Below, piece by piece: positions 1 through 64,000 of a DNA stretch of 64,000 nt (within the stretch, counting starts at the first letter, position 1; each line of letters opens with the position of its first letter). The stretch covers positions 2,480,001 to 2,544,000 of the forward strand of contig BQFW01000004.1 of NCBI GenBank assembly GCA_020891255.1, written 5' to 3'. The notes beneath the pieces are model-generated. The model was not told where the DNA came from, did no database searches, and was given only the letters and a program-made list of their open reading frames with translations. The translations under genes and the position numbers were made by a program. The stretch is from Entomortierella parvispora E1425 (taxonomy: Eukaryota > Fungi > Mortierellomycota).

Positions 1-1870
1 CGGAGTCCAATTTCCATCGTGCCTCCAGCACGCAGAATCGAAACACCGGCCACAAGCGCCTTTTGGTTCAGTCCATGCACATTTTTTCCAGTTGGCGTGG
101 TCACGTTCTTGGATTCGTATGGGAGTTCATTCAAGGCACTAATATTTTTTTTTTCGAATAGAAGATTGAGGAACAAGGTAAAGATGAGTAACATGTTTGA
201 CGTTTTTTCAACTTTGTCCAAGTGTTCTGCCTCCGTTCTCTTCTTTTTTTCAATTGGACGAGACAAGGGATGATAATGATGGCGACGGAAACAGAAACTC
301 ACCGCTCAATGACCAAGGTGGCAAGGCGATCCGCGTAAAAGATAAAGTCGTGACGCGAAGTGTTGATATCTCTAATGATGGTATGAATGCCCAAGACCTG
401 CTTTGTGTTCTCAAGCAACACGACGCTTTTGGGCAATTCCTCGGGTGGGTTTATCCTGGCCATATCCCAACGCGACTGCATCTTGCGCTCCTGAAGCTGA
501 CGCTGAATATGTTTTGTCAACAAGTCGATTGCCACCAAATTTTCCAATCCACGGGGAATGACCTTAAAAAAAGGTAGTACAGCGAGAAATTGTGAGATCA
601 TGTACTGCAATTGATCAAACAGATGCCTGCAAGAGTGGGATAGACGAAGAAACTTACAACGTCCGCGTTTTTCTTGGTAGGATAGACGTAGGTATCATAC
701 GAGGGCTTGACAAATCTTTGGTAAAGGGTCAAAACGCCAGCGACATCAAATCCTCGTTCGGCCACATCGCGCTTGACTAAAAAAGTGAGGATGCAGAGTG
801 TTAATCGGCAAAGTCTCAATGGATCAAACAAATTATTGCAGTCATTTGGGCAACAAGTCAACGGGCCATACTTCTACGGGCCAAGCAGATATCTGTGTCC
901 GTGTCCACAAAGACCTTAAGATCCATCATGTCCAGGACCTTCTTGTCGTACAATCCAAAGATTCCCTCGAAAATGATCACGTTGGCTCCATAGACGGTAT
1001 GGGACTTGTTTGGCACTCTATTGCAATCAGATGAAGAACAATCAGGAGGAGTCATTCAAACTGATATCTAATAGTCATTGCTCTCATCTCCCGTTTGGTC
1101 CATGCGGTATTGTTGTCTATGTTTTTTTTACCTCTTGTGTGTCTCAAAGTCATAAATAGGAACATCTACAGTCTTTCCTTCCTTCAACTTTGTCAAAGTT
1201 TCCAGCAACAGGTCGTAGTCGTAAGAGTTTGGAGAGTCAAAGTCCCAGTCGCTGAAAGAAGAAGGGGCAAGAGGGCAAAAGAGTTTAGAAACGTTGTGCC
1301 ACCCGTCAAAGCTAGATGTCATCTCCTCTCCGTGCGATCTTCCCGTACTTTCTATGAGCAATTTCAAGCTCCTCGGGAGTCAAGTCCTTATAGAACGAAT
1401 CCATCGAGAGCAAAACAACCCACGGAACATTCAAGTTTTTGATAATCCTCTGTGCAACACTGGTCTTTCCACTGGCGCTTCCACCTACCAGGGGTGAGAA
1501 AAAAAAAAAAGTCAAAAATCTCGGTCAATCTGGTAAGTATACGTAATAGACATGAAGGTAGACTTACCGGCGATTCCGACAATATAGCAGTCGCAGTTCT
1601 GACCATCGCTCCTGTACCATGGGCTAATAACACGCAAGAACAATGAAAGGAAGGTGGGAGCAGTCGTCAGTGGCTGTATCTATGTCCCTTTGGCTCGTTC
1701 CAGAAAACCTTAAAGCACTTGTTGTGGTAGCTGCACAGCTGCGTGGGCAGCAGAGCAGCGACAGGTAACATGCAACATGCGCATTCAAACATGCAATGTA
1801 GGACGATGCAGACAGGCGAAACATACGGGCGTCCTTCTCCAGCAATGACGTGGTTGGTGAACTTTGACAT
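1..1870 (-). CDS. URK1: Uridine/cytidine kinase with C-terminal UPRT-like domain, multi-exon; 3' end runs off the window
   Basis: Spliced reading [15 protein letters not shown]|[19 protein letters not shown]|[14 protein letters not shown] (P-loop), then [35 protein letters not shown]. The UPRT part includes [27 protein letters not shown] and, at 1-140, [16 protein letters not shown]. Confidence 0.93.
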
Positions 1871-2216
1871 TGTGTGTCCGCGGGTGAATGGTTAAAAGTG
1901 ATCAAAAAGAAGCAAATAAAAAAAAAAAAAAAAAAAGAAAGCTCAGCGCGTCTTCTTCCAGGGGTGTGAGTGTAGCACTTGCGACAGCATCTTCTTCAGA
2001 GACGATAAAAAGTTTGATGATAAAAAGCTTGATTAAAAAATTTAGTTTATTTTTGTTTGGGGACAAAACCATGGAGGTGCGCGTTCTTCGCATCAGATAG
2101 CTTTCTTCTTGTAGGCTCGGCGTGAGCGTGCTTTTTTTATACATTGAACAGAACGAAGAGGATGGAGGACGAGGTGGAGAGGGTGGTCGCGAGAGACATC
2201 ATCACGGTCTGTACAT

Positions 2217-3212
2217 TTATGCCTCGAAGACGAAGGAGAGACCGAGCTTGTGGGCAGCCTGGTCCAACTTGGTGGTGTCAAAGAGACCAGCAATAGAGAC
2301 CTTGACGCCCTTGCGGAGAGCCTGAGTGTATCCGAGACCGAGAACACCGGTGTTGTTGACCTTGGCCTTGACAAAGGCATCACGGTCGACGTAGAGCTTG
2401 GCACCAACCTCGAGGGCAACGGGGGCCTTGGCGCCCTTCTCACCAGCGGGGGCAGCCTTGGCAGAGTCCCAAACGGCCTTTCCACCAGCCTCGAGATCAG
2501 CGTTGATGCGGTGGTAGTAGGAGGCAGAGAAAACCTTGAAGGAGTTGTGGGCGTGAAGAGCAACAGAGTACTCGGGGGCGGTGTAACCGGCAGCGGCACC
2601 GAAGCGGGTGACGGCAGCGCCAGCAACATCGTAGGCAATGTCACCTCCGAGCAAGAAACCCTCGCGACCGACAACGACATCACCGGTAAAGGTGGGGCCC
2701 TTGAAGAGATCAACGTAGGCACGCGAGTTGAAGCCGAGCTGCTTGTAGTGGACACCAACCTTGGCGTTCTTCTTGCCCTCGGAGGGGAGGAAGCCTCCGA
2801 CAATGTCCAACTTCAAGCCCTTGGCGACCTTGTTCTCAAGCTCGATCTGGGTGGTGAGGAGGTTGCCGGTGGTCCAGGCCTCAGTGACGGTCAAACCGTT
2901 CTTGAAGTCGACGTACTTGGTCTTAAGCTCACCGTTGATGGCGCCAGACTTGTTGTCCTGGTTACCGAGAACGTTGAAGGTCTAGAAGAGGGTAATGGTG
3001 CCAAGAAGGTTAGCCACTGGGTCACTGACTAAAGTAACTTGGGGCCCACTTTTGAGCGCAGCGGGTGACGGATCATAGACAAGACTTACAACGCCGTTGG
3101 GGGCAACGGTCTTGAGCTCGAGCTTGGTCTGTCCAACGGGGAAGTCCTTTCCGAGCAAGTCGTTGGAGGACTTGCCGATATCAGCGAAGGGGACGGGGAC
3201 GGAGGTGGCCAT
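2217..3212 (-). CDS. POR1: Mitochondrial outer-membrane porin (VDAC), 2 coding exons (3212-3090, 2981-2217)
   Basis: MATSVPVPFADIGKSSNDLLGKDF...LELKTVAPNGV|TFNVLG...; C-terminus VKAKVNNTGVLGLGYTQALRKGVKVSIAGLFDTTKLDQAAHKLGLSFVFEA. Strong C-ending codon bias; GTAAGT...TAG intron at 3089-2982. Confidence 0.97.
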
Positions 3213-3222
3213 TTTAGAGATT

Positions 3223-3857
3223 CTAAAGAGAGAGAGAGATGGGTGGGAAGAAAGTGACGGATTAGGGTTTGATGTTGGATTACGACGACGGATCTGGAGA
3301 CCGATTGCACCACCCGCGGACCGGTGAACCCGTTCTCGGCGCCAGCACAAGCAAATCGGCCGTGGCGTTGAAAGACGGGCCAGGGTGCCGGAGGCGGACC
3401 CTTTCCCGTTTTGTCAACAATCGCAGGCTGATGTCGAAATGCCAGGGCGGCGGATGGGGTGAAAAAGATTAATGCAATGAGAGCACCCAGTGATTGCCCC
3501 ACGTTCGCAGTTGGACGTGTCCTGTTTGGTCCTTGGCCGGCCTCTTGTTTCTGCACCCTCTCCTCTCTCTTTCCCTCTCATTTTATCCTCTCTTGACTGC
3601 ACCCGTGGGTTTCGTCGCCGCTGTCCTCAAACGGTGTTCTGGACATTTTGTACGCTCTCTCAGACTGTCCCGAGTTCTTCCCCGGGGGCTCCCGGCCCCT
3701 TCCTGGACGCGTTGGTGCAGCGGCCTGCGCTGGTGGACGAAATTGATCAAGTCATAGCGCAGGCGGGACGTGTCCTGGGCAGGGTCCAAGGTACAGCGGC
3801 GAGGAGATGGCGGGGATGAGGTGCTGCATTGGGGCAGGGGAATGAGGGAGTTCTTAC
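3223..3857 (-). other. Putative 635-nt 5'-UTR intron of the VDAC gene
   Basis: AG|GTAAGA donor at 3857, downstream of a minus-strand pyrimidine tract. CTAAT branch-like motif plus (CT)n TTTAG acceptor ending at 3223, 10 nt before the ATG. Confidence 0.55.
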
Positions 3858-3943
3858 CTTGTGGTTTCTTGGGGTAGGGAGGGAACTGGAGATGAAAGAA
3901 AGAAAAGAAGCACAAAGAAGACTGAACCTCGACTTAACTAACC

Positions 3944-3955
3944 ACGCGTGACGTC
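3944..3955. promoter_or_regulatory. Overlapping ACGCGT (MCB-like) and TGACGTC (CRE-like) motifs upstream of the putative VDAC leader exon
   Basis: Sequence CCACGCGTGACGTC just upstream of the minus-strand pyrimidine tract. Motif match only. Confidence 0.25.
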
Positions 3956-4286
3956 TTTTTTTTTTTGAAGGAGAGTGCTCTCGTCTTTTTTTTCCCTTCT
4001 TGGCCATCCTTCCCCCAGCCAAATACGAAGACTGAGTCTGACTCTCCACTCACTGTCTCTGATGCTCTCACTCTCTGTTTCCTTAGTCCACCCCATTTTC
4101 GCAATTACATATTATTCGCGCTTTTGAATTCGCCCGTGGGTCAGCGGCCTTTTAAAGTTCCTTGGGGTCGCCCTTTTCTTTTCCTTTTGAGCGGCCTTCC
4201 CTGCACTCTGGACTCTGGAGTCTTCGAAGTTTGTCACAGGCATCAAGGCGAGCCCTGCTTGTTTATTCATTGTTTGCAAATATCAC

Positions 4287-5183
4287 TCAAGGAGAGAAGG
4301 AATCATTGTCAGGATTGTATCCGATGGTGCCAAGATCGATTCCAAGGGAGCCAAGCAGTCTTTGCATCTTTGTCACCGGTTTCGGTGCCAGTCTTGACTC
4401 TGGAAGACACCTTGACCTCAAAGCCTCCTCAACAGTTGGGAGATCGTATTGAACGTCCTCAAGCTCCATGCGTTCCTCTTCGGCGCACCTACGGTCCTGC
4501 GGATCCAACTCTTTGTTGTGAGAGCCTCGATCGTCTCCAAACCCGTCGTCATAGTGATAACCCCAGTTGGAGGTCAGACTGACCCTGGAGCCGGTGTCGT
4601 CATTGTCCCAGGAAGCACCAGTGCCAAGAATCTGTTCCTGTTCAATATACTTTTCTAATAGAACCTGTGCTCCTGCTTGACTGACCCGTTTCCATTTCTC
4701 GACAAGCTCTCCCAGAGGTGCGTCTTCAGACTCTTGGGAACGGAGCACCAGCTTTCCTTTTCGGATTGAGGACTTCAATTGAGCGATCCTGGACTCCAAT
4801 CCTTGCCTCTCCACCAGTCGGCTGTGTGCTGAGGAACCAAGACTTGGCGCAGAACCCAATGTCACCGGCGATCGAAAAGGCACTCTGCGGCGAGTTGCCA
4901 CCAATTCCGATCTTGGTTTGAGCGAGGATGGTGGCGCTCCGTGTTGTTCATGCACTGTGGGCGATCCTGGTGTTGGGGCAGCCGTGAATAAATGGTCAGG
5001 AGAACTCGTTGCCACTGAAGCAGTCTTGCTTGGTCCAGGGCTAGAGTCGCCACTCTTGGCAGGCGGATTTCCTGTGCCAATCTCCCTTGCCCTCATCATT
5101 GGGGAGCGGAAGGGCTTGTGAAGACTTCCTCGTGTCTTGACCGCCAGTTTCGCTCGTTTCCGCTGCTGCAGTTCTGAAGCCAC
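4287..5183 (-). CDS. SFR1: Sfr1/Mei5-family Swi5-partner recombination mediator, single exon, 298 aa
   Basis: N-terminal LHKPFRSP motif; coiled coil followed by LVEKWKRVSQAGAQVLLEKY; C-terminal MQRLLGSLGIDLGTIGYNPDNDSF, as recalled for the Mei5/Sfr1 family. Confidence 0.8.
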   Translation of the reverse strand: MASELQQRKRAKLAVKTRGSLHKPFRSPMMRAREIGTGNPPAKSGDSSPGPSKTASVATSSPDHLFTAAPTPGSPTVHEQHGAPPSSLKPRSELVATRRRVPFRSPVTLGSAPSLGSSAHSRLVERQGLESRIAQLKSSIRKGKLVLRSQESEDAPLGELVEKWKRVSQAGAQVLLEKYIEQEQILGTGASWDNDDTGSRVSLTSNWGYHYDDGFGDDRGSHNKELDPQDRRCAEEERMELEDVQYDLPTVEEALRSRCLPESRLAPKPVTKMQRLLGSLGIDLGTIGYNPDNDSFSP

Positions 5184-5554
5184 CCATACAGTTGATATGG
5201 CGGGCGTGCCACGATTTGATGGCGTTTCAGGGTATTGGTTCGCAATGGCAGAATGTAGAGATTCATTGAGGACTTCCGCTTGATCAGCGGAGGGAATGAG
5301 ATCTTGCCGAGATGGTCTTTTGGAAGTTTCTAATGTGGAATGAATTCAGCAAAGTGCATTAGAGACTCATGCATTCATTTAGTCAGTCAGTCAGTCAGAA
5401 AGAAGGCGAGCAGATGCAGCAGACAAGAGACGATAGCCACAAGGAGACACGGAGGATTGACGGGTAGGTGTAGCCTCCTTGATAGAGGGGGCGAGGGAGG
5501 TACCTTTGGCCATGGTGTCGTCTTGCACGGGATCCCTGTCCTTGGAGTTAGCCC

Positions 5555-5671
5555 TTGGTGCTTGGTGTTTGGTGCTGGTGCTGGTGCTTGGTGCTGGTGC
5601 TGGTGCTGGTGCTGGCTCTGGTTCTGGTCCTGGTGCAGGTTCTGGTCCTGGTGCAGGTCCTGGTCCTGGTG
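5555..5671. repeat. Degenerate hexamer tandem repeat (GGTGCT/GGTTCT/GGTCCT)
   Basis: Directly visible array TGGTGCTGGTGCT...GGTTCTGGTCCTGGTGCAGG. Confidence 0.9.
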
Positions 5672-8535
5672 TGGCAGCAGGTCAAAAGGCGAAAAAGTGA
5701 CTGTCCATATCTTTCGCGTCCTTCTCCCTCGAATGGACTGGGCGCGTCTCCTTGCATCGGGCTGTCATGGCAAGACAAGGGCGCAAATCAGGAAAGCGTG
5801 GCAGAGGAGGCACCTTCCATTTTTCTGTGATCCTCTTCCTCTCGTGCGCGTCCTCGCTGTGCTGCACCGCGCTCGCTCTTCATCTCTACCTGCACGCGCC
5901 AGCAGCCACACTCCTTCGGGCACTAAATCCTCCTGGAGGATCAGCCACATAGCCACACTCGATCTCCACCATTCTTTGTGTATCTGTCTCTGTGCTGGGG
6001 AAAAAAAAAGTCGAGGGTCCTGGTCTGCATCCAAGGGGGACTTTGATTCTTGAAACAAAAAGGTCTGTGCTTGCACATGCTTACTCAACTTTCGACCTAA
6101 TGGGCGGGTCCGTCGCCTTAGGATCACAATGAAGAGGGTTGCTATGAAAGTCATATGCAAGGAGTGCATGCCATGGAAGCATCGTCTGTCTCCTGCCTCA
6201 AAATCCAAGCATGCCTGAGGTTCTCCGTCATTCTCCTAGCTCAGAACACAGAGACGCCTTCGTTTTTCAATCTCTCCGACTCTCCCCTTCCGCCGCCTAC
6301 TCCATTCATACGCAGCTAGAACAGACGCGGTCGGATGCAACTCTTGCCGAGATAACTACGCCAAATGAGAAGCGCGGCTATTGCAGACCTCTCTATGCTT
6401 GGCGACACCAACAAGTCAGTGAACGGATAATGTGCCAAAACAGCAAGCGGGGCGCTCGTCCACCAAAGGGAGTCTCGCCTAAAAAACTTTGTCGTAGTTC
6501 GTGCACTGCATAGTTCTCTCTCACATAGTAATATTGCTTCGCCAACGGACGGAAGAAGACCACGCTGTCCAATTGGTTTCTAAAGAAACATGAATCATGA
6601 AGAGAAAACAAGGGGATACAAGGGGGAAAGTCACACAAGATAGGAGTTGGGGGTGACAACGATCCTCGAGAGCAGAAATAGCCCTCAGATGCTTTTGGAT
6701 GCCTTGTCTGAGCTAGGTCCCGCCCTTGGCGATCGATTCCTCCCGCGCCGAGAATCGCGAGGATACCCCTCCAACAGCCTTGCCTCTCACTGTTTCAAGT
6801 CGATTACGGTACCGTACTTCTTTATTTGGCTCTTTCGGCCGAAGAAGGTGTTTGTTTCGAGTGCAACTGAGCAAAATTTCCAGGTTTATTTTTGAGCTGA
6901 CTCTGACACGCCAACAATCCGATCATTTTGTTGTTTGCTACGGGTCTTTGCATCTGCGATTGTCGGTGCTTTTCCCCCCTCGCTATTCTTGTCCCCAATG
7001 TTTTTTTTCTTGACATTAATAGCGATGAACGTACAAAGGAGATGGTTACACATGCGCAACAAAGGTGTCTACAACTAGGCTCATCCTCCCCCCTGTCTTT
7101 TGTCCCCTTCTTTGGGAAGGAATCGGCGGAAACAAAGACGATAAAGGTCTAGGATTTTTTTTTATTCTCATCCCCCTTTTTGCTCTACCTCCTTCTGGCC
7201 GCTCGTCCATGTCCTACTTGAGACTTGGAGGTAAAGATGGGAGAGCAGCCGACTCTCTCCAATTGAGCAATTGAGGACGGGATCGGGATAGAGTAAGCGA
7301 ATCTTGCTGCCGATCTGGATGCCAATTCTGTGTTGTGTTTGAGAGTGTAACAAGGACATGCTACTGCTGAGACTAGACCTGCAGTTACGCCAAAATATCG
7401 TAAGTAACCCGGCAGAGTCGTATGCACCCAGCAATTGGCGGAGTGCGCACGGGTACTGACAAATTACTATCTTCATCATCAATCCGCCTTGTCATCATCC
7501 TCTTACGAGGAAGTAGAGATAAACGCGCGAATGCACCCTTGCATGGGGTAAACATGGAAGGAAGCACGGACAAAAAGACGGACATGTGTCAGGAATGGCC
7601 GAGCAGGAGGCTCGTAGAAGGAGTGAGAGGATCCCAAAAAGGGATCGATGCAATACATTAAAGAACCAAGGCGGATACACCGTCCGTATAAATACCATGT
7701 AAAAAACATCCTGGGTCGCTGACCATAGTAAAGCATCGACAACCCACCGGGATATCATCATCCGCATCATCACCAGCATCGCGCTCATCCCTGCCTCACT
7801 CCCTCCTCTTTCATTCGCTCTGACTCCTATTATCCCCTCCTCCCAACCCCTCGCTCGCTCCCCTTCTTCGACAGACACATTCCTGTTTCCCATCAATCCA
7901 CACGTCCCAATTGTCCTCCATCCCCAACCAGCTACCCGCGAACCCTCTTGGGTACTGTAAAGTGAAGTCTCCCTCCCTTTTTAATCGATCCCTCTCTCTC
8001 TCTCTGACCCCTCAAAATTTCATATCGAGTCTGTTCCGTCTCTCTTCTCTCCTTTCTTCTTACTCTCCATCCAATCCGTTCCCCCTTCACTTCACTTTAT
8101 TCTCTCTCTCTCTCTCCCTGCACCTTCTTTACGTGTCCCTCGTTCTGTTCTCTGCGTGTGTGTGCGTGCGTGCGTGCGTGAGTGTATGTACGACAAAGTG
8201 CACATCTTTGTTCTTTTCTGGAGTCCTTTGTCTTTCCCCTTGGTGCCCTTTTTGAACTGCACAGAGGATCCACACTTAATGTCCTCCTAATTATACAGAT
8301 CCAGGCTCCCTTTATTCTTGTATTCTTCTTTACCTGTTGTCCTTCTAATTCGCCATTCTGTCAATCCTCCTCCTCCTCGTTCTCCTAGTTTATTCTTCTC
8401 TTGCTGCCTTTGTCCGTCTTTTGTTAAGCCTTCCATCCCATCCGGTTTCTCGGTGAACCCTTTGACCTCCTTCTTGAGCCAGGACAACTAGGATCCCCAT
8501 CCATCCCTCCTTCCAACTACACCGATCGCCAAAGA

Positions 8536-8543
8536 TATATAAA
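8536..8543 (+). promoter_or_regulatory. TATA box candidate for the C2H2 gene
   Basis: TATATAAA followed by a ~400-nt pyrimidine-rich leader with no ATG after 8562. Confidence 0.45.
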
Positions 8544-8961
8544 GGTAACAAGATCGGTCCAATGTTCTCATCATCATCAGAGCAACTCCTCTTCTCTTCT
8601 TCTACTTGTACCTCCTTCTTCTTGCTTCCTCAGCACTGTTTCGAACAACACGTTCATCAATCCTCCTCCTCTTCTCCCAACAAACATCCCGATAAATCTC
8701 AATTGCTCCGCACTCTTGTTCTTCTTACCCCCTCTTCACCTTGCCCATTGCCCTACCCCTTCCATCTTTTCCTCTTCCTCCTCTACCCCACAGATCTCTT
8801 TTCGATCTTTTGCTTTGACGTGACACAACACTATTCTTTTTGGCACGCGCCCACTTCTCTTCCTCTTTTGCATTCTTTATCTTTAATTCAATCGCCCGAT
8901 CCCCCCGCCGATCCTACCTTAACCCAAATAACCCACACCCATCTTTTCTCTAATATCAACC

Positions 8962-9441
8962 ATGTCACACCTTACACCAGCCTCGATCCTCGCCTCGATG
9001 AACTGCACTCCTTCCGAAATGATGAACCACGACGGCATGAACCATTTCGACGACTCTGACTCTGACTCTTCCTATTCGGGCTCAAGCTCGTCTTCGTTCT
9101 CCACCAATTCCTTGGAGGCCGGAGCCGCAGGCGTGCACATGCACAATGGTCAACCGATCGCGTTCCATTACTTTTGCAATTTCCCTACTTGTGACTATCA
9201 CAGTGCGCGGTCGGACCCTGTCAAGCGCCACAGAGACACGCACTACCCTGATTACAAGCCCTACATCTGCAACTATTGCCAGTCCTCCTCTGCCAGACGA
9301 GACTCTACTCGTGAGCATTGCTTGAAGCAGCACAAGGACGATTCTGAAACCGCGTTCCGATACGACACCACGGTACCCAAGCCAGAGGGCTGGATCGCGT
9401 ATGAGCCCAAGCGTTCGCCTTGGCCACCAATCATGGGTTAA
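8962..9441 (+). CDS. Small C2H2 zinc-finger protein (2 fingers), 159 aa, intronless
   Basis: CNFPTCDYHSARSDPVKRHRDTH (C-x4-C-x12-H-x3-H), linker YPDYKPY, then CNYCQSSSARRDSTREHCLKQH (C-x2-C-x12-H-x4-H). Acidic Ser-rich N-terminus. Confidence 0.88.
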   Translation: MSHLTPASILASMNCTPSEMMNHDGMNHFDDSDSDSSYSGSSSSSFSTNSLEAGAAGVHMHNGQPIAFHYFCNFPTCDYHSARSDPVKRHRDTHYPDYKPYICNYCQSSSARRDSTREHCLKQHKDDSETAFRYDTTVPKPEGWIAYEPKRSPWPPIMG

Positions 9442-10498
9442 GTGAGAGTGAAAAAAAAAGAGCTGGGAAAGAGTCGGACAGTGGAGTTGCTCTATTCCCT
9501 CCCTGCCTTCACTGGCGGCTGACGTTCCTTTCGCCACCACGTTCGGGATTAGGGAGTCCAGCTCCTGCCTGTCATCCCCCCCCCTCTCTTTCGCTTCACT
9601 CACTTTCACTCTTTCCCCCCTGCCCCACCTACCTACCTCCCCTTTTGCCATGTCCGCATCTTGCATTCGTCCCTGATTTCGTTCTCTGCTCGTTTTTTGG
9701 TACTCGTTTTTTTTTTTCTGTCAATCTCTACTTTATTTTTCCCTTTTTTTATGGGTTTTCACTCTTTGGTCATTTCGACTCACGAGATGTTTCCCTCCGC
9801 TCTTTGCACTGTAGATCAGTTTGCTGCTTTTCTTCTTATTTCAACCACATAGACATCACCACCCCCTTCATCCCCTTCTCCCCGGCCTCGCTCCTCTACC
9901 CCCCGACAATCGCCCCTGCTCCAATCACTTGTACAACCAATGCATCCTTTTTCTTCGTTTCTCTTTGTTCTTTTGTTGCTTAATTCTGCACACCATAGAC
10001 AGCCATCCAATCCTTCGTCCCAGAATTGTTTAGGCCCAGCTTGTTCCAAACCTTATAGACCCTATCCAACCCCCCATAGTGGGTGGGCCATTGCGATAAT
10101 AAAACTTCTCCATCCCATCCGTGTCTATCTCCCTCATCTAGGCTTTTTTTTTTATTCCAAATTTTATCTTGAAAGAAAAAGCTTCCATTCCTTGATCAGA
10201 TGTCATGCAGATCTATTTGTCTATTTGTCGCACAAAAAAAAAAGAAAGCGCAGGGTCCACTGCTTTGATGCATGACAATGACGGGAGAGCGCGTTTTTGT
10301 TGATGCCCATCCCCACCCAATTGCCCGACTTTTTTTTTTTCCTTCACTAACGGACCCAAAAAATGTCCAGAGCGGTCTTTTTTGTCGAACAAATAGGAAT
10401 TTGTGAGAGTCCAAACAATTCAGTAAAAAAGTAAGAAAGAGTCAGACCATTGGCTGCAGAAGAGGAGAGGGGAATCGTTTTTATAGATACGAATGGGG

Positions 10499-13400
10499 CT
10501 ACTTTCGAAAGTGTTGTGCCCATCCGTGGAGGGTTTCTGTAATCTGCGGAATCAAGGCACTGACACTTTCATTGATCAGATTCTGAAAGAACTTGATTGC
10601 CTCATCATCTGTGAGATCCAGCTGGAACCGCTCCTCGACCTTTGTACATAAACAAACAAACAAAAAAAAAAAAAAAGACAACAGATCGTCAGTTTCGTGT
10701 CAAAAAATAAAAGCAGGGAAGCAACGAAGGGGAGGGGGAGGCAGGCAGGCTCAGATGCATGCACCCTTCTAGCCCAACCCCGCTTCGTACCGACATTGCT
10801 TTCCAAATCTGCAGCTCTGTTTGTTGTCTCTTTTTTTTTTTTTCTTTTTTTCCTTTCTCCGTTTTTTTTTTCTTTCTTTTTTTTCTATTGCTTCATTTCC
10901 GTTGGATGCGTGTGTGTGGTATGTGGTGTATTTTGCTTACCTTCCAAACAGCCTTATCGGGCTCTGTCTTGATGTCTGGAATATTCGCGTCGACCATCAA
11001 TCCAAACAAGTTCAGGATCAAGTTTGCAGATTTCCTCAGGATGTTGTAAGCAGTAAAGCAATAGGATTTGAAACTCTGGTAATGGACAGAGTTGAACCCG
11101 CCCATGGCCTCGACCATCTCCTTGGTGATCTTCATGGGGGCAGGGAACGGTTTCGGGTCTCGGCCGAGAATAAATCCAAAATCAACATGGAATATGTTGC
11201 CTACAAAACAGTTTGAGCCATCGAGGAGTTTTCGTGGAGGATCACAAAGAGCAATGATTAGACATATTCTTCCCGTTCTTTTTTTGGGCTCTAGTATCAA
11301 TGTGTCGATGCGGAAACAAATAAACAGTAGACTCATACCATTGGGTGATAGTAAGAGATTGTCCAAATGCCGATCTCCTACACCCAAGAGATACATGATT
11401 ACACAGTAACCGGCTAGTAAGGTGGACGCAGGGCAAGTAAAGCTGGTTAGTCAATGGACGTGACTGAAGGCGAACAAAGGCCGAGATCCTCACATACCGC
11501 AACTCTTGACATAGGCATCCATGACATCAGGTCGAACAAAGAAGGTATCGGCACTTCGTTCATCCAAATGGTATTTCCTCCAGAACATAAGCAAGCTGCC
11601 ACTGTTCTCGTTCAGGACATTAGCCAGCGATTGCGATTTGATGAACTGAACCATTCCATGATCAGATCCGGTGGCCAAGACTTTGTATGGCATCAACTTC
11701 AAGTCCAAGTTCTCTTTTCGTAACAGATCGTCCATGAGCGTAATGATTTGAATGACGAGTTGATCCTGCCTCAGATCGTCTCCAGACTTGAAAATCGTTT
11801 GATATTGGCTGCCGTCGGTACATGAAAAAGTCAAATGGAGGGGCAGTAAACTACTTTTGAAGATACTTGACAGTTCTATTGAGGTCGATGGCAAAAAAGA
11901 ATACAGAAACGTCAGTATAAGTAATATACATTCGCCTCTACTGTGCCGATTGCAGTACAATACTAACCGGGGATGATGCCAGTTACTTCTACCCTTGGGT
12001 CGAGTGGTAGCGGCAGAGGATTAAAAGACACCAGACCATTCTTGGGTTCAGAGATGAATTCCCGTAGTTTTTCAATCTAGGTGAATACGAGCGATGGGAT
12101 TTTATGAGCAAAACACAGAACAATTGCCGCGACGAAACGCCAAGAGTTTGATCTTTTTACATACCTTCTTGGGTCGGGTCTCTCTCATTTGCTTGATGTT
12201 CTTTGAAAGACTTGCTAGCGTCTCGATGAGCTCTCCTTGTCGCCTCAGGCTCTCACGCCTCTGGACCCCTGATGCTGTCATAGCCGATTGGTATTGGTAG
12301 GAGACCAGCCCGTACATCCTCTTCTGGGTGATATCGGCACACTCAATCATCAGATACCTTCATTAAAGACGACAAAGTTAACATCATCGGATGCTTCGCT
12401 ACCCATGGAAACGAGCATTGAGACAAAGGATGGGGTGAATGCCTACCAGTGGAAATAGTTGCCCAAGATTGGGTTTTTGACAGATCTCTCAATCAAAAAC
12501 GCCGCCAGGTTTGAGCCTTCAAAACTCTCGTCAATATGCTCAAACTTGAGACCTTGTACCAGTTGCAAAAGGAAGAGAAGCAAGTCCTATTCCATAAATA
12601 AAATCGATGTCCTTCAGTCAATACACCACTTCTTTCCTGGAAGCAACACACTGAAACGTTTGGTTGGCCATTGCAGGCTCTTACATCATCGTTTGCACTT
12701 CGGAGCTGAGCTACGGCGTACGATCGTACTTCCCGGTTCTCAAATGACGATCCAAGAAGTTCCAAGGCATCATCCGTGTCAATATCAACCCAGGCCGGTA
12801 ATAGGTCGACGGCCTGTTTTGCTTCTGCAGGGTCGTTCCACACAACAGACTTCAGGAACTTTGTCAGAGCCTAAAAAAAAAAAAAAAGAATAGAAACATG
12901 AAAAGGTTATTGGGCTATTCTGCTTGGACGTGCATCGGGTGTTTGTTACATAGGTCATTGCCACCTACTCGTTTGTCCCTCGTCAAGTAGAATCTAAACT
13001 TCCATAGAAGGTCTTTTTCCTCTGCAGTCAGCGAATGTGAAGGCGGATATCTCAGTATTTGCTAAAGACAAATGTAGTTGTTAGTCACCAAAATCCCGAG
13101 GTATCTTGCACGGACACGCTGCATGGGTTGAGCTCCTACCGCTAGCTCGTCGCGGATCTTGGGATTTGGCTTGAGCTCGCGATCCAATGGACTGTTCCTG
13201 TGACTACGCACCAAGCGTCTATGTTTTGCCTCGACTGGGTTCTCTCTTTGAATCTCCGGGTCTGCAACAATGAATATAGAGTTGCTTGGGCTGGTCGTGT
13301 GGAGTGAAGGAATCGAGCTGTTGACCGATCCTCCAAAGCTGCTGGTGGTACTCAATTTCGTCTCGTATGCCTAGGAAGAGGTTTCTTTTGTAAATTCTAC

Positions 13401-14708
13401 ACAGATGACCTTTAAACCTGCATATTGCGCTATGCCTGTTTGCTTACATATTCGTCAAAAATCACTGGAAAGTCGAACCTGGGTAGTTCAATTATGAGCA
13501 GCATCTTGTCGGACTGTGCTGCATATTTCTATTTGGGATTAATGGCTGTCAGCCGTGTCCATTTGGGTCAGCTCGAGTTTTGTCCGCATCAATATTCTTG
13601 TCCGTACCTTGTGAATTTGTTCGATTTGACGATATGCCAAATTGTCGAGCCACTCAGTCCTTGGGATATCACCCCGATCCTGCTTCTTCAACAGCTATGT
13701 GACCATTAGGTTGTCCATATAAGCAGCCGTATTAATGGATGCCGTCGTCTGATATCAGCAGGGGCAAAGTCTCACTGGTTTACCTTTTCGAATCGATCCA
13801 TCTCGTCCCGTTCACCGGTATCGGAAGGCGTTTTTGTAAATTCGCTGCCATCTGCTTCGCAGTCTGGCCACATGCGCAGTTTTTGCCGACCTGTCAAAAT
13901 GATGCTGTTGACGGAGTGCACGAGAAACGTGTGAGTATCCTGGTATATAACTGTCTGCTTGACTTTTTAAATCAATGAAGGTTATCCCGATAACGCACTT
14001 GAATGGTCCAAACAATTTCATAGTGGATCCTCCAATAGGTTCGACTTTTCTGGGCGATGCCGCATCCCAAACAGTGAAGGTCAGTTGTGCATTCAAAGGA
14101 AGGTCCCTGTACTTGATCGGGAGAGCAATCCATTCATTCCATCTATTCAATTTGCACAAGGAGTACAGGTGATATTAGTCTCCGACAACTTCGGGGGGGG
14201 GGGGATCAGGTCACGGTGCGCCGTCAAAGAGCATGCCGACTTACGCAAACTTTGTGGACATTGATTTGTAGGAGGTCTTGAGCATCACGGTCAGCGGCTG
14301 ATTTCCTGCGTGTACCTGACAGGTGACATATAGATCAGGGAAGGGGCTGGGATCATAAAAAAATGGGCGTAAATCTCTAATTTGTCGTGAGCTGGGGCCT
14401 CCTGTATCTCTTCCGGGATTCTCCTGTCACTTACTTCTTTCGTTCAGCCGAGTAAGGCACTGCTTCGGCATCCAAATGGGGTCGCTTTGGCTTCCACTCT
14501 AACGAATTTCTAACAACAGGGAGGTGATGCAGAATCGACACCAGGTTCCCGTTAGCGACAGTGCTCCCATGTGATGTAAATGCGTTTGCATGTACACTCA
14601 CATTCGGACGCTAAGGTTAAGGTCCAGCTTGCTAGTCAGACAGAAAGTATAGTCCTTGTCCTTGACATGCTTGAACTTGTCGCCGTTGACATCCCGGGTG
14701 ACATTCAT
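10499..14708 (-). CDS. VPS34: Class III phosphatidylinositol 3-kinase Vps34, more than 10 exons
   Basis: MNVTRDV...[20 protein letters not shown]; C2 domain DLYVTCQV...[15 protein letters not shown]; PIK helical region [14 protein letters not shown]; [18 protein letters not shown]; GVGDRHLDN; [15 protein letters not shown]; C-terminal helix [10 protein letters not shown]. Confidence 0.97.
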
Positions 14709-15083
14709 TGCTGCTTGATGTGCGACCTGATGGGAAATAGAGAGCATGTCCTGACATGCAGGAAGTGGTCAGGCTGGACAAGTCAAGGTGATCACGTGCA
14801 CAGACAGACGCGCAATGTTCGCGTTGGCGCAGGTGAGAGCAATCATGCATGCATCGGGAAACGACAGTGACCCGGGTTAGACTGCGCATTCTCCCAGCCA
14901 AGATTCCCCTTGAGCCATGATCCATAGCTGGCAATCTGTGCGCTGTTACCCCCTGCTTGTGCATTAATTATTATCTCGACGCCAGTGTGTTCCGCATTGC
15001 CCCTGCTTGATCCCGGAAACGTTATGAAACTCGTTGGCAGCAAGATTCCCACAGTGCTCCCCAATCCTAAAAGATATAAAGTG

Positions 15084-15090
15084 TGACTCA
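15084..15090. promoter_or_regulatory. TGACTCA (Gcn4/AP-1-type site) next to a TATAAA in the divergent VPS34/DJ-1 promoter
   Basis: GATATAAAGTGTGACTCA at 15073-15090. Motif match only. Confidence 0.3.
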
Positions 15091-15200
15091 GCTGCTCTTT
15101 TTTCACTTTCTTTTCTTTCTTCACATCCACGCTCCTCTTCAATCTGCACCCAACAACACACATTCACTTCGACTTTATCAGCTTTTGCTTCATATAAAAA

Positions 15201-16275
15201 ATGGTTCCTCCCTCTGCACCCCATGGTCCCTTCCCTAAAATTCCATCAGGATCGGGCAAGCTCCGTCTCGGTGCTGTGGTCTTTAACGGAATGGATCTTC
15301 TTGATGTAAGCAGCACCAAGATGCACCTTGAGTCTTAATTGCTTGTAGTAAAGATACTTACGAATACCTTAATCCACTTTAGGTGATGGGACCCATGCGC
15401 ATCTTTGGCGAGGAAAGCAACAAACTTGATATCGAAATCTGTTTCATTTCCTCTACTTTGGACCCAATCCGCTCGTCGCAACAGGTCATGGTCACGCCTC
15501 ACTACACTATCGAGAATGCCCCTAAGCTGGACTTGCTCTTTCTTCCCGGAGGTATGGTGTCTTCTAGACCGCAATTCATTTTTTTTGTCAGTTCTTGAAC
15601 TAACATGGTTCTCTATTGTTTTTTAGGCATTGGCACCCGCACGTACACGGACGAGTCGAAGCTCTTGCAATTGATCAAGGAGCGTGCTGAGGCAGCCACC
15701 TGGGTCATGACAGTCTGCACTGGGGCTGCAATTGCTGCTAAGACTGGTCTCTTTGATGGCTATAACATGACGTAGGGCCGTGCAACAATGTTTGACCTGC
15801 TTTCTCCAAAAAGGAAGAGGTGAGCTAACAGCCATATTTGTTTTCCCCTTTGGTCTACAGCACCAACAAGTCCGCTTTTGAGTGGCCAATGACCCAGGGT
15901 AGGTTTTCTTCTTTGATAATGCAAGGTTAATATATGGGCAACTTGAACTCACACGCTCTGGTCTCTGATGGACAATAGGTCCCAAGGTGAACTGGATCAA
16001 GAAGGCTCGTTGGGTCCAGGATGGCAAGATTGTGTCGTCGTCAGGCGTCTCTGCCGGTAAGTCAAGTCTAGCGAGTCTCTCTTCCCTTTGAAAAATCAGG
16101 CACTCACTGAACACTGACACCTGTGATAGGCATCGATGCGGCTCTCTACATTGTTCAAGAGTTGGTCGACAAGGCGACTGCCGAGGCGGTTGCTGCCCAC
16201 ATTGAGTACACTTGGCATCGTGATGCCAACGACGATCCATTCGCCGAGATGTACCCTTTTACCCGTTCCGCCTAA
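15201..16275 (+). CDS. DJ-1/PfpI-superfamily protein, InhA (isocyanide hydratase)-like subgroup, 6 exons
   Basis: Spliced GAVVFNGMDLLD|VMGP...LDLLFLPGG|IGTR...VMTVCTGAAIAAKTGLFDGYNMT|TNKSAFEW...|KARWVQDGKIVSSSGVSA|GIDAALYIVQEL...DDPFAEMYPFTRSA*. The nucleophile elbow VCTG is intact. Confidence 0.88.
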
Positions 16276-16426
16276 ACACTCTTGATAGAATGGTCGCCTG
16301 AAATAAAAAAAAAAAGAACCGCGTTTCTTCCCCAGAAGAAAACAGTCACTCGTCTCCGCACACTTTTTTGTCCCTGGATGCACGCACTCTTCCATTCTCT
16401 TTGCATGCAACCACGCCCACAAAACC

Positions 16427-18708
16427 ATGGATCAGATCGCATCACTACAACAGGACACCATCGAGAGCATCATAGGCGAGAAGGCGCAAGCCCATTGGCA
16501 GGACATCCCTGAGGTCGCGCCGTTGCTCGAGCAATTCAGCTGCATCGAGGATTCACAACAGGCTTCCATGCAGTACCTCATGCGACTTATACTGTGTATA
16601 TGCGAGTCCGAAGGAGAGCAGGCCAGGAGCGTCCTCCTGTGCCTCGAAGCTTTCTGTGCGACCTCGGAACCGGCAGTAGTGGCGCAGACGGTCGCACGTT
16701 TTTTACTATACTCTGGCGAAGAATACCCCAAAATGCCATATTCAGACGAGCCAGCTGGCTGGCTCGAATGGTCTTTAGACTACCGGCAAGAGCTGGAAAA
16801 GAGAGGATCACTGACCAGGAAGCTATGGGGTTTGGTCAAAGGACATGGCCCAGAGACAGAGCAGTAAGTGTAAACTGTAAGGAAACATGGTTCTCTGGAG
16901 CTCGGTTCAAAATCAGCTAACCACTAAATCTGCTGTTCATCCAGGTTGGCGATCCAGTGGATAATAGCCCTGCTAGTCAAGCAGCGGGAAGTCGAGAAAG
17001 AAAATAGTGCCAAGGCGCCAAAACAGTCTCCTTCAGAGCCGACAGCAACAATACAGGATCACCATCAAAGTCGAGATGTTATCTATATGCTTCACTGTGG
17101 ACCCTTGGCAGAGTACAACCTCACACAGCTGGACGACGAGTCAGTTTTGAACTTTTTATTACGACTTCAAGACAATACGGACTCTAGCTCTCTTGAAAAC
17201 CAAATGCTTGTGCTTTTGAACTTACTGGATCGAGTCTTTGTCTGGATCGAGTCCAAGGATAGCTCGGACTGTATATCGCAACTGAAGACAAGAGGTACAT
17301 TTCAGAAGCGGGATTATTGATTGATGGTTCAGGTATCGTGTGTTAGTCTCAGCTCTGACCGTCGAAGCAACTTTTCTCTAGTCCTTGAATGTACAAAGGT
17401 TCCGGAGCTTGTCCTTTTCGCCATGGACTCGGTTTTGAGATTTCTGGATGGACGCTGGATCAAACCAAGGACGTCATCAGCTGTCATCAGTACCAACAAC
17501 TTGAGCATGTCGCTGCTCAGTATCAATCGGGAGCGAGAGCCTATTCACTATTTGTCCACTGGAGAATCAGGGGACCTCGGTTTTGCCGGTAGCAGACACG
17601 CAATCCAAGGAAGATCCCTCAAGCCCAGGGAAGTTCCGAAAGACGACGATCGAAGTCAAAGTGAACGGCAATTTGAAATTGGAGATCTAGTGAGCTGTTT
17701 CATGGATGGACATGGACCTGAGATTCTTGAGCAACTCGTACGGAAATTCGTAGTGCACCTAGGGATGAAGGTCGATACTGCTATGGTGGGCGCTTCGGGG
17801 GCTGCAATCAAACATGCTGGACAGCAGAGGTAATACCATGTCTATTTATTAGATCTAAAACCACTAAAGAAGAATTTGGTGGCCTGTTGTCGTGCTAGCG
17901 TTTACTTGGCTCGCACAAAGCGCGTCATTGGAGGAAGTTCTCGGAAGGCGGCATGATCTGACCTCAATCTCTTCAATTTCATGACAGAGACAAGTTGCTT
18001 CTACGGCTTATGACTGACAATCCGGTATACAAAAAGATCATGACAGAGTTCCTCGATCGAGGTATGTTCCTTGGATGTTTCTTATATGCGGTACAGAGCA
18101 ATGGATCGATGGACTGACATACTTAATTTGGTGGCGAATAGATGCATACTGTGCATCCGTGTGCCTGCCTGTGATTCAGGGAATGTTTCGATGCTCAATG
18201 GCGCACTGGAGCACATGCAAAAACACGGTACCAAAATCCTACGCAAAGGAGCTGGAAGAGGCAACTTCGCTTGCACTTTTGGCACAAAAGGTGAGGATGG
18301 ATGGACTTATTTTCTACAAATGTTTGAACTTGCTATGCAGGAACAAGGAAAAAAAACCAAGAAAGTTGGCCAACACGACACACGACTGCAGAGCTGCTCA
18401 CTTATTCCACCTTTTTTTCCTCTCTTTCTCCTTTCCTTTGAACATGGACACAGACGGGTCTTGTTCCTGATCCAGTGAGCCAGGCAGTTGTTCTTTTCCC
18501 CTTGATTGCATCGAAGGATGTGGGGTTGATACTCGAGCAGTGCTACTATGTCCTTCTGGTTCGGAATGCAGACACGCTCCCGCAACAACCCATGATGGCA
18601 AGGATACCCCCGAATTCGGATCCCAAGAGCCCAGAGCTCCAGCTCCTTCGCCGCTTGATCTTTAAACATGCAGCAAAGACGTACCACCTGGCACCCCTCT
18701 TTACATAG
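16427..18708 (+). CDS. Hypothetical, predominantly alpha-helical protein of about 570 aa, 6 exons
   Basis: ORF segments join in frame through GT-AG junctions at ~16864/16944, ~17296/17380, 17830/17987, ~18062/18141 and ~18290/18453. No family motif recognised. Confidence 0.65.
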
Positions 18709-19912
18709 TACATCCTACATACAGGCCAGCATGTGGACGATAATGAAGTTGAGCTGCGACAGAGAACAGCTAAGGGATGGGTGAGGGTGACGAGGAGGAT
18801 AGCGTCCGAGTGAGTGGACTAGCAGGACAAGTGCATCCTTGGAGGGCACAAGGTTGGTCCTTGTTTTTTGTGTCTCTGCACGAGATCAAAAGGCCCTTTT
18901 TTCTTTTTTCTTTTCTATTTTTTTGTCATTGTCCTGCCTGTCCTTGCCTTCGCATATCCTTCTTTCTTCCTTCTCTTCCCTTCCCTTTGCTTTTCTCTTG
19001 TCGTTGTCGCCTTTCCCTTTATTCTTTCTTGCGGTCCTTCCCTTTGCGCATTGCGTAGCTTCACCAACGGCATTTACTCAGGTGCGTCGGGTTGCCATGT
19101 GTCCTCTCGCGTGTCGTCCCTCTCTAGGGGCAACTTTAATACATGGACTCTTCATTGTCCGAGCCATGGATGCTTCTGCGGGCTGCAATGGGCAGGACCA
19201 GAGTGCAGGAGCGCAGGAGCGCAGCACAGGAGACACAGGAGCCAGAAACGCTGTTGTGGGGCGGGGAATGAGAGGGACCAAAGCGGCGCCCCTTGGGACT
19301 GATCTCCTGCATTATGCTTTGCTCTTGGAGACCCGTGGGGACCGACAGCTTGGGTCATGTTGGACATGGATTGGCGCTGACAGTCAGTCGACCTTCAGGA
19401 CTGGCAATGACGAATCGTCTGGTCCTCAGTGGACCAGGGACATAGTTAGAAACAAAAGCAGCAGCAGCAGCAGGAGCATGGATGGATAGATCCTCATGTA
19501 GGCAAGCAAAGCCTCACCGTGCCAGAGCCATGGAACGCAGCACAACGTTTCGTCAAACCGCCCTTGGCGCATCCTTCTGACCTGCAACACTGCCCCTCCC
19601 ACACCCCACACCCCACACATACACCCCTTGTGTCTCTTTTTGCTGACTGAATGATCCCCTATCTTGTGGGTCGTGCCGACCAATGTGCAATGGGGGTGCT
19701 CGGTCTAGATCAGAAAACACGAGTCTCAGGTCCGAGGAGAGGAATCGTTACTAATCTGCACAGCTTGCTGTCTTCCTACCTTGTATCCTTCATTAGAGCA
19801 GGCACATCTTTGGCAGTTACAGACCATTGAAGACGTACACTCCTTCGACCACCAGCCAGTCATCCAACCATTCGGCCAACAAAAGTCCTTTTGACGAAAC
19901 AAACCTGTTCAT

Positions 19913-22900
19913 ATGCAGATCGCGGACACGCAGGATACAAGCATACCTTTCATGACTTCTCATCCCAGCACAGCAGGCGGCCTGCGCGCATCACGGTCGA
20001 CCTCCACTTTTACAAGCAATTCGCCCCTTGATCCGCTACCTCTCTCACGGCGCACATCCTCTGTCGACTCGGCGACGTTGCTGCCTTCGACCACCGTGAC
20101 CGCTACAGCTTCGAAAACGACAATGCTCTCGGCATCCTCCTCTTTGCAGTCGTCGGGGTCGTTTACGACTTCTGCTTCACCCTCCGCATCATCGTCTTCG
20201 CTCGCCTCTACCCCTTCACCAACTACAACACACGAGCCTCAATCTACAAGCTTTGTCTCTGACCCCCAGTCACGGGAGTCTTCAGCCCTCGACTCTTCCA
20301 TCTCGCAAACACCCTCAGCCAGTACACCGCGTTCAGGAAGCAGCAAAGGATCCTTGTCCAGACCGGCATCTTCGTCAAACCATCGGACATTTGCTTCCAC
20401 AACCAGATCAAAGGCACCAGTCGTGCCGCCCATGGATCCACTTTTCTTTGGGGACTACTCTTTCCCAGAACATCCCGCCATTCACGATCTGCTCCAGGTG
20501 TTCCTCTTGGACAAAAGCTCAAAGCAAAAGGATTTTCACCACTCACTCCAGCTTCACGCACACCTCATGGGACTAGCCCTCGCCGCAAGAGTTTCTAGAG
20601 GCCTCGATCTTGCGTACGACCATGCTCATGATGCATTCAAGAACAAGCAAAAACCAGAGCGAAGAAGCGAGTTTATCTCTTGCTACAATTATACCCACGA
20701 AGAAACAGAGCGTATTATGCACCATACTTTGGCGCACCCTCACCCTCGACCTAGTTTCCTCGACATGATGAACCCGTCATCCTCATCCGCCATACTGACC
20801 TTTCTCCACCGACTCAGGACTGATCCAATGATACTGGCCACGGCTTTCAGGAACTTGCAGTCACAGGAACTGGACACTCTACTTTCACCAGATCGAGCAA
20901 CAGCGCAGGCTTACAACCATGTAGGCAGCCGTGTTTCACGCGAGAGAGGCTATAGCATGCAGCACGGTCCTTATCACTCCGCGCAACAATCTTCGCCTCT
21001 CAACCAATCTTCCTCGCAGGACCGAGCGCAACCTCACCATCAAGGCAATGTGCCGAATTTTGTCAATGGTCAAGACCTTGTTCATATTATACTCTGCAAC
21101 CTTTTCGGCCCATCGTCTTTTGAGCGCGAACATGCCCTTAGGACGAGTGTCCTAAAGTCAACGTTTGTGGGGCTTTTGACAGACAAAAAAGGCGAACGGT
21201 TGATGACGGACGTTCTCGAGCGTTATGTGGCACAGTCAGAGTGGCAACAATCCTTTCGCGTGAAAGCAAATTTTGAACGAACACTGCTGGATATCGTTCA
21301 CCGAGGAGAATCTACGCTCGTAGGGTTCACGGACGATGAACTGAATGCAAACATCGTGCCTACTATCTATGGCCAGTTTAGTCAGCCTCTAGGAAAGATG
21401 CCCAGTGCCCCGATCATGAAAATGGATATAGCCGACCCCACGAACCTACAACAAAATCGATACGGTAGCTCATTCAAGGAGGGTGATAGAATGGGTACAT
21501 TAGATCCTCCCCGCTCTCGGGCTCACGCGGAAAGGACGGATCGGCAAACCGTCATCGAAGAATTCTATGTTGAGGCATGTTTGGAGATTCTGGACGCGCT
21601 GGATGAATTTAGTCCGCCTTGTATCTTTGAGCTCTCTCGCATGATCTTTGAAGAGATTGATGAAAGGACCAAGCCATATGCATCCTTGATCATCATTGTC
21701 AAGTTTTTCTTTTACCGATTCATGAACAAGTGTATCGCGTATCCTGAGGTAATGACTCGCTCATTTTTGTGCCTATGACTTTCAATTGTTTTTGAGCGTT
21801 CTTAATAATATCTGCGCCACTTGCTTCTAGACCTACGGGATGATGCAAGAGGTATTTATCACGGAAAGACAGCGACAGAGTATCTTGTACACAACGCACC
21901 AGCGACTCTATCGTTATGTAACAAGCATTCTCAACCCAGTGCCTGGATGGTATGTGATTCAATGTCTGTCTTTATTATACTGTAAGAAAGACCACTAACC
22001 ATAATATCCTCAACTCCAGGGAATCGCGTTCTCCTGTGATTGACGTTAGAATCCGGGACAAGGTCGACCTGTTTGTCAGTAGATTCACGACTGCCGAGGT
22101 CAGTGGGAGAGACGAACCGCAATATACCCTTAAATCCATTGTGGAGCTTTCAACCCCAGGGCCGATGCCAGAGAGAGTCCAGCACAACCCGTTCAAGGGG
22201 CCCACGGTCACGCCAGTCTTGCTGTTGTGTCCGTCTGATTTCACAACACTTTTCTACTTTGTGTGCCCATATCTTCGATCTGTCAGTTCCGCCTCCGGTT
22301 CTGGATCGGCAGCGCCAATGACCCGATCGAGCAGTTTCAGCGGAAAAGGGATTGTCTCCACACGGATGAGAACCTCTTCTGAAACACCGCCTACATACCC
22401 GGCTGCCATGCGAGCTGCAGCCGCAGCCGCTTCCAACAACAGCTCTACAACAACAGGTTCCGGTGCTACACATCCGCCGGCTGTCTCACGAACACACAAA
22501 AGGTCCTCACCAAGCTTCCCTTTTTTTGCAGCGGCATCGGTGTCGCTACCTTTCAAGTCGAAGCCTCCTCCTCTACCTCTCGAAAAGTACCCTACGGCCC
22601 CTGCAGAATCTTCGACATTTCTCTCTCTCTCAGGAATTAAACTTGGACAGGTAGTCTCCCCCAAAACGGCCACGGTGGAAGTCACTAGTTGTGCTGCAGG
22701 GTCGGTGTCGTCTCAGCCTGTGACATGCTCCACGGATAAAACCGCCAGCGTTTCGCCAACTCTTAGTGCAGCCTCAACATCCTCCATCTCGTCGCTTCGT
22801 TCAGCTGAAACAGCTTCTCCCCAGGTGATGGAACATTGGACCGATGAGTCATTACTGCCAGATTTGAAGTCAGCCATTCAAGAGCTGAAAAGGTTCCAGG

Positions 22901-25900
22901 TAGGACCGATCAAAGAGTTTCCTTGGGCTCAAAACAACTCGCAATCCCCACCGTTGAGAGAGCCTTGGGCTTTGGCATACGTCTACTATTCTGAATCTGA
23001 TAGTGATGCAGGCGATCGAATGTTGGAGGCAGGACTCGCGATGGCTCCTTCATGTATGGCCATGATGATGGAAAGTTCTACTGCGGGTGGGCCGTCCAGG
23101 ATCGTTACTGTCACCAAGCCAATCTTGGTGGACCAGGTCATGGACTCCGCCTTTAGTCGCTTTAGTCGCAGCGAAGGGGATACCAGTATCGACATTGACT
23201 TCAACGTGGATGAATCCGATGGCGACTCTATGATGTCTTCTGAAGACAGTGCTCTCCTACAGCAGTTGGAAGCTTCTGCTGCGGCAGAGGACAAGGGGAT
23301 TTCGATCCTACGCGTCAATAGCAGTCAGATGTTGTCCTCCACAGCAGAGTCAGGAACCAAATCGATTCCACATCTAGGAGAACAGAGTGAAGGTCATCGG
23401 ACAGAGCCATCTAGCACGAGGAGTGGCTATAACGAACTATCTGCGCTCAAGAGAACAGCCGCAGATCGTGCTTGGAAGGCTAGGATTCGTGAAACAGTTC
23501 ATTCAGAGGCAGATTTCCCGGAGGATGTCAGGACTGTGGCGCGGTCCATCTTTCGTGTCATTCGTGAGTATGACGTCTTGGCTCAAATGCCCTTTGGAGG
23601 CAGCCGCCGCGCTGTTGGTCAACCTCATGGGCACAACAGTATTCGCTCCTTGCTGCTAGAGGGGGTGGAGCAGGCTCGTATCCACGGTAACCATGCGGCC
23701 GCGATCAACTTTCACCACGCAGTCCGTGTTCTTGACTCCTCGACAACTCTGAGGCACCTTGATAGCTCCAAGCTGATTTATCTCTTGGCCATGCCCATCA
23801 AACACCGTTTGGAGCACCGCCTGGGCCGAGCTCGAGGAAGGACAATCTGGGAAGGATATGCTCATACCTGGCATCAAAGAGTTGTGGGAGCCATTGATCG
23901 GAAACGCGAGGCTCTCTCATCTCTGAGAATCAAGATGTATTATCAAACTTGCGTCCGGACTTCGCGCGCCTTTGATCGATCTTTAGGAGTTGTTCGGATT
24001 CTCAGCCGACTGAACCGTGATGCTGTCAAGAAATACCAGCCAGTAGAAGAGTGGGACAGATGCTTTGGTGAAGGTGTCAGCTGGGAGGACTCTGATTCCA
24101 AGCTAGGGATGACTGGCAGGGCAAGGTGTGATCATCCAAACTGCCGAGGGAACTGTGGGGACCATTACTCACAAAGTGTTTATGGCGACACTTCAGGCTA
24201 CCAGATCGACACGGGTTCTCGAAGGCATAGCGGCAACTCTGGGCCTGTCCACATCTTGCGAGGTTCCAAGGGTAGACGCAGCAGTTTCAGCACCTACATG
24301 GACAATGTGACCTCACGATCGCTGCCCTTCCAAGAGAGCACTCTCGGTCTTGTCAGGGAGCGCCAACCTTCCAACTTCACAAGCAGCTACAATCCAGTTG
24401 GTTCCATTGGAGGACATGGCGCTCAAAATGAGGCATCAGGGGAACTTTCCGACTTTAGCATGGACGCTCGCGAAGTCGAGGCTGTTCAGCGCTGGATTTC
24501 AGATACGGGAATTTATAACTTTTTGCCGGGCGACGATGTTTTTCTTCGCTTTTGCATGGAGATTGAATCTGTTATCCGGGGCATCGGGCTCGGAGGAACG
24601 GGAATCCAAGGAGCAGGAATACAGCAGGTGCCATCGCTCACTGTCAGTGGTGGCGACTTTTTTGTCAAGGAAGTTCAAAAGTACAATGGGCAGTTTGCCT
24701 CTGGCATGGCGCCTTCCGATCCTACCCCAGTCTCAAAACCTGGCAGTACATCAGGCATGGCAGAGTTCCTTGTCAACTCTTTCAAGAGTGGACATGCTTC
24801 ATCAGTTCCGACTGTGACAGGGGGCCACTTTTTTTCATCAGGAGGGAATCAAGCAGGTGGATCTGTGTCCAACACTCAAGCATCTCATACCCCTAATGTC
24901 AATGGACCAAATACTACCACTAGTTCAACGGGGCACTCTAGAATGACTCTTCGTCAGAGCTTCCAAAGCCATTCTCTGAGCGCACAGGAACCTTTGCCTT
25001 TCTTGGCGGAAGATCCCAGCTCGGTCTATGCTTTCCCGACTGGTCCAACGTATGCACTCTACCATCCGCCTTATTCGACATCAGCTCATGGAGCGAGCTC
25101 TTCAATCTCGAGCTCGAATGCTCATGGAGGCATGTCTTCGACTTTTTCTCCGCGCCAGAATGCGCCGAGTGCACCCAAGGACATGGCCGAATTTCTTAAA
25201 AGGGTTCAGCTCAGGTTGACGAGTTTTGTACTTTCAGAATGGCTCGATCTCTTTGGGGAGGTCGAGGCTGATCAGTGGTTCCAAGAATTTTTGGAAGAAA
25301 TGAGCACGGCGGCTCCGGACAGGTCGGAAGAGGACGAAGATTTTTTGAGAACTGGTCAAATGGATATTGAGGACGAGCCGTTGGACTTTACAGCCCATCG
25401 CTTTTCAGGTGACCCAGAGTCGTCGACAGCGCCTTCCGAGCGATCGCGACCCTCATCAGGCTTAACATCTGCCCTTTCGTCCGCTTCGGAGCACAGGACT
25501 CTTCGCAGCAGCGTCAGCTTAGGATCGATGGCTCAGCAGCAACAATTGCCATCTGATCGGCCAATTTCAGGAAGCGAGATGAGGACCCCTCGCCAGTCCA
25601 ACTACCGTCAAGAGACATTCAGTGAAACGACCCCACGACCTTCCAGCTCGGGGAAGAGTCTACTGAGTTTTCACTCAAAGCACCGACCTTTCGATTCATC
25701 AAGGTCGTCAGGGTCGATCCATGTCGTTCAGGCAGAGCCGTACGACCTAGCGGCTGCATATCAGTCGACAGTCGAGCAATTCAATCATGCCAAGTCCCCT
25801 TACCAGAAATTGGGCCATCTTTTTGCGTTGGAGCTGTTGATCGTCGCCTCATTGTCATATCCTGACTCTTGCTCTGGCCCAATTTTACCCCCCAGCCCAT

Positions 25901-26367
25901 CCACCGCTGGTGGATTGAATTCAGGGTTCAGTGATCGCCCTGGGAACAGCGGCATAGGGGCAGGGGCGACCGGTGAATTCCCTTTTTCACCGAGAGCATT
26001 CACGCCAGGAACGGACGCGATTGTGAACGAGATTGAGAAATTGTTCCGTCATCCGCAGGTACTTCGGCCACGAAATCTGCTGAGGGATATGCAGTTGATT
26101 GCGACGTTTATCCCTGGCTCTATCCTGGACCTTCGAGATGATGGCAAGGCGTTTTGGGATATGACGATGGCCATTGGAAGCTTGAAAGAGGGCGTGGTGG
26201 AGTATGTGGTAAAAAAAGGGACACAACTTGTGGAGGTGGGCGAGAACGCCGATGGATCTCGCGAAGAGATTGATCGAAGTGGAAGTCGACCAATTATACA
26301 GGACGATGAAGAGAGGCTTCGCATGGCCGAAGCTGTCCGACTGTTTACCATTGGTAAGAACTGGAGC

Positions 26368-26398
<31 letters not shown>

Positions 26399-27343
26399 GA
26401 AGAAATGGATTTCTGACATTTTTGTAAATCACAAATAGGTGCCAAGGAATCGCACCCGGTTGCTCAACGAGAATTGGGAATCCTGTACATGTCCCTGCCT
26501 ATGATCCCGTCTGCGTCTTCGCCCACAATTAGTCATGTTATTGGTACGGATGGATCACCAATCTTGAGTCACCTTGGACGGATTCCGTCCCCGGTCTCTA
26601 CCATCTCGACCTCTAGATATGCAAAGTCAACAGCTCCTTCTGTCAGGACGAGTACTCCACCGCCTCCCTCACCCAAAAGCAGTGTTTTCGGAAGCGCTGT
26701 TGGCGGCGGCGGTGGTAGTGGTGGTAGCGGCGGAAAGAGTGGCGCTACAGCCAGTATCCCGATTAAGCAAAAAGGTCGTCATCATCAACATAGCGGCAGT
26801 GGCAGTGGCAGTAGCTTCGGGAGTGGAGTTTTGAATGGGCTCGGGATCATCACTGGTCTGGGTTCATTCACGTCCTCGTCCATTGGTTCTGGTGGGTCTG
26901 AGGGAGGTGGACCTAGTAACTCTTCGGCTGTCTCCTTATTGCAGCAGCAGCACCAACAGCATCAGGAGTTTGCAGAGGGTCATCACGATGTGGAACAGTA
27001 CCTGGAACCGACACCTTCGAGACTCTCGGCCGGATTCTTCGGCCAGTCAAAGTATGCCAGCTCTTCATTACAGCCGTCCTCTGTAGTGCAACAACAGCAG
27101 AGTCGACATCACCATCACCACCATTATCACCATTTGCAGCATCGCCCTCACCTGCAACAGCCTCACCACCATCAGCAGCCTCAGCCAGGACCGTCGTCTT
27201 CAGGTCCTGATAAGTTCAATCCTGAGAACGTGGCGGCGGCAATGCATTGGTTTGGGTTGGCAGCTGCCCAAGGCGACAAGTTTTCAATCAACTATTTGAA
27301 ACACAAAGAAACTGCTGGAGGCGTTCTCGGGGGTCACTCATAG
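19913..27343 (+). CDS. Very large protein with RasGAP-like domain, VPS9-like domain and SEL1-like repeats (GAPVD1/RME-6-like architecture), 4 exons
   Basis: Exons of about 19913-21748, 21831-21949, 22020-26353 and 26439-27343 join in frame. KFFFYRFMNKCIAYPE resembles the RasGAP FLR signature. FNHAKSPYQKL...PGTDAIV...LRPRNLLRDMQLIATF...KAFWDMTMAI is VPS9-like. EAVRLFTIGAKESHPVAQRELGILY and AAAMHWFGLAAAQGDKFS are SEL1-like. Confidence 0.8.
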
Positions 27344-27785
27344 ACATTGGAGAATAACGTGCAGAGGTCGTCAATAAACAAAAGCAGCAAAAAAATATGA
27401 TGTGGACAGCTGTTGTGTTTTCCTTTGGAGTGGGTCCTTCGCACCTTTTTTTTTAAAAAAAAATCGGGGGAAATGGAGCAAAGGACACATCGATCTTCGT
27501 CGATCCTAATTCAGACATGCACATGGTTGGCTTAGGACAGGGCGACGAGATGACCAAGCGACGCTCAGTCAAAGGTCCCTTTATTACTCGCAGCGGTAAA
27601 AAACATGGGGGGGGGGGGCAAGGCCGTTCTCTTTGTTCCAGTACCGAAGAGCAGGAGAAATTCATTCCGTGATTTGTCATTTCTGCATCGCATCAAACAA
27701 ACCGCACGTCCTTGAGCAGCGAGAATGGTACATGGTCAAATTTCAGGGGAGGTTTCTGTCTGAAAGTCTTTGATAAATGTATTGT

Positions 27786-29887
27786 CTATTCAACCTTCTT
27801 GGGATGTTTGATAGTAAAGCACCAAATGTCAAAGTAGTCGCACAAGTCGTTGACGACATTGATCGCAAAGTGAGCGTACGCAGCCGCTGAGAACGCCAGG
27901 CAGCTCCATAAGTAAATGTCTTCCATGTGCGATCCAAAGAGTCTCTCACTATTGGACGTCGTGAATGGAAAGAGAAGGAGAGTCAAAAAAAAAAAGCCGG
28001 AGATTGGGTTAATGACCGTAGCCACTCAACGAAGCATGAGGAGATGTGAAAAGAGAGACTTACAAACCAATCAATGGCAAGTTGGCGTTCAAAGCACCAA
28101 AGATCAAGGGCAGGAATGAAATGTTGAAGAGAGGGAAGGGCTGATGGGTGACATGGGCCGTAATCATCAATCCAACAGTGTAGCCGAACGACAGTCCAAT
28201 GTAAAGAATCCAGGGAACAATGTGCTGGTTGACAATATGAGGCGAGGCATCCAACCAGGCGTAGGCAACGAAGGACATTCCAACATAAGGAGCCACGCCA
28301 ATCAACGCAGGGAGGACGGGCAGGTTCTTGTCCTTGCGAGCCTTGATCACATGCTGGAACCTATACATCCCGCAAAAGAGACCCTCATCTGTTTAGTGTG
28401 TTTCTCTCATTCTATCCAAGCACTGGATATGGATCTTCACAAGGTATGGGTATATCCTTACGCAGTGGCAATGTTTCCGACAAGTCCAATGGTACCAAAG
28501 GCAACCAAAAAGTGGTTGACCTGAATATCAGGGATGAAGGACAAGAACTCGGGCGACAATCCGAATGCTGAGCGGAGAGTTTGGACCCAGATCTGAGGTC
28601 CAGTGAATCCAGTGATGATGTAAAGAAGAACAATCATCAAGATGCCCTCCACTGGTCCCGAAAAGGCGCTCAGGTACAAAGTTCCAGTGTGATACTCTTC
28701 CCATGTGCTGAGATAAAAGTTTCCAAGAGCTATGTAAGAAGAAAACAGAGGAAGGGGAGAGCAATGTCAGCCATTCGTCCACATGGGATCCGTTCCGATG
28801 ATGATCCCATCGTTAGCGGGATAGCAGCTGGTCTTACTCAGAAAGTGCGAAAGAACTGTCCACCAGCTCTGGTTCAACTGCATGGCATTCGCGGCAAGGA
28901 TGACTTCAAGCTATATTTATCAGGAAAAAAAAAAAAAGGAAAAAAAAGAAACAAGCCGCAAGCCGAGCGCGCATGCGTTTTTTTGAGCGTCGTGAGTTGT
29001 CGATCAATTGATTGTCCCAGGAAGGGGCACTTTTGCCGCCAACCTTAAATTCCTTTGGGGTGGAAGAGAGCCAAAAGACACACGCGCTGGACCTGAGTGG
29101 CGGAGACGCTTTGATTCTGCCCCTTCTCTCTCCCCCGTGCTTATCCCACATGCTGCTCTCATATCAGTTGTGCACCTACCGAAGTGTTGAGGGCATCGCA
29201 CCCTGTTCGCCAACAATCACATAACGGGAAAAAAAAATAACAAAGTCAGCGATTTGCCCGAGACTTGTCAACCCCTTTAGAATGGTGGGTCCCGCACGGG
29301 TACCATACCATGATCAAAAAGTTCTCCAAGAGGTCCTGATGTTCCCGTTCTTCTGGCCTGTTTTCCATCGATGGCGTCCAAGGACTGGTAGACAAACAAA
29401 CCAATTCCGAAACTACAAATGATTGCAATCATGTTAGGTGTCTGACTGAACCCTTGCAGGGACGCCTGTGATCAATGGCTCCGCCACTTACCTGAAATAA
29501 GCCCAGGATGGGCAGACACCAGTCATGTCAGGCGTATAGTAAAACATGGTCAAGAGGTTGAAGACGACGCAGAGAAAGCCAAGACCGGTGATTGTGTTTG
29601 GACTAGATTAGAGCACCCAATGACGCTTCGATTAGTACGCATTGTTCCTTTTCAAGTGGCCAGTGACATTTGAAATGGATTCGAGTGCAAGCATTTCGTG
29701 TCTGCTTGAATGATTGCAGGATTGAGCGATCAGAAAGAAGAACATACGCCATGGACAGAGGAAAGAAAGTCACCAGCTTTGTCCAGTATGGGCCGAGGAC
29801 ATATTTCGAAACAAGGGACTCGTCCACACCAGAGTACTTGTATTTACTCAGGTTCTGGCGGTATTCTGTGGGGATGTATCTGTTCAT
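27786..29887 (-). CDS. EPT1: Choline/ethanolamine phosphotransferase (CDP-alcohol phosphatidyltransferase), multi-exon
   Basis: [24 protein letters not shown]...PNTIT; [24 protein letters not shown]|GCDALNTS (CDP-alcohol motif); [13 protein letters not shown]...GPVEG; [16 protein letters not shown]1 versus EPT1 specificity cannot be resolved. Confidence 0.93.
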
Positions 29888-30099
29888 TCGGATAGATGCA
29901 GAGTAGAGTGGAGAGGGGTGGGGATGGATGAAGAAAAGAGTGAATGGAAGGGGATCAACCTTCAAAGAAGAGAAAAGAAAAAAAAAAAATCCCTGAACAA
30001 ATCGCACGTCACATTGACGCGGGCGAGCCGTGTGAATGCCACGCGCGCGTGTTTCTATTGTTTGATTTGCAGACGATGTCTAAAGCAAAAAGTGGTCTG

Positions 30100-31596
30100 T
30101 CACAGCTCATCCCTGCTCTTGCTCTTGTCCGCATGGGCCTTTTCCCGCTCCTTCTGGTGGTAATCGTTGTGTGCAATCGAGACGATCCTGTCTCCCTCCA
30201 TCCCCGCATCAAACATGATATGGTCACTCTCGCCATGATGCGCATCAAGATGCGAGTGTGGGGTCGCTTGAGGCTGGTGGGCAACAATCGTCTCCTTCTC
30301 AATAATCAGTGTTGTCACCCGGTGCACCACCGTCCGAAATCCTTGGACGTCTCCTTCCTTAAGTGGCTTCACCTCCTGCTCATGATGACGAATCGTCTGG
30401 TAAGAAATATGACGGAATGGATCGTGCGGGCCGTTGATCTTGTTGTTGTCCTTCCTTCCAGATCCGACCGTGGTAGCGGCCGCAGGCATAGGTTCGGGGC
30501 TAGGGGCGGCTGGTCCCGCCTTTTCTTCCTCATCTCGATGGGCCTTTCGATCTGCCACCTCTTGCAGATGGCGAGCTACGGCTGCTGCTGCGTCGTGGTG
30601 CGATGGACTGGAGGTGGGTGCTGCAATTGACACGATCGGCTCTGGCGTTGTCATGTCGTCCACGATACTTGGCATTCTCTCTAGATTATCGTCTTTCTCT
30701 CCATAGCGCTGATGCTCTTCCCAGTCCTTGAGAAGATCTGCTGGAATGTATTGGTGGTGTCCAATCAGCGAGGTTGAGTGAACTATGTTGTCGTCTGTGA
30801 GTTGTACTGATCGAACCGGAGGATGGTCATCATGGCTGTAGGTCAAGGTTGTTGTGTGGAGCTCAGAGTCATCTTCTGAGACTCGTTCATGTGGACTAAC
30901 CGCGGCTCCATGCGTGCTCTGGTCCCTTGCTGTAGGCTGAACGTTTCCTTCGCTTGGGTTGTGGCGCTTTGTACAAGCAGTGATATGCAGATCGGAGTAG
31001 AGAGTCGATCCCTCGCCGCAGAGAAGATTGTCTCCATGCCCGTGATGTTCGTGTCCAGGATGTGCTGTTGGCGTCTGCTCCGGCTGTGGATCCGCGGGAA
31101 CACGAGGATGGGCTGGGTCCAAGAATTCGGCTTTGGCATGATCTTTAGATCCGCTGTGATCTGAATGAGAATAAGCTCCCAAGGTGTCGTGAGTGTCGTG
31201 GGTGTCATGGGTGCCGTGGGTGCCATGGTTGCCGTGGATGTCATGAGTGTCGTGGATGGCCTGAGCATGGTTCGGGTGCGAGCAGGTGTATTGGATTCGA
31301 GGGAACCCATCGCCTAGGGATGTCACGGCAAGATAAAAGTCATCACCATGGTTGACGCATCCTCGAGGGCATGGCTCCTTGTGTGTAACAGGGTCTGTTG
31401 GAGTGGCGATCTTGGCTTCTGGGAAGAGCGAACCGGAGAGGATGGGCTGATGATGGCGATGCTTAAAGTCCTGGTGTTTGTGGGCAGGATGAGGCGTGGC
31501 ATAGATCGAGTCCTGACGGGGGTTGACGGTCTTGGCCAGGACACTGAGGACTGTCCAGGTGAGCAAGAGTATAGATATCGAGAGAATCCTGTGCAT
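30100..31596 (-). CDS. His-rich luminal protein with signal peptide and C-terminal RDEL ER-retrieval signal, 498 aa, intronless
   Basis: MHRILSISILLLTWTVLSVLA signal peptide; HDTHDIHGNHGTHGTHDTHDTHD repeat; five Cys in the N-terminal half; no transmembrane segment; ends KSKSRDEL*. Confidence 0.82.
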   Translation of the reverse strand: MHRILSISILLLTWTVLSVLAKTVNPRQDSIYATPHPAHKHQDFKHRHHQPILSGSLFPEAKIATPTDPVTHKEPCPRGCVNHGDDFYLAVTSLGDGFPRIQYTCSHPNHAQAIHDTHDIHGNHGTHGTHDTHDTHDTLGAYSHSDHSGSKDHAKAEFLDPAHPRVPADPQPEQTPTAHPGHEHHGHGDNLLCGEGSTLYSDLHITACTKRHNPSEGNVQPTARDQSTHGAAVSPHERVSEDDSELHTTTLTYSHDDHPPVRSVQLTDDNIVHSTSLIGHHQYIPADLLKDWEEHQRYGEKDDNLERMPSIVDDMTTPEPIVSIAAPTSSPSHHDAAAAVARHLQEVADRKAHRDEEEKAGPAAPSPEPMPAAATTVGSGRKDNNKINGPHDPFRHISYQTIRHHEQEVKPLKEGDVQGFRTVVHRVTTLIIEKETIVAHQPQATPHSHLDAHHGESDHIMFDAGMEGDRIVSIAHNDYHQKEREKAHADKSKSRDEL

Positions 31597-31857
31597 CGTG
31601 ATGGAGTTGTGAAGAGTGAAGAAGAAAAAAAAACCGCAAAGGCGAGAAGTGAAATACGAGTGAAAAAAACTCGATGATTGGTGGCGAAATGAAACCTTGA
31701 ATAGTTTCTCAATAGAGCCTCGATCCTCTGGAATAAAAAATACCCTCAATCTTTTGCCCGGTGCAACCTTTTCTTTTCTTTCCCTCCGAGGAACCCCCAC
31801 AAACTTCTCCACTGCAGCACATCTCTCGGCTTTCTTTTTCTTCTCTCTCGAACTCCG

Positions 31858-32495
31858 ATGCAGCTTCTGACATCACTCTGCTCCATTTCATCCGCTCTGA
31901 CTCGATTCTCCCCTTTGACCTCCATCCGTACATTTCGGCGACTCTCCTCGTCTCCTCTTTCATTCACTTCCCCTCGGTTCATTCACACGTCTGAACCTTT
32001 CCTAATGACATCCTCTCATGACAACGACGACGGCCTGGTGCAGATTCACTCCCGTCAACCCCAAAAGACTCAGGCCGAACTCGAGAAGGAGAAATGGCAA
32101 GAAGCCCATCGGTTAGCCTGCGAGGTATCAATACTCATAACATACTTTTATCTCTTTGTTTCGTCCGCCAAGTCTCCTGCACGGATCCACGATACGTTGC
32201 TCAATTATTGACTTTTCTGTGTTCTTTCTTTTTTTTTATTCAGGGCAACCGGAAAAAGTACATTGATCCAAAGACCGGCTACAGCGTCATGACTGAACTC
32301 CTTCACAAGCGTCGAGGCTACTGCTGTGGAAATGCTTGTCGTCATTGCCCGTATGAAAACGAAAACGTTGGCGTCTCGCCCGAGGTCAAGAAGGCCAACA
32401 TTGAGCGCGGCAAGCAACGGAGAAAAGAAATCGAGGCCATCGAGGGCCAGCCAGTCTGGGCTGACGACGACGACGAAGACAACTACAGCGATTAA
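31858..32495 (+). CDS. C1orf53/DUF5522-like Cys-cluster protein with probable mitochondrial presequence, 2 exons (intron 32125-32243)
   Basis: YIDPKTGYSVMTELLHKRRGYCCGNACRHCPY motif. The N-terminus MQLLTSLCSISSALTRFSPLTSIRTFRRLSSS...RFIHTS is Ser/Arg-rich and acid-free. Confidence 0.8.
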
Positions 32496-32799
32496 AGAAA
32501 GATAAAAGCATGCCATAGGATACCCTTCACACCAATAGACTTGAGCCAGCGATTTACCTGTCATCGTTCGATATTGTCGTCATGGTTGACATGATTGAGA
32601 ATTTAAAAGATGTTTGTGTTTTTTTTTTTATTTTACTTTTTGGTATTTGTTCTATGGTGTCGATATAGCCCACTTCAAAGATCCCTTTGAGAGGTAGATC
32701 TCAGAAAGAAATCGTTTTCAACTCGCAGATGCATCTGCTTTTAGCAAAGGAGGTTCGCTGAATCAAAAGAAAAGGGAGCTCTCCAGCAAAATGATCCTC

Positions 32800-34218
32800 T
32801 CATCGGGAGGACCCATTTGCTGCTGATGCTGTTGCACGAGTGATAGTCTTGGCAATGACAAGATAGGCAAAGATCAAAAAGAATGCCAACCACTTGTGCC
32901 AATGGCTCATAGAGAACAAAGATGCCCTCCGAGCTGCCCGATCGCCTGCCGCTGCCACGCCGTGGTGTCCACCATGTGCTCCTGTTCCTTGTGCGTCATG
33001 TCCTGTGATTCCCCTTGATGCTGTAGTTTGTTTCCGCTGAATGGCTCCTCCAGTGGCTACAGTAGAGGGGACAGATGCTGGAGGCTCCTCTGTCTTGGGA
33101 GCATTTGGAAATGCGATGTGAAGCGGCACTGGTCTCATAGAAACGAGCTCAGGGAAGATTTCTAAACATTCATATTATAAATCAATTAGAGTCGTTCCAA
33201 AAAAAAAAAAAACAGTGGTCAATGACCCTCCTGCTCTTTATCATCCATTTCTTTCATTTACCGGTAAACTTTGGGTTCGAGATGTTGTAGCCGTGAGAAC
33301 GTTGAGCCAGCAACTTCTTTTCGTATGTTGAGGTCGAAATACTGCCTGTTGTCGATTCATCCTGGGACTATCCGCATGAACATACAAACAAGTATAAAAA
33401 AACAAGGGTGTTGTGAGTACTCGAAAAAAAATAAAAATACAATAAATCCCATGAGCCATTAAAAAAAGGGGGAGAAGTGAAGGGCCTTCTTACCATAAAG
33501 CTCAAGAGTCCATTCAAAATAGTTGCCACACTCCAACTGGGGTTCCAAGTTCCTGGGTGGAAATCCGACATGCTCAGACAGAGTCGTGTATCAATCTGAA
33601 AGCGTCCGTTGGGTGTCAACATCCTGATCGAAGGTGGTTTGAATGGGTAGTCTTTGGGAAAGACGAGTTTTCCTAAAAATAAAAATAGTCGAAAATGAGT
33701 TCATTTTTTTTTTGGGCCCAAAGTGTCCTGTTCTCCAGGGCAAAGGTCAAGGTGACGGAAGAGGAGGGATTGTGCGATAACAGTTTTGGAGATAACAAGG
33801 CTCGGAAGAGGGGGGTTTGGGTTTGTTCTCGAACCCGATACTTGGAGAAGGGGGGAAGTGGAAGAGAGCTCCTGCATCCCAAAAATAAGTGAAAAAACAC
33901 ACGTTTTTCGACCAGGTTCCAAAAGTCCTTACCATGATATTCACCTCCGTGATAGGGAGTTTCTGGTGGTCCTTTGAGAACATAGTGCCTGTAAGTGAAA
34001 AAAAAAAAAAAAAATAGAAGCCGAAATGGGGTTCAGGGTTAGTACCCATAGGAATGATGTCAAGGGTTTCTCTCTGCCTTGCTGTGCCGTGAAAACAATG
34101 GGCATTACCATTCCAGAATGTTGGACTCGAGAGGCCGAGCAAAGAGATAGGCTGGCGGACTCTTTTGAATGTTGACATACTCCTTAGAAAGGCGTTTGTA
34201 CGCTTGCTTGGTGGCCAT
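32800..34218 (-). CDS. UBC6: Tail-anchored ERAD E2 ubiquitin-conjugating enzyme Ubc6, 5 exons
   Basis: MATKQAYKRLSKEY...ARPLESNILEW|HYVLKGPPETPYHGGEYH|GKLVFPKDYPFKPP...TPNGRF...RLCLSMSDFHPGTWNPSWSVATILNGLLSFM; C-terminal TM WLAFFLIFAYLVIA. Confidence 0.96.
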
Positions 34219-34590
34219 GACTGTATGCTGTGTGGATGCTGAGCGGGGTTGTTTCCGTGGGTTGGTTCGATAGAGCGTGCAAGTGAGAACGAAGCGGGGC
34301 CCCTGTCCTTGATGTGGTCGTTGTTCTGGTTGGGTACGATGGTCGACTAATCTATCCTCCTGTGAGCGAACAGTGGCGGCAGGAGGGACGGGGCAAGGGA
34401 TGATGGACAAGAGAGTGGGTGAGCGAGAGAGAATGAACCAGACCCCATTGGTCATCCTTCCTTCCCTTACCTTCCTTCGCCCTTTCAGCGCTATTGGAGG
34501 ATTGAACTCCAAACCTAGTCACGGGAGTTCCATTAAGGGGTGCCGCTCACTTTCAGTGGTCCGTGCATTTTTAAACAAGTTTTTTTATTC

Positions 34591-37500
34591 TCACTGTGAT
34601 GAAGTCGTAGGGGCAATCAAAAAGTCCTCGTCGTCTGTGTCACTGCCGACTCTATCATCATCTGTGTACTTTGCCACAGAACCCACCCGCGTCTGGGATT
34701 CCATGCGACTCGCTGTCGGGCCGAGCTCCTCTTCTTCGTCGTCGACTTCGCCCACATCATACAAGATTCTTGATTGTCTAGAAGGTCGTCCTCGGCTGCT
34801 CCTGGAACGCTGGGACCGTCCCCCTCGGGCATTTCCACCACTTCCAAGACGAGTCGTCGGCAAAAGACCGATATCGCCCTCCTCTCGACTGTACGATCGC
34901 CTTACTCCGAGGATGCCTTCTCGGATACTGGTGTACCGTCCTCGGCCGTCCAACTTGTGTTTTGTCATGTATCCAACAATCAGACCGCCTAGACCAATGA
35001 CTCCAATAAAGACATAAAATGTGTGGCTAAAACCGAAGCCCCAGTCATCCTCTGAGAACTGGTCATCGAGCTCCGCTTTAAGCTTGGTGTCCTTAGCCTC
35101 ATCCTCGAGCAAATCCTCTTCAGACACCTCATTGCCGCTGTCCTTGTCATTGATTTGTCCATGCTTCCTGCTCGAGCCTTCAGTAACACGGTCATGTTCC
35201 GATTGATCTGTCCCCAATTCACTTCCTGTGTCAGACTCTGGATCACCCAAGATAAGCTTACTCTTTCCTGTATCTCCCGAAGTCTCCTCATCGTCGCTGA
35301 CGCCGACTTCTTTAATGGCACCGTCCTTGAGCATGATGGGTGTCTCGGTCTCCGTCAAAATCTGATCGTCATCCAAGGACTCGTCTTTTGAGGGATCCGA
35401 TTCAGACTTGTCTACTTGCTGCTCAACCTCTCCCCAAAATTGGATCCTCCAATCCACAAACTTGCCCTTGGCCGCTGGGTTATTCTGATCCCGTACGGTC
35501 AAAGTCCAATCTCCAATCGGACTCTCACCCCTAAAAAGTAGATCAAAGAATGAATGTCATTAGCCGACCCTCATAAATGGCTGGGCAGTGTTGTGCCAGA
35601 AGATTGTACCACACCTACCAATGCTTCACAGACATAAAAGTCCAGTTCACGAATCCATGAGTAGAAGTATCGAGCCGTCGCCTAGCTCCTAGAAGCGATT
35701 GGACTTGGTTCGGACTCGTCAGGATCACTTCAACATCGCCTCGCCTCTGATGCTTGATGTTGACTGTCACTGTGATGTGCTCAAGAGTGCTTAACTTGAC
35801 ACTGGGTGCTGTCAAGTCATCTGCTGTGACGGTCAAGACTGAGGACACCCCTTTGCTTCCATACGCGATATTTTCATTGACGGTCACCACAGGTGGATAA
35901 AAGAACGTTTGCATTCCCAACGATTTGAAGTCCTTGGCGGCTTCTACAAGGGCATAGGCGTCCAGATTTCCATACCCAAACTTGTGGTTAAACATTCGAC
36001 CTGCTGCTGTCCTTGTCCAGTCCCGATCGTGAGTGGCCACGGGGACAGCCGTAACCATGAATAGGTATTGGACATCTCTCCAAGTAAGATCGGGACGGAC
36101 AGAAAGCATCAGCGCAACCATACCGGCGGCGATGGGTGCTGCAGCACTAGTTCCTCCGTGTTGACTGAAACATCGACGTTCACCCACATCGCAAGTATAC
36201 TAACAAAAAGATTGTGACATGTTCGTGAGCTTGATATCTCCAGTACAAAGGGAGAGTGCTGTCAAGAAGGGCAACTTACAATGGCACTTCCACCACCGTT
36301 GCTGTAGGTGACCGCCAGCTGAGCTGAGCACGCCTCAGAGTAATAAGGGTGCTCATGAGCTCGGTCAATAGCTCCAATGCTGACGGTATAGAGACTGTTC
36401 GTGTAGCCATCAAAGTTGCAGTCATCGTCCTGACCGCCTCCGTTGCCCGTCGCAAAGACATAGATGCTGCCTAGACCGGATCGCCCATTCTTGATCCCGT
36501 TGATCATGGCATCTAGTACCACCCCTTTGGGACCGTCCATTGATTTGCCATCATCGGGTGGTCCCCAACTACAAGAGTAGATATGATTCTCATGAAAGTT
36601 ATAGTTCAAGGCCGCAGCCTCATCCACGTCCGTGATCTGTCCAGAGAGAATGCGAAGTCCTGCAACTTTGGCTCCATAGGCGACACCAAGTCCACAAAGA
36701 TCGTTCTTGGCTGCCGCAATCTCGCCTGCACATCGGGTTCCATGTTGGTCGTCTATCAGCCTGGGCTTTGGCAGGGCTGTATGGTCGTTAAAGTCCCATG
36801 ATCCCTCTTTAAACTGTGAAGGGACGGACACCAGGTGCAGCGGACATGTTAGTCTCGAAAGATGTGATTAGATTTGACTGCCTGGCAGTTTCTCTCATGA
36901 GGCCATCTTACAAAGTTCGGCGCAAGATCTTCACTTGTCATATCCAATCCATCGTCGATGATAGCAACATTGACTCCAGTGCCATTAATTCCTATCCGTG
37001 AAATCAGGGACAGGTCTATATTAGTATCCATTGTCATCACGCATAGAGACCCGTCTCCACTCCTATCCAGTGGAAGCCTGCTCGATACCTTGCTCCCAGA
37101 CTCCTGTAACATTGATATCATGTCTATCCTTGGTGTTGTGCTATGTAGCAGGAAGAAAGGGAGGGATCCCAAACAGTTAATACAGGTGAGATCGACCCTT
37201 TTGGATAGAGGCAAGACAATAATCCCATGGATTCCTTCTTACTAGATGCCATTGATACTTGAATCCTGGATCCCCAATCTCAAACATTGTCGCGACTTGA
37301 TCCTCAGGTTGTTCCTCACCCACTTGGTCGCTCATGTCCTCCTCCGATTCCTGGCCTTCTGCCTCGCCTTCTTGCTCCGAATCTCCATCAGTGCCACCTT
37401 CAGCGTCGACCTCTGAGACCTGCTCAGTGTCTTCTGTGTCCTCCATCTGGTCTTCATCCATTTGCACATCATCCTCATTCTCTTCTGATCCCTCGCCGTC

Positions 37501-38415
37501 CTCGTCGTCCTGGCGTCCTCTTCCTGACAAGGGTCTACGCCTTCTCAATTCCTGTTCTAGTGGTTTCTGTACTAGTGATGGATTCGATTGCCCCAAGGGA
37601 TCGTCCGGTAACGGTGCTCTCTTCTTGATCCGTTGTCGCAGTTCCTGTTTATGGATCTCGCCCATCATCCCCATGACCTCTCTCTCCAACAAGAGTGCAT
37701 GCCGGTTTTCCGTCTCCCCTGCTCGTTTCTCCAACCGAGTCCCAACATCCTGGCCGCTGACCGTGTCTGCTTCTTCTTCCGTCGCCGCCGCCGCCTGTGC
37801 GATTTCAGGGAGTCGTCGTTTGATGTCATTAAACCGCTCTACGATCGGATCTGGCAAAGCGTCCGCAACGGCTTGTCCTATCAAGATCTCGTCCTCTTGT
37901 TCGTGTGGCTGTTCTTCTCCTTCCTGTCTCCCCGAGAGAGAGTCGAGCGGCGATTCGGCTCTGGCAGTAAGGGGTGAGCGAGCACAAGACTTTATGCCCA
38001 GATCCAGAGATCGTTTAGAATGTCGTCGTCGTGGCAACTGCTGACGCTCCTTTAAAGATCCTTGCTGGGGTCTCGCTACGCTAAAAAGATAATAGTCGGA
38101 CAAGGCGCCTACTCTGGATTCAAACTGGAGTCCCAAGAGTCGACCGAGAGCTTGTTGTTGTTCTTTGTGAAGTTGTGGGAGCGGAACCTGGGATTCAGCA
38201 GAGCTCGTAGCAGCTGCCATAAAGTCGAGCGAGTCTGTGACGGGGGAAGCTGCAGTGGAAGCGATTTGGATCAGATAGTAATCCTTGTGGTCATGGTCGT
38301 ATTCAGGAATGTAGTCGACAGCTCTGGAGGCCAGAGATGTCCTGGCAAGATAAACAACGGTGGACAAGATGGCGATCCAGCCTGCGAAGCGTAACCGTGT
38401 GCCTGATGAGTCCAT
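34591..38415 (-). CDS. KEX2: Kexin (Kex2-like proprotein convertase), paralogue A, with expanded prodomain and acidic spacer
   Basis: Signal peptide; IIDDGLD, HGTRCAGEIAA, ATGNGG, HGGTSAAAPIAAG (intact triad and oxyanion Asn); P-domain LEHITVTVNIKHQRRGDVEV; TM FYVFIGVIGLGGLIVGYM. Confidence 0.93.
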
Positions 38416-39054
38416 TGCAAGTGGATTCTATGTATTAGAAGTATGGGAGCGATAAGGGAGGAAGAGAAGGGGAAGGAATGAAAGAATCCACAAAAGAAAA
38501 AAGTGAGGGTCCCTTTCTTTTGATCCAGAGAACTGCAAGGGGGTCCAAAAGGGTGGGATGTATAAATAAGTCCAAACGCAAAGGAGGCGGTTTTCACCTT
38601 GGAACGTGGGTGCAGAGGGTGGGGATGGAGGGATGAATGAATGAATGAATGAAGAGGGAATGAATGAAGAAAGAAGCAAGACGAAAAGCGATTCCCATCG
38701 CTGCAACCCCTCTCTCTCTTTTCATTGCACAGACAACCCCCCTAGCAAACACACAAACTCGACGCGACCACAGTCTGAGCAGACAGGGGTCGAGAAATGT
38801 AATGGTCCGAACACGCTTCTTTCTACGCGTCACTTTTGGGCCATGTCTCCTTGACATGCTCTTCTGCAGGTCACAGGTCGCTCTTATCTTTTCCTTCTTT
38901 TTAGTAGAATGAATGCATGGCGCCGAGGTGGGGTTTTGGTATCTATCTATCGATTCAATAATACAGCAAATCAATCGGTCCTCCTCGTTGTCGAGAAAAA
39001 CGACTTCTTTTTTTTTCGTACGAGGACTTTTCTGTCTTTCCAACTCTTGTTCTT

Positions 39055-42000
39055 CTAGCGACGGCCCTGGCCATCCTTGGTCTTGACCAACGAGCTGAAT
39101 TCATCCCAATCGCCTCGGACCTTCTTGCCCGCGCCACCAGGGTGATCCTCAAAGTCATCATCCTCATCATACTCGTCGTCATCTTCTCCATCATCATCTC
39201 TCTCCGCCACCTCAAAACTACTCTCCCGTTCAATCTCCTCGCCACTCGACAGCGGGCTTGGGATCGTATCCCGGACATTGGTGAAAGGGGACGAAGGCGC
39301 TGATGACGAAGACTTGGCCTCCTTCATTCCCGTCATAGAATCCTCATGGCCGTTGTCGTCCACGAGGTTACTCCTGTCAAAGAGAATCCTGCGGGAATCT
39401 GGATCAACGTCGTCGTCGTCATCTTCATCGTCATCGCTTCCTCCGAGCTCATGAGTCGGCAACTCATCAAACTCATAGTCGCCCCGACGACCCAGCAATC
39501 CACCTCGCTGTCCAGCTTCCTCATCATCCCTGGCCGATCCAAAAATGTTTCGTGGGTTGGTGCGTTGGCGATGCATCAGGAACAAGGCAGCACCAATGGC
39601 TACAAACATACCCGCAAACATCACATAGATAAACGGACTAATATGCACCATCACACGACCGTCTTCTTCTGGTTGACTGGTGGGTGCTGGAATGGCAGCT
39701 GACGTTGTTGGTTGTGCTGGTGGGGGTTTCACGGGTGGAGGTGGGGGTGGTGCAGTTTGTCCAGCCTCGATAGCGCCATGCAATCCAAGCTTCCAATCCA
39801 AGAACGTGCCAGTGTTGGTGGCGTTGGTGCGGTCATAGACGGTCAGCGTCCAAGCTCCCACTGGGTCCTCATCCCAATGTTTGACACTCATAAAAGTCCA
39901 GTTCACAAAGCCATCAGTGCTGGCGTCCAATGGGCGAGCGACGGCGAGTTTGGAGACAATGCGGTTAGGACTGGTGAGCTCTACCTCCACCTCTCCCCGG
40001 AATGTATGCTGGATGTTGACGGTGACTGTAACATGCTCGAGTGATGCGATCTTGGCATTCTTCGTGGCTTCCTTTGTCACAAGGAAAACAGAGGGCAGGC
40101 CGAGTTCTCCAGTGTGTCCTGAGGCATCGTCTACGCCAGAAGGAATGTCGCCTTCGACTCGAATAACGGGAGATTCATACGAGACTTGTTCTGGCACCGA
40201 TACCCAAGTCTTGGCTGCCTCCACCATGGCATAGGCATCCAGACTGCCATATCCGTATTTGTGGTTGAACAAGCGTCCAACTGCGGTTTCTGTCCAGTCT
40301 GTGTCGGTCTCGTCAATAGGCACAGCGGTAAGGATGGTCAAGTGTTGAATATCACGCCAGTTCAGATCCGGTCTATTGCATATAGGAACATCACGATGAT
40401 GATTAAATCCTGTGCTTTTGCATCATATAGCTGCAAAGTAGAGAATACCAAGAAGCTCTTAGCACTTACCTGACTTCAAGCACCAGGGCAAAGATTCCAG
40501 CTGCAATTGGGGCAGCAGCCGAGGTTCCACTGTGGCGGTTGAAGCAGTTTCTCTTGCCAACATCGCACGTGTACTATAAACAGCAGCAAAGACACAAGTT
40601 CAAAAATAGATCCCAGAATCAGCCAACACATCCATGAAAAAAAAAAAAATCTAGGGGGACGAGCCCCTCTTTGGCTTGACCATCCATATCATAAGGAGAC
40701 TTACAATCCAACTGTTGTCTCCTGAGCTATAAGTCACTCCGAGCTGTGCAGAACATGCTTCAGAGTAAACGGGGTGCTGGTTGGTCCGGGTGATGGCTCC
40801 GATCGAGACAGTGTATCGACTGTTGGCGTACCCGTCAAAGTTACAGTTGTCATAGTACCGTCCACCGTTTCCAGTGGCGAAAACATAGATGCTTCCTTTG
40901 CCTCCACGTCCATTCGTGATGCCATTCACGAATGCATCCAGCAACATTCCTGTGGGACCATCCATGGTCTTGCCATCGTCTGTTGGGCCCCAACTGCAAG
41001 AGTAAATCTGGGTCTCGTTGTATCCATAGTTCAAAGCTTCTGCCTCCTGCACATCCGTGATGGGTTCCGAGAGGATACGGATTCCCGCTACCTTGGCATC
41101 CCATGCAACACCGACACCGCAGAGGTTGTTCCTCGCCGATGCAATCTCTCCTGCACACCGAGTTCCATGGTTGTCTGGATTATCGTCAAATTTCTTTGGC
41201 AGCGGCAGCTCCTGGTTGTCGTTAAAATCATGAGAGCCAAGCTTGTACTGCAAAGAGAGAGAGGGGGAGATAGCAGAAGTGTTTGAAAGGGGGAGAGAAC
41301 CATTCAGAGATGTTAGTCGAGACAGGACCACAGGACAAGGCCACGTTCTTCCACGGAGCCTCCCGAAAGAATGAGCATTCTATGCGTTGTCAAAATACAG
41401 CTAGCCCACGCCTCTTTGGACTCGACTTACAAAGTTTGGAGCCAGGTCCTCGCTGTATGCATCCAGACCATCATCAATGATGGCCACTAATGCGCCCTTT
41501 CCGGTGACGCCCTGGTCCCAGACACCTGTTACGTTGATATCGTTTCCTGGCTGGAGGGTATTGTGCTATGGGGACCAAAAAAAAAAAAAAAAAAAAAAAG
41601 AGGTCAATCAAAAGATACGTCCCACTGTCTCCTGTTGATCCCTGACTTTGGGAACGAAACGGTCCCTGAACCCTTGCTCTCTTCTTGTTGTGTCCAACTC
41701 TCCCCTGCAACAAAAAGGCAAGGGGCAAGTGGGTGCACTCTATGGGCTGATCACCTACCAGATGCCATTGGTATACGAATCCTGGGTCAGCAAGCTGTAA
41801 ATGGGCCTTCATTCCGTCGGGGGGCTGCTGTTCTCCAGGTGTGTGCTCATCCCTAGGCTCGAGTGCTGCATGCAATATCCTCTTGACTCTCTTTCTCAGC
41901 GACTGTTTCTCGATCTGTCCTAGAGGATGCTCCTCCTCATCGCTCAAGTTTGCGCCATCATTCCCAGAGACTCCTCGCTTCCTGAGCAACTGCAGATGGA

Positions 42001-42361
42001 ATGCCTTGGACTGCTTGAGGTCATGGTATCTCTGGAGGACAATATCCTGGTATTCGCCTTCGGTTGTAAAGGTGGCATTCGCTGACACTCTGTGGTAATC
42101 ATCAGACCGCTTCTCGTGCATGGTCTTGGGGTAACTGAAGAGATGGTAATTGGCGAGCTCTCCCACCTGGCCCAGGTACTGGACGCCAAGGTGTCCAGCC
42201 AGCTCGTGAGGTAAAGGTGCTGTGGCGGGATCATTCAGCTTGATGGCATAGTAGTGAAAGTTGTCATTGTCGTGCAAATGCGGTTGCTTTACGGCAACGA
42301 CGGATGATGACCATGTGCCAGCAAGGGCCATTGCACCCATCAGGAGCAGAGTGGGCTGCAT
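39055..42361 (-). CDS. KEX2: Kexin (Kex2-like proprotein convertase), paralogue B, canonical architecture
   Basis: Signal peptide; prodomain ending LRKRVKR; IIDDGLD, HGTRCAGEIAS, ATGNGG, HSGTSAAAPIAAG; P-domain; Pro/Thr stalk; TM; cytosolic YEFDEL plus acidic cluster. Confidence 0.95.
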
Positions 42362-42803
42362 AGGTCAATGATAGAGAAGGGGGAAAGAGGAAGGGAAGGG
42401 GAGAGGAGGAGGGGGGGGGAGAGGAGGAGGAGGAGGAGAGGAGGAGGAGGAGGAGAGGAAGGGTGGAGAGTGGCACTGAACAAAAAGACCTATTCTATGG
42501 ATTACAGCCAAGTGTCAGTAAGTGATGAAGCAATGGATTGATGCAAAGAGTGTGGAGAAGAAAGAAGAATGAATGGAAGGAAACATGCACGGGCAGTTGA
42601 AAGTGCGACCGACTCCTCCAAGAGAAATTCGACCGATGGTTCGTCCGTGTGCTCGTCCGTGTGCGACAGTCGTCAATTTCCTATTTTCAATTTCATCTTA
42701 GAGCTTGTACGTGGCAATGGTGCGGCGCACAAAAGTCAGGGCAGTTTGGGGCGGTGCATGTTCTTGCCAACGGGGTTTCTTTTGTTTTATTGTTCACTCC
42801 CGT

Positions 42804-45800
42804 TTACCGAACTACATTGATTGTTGCTGCTGGTGTTGATGTTGCTGCTGTAGCCATGGTAGTTGCAGTTTGCGCCTGTAGTGGTGGTTGCCCCTGATGG
42901 ACAAGTCGATCAAGATGGCGCAACTGGAACGCTGAATCGACAGTGTCCAAGACAGGCTTGTTCTGTTGCGCTTGCTGACTAGCCTTGATGCCCTGAGATG
43001 TCCTCAAGTAGAGATCTAAGTGGCAAGTCAAGGGTGTTGGAGGATGAGTGAAATTGGTCCGCCGTGATAAACCAAGCTCTGAGAATACTATCATTTATCG
43101 TCATCACCAACACCATCAGAATCAAGACCTTTACCTTTCAACGTAGATCCAGCCGCTGCAGCAACTACCATGTTGCCAGTCTTGGCTGCATGGACAAATC
43201 CGGTCATCAGCATCTTTTCAGCCTGATCGTCGTGCGTTTGCATGTATACATTGCCCAGAAGAAGCAGCGTCAAACTCCTCATCTGGGTATTGAGTAGAGT
43301 ACTCGAGAGTTTTAACGCCTCTTGCAGATGTTGCCTGGTAATGAGCGGGAATGTGTGAGTTAGAAGAGTAAAGGTACCCCAATAGTCTGTCAGCTCAATG
43401 CTAAAAGGCGTACCTGGCTGGGATGAGTCCTTCTTTGGTCCAGCTGTCGACAATATGCAAAGCGCAACGGAAGTTTGTCGAGGAGATGGACGCGTGTCTT
43501 GTCTTTGCTTCCGTTATGAGATCCTTCACCTGTGGGACAAAATATAACGCTTAGCATCGTCGCTTAACTACATCGTCCCTCACATTCGGCGTCTTGGAAT
43601 ATCTCTCTACCTTTTGCATATTAAAATGTCTGTCTCCGCAATAAATGAGGGCCGTGTTGATCATTGCCAGCGATCTGGCATCATATCCCTCTGGGTCTTC
43701 ATGGCTGTCTGCGGTGTGGCTCGTGCAAATACTGTACCACTCGAGTGCTTCATCCAATCGACCACCTAGTTGCATCATCATACCGACCGATAACGACACC
43801 CTCCACTTGAACACGTCCCACAGTCCGCAGACCTTGGACCAATATGTCGCCTTCAATATCGTCTACAGGTTGATAAAAAAAGACGGCCCGGATTTGAAGG
43901 CAGGGATGAGAATGTGCAAAGCAATCTAAAAGACAGGATCGCATACAGTTTTGTCGACCATCTACTGAATACTCTGTACCTCCTCTGCCGAGACCAGATC
44001 AAACTTGAGCAGAAATACGTCCGAAAGGTGCAAGAGCATGGACATCATGAGTAACGAGAACCAACGCTGTTTGCCGCGGACGTGCAAAGTGGTGGTGGCA
44101 ACTATACAGACAACAATAGCCATTAATTACAAGTTCAAAAGTCAGGACGGCAAAAACACAAACTTCTTACAGTCATCGACACTGAATTCACCTGTGACGA
44201 TGGAATGCCAAAGAGGGGTTATTACTTGAGCAGGCGAACCACACAGTTAATCAGAGGTTTTTTTTCGGTGAGAGGACTTACGATCTACAACTTTGATCCC
44301 TTCGATCAGGAACTGTTCTGATTTCATTGGTTGAGTCATATCAGCCTTACTGCAGATCCCTGACAGTAAGTATGTCAGACAATAGACCTGCGAAAACGAC
44401 ATCCACCTGATACGGATATATGGGATCTCTGCCTGCTGGGGTGGTAGTCCTTGATGTTGCCCTTGTTGTAGTGCCTGTGGCTCCTGAGGTCGTGAAAGGA
44501 GACTTTGGAGTGGAATCTTGAATACGCCTTGCAATTCGTCCGCATCTTTCGGCCGGGTCTCGTCTAAGGCGCTATGCAGCGCTGTCAAAGCCGCTAGCGC
44601 CTTGGTAGTATTACCACAACGAAGCATACATGAGATATAAAGAATAAGGAAGAAGACTCGCAACTGTTTCGAGTCACAGTGTCGGGTCGGCGTTGATGGC
44701 GTTTGCTGTTGCTGCGGCGACTCTGTTATATCGAGAACATGATCCTGATCCATGAATGGAGTCAACTTTCGGAGGTAGACCATTGCGTGGTCCCAATTTG
44801 AAAACATTAAAGAATACTGTCCTGCGACAATCCAGAATGCCATCTAGAGCGCGCGAGGGTGTAAATGAGGACAACAATGTTAGCGCTTTGAGTCTCCTCA
44901 TCACCGGCTTTGTCATAGACAAGGGCACAAATGAATGTGCTATATTCACCTTCAAGTCGAAATCTCCCCGCTTTTCCGCTAGAGCAGCTCCCTGATTCAA
45001 GGTGTTCAAACTACCGGCAACATCGTTGGTCAAGAAAAAGACGTGCGCTTTCCGAAGGTAAAACTGATACATCCACCAATGTAGCTCCTGCCTATTAAAG
45101 CAGCAAAAAAAAAACAAGACGGTTAGATGCTACTTCAGAAGAATGAAGAGTCCTCCAGGAATCAAGTCGGTTGGGCTGCTTTGCCGGATCACTTACTTTG
45201 CTGCTTCCTTGGCAGCAAGCTTCAATGTGTTCTTGGCGAGTCGGAACCGCTTTGTTTCCACATAGATCTGTATTTGCAAATCGTAGAGGCGAAGCTGGAT
45301 ATCGCGAGCCGCTGATCCTTCAATCTAAATACGCAACACATTGGATGGTCTGTTAGAGAGGTCCGGGAAAGAAACGATATCGAAAGAGGAGCTCAGGTTT
45401 CCAATCTTACAGAATCGACAATCAAGATCTAAATTAAACAAGGAACCCCATATCATCAAAACGACGATGTTCTGTTAGATTACACATCGAGAGGAAAAAC
45501 AGGAGGAAAACTTCGTGCGTCCTCCTTCTAGATCCTCGATCCTTCTTACCGCCTTGTCGACTTCTGCTTCCGATCGATCCAGACTTTCGGTTTCCTCGAA
45601 CAAAATCTGGGCAAGTCGAAGCCTGGTCTTGGCTTTGTCAACCTGCATCATCGAAGGTGACTCCAGAGTGGAACAGGCTACCAGACACTTGACTGCTGTA
45701 AAGACTAGCTTGTGGTGACGCTCGCGCCACTCTGCTTGCGAGGTAGGTTGGGTAGTGGCGACAAAGCAAAGCGAGCGTGCCTGGTTCATACAATCCTCGG

Positions 45801-45921
45801 CGATGGCCCAGAGAAGAACGTGTGTCTTTCCTTGACTAATAAGAGACGGAACCTCTCCTGTGGCCATGGGGGTCGTTGCGATGGGTGTTGTCATTGCAGC
45901 ATCGAGAAGATCTTTATGCAT
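42804..45921 (-). CDS. MAU2: Cohesin loader subunit Mau2/Scc4 (TPR-like), multi-exon
   Basis: HHKLVFTAVKCLVAC...DKAKTRLRLAQILFEETESLDRSEAEVDKA matches the Scc4/Mau2 N-terminus as recalled. Later helical exons WWMYQFY..., QVYCLTYLLSGI and NTQMRSLTLLLLGNVY. Confidence 0.85.
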
Positions 45922-46023
45922 GACTAGCAAATGGAAGATGGGAATGAAGGATGGAGTATGAAGGCAAATGTTGTCAATTCAAACAAAAAGTAGTTTGGTG
46001 GCAAAAATCCGTTTATTTTTTTT

Positions 46024-47623
46024 TTAGACCGCGCTTTGAAGCTGGGTTCGCATCTTGTCCCTCCACTCTTGGTAGTGAGCATACGCCCTTGTGTCTTGGT
46101 ATCTGAGGCGAGGGATCTAACAGGATAAAGAACGGTCAAAACAGGCATATTCATGGACACAGACAGACACCAACGCTCTTGTTGTCCAAATGTCCACCTT
46201 GGTAAAAAAAAAAACTTACCATATTGTAAACTCCTCCTGTTCTACGCCGCCCTCTTTGTTTTGCAGCCGTCGTTTGCAGGTCTTTGCGAGCTCCCTTCTT
46301 TGGTTTCATGATACCAGAAGACGAGATCGCCGTCGTCGCTGTGCTTTGATTTTCTTCCACCGCCGAATCCACTTTTGTTCTCTTGGACGGCCGACTTGGC
46401 TTGGCTGGAGCATTTTCTTTGGAACCTTGCTCGCCCTCGCCATCAGAGGCAAGAGACATCTGGCTAACATTGGATATGGTCCTCTTGGTGCCACGTCCTG
46501 TCACTCTACTACCAGGCAACCCTGACTCTGTAGAATCCATAAAAGGATTACTAGATGCGGCCGACTCCCGTTGTTGTTGCTGCTTCAACTGCAACAGTTT
46601 CTGAGCCTCGGCGCCTCCTCGGGTGGGTATAACTATATCGACTCCCAAATCTCCTGATGTGGATGAAGTTTTTCGCTTCCTGGGTGTGGAAGGTGCCGAT
46701 ACTGTCGAAGCACTGCCGCCTTTGACCTTCTTCAAGGAACACAGGTACTGTTGAGCATACTGTTCTATCAGCCGAATGGTCGTATCCAAGTCCTTTTGCT
46801 GAACCTTGTGTTCCACAGCCGTCATGACCAACTCTTTCAACTCCTTGCTTCCACGTCCTCCAATCTTTTTCGGAGCCTTGTCTGTCGTTTTCCCTGCAAT
46901 CTCTTCAGGTGTAGCATTCATCCCCTTGGCCATTGCACACAACCAGAACGAGGCCCCGACCCATTTGGGGTCTGAATAATTCATCTGGAGTTGTTGTGCC
47001 GGCGGTAGCGTGAGGAACCAACAGGGAAAGAACTGCTCCAGACATTCGAGAACAACCTCATAAAGCTCCATGGATCCATATTGGACTGCCATTTGTCGCA
47101 AATACGTCAAAGACGTCCTTGTCAATGACGCACAGAGCTTTGCATGACGAGAATTGCTGGAGAGGTTTGTATCCAGTGTCGAATTTGATCCTCGCCCTTC
47201 TCCCTGTCGATCAATGCCCGTCGCACTGCTTTGTTTGGATCCCCCTGGTAAAAATCGATCGAGGGTCTGAAGGGTCGAAGTGTAAACTGGCACCGATGTT
47301 GCTGAGAGTCGGATTAACGCTTGACGGGACACTTCGATTTTGAGTCTACATAAAAGCCCACGGTTAGCATGAGTTGAGTGGAAGTGGAGAAAATAAAAAG
47401 GGGGAGCAAACCTGGAGAGACTGAAGGCTGTTCACCAACAGAACAGTACCTTTTAGCGGCAATATCAACACAAATGGCAGCATGACATGGATGATTCTTG
47501 AATGAACTGTTGGCTTGTACCGCGTCCAGAAATGCACATGCCTTGTCTGCAAGCGATGTCCGGTGATCAAGATAGAGTCTCTCAAGGATTTCAGTTACGT
47601 CGCGTCGTGACATTACAGAGGAA
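46024..47623 (-). CDS. ORC6: Origin recognition complex subunit 6, 3 exons
   Basis: HPCHAAICVDIAAKR; SRQALIRLSATSVPVY; LRQMAVQYGSMEL...DPKWVGASFWLCA (TFIIB-like repeats); basic disordered linker; C-terminal helix YAHYQEWRDKM. Confidence 0.8.
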
Positions 47624-47888
47624 AGCACATGAAGGAATGAAATGAATTGAACGAGCCTGGAAACGTTTCTGGGTCTTTTTGCAATGGTGGCGGTGGCTTA
47701 GGTCATTTTTTTTTTTTTTTTTTCTTTGGGAGGGGCACACGATGATGATTGATTCCGACAGGTTTCTTTTATCGTTGGTTTTGAAAGCATGAAAGCAATG
47801 AACAAAAAGGAAAGAACGCGCGCCCATCCTCAGGACAATACAATGGCAAAAAAAGGAGAAAGAGAGAGGAGTAACAAAAAAGTACGTT

Positions 47889-50085
47889 TTACATCTGACC
47901 CTCCTGCGTTGGCTCATAACTCCAGATTCGAGTACGGGTATCGCCAGAACCTGTCGCAAAGTAGGTGCCCATTGGACTCAACGCCACAGAGATGACTACA
48001 TAGGACAACATACAAAAACGCGTTAATTCAGCATTATGATGCTGGCTTCTTACACCGTCCTCACTTACCAGAATTCTTGTGTCCTTGAAGCATGAACTGA
48101 ACTGCTGTTGTGTTGGGGTCCCAGAATTGGACACCGCGGTCTTTGGATCCTGATACGACCCACTTGCCATCCGGTGATACTGCCACCGAGAGAACAAAGT
48201 CCTGTAGTTTGTTCAGAAAACAAGGATTTTAGCTGTTAGTCTCTATTGTCTCTTGAGGACAACATGACACCCTGAGGAAATGTTGTAATGACTGTACCTT
48301 GTGCCCTGTAAACGTGGCCTTGCATGGTGTCCTTCTCTGCCCACCTTGACCATTGCGTCCACCAATATTCAGATCCCAAGACTTTAAGGTCTTGTCCAAA
48401 CTTCCAGAAATCAGCGTCTTGCCATCGGGAGAGAACACGACACTATACACAGACTCTGTGTGGCCCTGCAACTTCTCCAAGAGCTGACCCGAGTGAATAT
48501 CCCAAACGCGCACCATCTTGTCCAAAGATCCTGCAGCAACAAGGCGACCATCAGGTGAGATAGCGACCGATGTCACGCCTGCGTCCTTGATATCCTCCTC
48601 GCCCACAGTCAAAACATGTAGACATTTGCTGGTCTCCATGTCCCAAACTCTGGCCGTTTGATCTCCAGATCCAGAAACAAGAATCCTGCCATCTCTTGAA
48701 AAATCAAGTGAATAAATATCCTGCTCGTGTCCCTTCAAGATCATTCGAATTTTTTTGCGACCAATCTCCCAAATCTAAAGTGTGTAAGGAGCATGAAAAC
48801 CTGTTAGGATCGAACATCATGGCAAAACTTTAGCAAGGAGCTATAAAATAGGTGGTCCTTACTCTAATTTGCTTGTCTTCTGCTCCAGTGGCGAGGTACT
48901 TTCCGTCTGGACTGAAGCACACTGATCGAATGTACAAATCATCCTTGCCAGCGGTATCGTCAGCGAGAACACTGTGTATGACGAGATTTCAATTAGCTGC
49001 AGGTCCTATTTCTGGTGAACATCCAATGATTCTCAAAAGATATCCACATTGACATACCAGACAGTCTGACCGGTATGAATGTCATAAATTTGGGCGCTCC
49101 TGTTGCATCCTGTGGCAAGGTATTTCCCATCCGCGCTGAAACGTACGCAACAGACAACACTAAAAGAAATGGATCAAATAAAGAGAATTTGAGCAAAAGT
49201 ATCACAACCAAGACGGTAGATGCAGACAAACTCTTTCCTACATACCTTGAGTGTTCCATAGTGTGCACAAGGTCAACCTTCAGTTGCTGGGGGACCTTTG
49301 GGTTGGAACTAATAAAAACATAATAGGACCATTGGTCAGCTTTTGTGCAAAATGAAAAGCTCAAAAGGCTCATATTCTAAGACACAACTTTTCCTTCGTA
49401 CATGGCAAACCAATCTGGTCCCTCTCGCTTCAGTTGAGCAGGGATGTTATCGGGATCGGCGTTCCAATTGTTGGAAGAATCGTTACCACCTCGTGCAGCC
49501 TTCACAACGGCTGTGGGGGTCGATCCAGTAGCTCCAGATTTCCGCTTCACTGCTGTCGATCCTGACTGGGATCCTTGATCATCTCTGCCTTGCATATAAA
49601 GGCCACCCTAACAAAGCTATACTGTCAAAAAAACTGGAGTTGTGCACTGAGGTCTTTTTCCATGTTTTACTTTTAATACCTGTTTTGATGATGCCGGTGC
49701 TGGCACTGGAGAACTGTAGTTAGGACCCATACCAGGAGGAGGTCCGCCAGGGTTGCCGTGAGGAGTAGGGGACATGTTCCCGTACATATTTCCAGGAGCG
49801 CCAGGAGGGGGGATATCGCCTTCAGATTTGAATCTTGCGTTGTCATTTTCGGTTTTGAACCGCTTCTGAGGTTGTCCGTTGTTTCCGTTCATGTAAGGAG
49901 AATGAGGTCCACCTGAGCCCGGAGGCATGTTGGGCCCTCCATAAGGATGTTGCTGACCTTGCTGTTGTTGTTGGATATGCTGTTGCTGCTGCTGGTGATG
50001 CTGCTGCTGTTGAACCTGTTGCAAATGATGATGTTGCTGGGCCTGTTGCTGCTGAGCCTGTTGAAGGGCTTGATGTTGCTGTTGC

Positions 50086-50120
<35 letters not shown>

Positions 50121-50939
50121 GGCTGGATCAACCATTTGCGGGGGGGCAACCAATCCAGGGCCTCCAGGGCCTCCACTGATTATCCCGCCAAAAAGATTTG
50201 AGTGTCCCTGTCCAAGGTTGGGTGGAGGTGGCTGTGCATGCGACAACTGATTTGGCATGTGGACAACTCCTCCACGCTGCTCAACCTCTCGCCTCAGGCG
50301 GCCGATTTCCTCTTCCCACCTATAACGGTCGAAACACAGCAAAGAGACGATGAGATGACTGGGTTAAAAATGCCGATGTGGATGCAGGACAATCTGACTG
50401 TTTTGTCCGTGGGCATCCGATTCAGGTGGGGGTCGGCAGCTGAACTTACATCCGGTACTGAGTCTTCATTGCGTCGTGTTTCCTCTCGAGCTCCATCAGG
50501 GCCCGTTGAAAGGCGACCATTTCCTGAATTTGGTTGTTAACTAAAAACAGATAAAAGGGGGAATCAAGATCAAGAGGTCGCGAGTTAGCAAACAAGGAAC
50601 GCAACCCAGAGCAACGTCGCAATTGTACCGGGCCCAATCCACATTTTTACTGCTGCCCCGAGAGAACCCTGCAGATCAAGCAAGTTCTGTTCTGGGCTTT
50701 TTGGCAGTAGAGCGGCGGGCTCGAATTGAATACTGAAGGCACGACAAGAAAAAGGATTCTTGGTGGGATTGGACAGGGTCCAAAAACATACTTTTGTGTT
50801 CACATTCGTCGCGTTGTGCCTTGGCCACCATGGCTTCATGACTCAAGCTTTCGAATTCTTGCTTGATGAGATCGAGCCATTCAGGCACACCGGCGCTTCT
50901 GCCTGGGACCATGGGTCGATGATTGTAGATGGCAGACAT
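47889..50939 (-). CDS. TUP1: General transcriptional corepressor Tup1 (N-terminal coiled coil, polyQ, WD40), multi-exon
   Basis: [13 protein letters not shown]...QIQEM...[11 protein letters not shown]|[13 protein letters not shown]; [26 protein letters not shown]; [15 protein letters not shown]; [14 protein letters not shown]. Confidence 0.97.
49950..50120 (-). repeat. CAG/CAA polyglutamine tract within TUP1
   Basis: [35 protein letters not shown] in ORF 49617-50342. Confidence 0.9.
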
Positions 50940-51030
50940 TGTTGATTTGAGCTGCGGAGTCTCGGAGTCTCGTCAGTCTGTCCTGATTGATGCTGTTTGA
51001 CCCCCCAGAGAGTTGAGTAGGGCAATCAAG

Positions 51031-51966
51031 CTAAAACCGGGGACGCGTCTTGGTCGTACGTGGGCGGAGGGTGAGAACAGGCGCGCGTGCAAAGAGAAAC
51101 GGCGTTTGGGAGTGAAGAAAGGAGAAGGGTCTTTCTACAAAGAAAAGAGATCTGATCAGGAGGGTTAATCAACCTTGCGAATGAATAAAGGACCGATGGA
51201 TGGATGGATGGATGGAGTGATGTGGTGGCTTGCGGATAGATGAGAGCAGGAGGAGAAAGAAGAAAAGAGGACAGGAAGGAAAGGAAGAAGAGAAGAGAAG
51301 AAAGAGAAGGGGAAAGAGGAAGAGAGGAAAGACAAAAGCGAGGGATTGGCCATGATGAGCATGGCGCATACCCACTCCCTCATCCAATCCCACACGTCTT
51401 TGACCTTCTCCTTCGTCCTGTTTGCTGTGAAGTGAGTGAGGGTGGGTCCGACAGAGGAATAAAAAAGGAGCCAAAGGAGCAAGGCAAACAAAAAACGAGC
51501 GCTTGGACAGAGGACCAACGTGCTTGAAGGTCCCTGCGTCGCGTCGGGACACGGACTGCAAGAGGGACCGTGGTATCATTGTGCAGTGCATTGCGTCTGT
51601 GTGTTTGTTGTGTGTGTTGCATTGGGGGGGGGGGGGGGAAGGGACAGGGAACGAGACAGGGAGAGAGAGATAGAGAGAGATGGATATGGATGGGTGTGGG
51701 TGTGGTGTCTGTGTGGGTGTGGGTGTGAGTGCAGCCCATGTATGTTGTGGTCGTGTTCGTTTTGCAACTGACACGACAGGGGCAAAAGAGACGGACAAAG
51801 CAAAGCAACCAAGAGAGCCCCCTTTGCTTCTCTTTCTCTTCTTTCTTTTCCTCGTGGTCATTCCTTGGATTACACAGAATGACGCGCCCATCGCCACACA
51901 CGCACACGCACACCCGGATTCAGTGGACAGCAAAGAAAGGACATGCAGGCCCATTGACAAACATAC
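51031..51966 (-). other. Putative 936-nt 5'-UTR intron of TUP1
   Basis: GTATGT donor at 51966 after a long minus-strand CT-rich leader; GGTTTTAG acceptor ending at 51031, 91 nt before the ATG. Confidence 0.5.
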
Positions 51967-51989
51967 AATAAAGAAGAGAGAATCAGACC

Positions 51990-52406
51990 GATGTCGATTG
52001 GCCAGCCAGAAAGAGAGAAAGAGAGAAAGAGAGAGAGGGAGAGATGAACGAACAGGTGGAATGAGGAAGAGAGGAAGGAAGGGAAGGAAGGAGAGATGAG
52101 ATGTGAAGAGATGAGAAGAGATGAGAAGGGACAGGAGAGAGGCGGAGGAGTGTGAAAGAGAAGAGAAGAAAGAGAAAGAGAAGAAAGAAAGAGTGTGAAA
52201 GAGAAGGGACGGGGTGTGCAGGACAGGAAAGGGAAGAAAGAGAAAGAGTGTGAAAAAAGAAAGAGAAAGAACACCTGTGCACCTTGCACACCTTGCACAC
52301 CTTGCACACCTTGCTAAAAAAAGGGCCAGGACAAGGACGTGGGTCCCTTTTGGCGGCACGTACTGCACGTTGTGAGTGTAATGTATTGTAATGTGCGCCC
52401 TGTCTT

Positions 52407-52437
<31 letters not shown>

Positions 52438-52630
52438 GTCTCTCTGTCTCTCTGCTCGCTTGCCCTTTCCCTTCCTCCCTTTCCAAGTCGAAGTCCACCC
52501 TGCCTGCTGGACAACTGTGTCCGTCCGTCCACCTCTTTTTTTCTTTTCTTTTCTTTTTTTTTTTTTTTCCTACCTTCATTTCGTCCTCTCCTTTCCTGTA
52601 CATGTACTTTCCTGTCCTTCCTTCCTTCCT
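51990..52630. repeat. Long purine-rich tract (about 51990-52270) followed by a long pyrimidine-rich tract (about 52400-52630) in the divergent TUP1/MNN1 region
   Basis: (AG/AAG)n low-complexity sequence, then (CT/CTT)n low-complexity sequence, directly visible. Confidence 0.85.
52279..52314. repeat. Tandem 9-mer ACCTTGCAC, about 3.8 copies
   Basis: GC ACCTTGCAC ACCTTGCAC ACCTTGCAC ACCTTGC. Confidence 0.95.
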
Positions 52631-53410
52631 TCAAAACAAACAAACAAACAAACACTACGCTTGAGAGCCACAACGCTTCGATCTCGATGATGCCAGTCGC
52701 TCGTTATTTGCTCTTGCTTTGCTCCATGCCCCTGCTGCTCTCAATTTCATCACGCTCAAATCTTTGTCTGCCCTGTCTTTGTCTGCCTGCATGTCAGTCT
52801 AGCTCTGGGTGGGCGACAATCCCTTTTTTGCTCTCCTCACTCACTCTACCACTCTATTCACTTGTTCTCATTCAGGGACCCAAGTAAGCTCCGCCCACTC
52901 GCGCGCGCGCCCGTTTTGCTCTCACTGAAATGACATCTTTGTTCTTCCCCCACTCATTTTATTGCTTGCTCCTCAACGCCCTTGTAAAACCAACCCAAAA
53001 GAAGAAAAAAAACCACCAGCGGACAAACGCTGACCGAGGGAAACACAAGAAAAGGAGCGCCACCCTTCTTTTTTCCTACGCGTGCAAGTCGCGCTCCCTC
53101 GTCTTTTTAGGTGATGTCCCTCCCCTTTGAGAATGGAATGCAACAAACAAACAAAATAATTGTATCCAGGTAGAGCAATAGGGGCACGACCTGCTTCCTC
53201 TTCTTACGGCTCGCTTCTTTTTTTGTTCTTGTTCTTGTTCTTGTTACTCTTTTTTACCTTCCCTCCCACTGTTAGTTTCCTTCACTTTTCCCTTCCTCCT
53301 TCACCCGCCTTTCCACCTGTGTCTTGCTCGCATTCCTATTGCGGCATCTCACTTTACATTTGATCCAGTCCTCCACTCCACAAACACAGAAAGAAAGAAC
53401 GCAAACTCGA

Positions 53411-55526
53411 ATGACAAGGATGCAATCGCTTTCACGCTCACCTATTCTCAAACTCGGGATTGCCCTCGCCGTGAACCTTGGGCTTGTCTTTGTCTGTCAC
53501 CGGTACTGGGCCATCTCCACCGCCCACATCCACCAGCAAGTCCAGAACCAACAGCAGGGGGTCTTTCAACAACAACTTGAACTCCTTCGCGCTCAGCAAG
53601 ACATCAAACTTGAAGAACTTCGGCAACATCTTGATCGCGCTCTAGAACCCCCTGTACAAAAAGCAACATTATTGAATTCATTCAAGGTATTAGAAGCAAC
53701 CCAGTGTCTTTCTTTTTTTTCTTTTCCACTTTTTTTTACTTTGTCATGGGTACGTATCTGTCCCTGCTCAACAACCCTTCTCCTTCACCACCCCCTAAAA
53801 AAATTAGATCGATGATGAAAATCTTCATTTGACGCACGACCTGGCCATCCCTCGCGATATCCCAGCTTGGACGGCCCAAGATACCGCCATGCTTTATACA
53901 ACAATGGGGTTCAACATGATGAATGAACTCTTGAGGAGTGAATACTCCAAAGGCGAGATCCTCAGCAACAAGGAACAGCTCGACTTTTCCCTCAGCAGTC
54001 GTGCAGAACGGACCTATAAATCCCTCTGGCATCACATCCTCCCCATCTATCGATCCATGCCCGGCACCACGTCGCAGGAGAAGGACGACCAACTGTATGA
54101 ATTGTCAAGGTCCAGGGCCGAGATTGACTTCTTCTTTAGACTCGAGCACAAGCTGTACCCTTGGCTGCATCGGAACTTTAGAACCTCCTTTGCCTTGCGC
54201 GACACTTATTCCGGTCGGGGTATTGTCGTCTGTGCTGGTAATAACCAGTTTGAATTCGCGAGCACTTCCATTCAGGCGATCCGGCGTCTCAACAAGGATG
54301 TCCCAATCCAGGTCTTCTACATGGGCAACAATGATCTCTCACCCGAACGACAAACTTTCTTCAGAGAAATGACATCCCATATCGAGGTCGTCGACGTGAC
54401 CACTATTCTCGATAATGATTACATGCAGTTGGGAGGATGGGCCATCAAGGCCTACGCCCTCTTGGCCTCGCGATTTGAGGAGGTCATGTTGGTCGACTCT
54501 GATGCCTTTTTCTTGCGAGTAAGTCCAAAAACGGTCCCTGAGCCGATCCATCTCACTCTCACTCTATTCTCTCTGTTTTTCCGCTCCAGGAGATTGACTC
54601 TTTGGTTTGTTCATTGTATTTTTTGCATATCATTCTGCCAGAACCCTATGGAGCTCTTTGACGACCCAGGCTACAAGGCCATGGGTTCCCTCTTCTTTTA
54701 CGACCGTACCCTCTGGCCCGATTGGACGGCCGGTCCGAACTGGATGCGATCCATGATGCCCATGATGTCGTCGTTCCCACCCCTCTCGCGTTGGTTCAGA
54801 GGCGTGGCCTCTCATGAACAAGAATCAGGTGTGGTCGTCATCAACAAGGGACTTCGCCTCAACGGTCTCTTGGCCGTTTGCAAGATGAACAGCAAGAATG
54901 AACGCGACCTCTGGAGTTATAGAATCTTTTATGGGGACAAGGAGACGTTTTGGGTAGGGTATGAGATGGTGCAGGAACCCTATGCCTTCATGCAGGGCTA
55001 TGGAGGCATCATTGGAGAGATGCGATCGGACCCTCGATTAGATGTTGCGGAAGGAGGCGAGGCATCAGCACCCGCCAAACCTCAGAGGCCGATCGTGAAC
55101 GAGCCTTCAGTCTGTGGCGCTCAATTGCACACGGATCATCAGGGTCGGCCCATGTGGTGGAACGGTGGGTTGATGCGAAACAAGAACGAGGGTTGGAAAC
55201 AAGAATTGGGATTCGATTTCTGGATGGATGGAGGAGGACGTCAACGGCACCGTGAGAGACTTGTCCGGAACGAGGAACTGAAACGCGAGTTGTTGAGGGT
55301 CATGAAGGTCCAGTCCTTGGATGACTTTGAGCAAGAAAAGAAGGACCCAGAGTGGATCTTTGCAGAGAGCTGTCTCTATGGAGAAACGGTGCATGAATTG
55401 GACGCAGAACAAAAAGAGCTGACGAGTGCGTACCTGAGGATCGAGCGTCTTGTCAAGCAAGAGTCTCAAAAGATTGCCGCAGGTCATGCAGTGGATGCCA
55501 AAGTGCACGACTGGGCTTCGATTTAG
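53411..55526 (+). CDS. Alpha-mannosyltransferase, Mnn1/Mnt (GT71) family, type II membrane protein, 3 exons
   Basis: N-terminal TM LGIALAVNLGLVFVC and coiled stem; GRGIVVCAG; GWAIKAYALLASRFEEVMLVDSDAFFL (DxD); QESGVVVINK; YGDKETFW. Mnn1 versus Mnn2 subgroup is not resolved. Confidence 0.9.
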
Positions 55527-56063
55527 TTGGATTATACATAAATTACCTTCATCCTCTCCCCCCCCCCCCCAAGTTCTTTTTCAAACAACTACCGCTAGAC
55601 GGATGCCTTTTACTCTTCACACCTGAATAAATTGTCATGTCGAAGCAATACAAAGAGACATGTCCGATATGCACCAGGGTAGAAGATGATCAAAAGAAGA
55701 GTAGGGGGGAACGAAAAGAAAAAAGAGGCCAAAGGATGCCGAGAAAGACGCTCTAGGCAAGGCGGGAAGCGTCTTTATTCCATTCTGATCCAAGACTCCG
55801 GGAAGCACAAGAATGTCGTGGCGCGCACCACAGCGAATTGGAGAAAAGGGGGAGGGACAATGTCAGGTCTATGGAAGGTCTGTGCGTTGACTCTTTTTTT
55901 CTTTTCTTGGTGTTTTTGTCCACATTCCTTTTTTTTCCTTTCTTTTTCATTTTCCTCTTGTCATTGTGTTTCCATCAGCTCGACCACCTCGACTTTCGAC
56001 TAGATTCCCCTTCCACTCGCCCTTCATACCCGGAACTTGTACAGGACGTTAAAAAAACCAGCA

Positions 56064-57487
56064 ATGGTGCCTATGGTAGACAACAAGACTTGGTCCAACA
56101 ATACAAAGCTGGCTCAGGAGATGAAGGCTTCAGGACCCTCCTTATCAACCCGAAGGAGGACGTGGCATCTTGCGCCAGTTGCAATCATGTCGACCTTGGT
56201 AAGAAAAACACCTGCTGCGAATTCTCGCCGGATCATCTCAGTCCCCCACCCCCCACCCCCTCGGGAAAATTCAGGACCTCAAAAACTTCTTTTGCTAAAA
56301 CTGCTGCTTCTTGCACATCGACTGTTTAGATCCCAGCCTGTGTCTGGTTTATCCAACATGTCCTCCGAGGATCAGACAGTGGACGCTTCAGTGGCCGCCA
56401 TGGTGAGATTGATGTCATTCCCGGGATCCTCTCCTTCCGCCGTCTTGGCCTCAGTGACGACCTACCACCCTCACAAAAGGAGCTTTATAATCAAAAGGCA
56501 GAGGTTCATGACAACAGGCCCAGTCTGGTTCCGACATTGACTCTGGAATTCGAGGGAATTTCGCTCACGGTGGTCATCGTCTCCATCGTGGGTGTCTTTG
56601 CTTTTATCAAGGGCTGTCGAAAGTTGCTGCAATCGGTAAACACGAAACAAAAGAGATTCAACGATGCACGACGCCTTTTTTTTGCCCTTTTCCTCAACTC
56701 ACTCTACTCTTGTAATGCTTTGTTGTTGTTAGTACCTGATCTGTGTCATCATCACCGTCCTCATTCAAGCGAGCATCATGGTCCACCAGTTCCTGTTGAG
56801 CACACGATGGATTGATGACACCTTGGACCAGTCCTGGAATCGTGCCTATGAATCCGATCCAGAGCTGGTTATGGGCTTGCAGAACGAGGTAAGAAAAGAT
56901 ACATGCAATAGAAATGAAAGGAGAAGCGTATCGACGATTATGATCTCTTTTTTTTTATGCCTCCTTTCCACTTGGAAAAAAAAAAGACCTTGAAGCTCAA
57001 CTGCAACTCTTTTTTCCCCCCTTTTTTTTTTGACTTTCAAAAAAAAAAACAAGTTCAACTGTAGAGGATTCAACCATTTCCAGGATCGCGCCGTTGACTT
57101 TATTCATGGAGAAGATATGATAGACCACATGGCTCTGATGCCTTGCAGCGAGGTCTTGAAGGCAACGTTCGGCAAGCGAATGCGGCACTTGGGAACGGTC
57201 TTGCTTTGTATTCGTCTGATTCAGGTGAGAATGAACTCTCTATCTCCATCCACACCACCCAATGTCCACATGTCCTCCCGTGTGGTAGGAGTGCTTTTTT
57301 TCTGACCATCCTCTCTCTTGTCTATCTGCAGTTGGCCGGAGTACTTTCACTTGCAACCTTGATTGTGTACTTGTCAGACATGGATCAGGAAGACCGAGAA
57401 ATGGAGGAACAAGAACAGGAGCTCGCAGACGAGAAGGAGGTGCTTGTATCACTCACCCTGGATGTCAAACAGAACGACAAGCCATAA
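56064..57487 (+). CDS. Tetraspanin-like four-TM protein with divergent EC2, 5 exons
   Basis: Spliced TM1 WHLAPVAIMSTL|IPACVWFI; TM2 ISLTVVIVSIVGVFAFI; TM3 YLICVIITVLIQASIMV; EC2 LDQSWNRAYESDPELVMGLQNE|FNCRGF...PCSEVLK; TM4 LGTVLLCIRLIQ|LAGVLSLATLIVYL. Confidence 0.7.
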
Positions 57488-57647
57488 AAGTCGGTCCTCT
57501 CCCTCTCTCTCAATTAAAAACTTGTATAATAGCCTTGCATTTGACTTTGTGGAAATGATATTTTAATGTACATGGATGCAGGAAAGGAGAGGAAAGGAAA
57601 GGATATATCAGCACAAGGGCAAAAAGTATGGATTCAAGGATGGTTGT

Positions 57648-60600
57648 TCAAATCTCATGATCGGCCTCATTGCCATCATGGTCAAAGTAAGAAGGGGCTT
57701 TATCCTCATGGGGTGTATTGGCGCCACTGCCGCTCAGGATCCGCTCTGCGTCCGACAGTCGATGCTCCGCCACAAGAATGTTGGCGGTGCTAAATGTACT
57801 CAAGTAGAGCAGCTCGATACCTGCCTCCGTCAATGGACGGGCAACAGAGTGGATAATACCGAATTTGTCTATTTTGGGACAGAACAGTAGCAGACAACAT
57901 GGTGGTCAGCATGCCAGTCAGCGCACACCAAAAATAAAACAAGACAGAAACCAAGACTACCAAGGCCAAATCGATGCAAATCAAGCTGAATCAAGCGCAA
58001 TGGACAAGTATCCATGTCCATGAACAACTCGTGTTCCTCAAACTCATCCAAGATGTAGGTGTCCGTGATCATGGACACACACTCTGACGTCGCTGTGAAT
58101 GAAAAGAATCTGGGAGCATCGTGACTGGGCCTATCCAATGTTGTACACACGTCAGTTTCTCGCCATGTGGACGTGCTGCAGAGCAATTTTATCAAGAGCC
58201 GTCATCCTTACCCGCGACCTGACGTGACAGCCTCTTCCTTGACCTTGTCGTTGTAAAACAGTATCTTGATGATCTTCAGGATCCAGGGTTGATGTCCACC
58301 TTCCAAATCCGTGTTCAAGCCCACACACCGAAGATAGTTTTCTGGAAGCGTTCTGACAGCCTGCTGTCGAAGCTCAAATGCGGTGGTGGTGGTGGGTGAA
58401 GGTTTGTTGTCATCATAGTCGTCCATTTTCCCTTGGGACACCAATGGTCTTGTTTCCGATCCCTGTCGGCGACGTTGTGCTGCAAATATATCCAAAGGTA
58501 CAAGTTGTTTGACTGCATGGTGTGAAATAATGACTTCGCCCAGTCCGGCCATATGGCCCTCATCACCACTCGAATCCATCGATTCTGGTGGCGTCATCAA
58601 GGCGAGCTCAGTGAACCTATCCTTGTGATGGGCTGTGTTGTGTACTCTGTCCTGATGCTGGTGCAGTGCCTGCTCCCGGTGTTGCTGGCATTCTGAGGGA
58701 TCTTCTTCATGGCTTGCGTTCTTCTTGAACCGAACCTGATCTGGAATGGGTGTATCTGGGGGAGTGCTGATCTCCTCCTCATCTTGTGCCACATGAAGTC
58801 CGTGACTCGACAATGTCGTAAACACTACAGGAAGTCGGCTTTCTTGGACCTAGCAAATGAGATGTGCATTGCAATTGTGGTCAGATTTCGGATGGTCTTG
58901 GATCAGTTCGGGGCACGCAAAGGACATCCAAACACATGGGTAAAAAGTCGATGAGTATGATACTGTGACACTATGACACTTACGAAAAGTAGATCCGTTT
59001 GATAGGTACTCATGTAAAAGACCGAGACTAAAAATGAACAAAGAAGGAGATCCGGATCGAGAACCATAATTAGCAGGGTGCGGCGATGATAGGTAAAACA
59101 ACAACGGACGCTAGCGCGTGTGCGACATTGCAAAACCCAACAGTCGCCCCAAAGCACCGCGTTAGTGTGAACGGGTAAGAGAACATCACCCTTGTTCCCC
59201 ATTTTCTCTCGCCATAGAAGCAAGGACAAAACAAAACATAAACAAAAACAACAAACAGAGTTGCTCCACCCTCACTTTGACTCAAGCAGCTGAATAGCAC
59301 ACAGAAAAAAGAGTCAGAAAAAAAATTCCCGGCTGGCGGCCCTGGAATCTTCTCAAAGATAGAACTCTGTTTCCTTGTCAGAGATCCAGAGATTGATAAA
59401 AAGATCAAGGGTCCTCCTGTGCATCCATTGCTTGCATGCGAGCAAGCAAGACTGCAGTAGATGGATGATAGGGATCATTCGTGGGGAAAGTGGAGGGGAA
59501 GAGGTGGTTGTGCCAGGTGGACAGACGCACAGTTCCCTTGTTCAACATATCCGAATCAATATTGATGGATGATGGACGACAACAATGCAGGTCGATCGGG
59601 GAGACGGGTGTTTTGGGGGGGGTGTTCATCTTGCGCCCAAGAACAAAAAAAAAGCAAAGGGGAGGCTCAAAAGTCACTCAAAAACCACAACCGAGGCAAT
59701 GTTCATGTACCGCAGCCCAGGTCCTCAGCGTGGCCTCTATGGTTATTGCACTCTGTTGTCCTTTCTCCCTGCTTTGTCGAGTGTTGTGATGCATGGTTTG
59801 GTGTTCCCTGTTTCTCTTTTTGCTCTGTCGAAATGACACAAACGTTTGATGCAATGCAGTCTTTCCCCTTTCGACCCAAAACAATCAGGAAGATGGCAGC
59901 TGCACCTGCACCTGGCACCTGCACCTGGCACCTGCACCTGTTACTGGGTCACAAAGTATCCAATGAATGCAGGCGTGTCACCCCTCTCCTGCCTTTCCCT
60001 CCCTGCTACATCCCCTTCCCCCACTCCTCAACATCAGCGAATGGTAGACTTTGATCTAAAACAGACGTACCTCCGGCCTTGGCAAGAGGCTCGACAATTG
60101 TGCAGATTCTTGAAGAGTTGAAGGTATCATCTATCATCAATGGAAGAGACAGTACCTTTTAGCACTTTGGATGACTGGGTATCCTGGTCGCCAAGAGTCT
60201 AATTCTCTTTATCATGGTTTCGCTGGTTCTTGTTTGTCCAACTCACCATTATCAACCTGCAGAGCCCTGTAGATGGAGGCCGAGATTTCAAGCCCCGGAC
60301 AGAGGTCCTTTGGGAAATCTTTAACCAAGGCCTCTGCATCTCCAAAGATCGAGATCTCGAGCGAGTTATCAATGTAAGAGAAGAGTGGCTCTTCTTCCTC
60401 TTGCCGGTCCCTGTGAGAATGACTTGAGGCGAGAGATGAGAGCGATAGGGATGGAGAAACAAAATAAAAAGGAGTCAGCGACCTGCTATCCTGTATGTGA
60501 GTGCATGATGATGTATGGGTTGATGTGCGTGTGAGAGAGAGTTGTTTCTTCCTTGGACGCCAAACGACAACAACAAGCACAGGGAGGGCAGTTTTCCAGT

Positions 60601-60859
60601 TGGATGAATCTGCAGGTCCAGAAGCGTCTTTATGTTGTTGCTGCAGGATGGGCGCAAATGTGTTTTTTATTGGCGGGTAAAGCGATGGGCAAGGCCGTGA
60701 AGAGCTAGTGGCGTCCAAAAAAAAAACGGCTCTTCTAGACCCAAAGTACCTGTAGTCCCGGAAGAGGATATGTTTCAAGATCGCGTGGCTGCACAGCTCG
60801 AGATCTTCACGCGGGAACCGCAGGAGACGCAGTCTGTCAGGCAGTAATGAGACAGTCAT
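57648..60859 (-). CDS. CASTOR/GATSL-like protein with four ACT subdomains, 6 exons
   Basis: MTVSLLPDRLRLLRFPRE...HAILKHILF|...LFSYIDNSLEISIFGD; RICTIVEPLAKAG|VSVFYMSTYQTDLLF|VQE (human CASTOR1 VSVLMLSTYQTDFILVRE); WILKIIKILFY; FFSFTATSECVSMITD; DKFGIIHSVARPLTEAGIELLYLSTFSTANILV. Confidence 0.85.
59902..59940. repeat. Tandem 13-mer GCACCTGCACCTG x3 inside the ~1-kb intron of the CASTOR-like gene
   Basis: Three perfect copies containing six CACCTG/CAGGTG units. Confidence 0.95.
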
Positions 60860-61395
60860 GGATGCTGAGGGCAGAGGGAATCGTCCGGATAGAAGGGTGT
60901 GTGGGTGGGTTGGGTGGACAATATGGCAAGAAAAAACACCCGATCAAAGTACAAAAGTGTATCGCTGCTACGAGAGCGAGTGAGTACAAGGTGCCAGAGT
61001 TGCCAGGGGTGCTGGTGGAGTGAGAAGGTGGGACTTTGGGATGTGTGCTGTGTGCTGCGTGCTGTGCGTGAGGGACAGACGAGAAGGGGCAGGGGTGGAG
61101 TGGCAGAAGCAGAGGCGGTGAGTCAAGAAGACAGACTGTTGGTACAAGTAGGGGCTGGAGCTGTTGGGCGAAGGGGACAAAGAAGAGGAGAGCGAAGAAG
61201 AGCAAAGATGAGCAGAGAGGAGAAAACGAAGATTGGAGAGAAAAAAGGTTACTCACACCGTCATTTTTATTTTCCGGCATCTCTCCACGTGATGTTATTT
61301 GTCGGAGACGAGTCAGGAATCAGGATTGGATTCAGGCAGGATTCAGGCAGGACTCACGATGAAGTCACCTCCTTTGCCCTTTGCTGTTCAGCTGA

Positions 61396-63887
61396 TCAGA
61401 GCTTGGCCTCTCCGAACGTCAGACTCGACAAAGGCGACCCTTGCTGGGCAGGGCGAGCACGCGCATCTGCTAGGCCAAAGAGCATCTCCTTGTCCTGCTC
61501 GTAGCGATCTTCGTTACCAAGGGACTGAATCAAGTGGTCAACGCGACGGTCCAGTTGCTCACACCATCTCTGTGCCGAGATCCTATCGACCCTGGCTGCA
61601 GACGCCGCAACCGTATCTGAACTATTGGCACGGGCCTTGGCCTCCGACCAGGCAGAATGCTCGCAAAGCAAAGCTCCTGCGAATACGTCTGCCATCGCAA
61701 AAGTAAGACCTCTCGCAGATGCCTCCAGAACATTGCGGCCCTCCGCCGTGGCATAGGCTGTGAAGCGGATGGCAATCAAGACCAAACATTCCTCAAGGGC
61801 CTTGGCCGACTTCACCCACTGTTCTTGGTTCTTCAGAGGAGCCATGATCTCGCGAACGGTCTAAGTTTCAAAGTAAAAGAAAAGTAGGTTAGATGAAGGG
61901 CTCCTGCAGTGGAATGTGGTCTCTGGTAAAAAAAAGTGTACGCACCCGGCTATACAGCTCCAGCACCGATCCTCCAGTCTCGGCCATAACTCTCAGTACA
62001 TCCAAAGAAAGAACATTGGAAGTTCCCTCCCAGATGGTGTTCACCAAAACGTCTCTCATTGCGCGTCCAAGCCCGGTCTCCTCCATGTAACCCTGTCCTC
62101 CAAAAGCCTCCATGGCCTCCTGAGACATTGCAAATGCGTTCTTTGCGCTCCAGACTTTCAAAATGGGGGTCAAAAGTCGAAGGAGAGGAATGTCGCGTTC
62201 CTTCACTTGAGGAAGATTGTTGTCCAAGGACTCAGTTCTTCCCAACATCGCCACGCAATAGAACGTGAACTGGCTGGTGGCGCGGTACTGCAACTCCATG
62301 TTGGCGAGAGTCGCCAGATGAAGCGGCTGCTCCTTCAACAGCGCGCCAAACACCTAGAGATTGAAAGAGAAAGAGATCATTAGACACTTGACCGCCATCA
62401 CCTGTTCTTTCACTATGTCTTCGGTCTCATTTTTCCTCACCTCGCGACGGCGAGCATACTCCTTGGAGACCAGGACGAATCTTTGCATGGCAGACGTGCA
62501 AGACATGCCGCAATAGATACGGGTGATGTTCAAAATGGCTGAGATGTTCTTCACTCCTTTGTGCGTGGCGCCAACCTGCTGAGCAACCATGCCGTCCAAC
62601 TCGAGCTCGGCAGTGGGAAGTGCCTTGGTGCCCACTTTGTCCTTCAGGCGGTGAATGCGAACACCATTGAGCTTGCCCTCATTATCACGGACTCTGGCAA
62701 GATACAGAGACAAGCCCTTGCTACCATCCTTCATCGAACCAGCCGCCTTGGGGTCATGAGTACGGGCAAGAAGCATCGTAACATCGGCGTCTACAAGGAA
62801 GGGGAGGGGGGAAGGAGTGTAAGCGAAAGAAGAGAGGAGAGGCAAAGAACAAAAGAAGGCTTGCACACACACCTGTAGCACTTGAGAACCATTTGAATCC
62901 AGAGACCAACCAGGCCTTCTTTTCCTCGTTCCAAACGGCTTGAGTCTCTGTGCGCCCGACATCACTTCCGCCAGGACGCTCTGTCATCCACTGTCCGCTG
63001 GTGAAGAATCTCTTGGGGTCGCGACTAGTAAGTCGCGAGTACACCTGATCCTTCATATCCTGAGTTCCAATAAGCTCAATGACTCGAGCACATCCATCTA
63101 CGAGTAGGAGAACAAAGTTAGAAGATATCGATTGGGCCATTAAACGGGTCAGATCTCAGGTCTTCATACCAGTCATGGCAATTGGGCAACTGTAAAGTCC
63201 GGCACCAGCACTCCAGAGCATGAGCTTGGCCATCTGATAGATACGGGAGTACTGTCCGTACTTGCGTTCATAAGCGATAGCGACAACACCTTCGCGAGCT
63301 GCAATCTCTTTTTGTTTCTTCCATGACTCTGTAACCAAGAGTTCATCGACACGTCTAATGGGGCAGTCAGTGGTTAGAGAGAGAGAGAGAGAGTAGAGAT
63401 GGGCTTGTGCTCGACCTTCCAGGCTGCAGTTACCTGCACCAAGAGTCGTATTGGCGAAGTCTAGGCTGATCGGCCTCCATGCGATCGACGAGCGCTGCTC
63501 CCTCTGTGCAACAAGGATCGGAAGGAATGGAAAGGGACAATTAATTTTCTGTCACATGTCATTTGTGGAGAGGGTGCTGCGTGGGGAGAAATTGTGGCCA
63601 ACCGACGGAAGGGAAGAGTGGAGCAAGGGCTTGCTTACCGGTGTTGGCCCAGTCGCAGATATGAATAAGGTCGCTATTCAAGAGCACAGTGGACTGTTTA
63701 GACAAAGAGATTGACGGGCTTTGAGGTCAAGAATAGACTTGACGACCACTCACGAAGAGATATCCTGGAGAACATTGTCTGGGAGCAGTCTAGTCAAGAC
63801 GGAGACCATGACAGGGTCCTCGAGGAACGCGTTCTGGACCACAGGCACATCCTGCTTGAAGCCGACGTCTGCAGATGCAAAGACCAT
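61396..63887 (-). CDS. AidB/ACDH-11-like acyl-CoA dehydrogenase with C-terminal PTS1 (-AKL), multi-exon
   Basis: MVFASADVGFKQDVP...NAFLEDP; PRLRQYDSWCR|RVDELLVTESWKK; LYSCPIAMT|DGCAR; TSGQWMTERPGGSDV; IHRLKDKVGTKALPTAELEL; EAFGGQGYMEE; TIWEGTSNVL (catalytic Glu position); ends GEAKL*. Confidence 0.9.
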
Positions 63888-64000
63888 TGTGGAGATGAAT
63901 GAATGAGTAGATGAGATGGGTTGAAGTTTGAGATGGGAAGGAGAAAGAGGAGAAAAAAGCGTTGAAGGAAGGAGAGAGTTCGCAAAGGGATTCAGAGCTC

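What the first reader, a model, noticed from the sequence alone, without database searches (positions are those of the whole stretch)
57770..57860. The CASTOR homologue naturally carries the 'D304A' substitution, so it may sense a different ligand
Ungapped alignment of STFSTANILV with human STFNFDHALV puts Ala (codon at 57783-57785) at Asp304. That residue binds the arginine guanidinium, and its Ala mutant is known to lose Arg binding. The amino-acid-backbone contacts look retained: VSVF matches V110-S111-V112-L113 and GII matches G279-I280-V281. This predicts a pocket that still holds an amino acid but prefers a neutral or hydrophobic side chain, or a ligand-insensitive constitutive regulator.
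Basis: partly seen in the sequence, partly recalled or inferred. Interest (0 to 1): 0.72.

Follow-up and report, generated by a model that had tools for sequence, protein, structure and literature searches.

The report
Fungal CASTOR paralogue lacking arginine-binding aspartate
This fungal gene encodes a relative of the human arginine sensor CASTOR1 with alanine in place of the arginine-gripping aspartate; the change marks an uncharacterised CASTOR subfamily found across fungi, and the same genome also has two CASTOR genes that keep the aspartate.

Summary
Codon 57783-57785 (minus strand, GCC) encodes Ala428 of a seven-exon gene (60859..57648). The gene is identical to Entomortierella parvispora EMPS_03370 (P0105). 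Single-sequence HMMER, a fungal profile (E 1e-43) and an AlphaFold model superposed on CASTOR1 (Z 33, constant offset 124) all place Ala428 at human Asp304. They also place VSVF at V110-L113 and G-I-I at G279-V281.

- The Ala is not a peculiarity of this gene. It marks a subfamily I call F-type, seen in Mortierello-, Mucoro-, Chytridio-, Monoblepharo-, Blastocladio- and Basidiomycota (113/113 Agaricomycetes).
- It travels with H305N (invariant), E277K/R, F275L, F303T/S and L113F.
- This is not "the" CASTOR homologue. The same genome has two M-type paralogues (EMPS_08156, EMPS_09303) with GFDECGIV and Asp304 intact.
- F-type keeps Ser111 and the Mios-contact residues Tyr118 and Asp121. The genome's Mios homologue keeps the Arg137 finger.

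My best reading is a SEACAT/GATOR2-binding paralogue whose pocket is retuned away from arginine. The ligand is unknown, and a ligand-independent regulator remains a strong rival. Nothing here is biochemical.

The parts
57648..60859 (-). Whole gene: seven exons encoding a 472-aa four-ACT CASTOR-family protein (F-type), identical to Entomortierella parvispora EMPS_03370 (P0105)
   Evidence: All introns are GT-AG and the spliced translation equals P0105 exactly. Pfam: ACT_7 x2 at 81.4 bits, CASTOR1_ACT-like at 29.2 bits.
60750..60859 (-). Exon 1 (residues 1-37, start of ACT1)
60247..60422 (-). Exon 2 (residues 37-96). A second in-frame acceptor lies at 60410, 12 nt downstream, which would remove S-H-S-H.
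60071..60130 (-). Exon 3 (residues 96-116; ACT2 loop and helix, including the subfamily-specific Arg103)
58984..59027 (-). Exon 4 (residues 116-130): VSVF (Ser117 = human Ser111, codon 59025-59023) and STYQTD (Tyr124 = Tyr118 at 59004-59002; Asp127 = Asp121 at 58995-58993)
58212..58849 (-). Exon 5 (residues 131-343): end of ACT2, a roughly 130-residue disordered linker and the start of ACT3
58385..58777 (-). Disordered linker, residues 155-285 (pLDDT 40-68), with the proline-directed motifs TPPDTPIPD (58765-58739) and MTPPES (58597-58580)
57961..58130 (-). Exon 6 (residues 343-400): ACT3 end and ACT4 strand 1, with the subfamily-specific Gln391 and Asp393 (57982-57980) and the start of the lid loop F-G-L-D
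57648..57868 (-). Exon 7 (residues 400-472 plus stop): ACT4 core
57852..57866 (-). K-F-G-I-I: Lys401 (= human Glu277, charge reversed; codon 57866-57864), Gly403 (= Gly279), Ile404 and Ile405 (= Ile280, Val281)
57771..57800 (-). Hairpin S-T-F-S-T-A-N-I-L-V, equivalent to human S299-V308
57783..57785 (-). Ala428 codon (GCC), at the position of human Asp304
57780..57782 (-). Asn429 codon (AAC), at the position of human His305; invariant in every F-type protein examined

Best explanation
The gene encodes an 'F-type' CASTOR, a paralogous subfamily of the four-ACT CASTOR family that is inherited vertically across Fungi. It keeps the CASTOR fold and the residues that hold the backbone of a bound alpha-amino acid (Ser111, Gly279, and the main chain at 112 and 279-281). 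It also keeps the two CASTOR1 residues that contact the Mios beta-propeller of GATOR2/SEACAT (Tyr118, and Asp121, which accepts the Mios Arg137 finger). The sub-pocket that recognises the arginine guanidinium is rebuilt and then frozen: Asp304 to Ala, His305 to Asn, Phe303 to Thr/Ser, Phe275 to Leu, Leu113 to Phe, and lid residue Glu277 to Lys/Arg. The protein therefore cannot recognise arginine the way CASTOR1 does. It most likely acts as a SEACAT-binding regulator of TORC1 that answers to a different small ligand. The canonical CASTOR1-like pocket is kept by two M-type paralogues in the same genome. Shown here: the sequence, the register, the fold, the subfamily structure and the paralogues. 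Inferred only: Mios binding, ligand binding and any effect on TORC1.
For: Register and fold. Loss of arginine binding in D304A/D304L, and stronger GATOR2 binding by D304A: PMC5187391, PMC5020642. Subfamily signature: every named fungal homologue has A-N (or S-N) at 304/305 and K/R at 277. In Agaricomycetes, 113/113 have A-N and 112/113 have Lys. Position 304 allows only A/S in F-type but D/A/G/S/T/E in M-type, so the constraint is tighter, not relaxed. In the tree the F|M split has SH-aLRT 100, and still 100 with the pocket columns removed. Branching inside F follows fungal phyla. Paralogues with an intact pocket: P0160 and P0158 (GFDECGIV, STF[NS]SDYIMV, NVSIM) on G000 contigs C11 and C13. 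They match CASTOR2/1 at E 1e-40/1e-33, against about 1e-16 for P0105. Partner side: Tyr124 is nearly invariant (90% or more of rows) and Asp127 invariant in F-type. A Mios homologue is present and keeps R-H-x-R and K-x-R-x-D, equivalent to human K111-R114 and K135-D139 including Arg137. The roles of Arg137, Asp121 and Tyr118 come from PMC12507694.
Against: There are no binding data of any kind. CASTOR2 keeps the whole pocket yet is arginine-insensitive in cells (PMC5020642), so pocket conservation does not prove sensing. The subfamily-specific acid/base pairs flanking both loops (Asp94...Arg103 and Asp393...Lys401) could be structural latches rather than ligand contacts. Four backbone carbonyls that bind the guanidinium are presumably still present, so a cationic ligand is not excluded. 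No RNA run was listed, so expression is unconfirmed.
Confidence: 0.45

Rival explanations
1. Ligand-independent regulator. In this reading the F-type pocket binds no small molecule. Either the protein behaves like CASTOR1-D304A or CASTOR2 and binds SEACAT constitutively, or the lid Lys/Arg401 occupies or latches the pocket and locks one conformation. Regulation would then come from expression level, from phosphorylation of the long Ser/Thr/Pro-rich linker, or from pairing with the M-type paralogues.
For: D304A binds GATOR2 more strongly and is used to trap the complex (PMC5187391; PMC12507694). CASTOR2 is arginine-insensitive despite a conserved pocket. F-type has paired subfamily-specific charges at both ends of the ACT2 and ACT4 loops. 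It also has a 130-residue disordered linker with conserved TP/SP motifs.
Against: The invariance of Ser117, Gly403, Ala428 and Asn429 across many fungal phyla is stricter than fold maintenance needs, since M-type proteins tolerate D/A/G/S/T/E at 304. Self-insertion of Lys401 cannot be checked without coordinates.
Confidence: 0.3
2. It still senses arginine or another basic amino acid. The carbonyl cage (residues 398, 424, 425, 427) together with another acid, such as the subfamily-specific Asp393 or the conserved Asp400, would replace Asp304.
For: Four of the five guanidinium hydrogen bonds in CASTOR1 come from main-chain carbonyls (PMC5020642). Asp393 is present in 32/41 diverse F-type proteins and in 110 of 112 Agaricomycetes (the other two are gapped at this column).
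Against: D304A and D304L alone abolish binding in CASTOR1. The lid gains a positive charge (E277K/R), which disfavours a cationic ligand. The genome already has two paralogues with the canonical arginine pocket.
Confidence: 0.1
3. F-type proteins have left the TORC1 pathway and use the four-ACT scaffold for an unrelated regulatory job. The conserved Tyr/Asp patch would then serve another partner.
For: The stem branch separating F from M is long (0.75-1.05 changes per column). Gln119 is replaced by Met/Leu in Agaricomycetes. Castor1_N scores below its Pfam cut-off (19.8 against 26.5 bits).
Against: Asp121 is invariant and Tyr118 nearly so, and the Mios finger residues are conserved in the same genome. 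The whole-protein superposition on GATOR2-bound CASTOR1 gives Z 28-31.
Confidence: 0.12

Closest known systems
Human CASTOR1 (GATSL3), cytosolic arginine sensor; PDB 5I2C, 5GS9, 5GT7, 9OTI
   Same: Four tandem ACT domains in the same order and fold (Z 33, rmsd about 3 A over about 290 residues). Ser111, Gly279 and Ile280 are shared, as are the S-T hairpin and the Tyr118/Asp121 Mios-contact residues.
   Different: Asp304 is Ala, His305 is Asn, Glu277 is Lys, Phe275 is Leu, Phe303 is Thr, Leu113 is Phe and Leu273 is Phe. A 130-residue disordered insert lies between ACT2 and ACT3. Sequence identity is only about 25%. It falls on the other side of the F|M split in the family tree.
Human CASTOR2 (GATSL2); PDB 9KPB, 9KPG
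   Same: A CASTOR paralogue that coexists with an arginine-responsive one. Phe at the Leu113 position (Phe115 in CASTOR2) is shared with F-type. It is the best single-sequence PDB match of P0105 (E 4.8e-17).
   Different: CASTOR2 keeps Asp304 and the rest of the pocket. It arose within animals on the M-type side and is not orthologous to F-type.
Engineered CASTOR1 D304A; chains 9LVK_U, 9OTI_U
   Same: Ala at position 304. These are the top-scoring PDB chains for the last exon.
   Different: A single laboratory substitution in an otherwise arginine-tuned pocket. F-type carries at least six further fixed pocket and lid changes.
M-type CASTOR paralogues of the same genome: EMPS_08156 (P0160) and EMPS_09303 (P0158)
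   Same: Same architecture, including a long linker, and the same organism.
   Different: They keep GFDECGIV, Asp304 and Ser111. They pass all three CASTOR Pfam models strongly and group with holozoan and amoebozoan CASTORs.
ACT regulatory domains of aspartate kinase (for example 3L76) and two-ACT ACT_7 proteins (1ZHV, 1ZVP)
   Same: Paired ACT domains with a ligand site at the domain interface (Z 14 and 12).
   Different: No kinase domain is attached. The match is far weaker than to CASTOR.

Membership tests
CASTOR family (four tandem ACT domains; Pfam PF13840 + PF21389 + PF18700) | Four-ACT fold superposable on CASTOR1/2 | tested here: met
   AlphaFold2 model pTM 0.73. VIA-align Z 28-33 and Foldseek E 3e-20 to CASTOR1/2. 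The next family, aspartate kinase, scores Z 14.
CASTOR family (four tandem ACT domains; Pfam PF13840 + PF21389 + PF18700) | Significant full-length sequence homology | tested here: met
   Fungal profile against CASTOR1 gives E 1.9e-43 over residues 1-146 and 179-325. P0105 alone gives E about 1e-16.
CASTOR family (four tandem ACT domains; Pfam PF13840 + PF21389 + PF18700) | Pfam models above their gathering scores | tested here: inconclusive
   ACT_7 scores 81.4 bits (cut-off 27) and CASTOR1_ACT-like 29.2 (cut-off 27), so both pass. Castor1_N scores 19.8, below its cut-off of 26.5.
CASTOR family (four tandem ACT domains; Pfam PF13840 + PF21389 + PF18700) | GATOR2/Mios-contact residues Tyr118 and Asp121 | tested here: met
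   Tyr124 and Asp127 are present and are respectively nearly invariant and invariant in F-type. Actual binding was not tested.
CASTOR family (four tandem ACT domains; Pfam PF13840 + PF21389 + PF18700) | Homodimerisation and binding to GATOR2/SEACAT | not testable with these tools
   Mios is available only as separate exons, so no complex job was sent.
CASTOR1-type arginine sensor | Acidic side chain at position 304 that pairs with the guanidinium | tested here: not met
   Ala428 by sequence, profile and structural register.
CASTOR1-type arginine sensor | Ser111 hydroxyl and the 279-281 main chain that hold the alpha-amino acid moiety | tested here: met
   Ser117, Gly403, Ile404 and Ile405 are present.
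CASTOR1-type arginine sensor | Hydrophobic lining: Leu113, Leu273, Phe275, Ile280, Val281, Phe303 | tested here: inconclusive
   The equivalents are Phe, Phe, Leu, Ile, Ile and Thr. The lining is still mostly hydrophobic, but four of six differ and Phe303 becomes polar.
CASTOR1-type arginine sensor | Micromolar arginine binding and arginine-triggered release from GATOR2 | not testable with these tools
   These need ITC or thermal shift and pull-downs.
M-type CASTOR clade (Holozoa, Amoebozoa, Mortierellomycota paralogues) | Placement on the M side of the family tree | tested here: not met
   P0105 sits in the F clade. The split has SH-aLRT 100 with and without the pocket columns.

The most novel reading that the evidence does not exclude
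F-type CASTORs are cytosolic sensors for a non-basic nitrogen signal, for example glutamine, glutamate or another neutral or acidic amino acid. They would feed into SEACAT-TORC1 in most non-yeast fungi. That would be a nutrient input missing from the yeast-based picture, working beside M-type arginine sensors where both exist. The net charge change of the pocket (loss of Asp304 plus Glu277 to Lys/Arg) would then be the specificity switch.
Probability: 0.15. Interest if true: 0.85.

Novelty: new variant of a known kind. Interest (0 to 1): 0.58.

Why it matters
Reviews of mTORC1 sensing state that CASTOR1 homologues were lost in fungi (PMC10957897). A 2025 survey typed fungal CASTORs only by Pfam domain presence and read them as potential arginine sensing, with both copies lost in Dikarya (PMC11836306). 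Residue-level analysis here changes that picture in three ways.
- Fungi carry a distinct, strongly conserved CASTOR subfamily whose pocket cannot be a CASTOR1-type arginine site.
- That subfamily is widespread in mushroom-forming Basidiomycota, including tractable species such as Coprinopsis cinerea, Schizophyllum commune and Pleurotus ostreatus.
- At least Mortierellomycota also keep canonical CASTOR1-like genes.

This gives a natural specificity-switch pair that can be tested directly. It also warns against calling fungal CASTOR hits 'arginine sensors' on domain presence alone.

Tried and rejected
- A remembered lead that yeast YGR127W is a CASTOR homologue was wrong. Papers describe it as the TANGO2 homologue, so I dropped it.
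- Exons 2 and 6 searched alone against the PDB found nothing. Only the last exon and the profile are informative.
- No RNA sequencing run was listed for the gene. The splice model therefore rests on GT-AG sites and on exact identity to the deposited protein.
- Rfam found nothing at 56000-62000, including the 1,043-nt intron.
- Saxton et al. 2016 (PMC4988899) is not held. Pocket facts come from Gai 2016 and Xia 2016.
- The taxa of ten unnamed metagenomic M-type proteins could not be recovered. Two 'STASAAN' variants trace only to unnamed NCBI assemblies GCA_027600665.1 and GCA_027604005.1.
- Joined spliced model: exons were joined only inside local scripts, to compare with database proteins. 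No typed joined sequence was sent to any search tool. The identical database protein P0105 was used instead.
- No complex-prediction job was sent. The Mios propeller is available only as separate exons, and joining them was left out.
On the tree it is essentially one event.
- Whether Asn429 faces the pocket could not be decided without coordinates.
Full report
**1. What is in the window.**
The finding lies in the last exon of a minus-strand gene with seven exons:
- 60859-60750
- 60422-60247
- 60130-60071
- 59027-58984
- 58849-58212
- 58130-57961
- 57868-57648

All introns are GT-AG. The spliced translation is letter for letter the deposited protein P0105, 'hypothetical protein EMPS_03370 [Entomortierella parvispora]', 472 aa. 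UniRef names it 'CASTOR ACT domain-containing protein'. A second in-frame acceptor 12 nt downstream (60410) would remove four residues. The genome is therefore that species' assembly, a member of Mortierellomycota.

**2.
- Window 57800-57771 encodes S-T-F-S-T-A-N-I-L-V, with Ala428 at 57785-57783.
- HMMER aligns the exon without gaps to CASTOR1 276-318. The engineered D304A chains score best because they share the Ala.
- A profile of 35 fungal homologues aligns to CASTOR1 over both halves at E 1.9e-43 in the same register.
- An AlphaFold2 model built from a 68-sequence alignment has mean pLDDT 78.5, with the structured core mostly above 90 and residues 155-285 disordered.
- The model superposes on CASTOR1 and CASTOR2 at Z 28-33 and rmsd 2.6-3.1 A. 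The C-terminal end points always differ by 124 residues, so 428 corresponds to 304.
- The literature facts are correct. D304A and D304L abolish arginine binding by ITC, and D304A binds GATOR2 more strongly (PMC5187391; PMC5020642).

**3. The Ala is a subfamily signature, not a quirk.**
An exhaustive HMMER search with the last exon and two word searches gave about 370 family members. They fall into two types.

| Feature | F-type | M-type |
|---|---|---|
| Lid loop | G-L-D-[KR]-x-G | G-F-x-E-x-G |
| Hairpin | S-T-x-x-[TS]-A-N-x-L-V | S-T-x-x-[TS]-D-[YFH]-x-L-V |

- Named F-type proteins come from these groups:
  - Mortierellomycota
  - Mucoromycota (Umbelopsis, Phycomyces, Spinellus, Choanephora)
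  - Calcarisporiella
  - Spizellomycetales
  - Gonapodya
  - Paraphysoderma (Blastocladiomycota)
  - Basidiomycota (Meredithblackwellia and more than 100 Agaricomycetes)
- Named M-type proteins come from Capsaspora, a sea urchin, Amoebozoa and Mortierellomycota.
- Counting ACT4 domains: Glu277 with Asp304 occurs 110 times and Lys/Arg277 with Ala304 occurs 79 times. Mixed states are few.
- In Agaricomycetes, 113/113 have A-N and 112/113 have Lys277.
- Asn at 305 is invariant in F-type.
- Further subfamily-specific columns are F275L, L113F, F303T/S, Trp-to-Leu at P0105 position 387, and acid/base pairs flanking both ligand loops: Asp94...Arg103 in ACT2 and Gln391-x-Asp393...Lys401 in ACT4.
- Within M-type, Asp304 has been replaced independently several times, for example A-H in Arcella, and G, S, T or E elsewhere. 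Position 304 is thus more tightly fixed in F-type than in M-type.

**4. The same genome keeps two canonical CASTOR genes.**
A six-frame Pfam ACT_7 scan of G000 found six places:
- this gene;
- two aspartokinases;
- a short two-ACT protein;
- two further four-ACT genes, on C11 and C13.

The last two are annotated EMPS_08156 (P0160, 482 aa) and EMPS_09303 (P0158, 430 aa). They carry N-V-S-I-M (Ser111 kept), P-L-G-F-D-E-C-G-I-V (identical to human 272-281) and S-T-F-[NS]-S-D-Y-I-M-V (Asp304 kept). P0158 matches CASTOR2 and CASTOR1 at E 1.5e-40 and 1.2e-33, against 4.8e-17 and 1.6e-16 for P0105. Both pass all three CASTOR Pfam models, whereas P0105 passes Castor1_N at only 19.8 bits. Most Mortierellomycota genomes show the same set of genes.

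**5. Phylogeny.**
- A maximum-likelihood tree of 58 proteins splits F from M with SH-aLRT 100.
- A second tree of 41 proteins, with the pocket, lid and VSVF columns removed, gives the same split at 100.
- The Mortierellomycota M-type genes sit on the M side with Holozoa and Amoebozoa.
- Inside F the groups follow fungal phyla: zoosporic fungi, Mucoromycota sensu lato including Mortierellomycota, and Basidiomycota.
- F-type was therefore already present in the common ancestor of these fungal phyla.
- The root is not inferred. I cannot say whether F arose by duplication in early fungi or earlier.
- Asp is the state shared by the non-fungal groups and by the homologous ACT2 hairpin (Asp121), so Ala is most simply the derived state.

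**6. What the protein probably does.**
In CASTOR1 only two side chains make polar contacts with the ligand: Ser111 with the alpha-amino group and Asp304 with the guanidinium. The remaining contacts are main chain (112, 277, 279-281; 274, 300, 301, 303) and hydrophobic (PMC5020642).
- F-type keeps Ser111, Gly279 and the surrounding sequence. A site for an alpha-amino acid backbone is therefore plausible.
- The side-chain end loses its only acid, and the lid gains a base.
- On the opposite face, CASTOR1 Asp121 accepts Mios Arg137 and Tyr118 contacts the neighbouring Mios loop (PMC12507694).
- Asp121 is invariant and Tyr118 nearly invariant in F-type.
- G000 has a Mios homologue on contig C2. One of its exons aligns to human MIOS 107-147 with R-H-S-R for K111-R114 and K-V-R-N-D for K135-D139. 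The Arg137 finger is therefore present.

I commit to a SEACAT-binding regulator retuned to a non-arginine ligand, at confidence 0.45. The rivals are:
- a ligand-independent or self-latched regulator (0.30);
- a residual basic-amino-acid sensor using Asp393 or Asp400 (0.10);
- a function outside TORC1 (0.12).

All functional steps are inferred.

**7. Relation to the literature.**
I found no paper describing this subfamily or the 304 column in fungi. PMC11836306 typed fungal 'Castor1' and 'Castor2' by PF18700 and PF21389. [quoted passage not shown] By those criteria P0105 would count as 'Castor2', and the Agaricus protein (ACT_7 only) as neither. PMC10957897 states that CASTOR1 homologues were lost in fungi. 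The ESM Atlas also points to CASTOR-ACT clusters dominated by Ascomycota, which I could not examine.

**8. Verdict.**
This is a new variant of a known kind: a conserved pan-fungal CASTOR paralogue with a rebuilt ligand pocket. It is interesting mainly because it is directly testable and because it corrects domain-based calls of 'arginine sensor' in fungi.

Noticed in passing
G000:C11:1371500-1379500 (L008) and G000:C13:258500-266500 (L009): Two further four-ACT CASTOR genes (EMPS_08156 and EMPS_09303). Their pocket is almost identical to human CASTOR1 (GFDECGIV, Asp304, Ser111), but their ACT2 patch reads S-T-Y-D-A-D instead of S-T-Y-Q-T-D.
   Followed up: yes
G000:C12:2287251-2287427 (L002): A short two-ACT ACT_7 protein (about 130-140 aa, motif S-T-Y-D-T-D-Y-I-L-V) that resembles the bacterial Atu0741/VC0802 type. 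Its function is unknown.
   Followed up: no
window 59028-60070: Intron 3 is 1,043 nt, against 81-327 nt for the other five introns, and it splits the Val116 codon just before Ser117. Rfam found nothing and I saw no convincing ORF. I did not look for a mobile element or a regulatory element.
   Followed up: partly
window 60410-60422: Two in-frame AG acceptors lie 12 nt apart for intron 1. The deposited model uses 60422 and so adds S-H-S-H. No RNA data were available to choose between them.
   Followed up: partly
window 58739-58765 and 58580-58597: The proline-directed motifs TPPDTPIPD and MTPPES lie in the disordered ACT2-ACT3 linker. TPPDTPIPD is conserved among the Mortierellomycota orthologues aligned; MTPPES recurs only as (M/V)TPP-S in two of them. 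They are possible phosphorylation sites.
   Followed up: partly
P0139 and 263 further hits: F-type CASTOR genes are widespread in Agaricomycetes (Agaricales, Boletales, Polyporales, Russulales). This contradicts a published statement that Dikarya lost both CASTOR copies. In these proteins the ACT2 patch reads S-S-Y-[ML]-S-D.
   Followed up: partly
ESM Atlas clusters: Three 'CASTOR ACT domain-containing protein' clusters of 97-185 members are dominated by Ascomycota (feature score 0.91); the two that also appear in the structure search align to the model at TM 0.72-0.73. Their residues at 277, 304 and 305 were not examined.
   Followed up: no
P0018/P0140 (Arcella) and several unnamed M-type proteins: Asp304 has been lost independently inside the M-type clade (A-H, G-H, G-F, S-Y, T-I) or changed to Glu. 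Ligand specificity in the wider CASTOR family may therefore vary repeatedly.
   Followed up: partly
P0111 (Mortierella polycephala, 650 aa): This annotated protein combines a tetraspanin domain (PF00335) with ACT_7. It is probably a gene-model fusion with a neighbouring gene, but I did not check.
   Followed up: no
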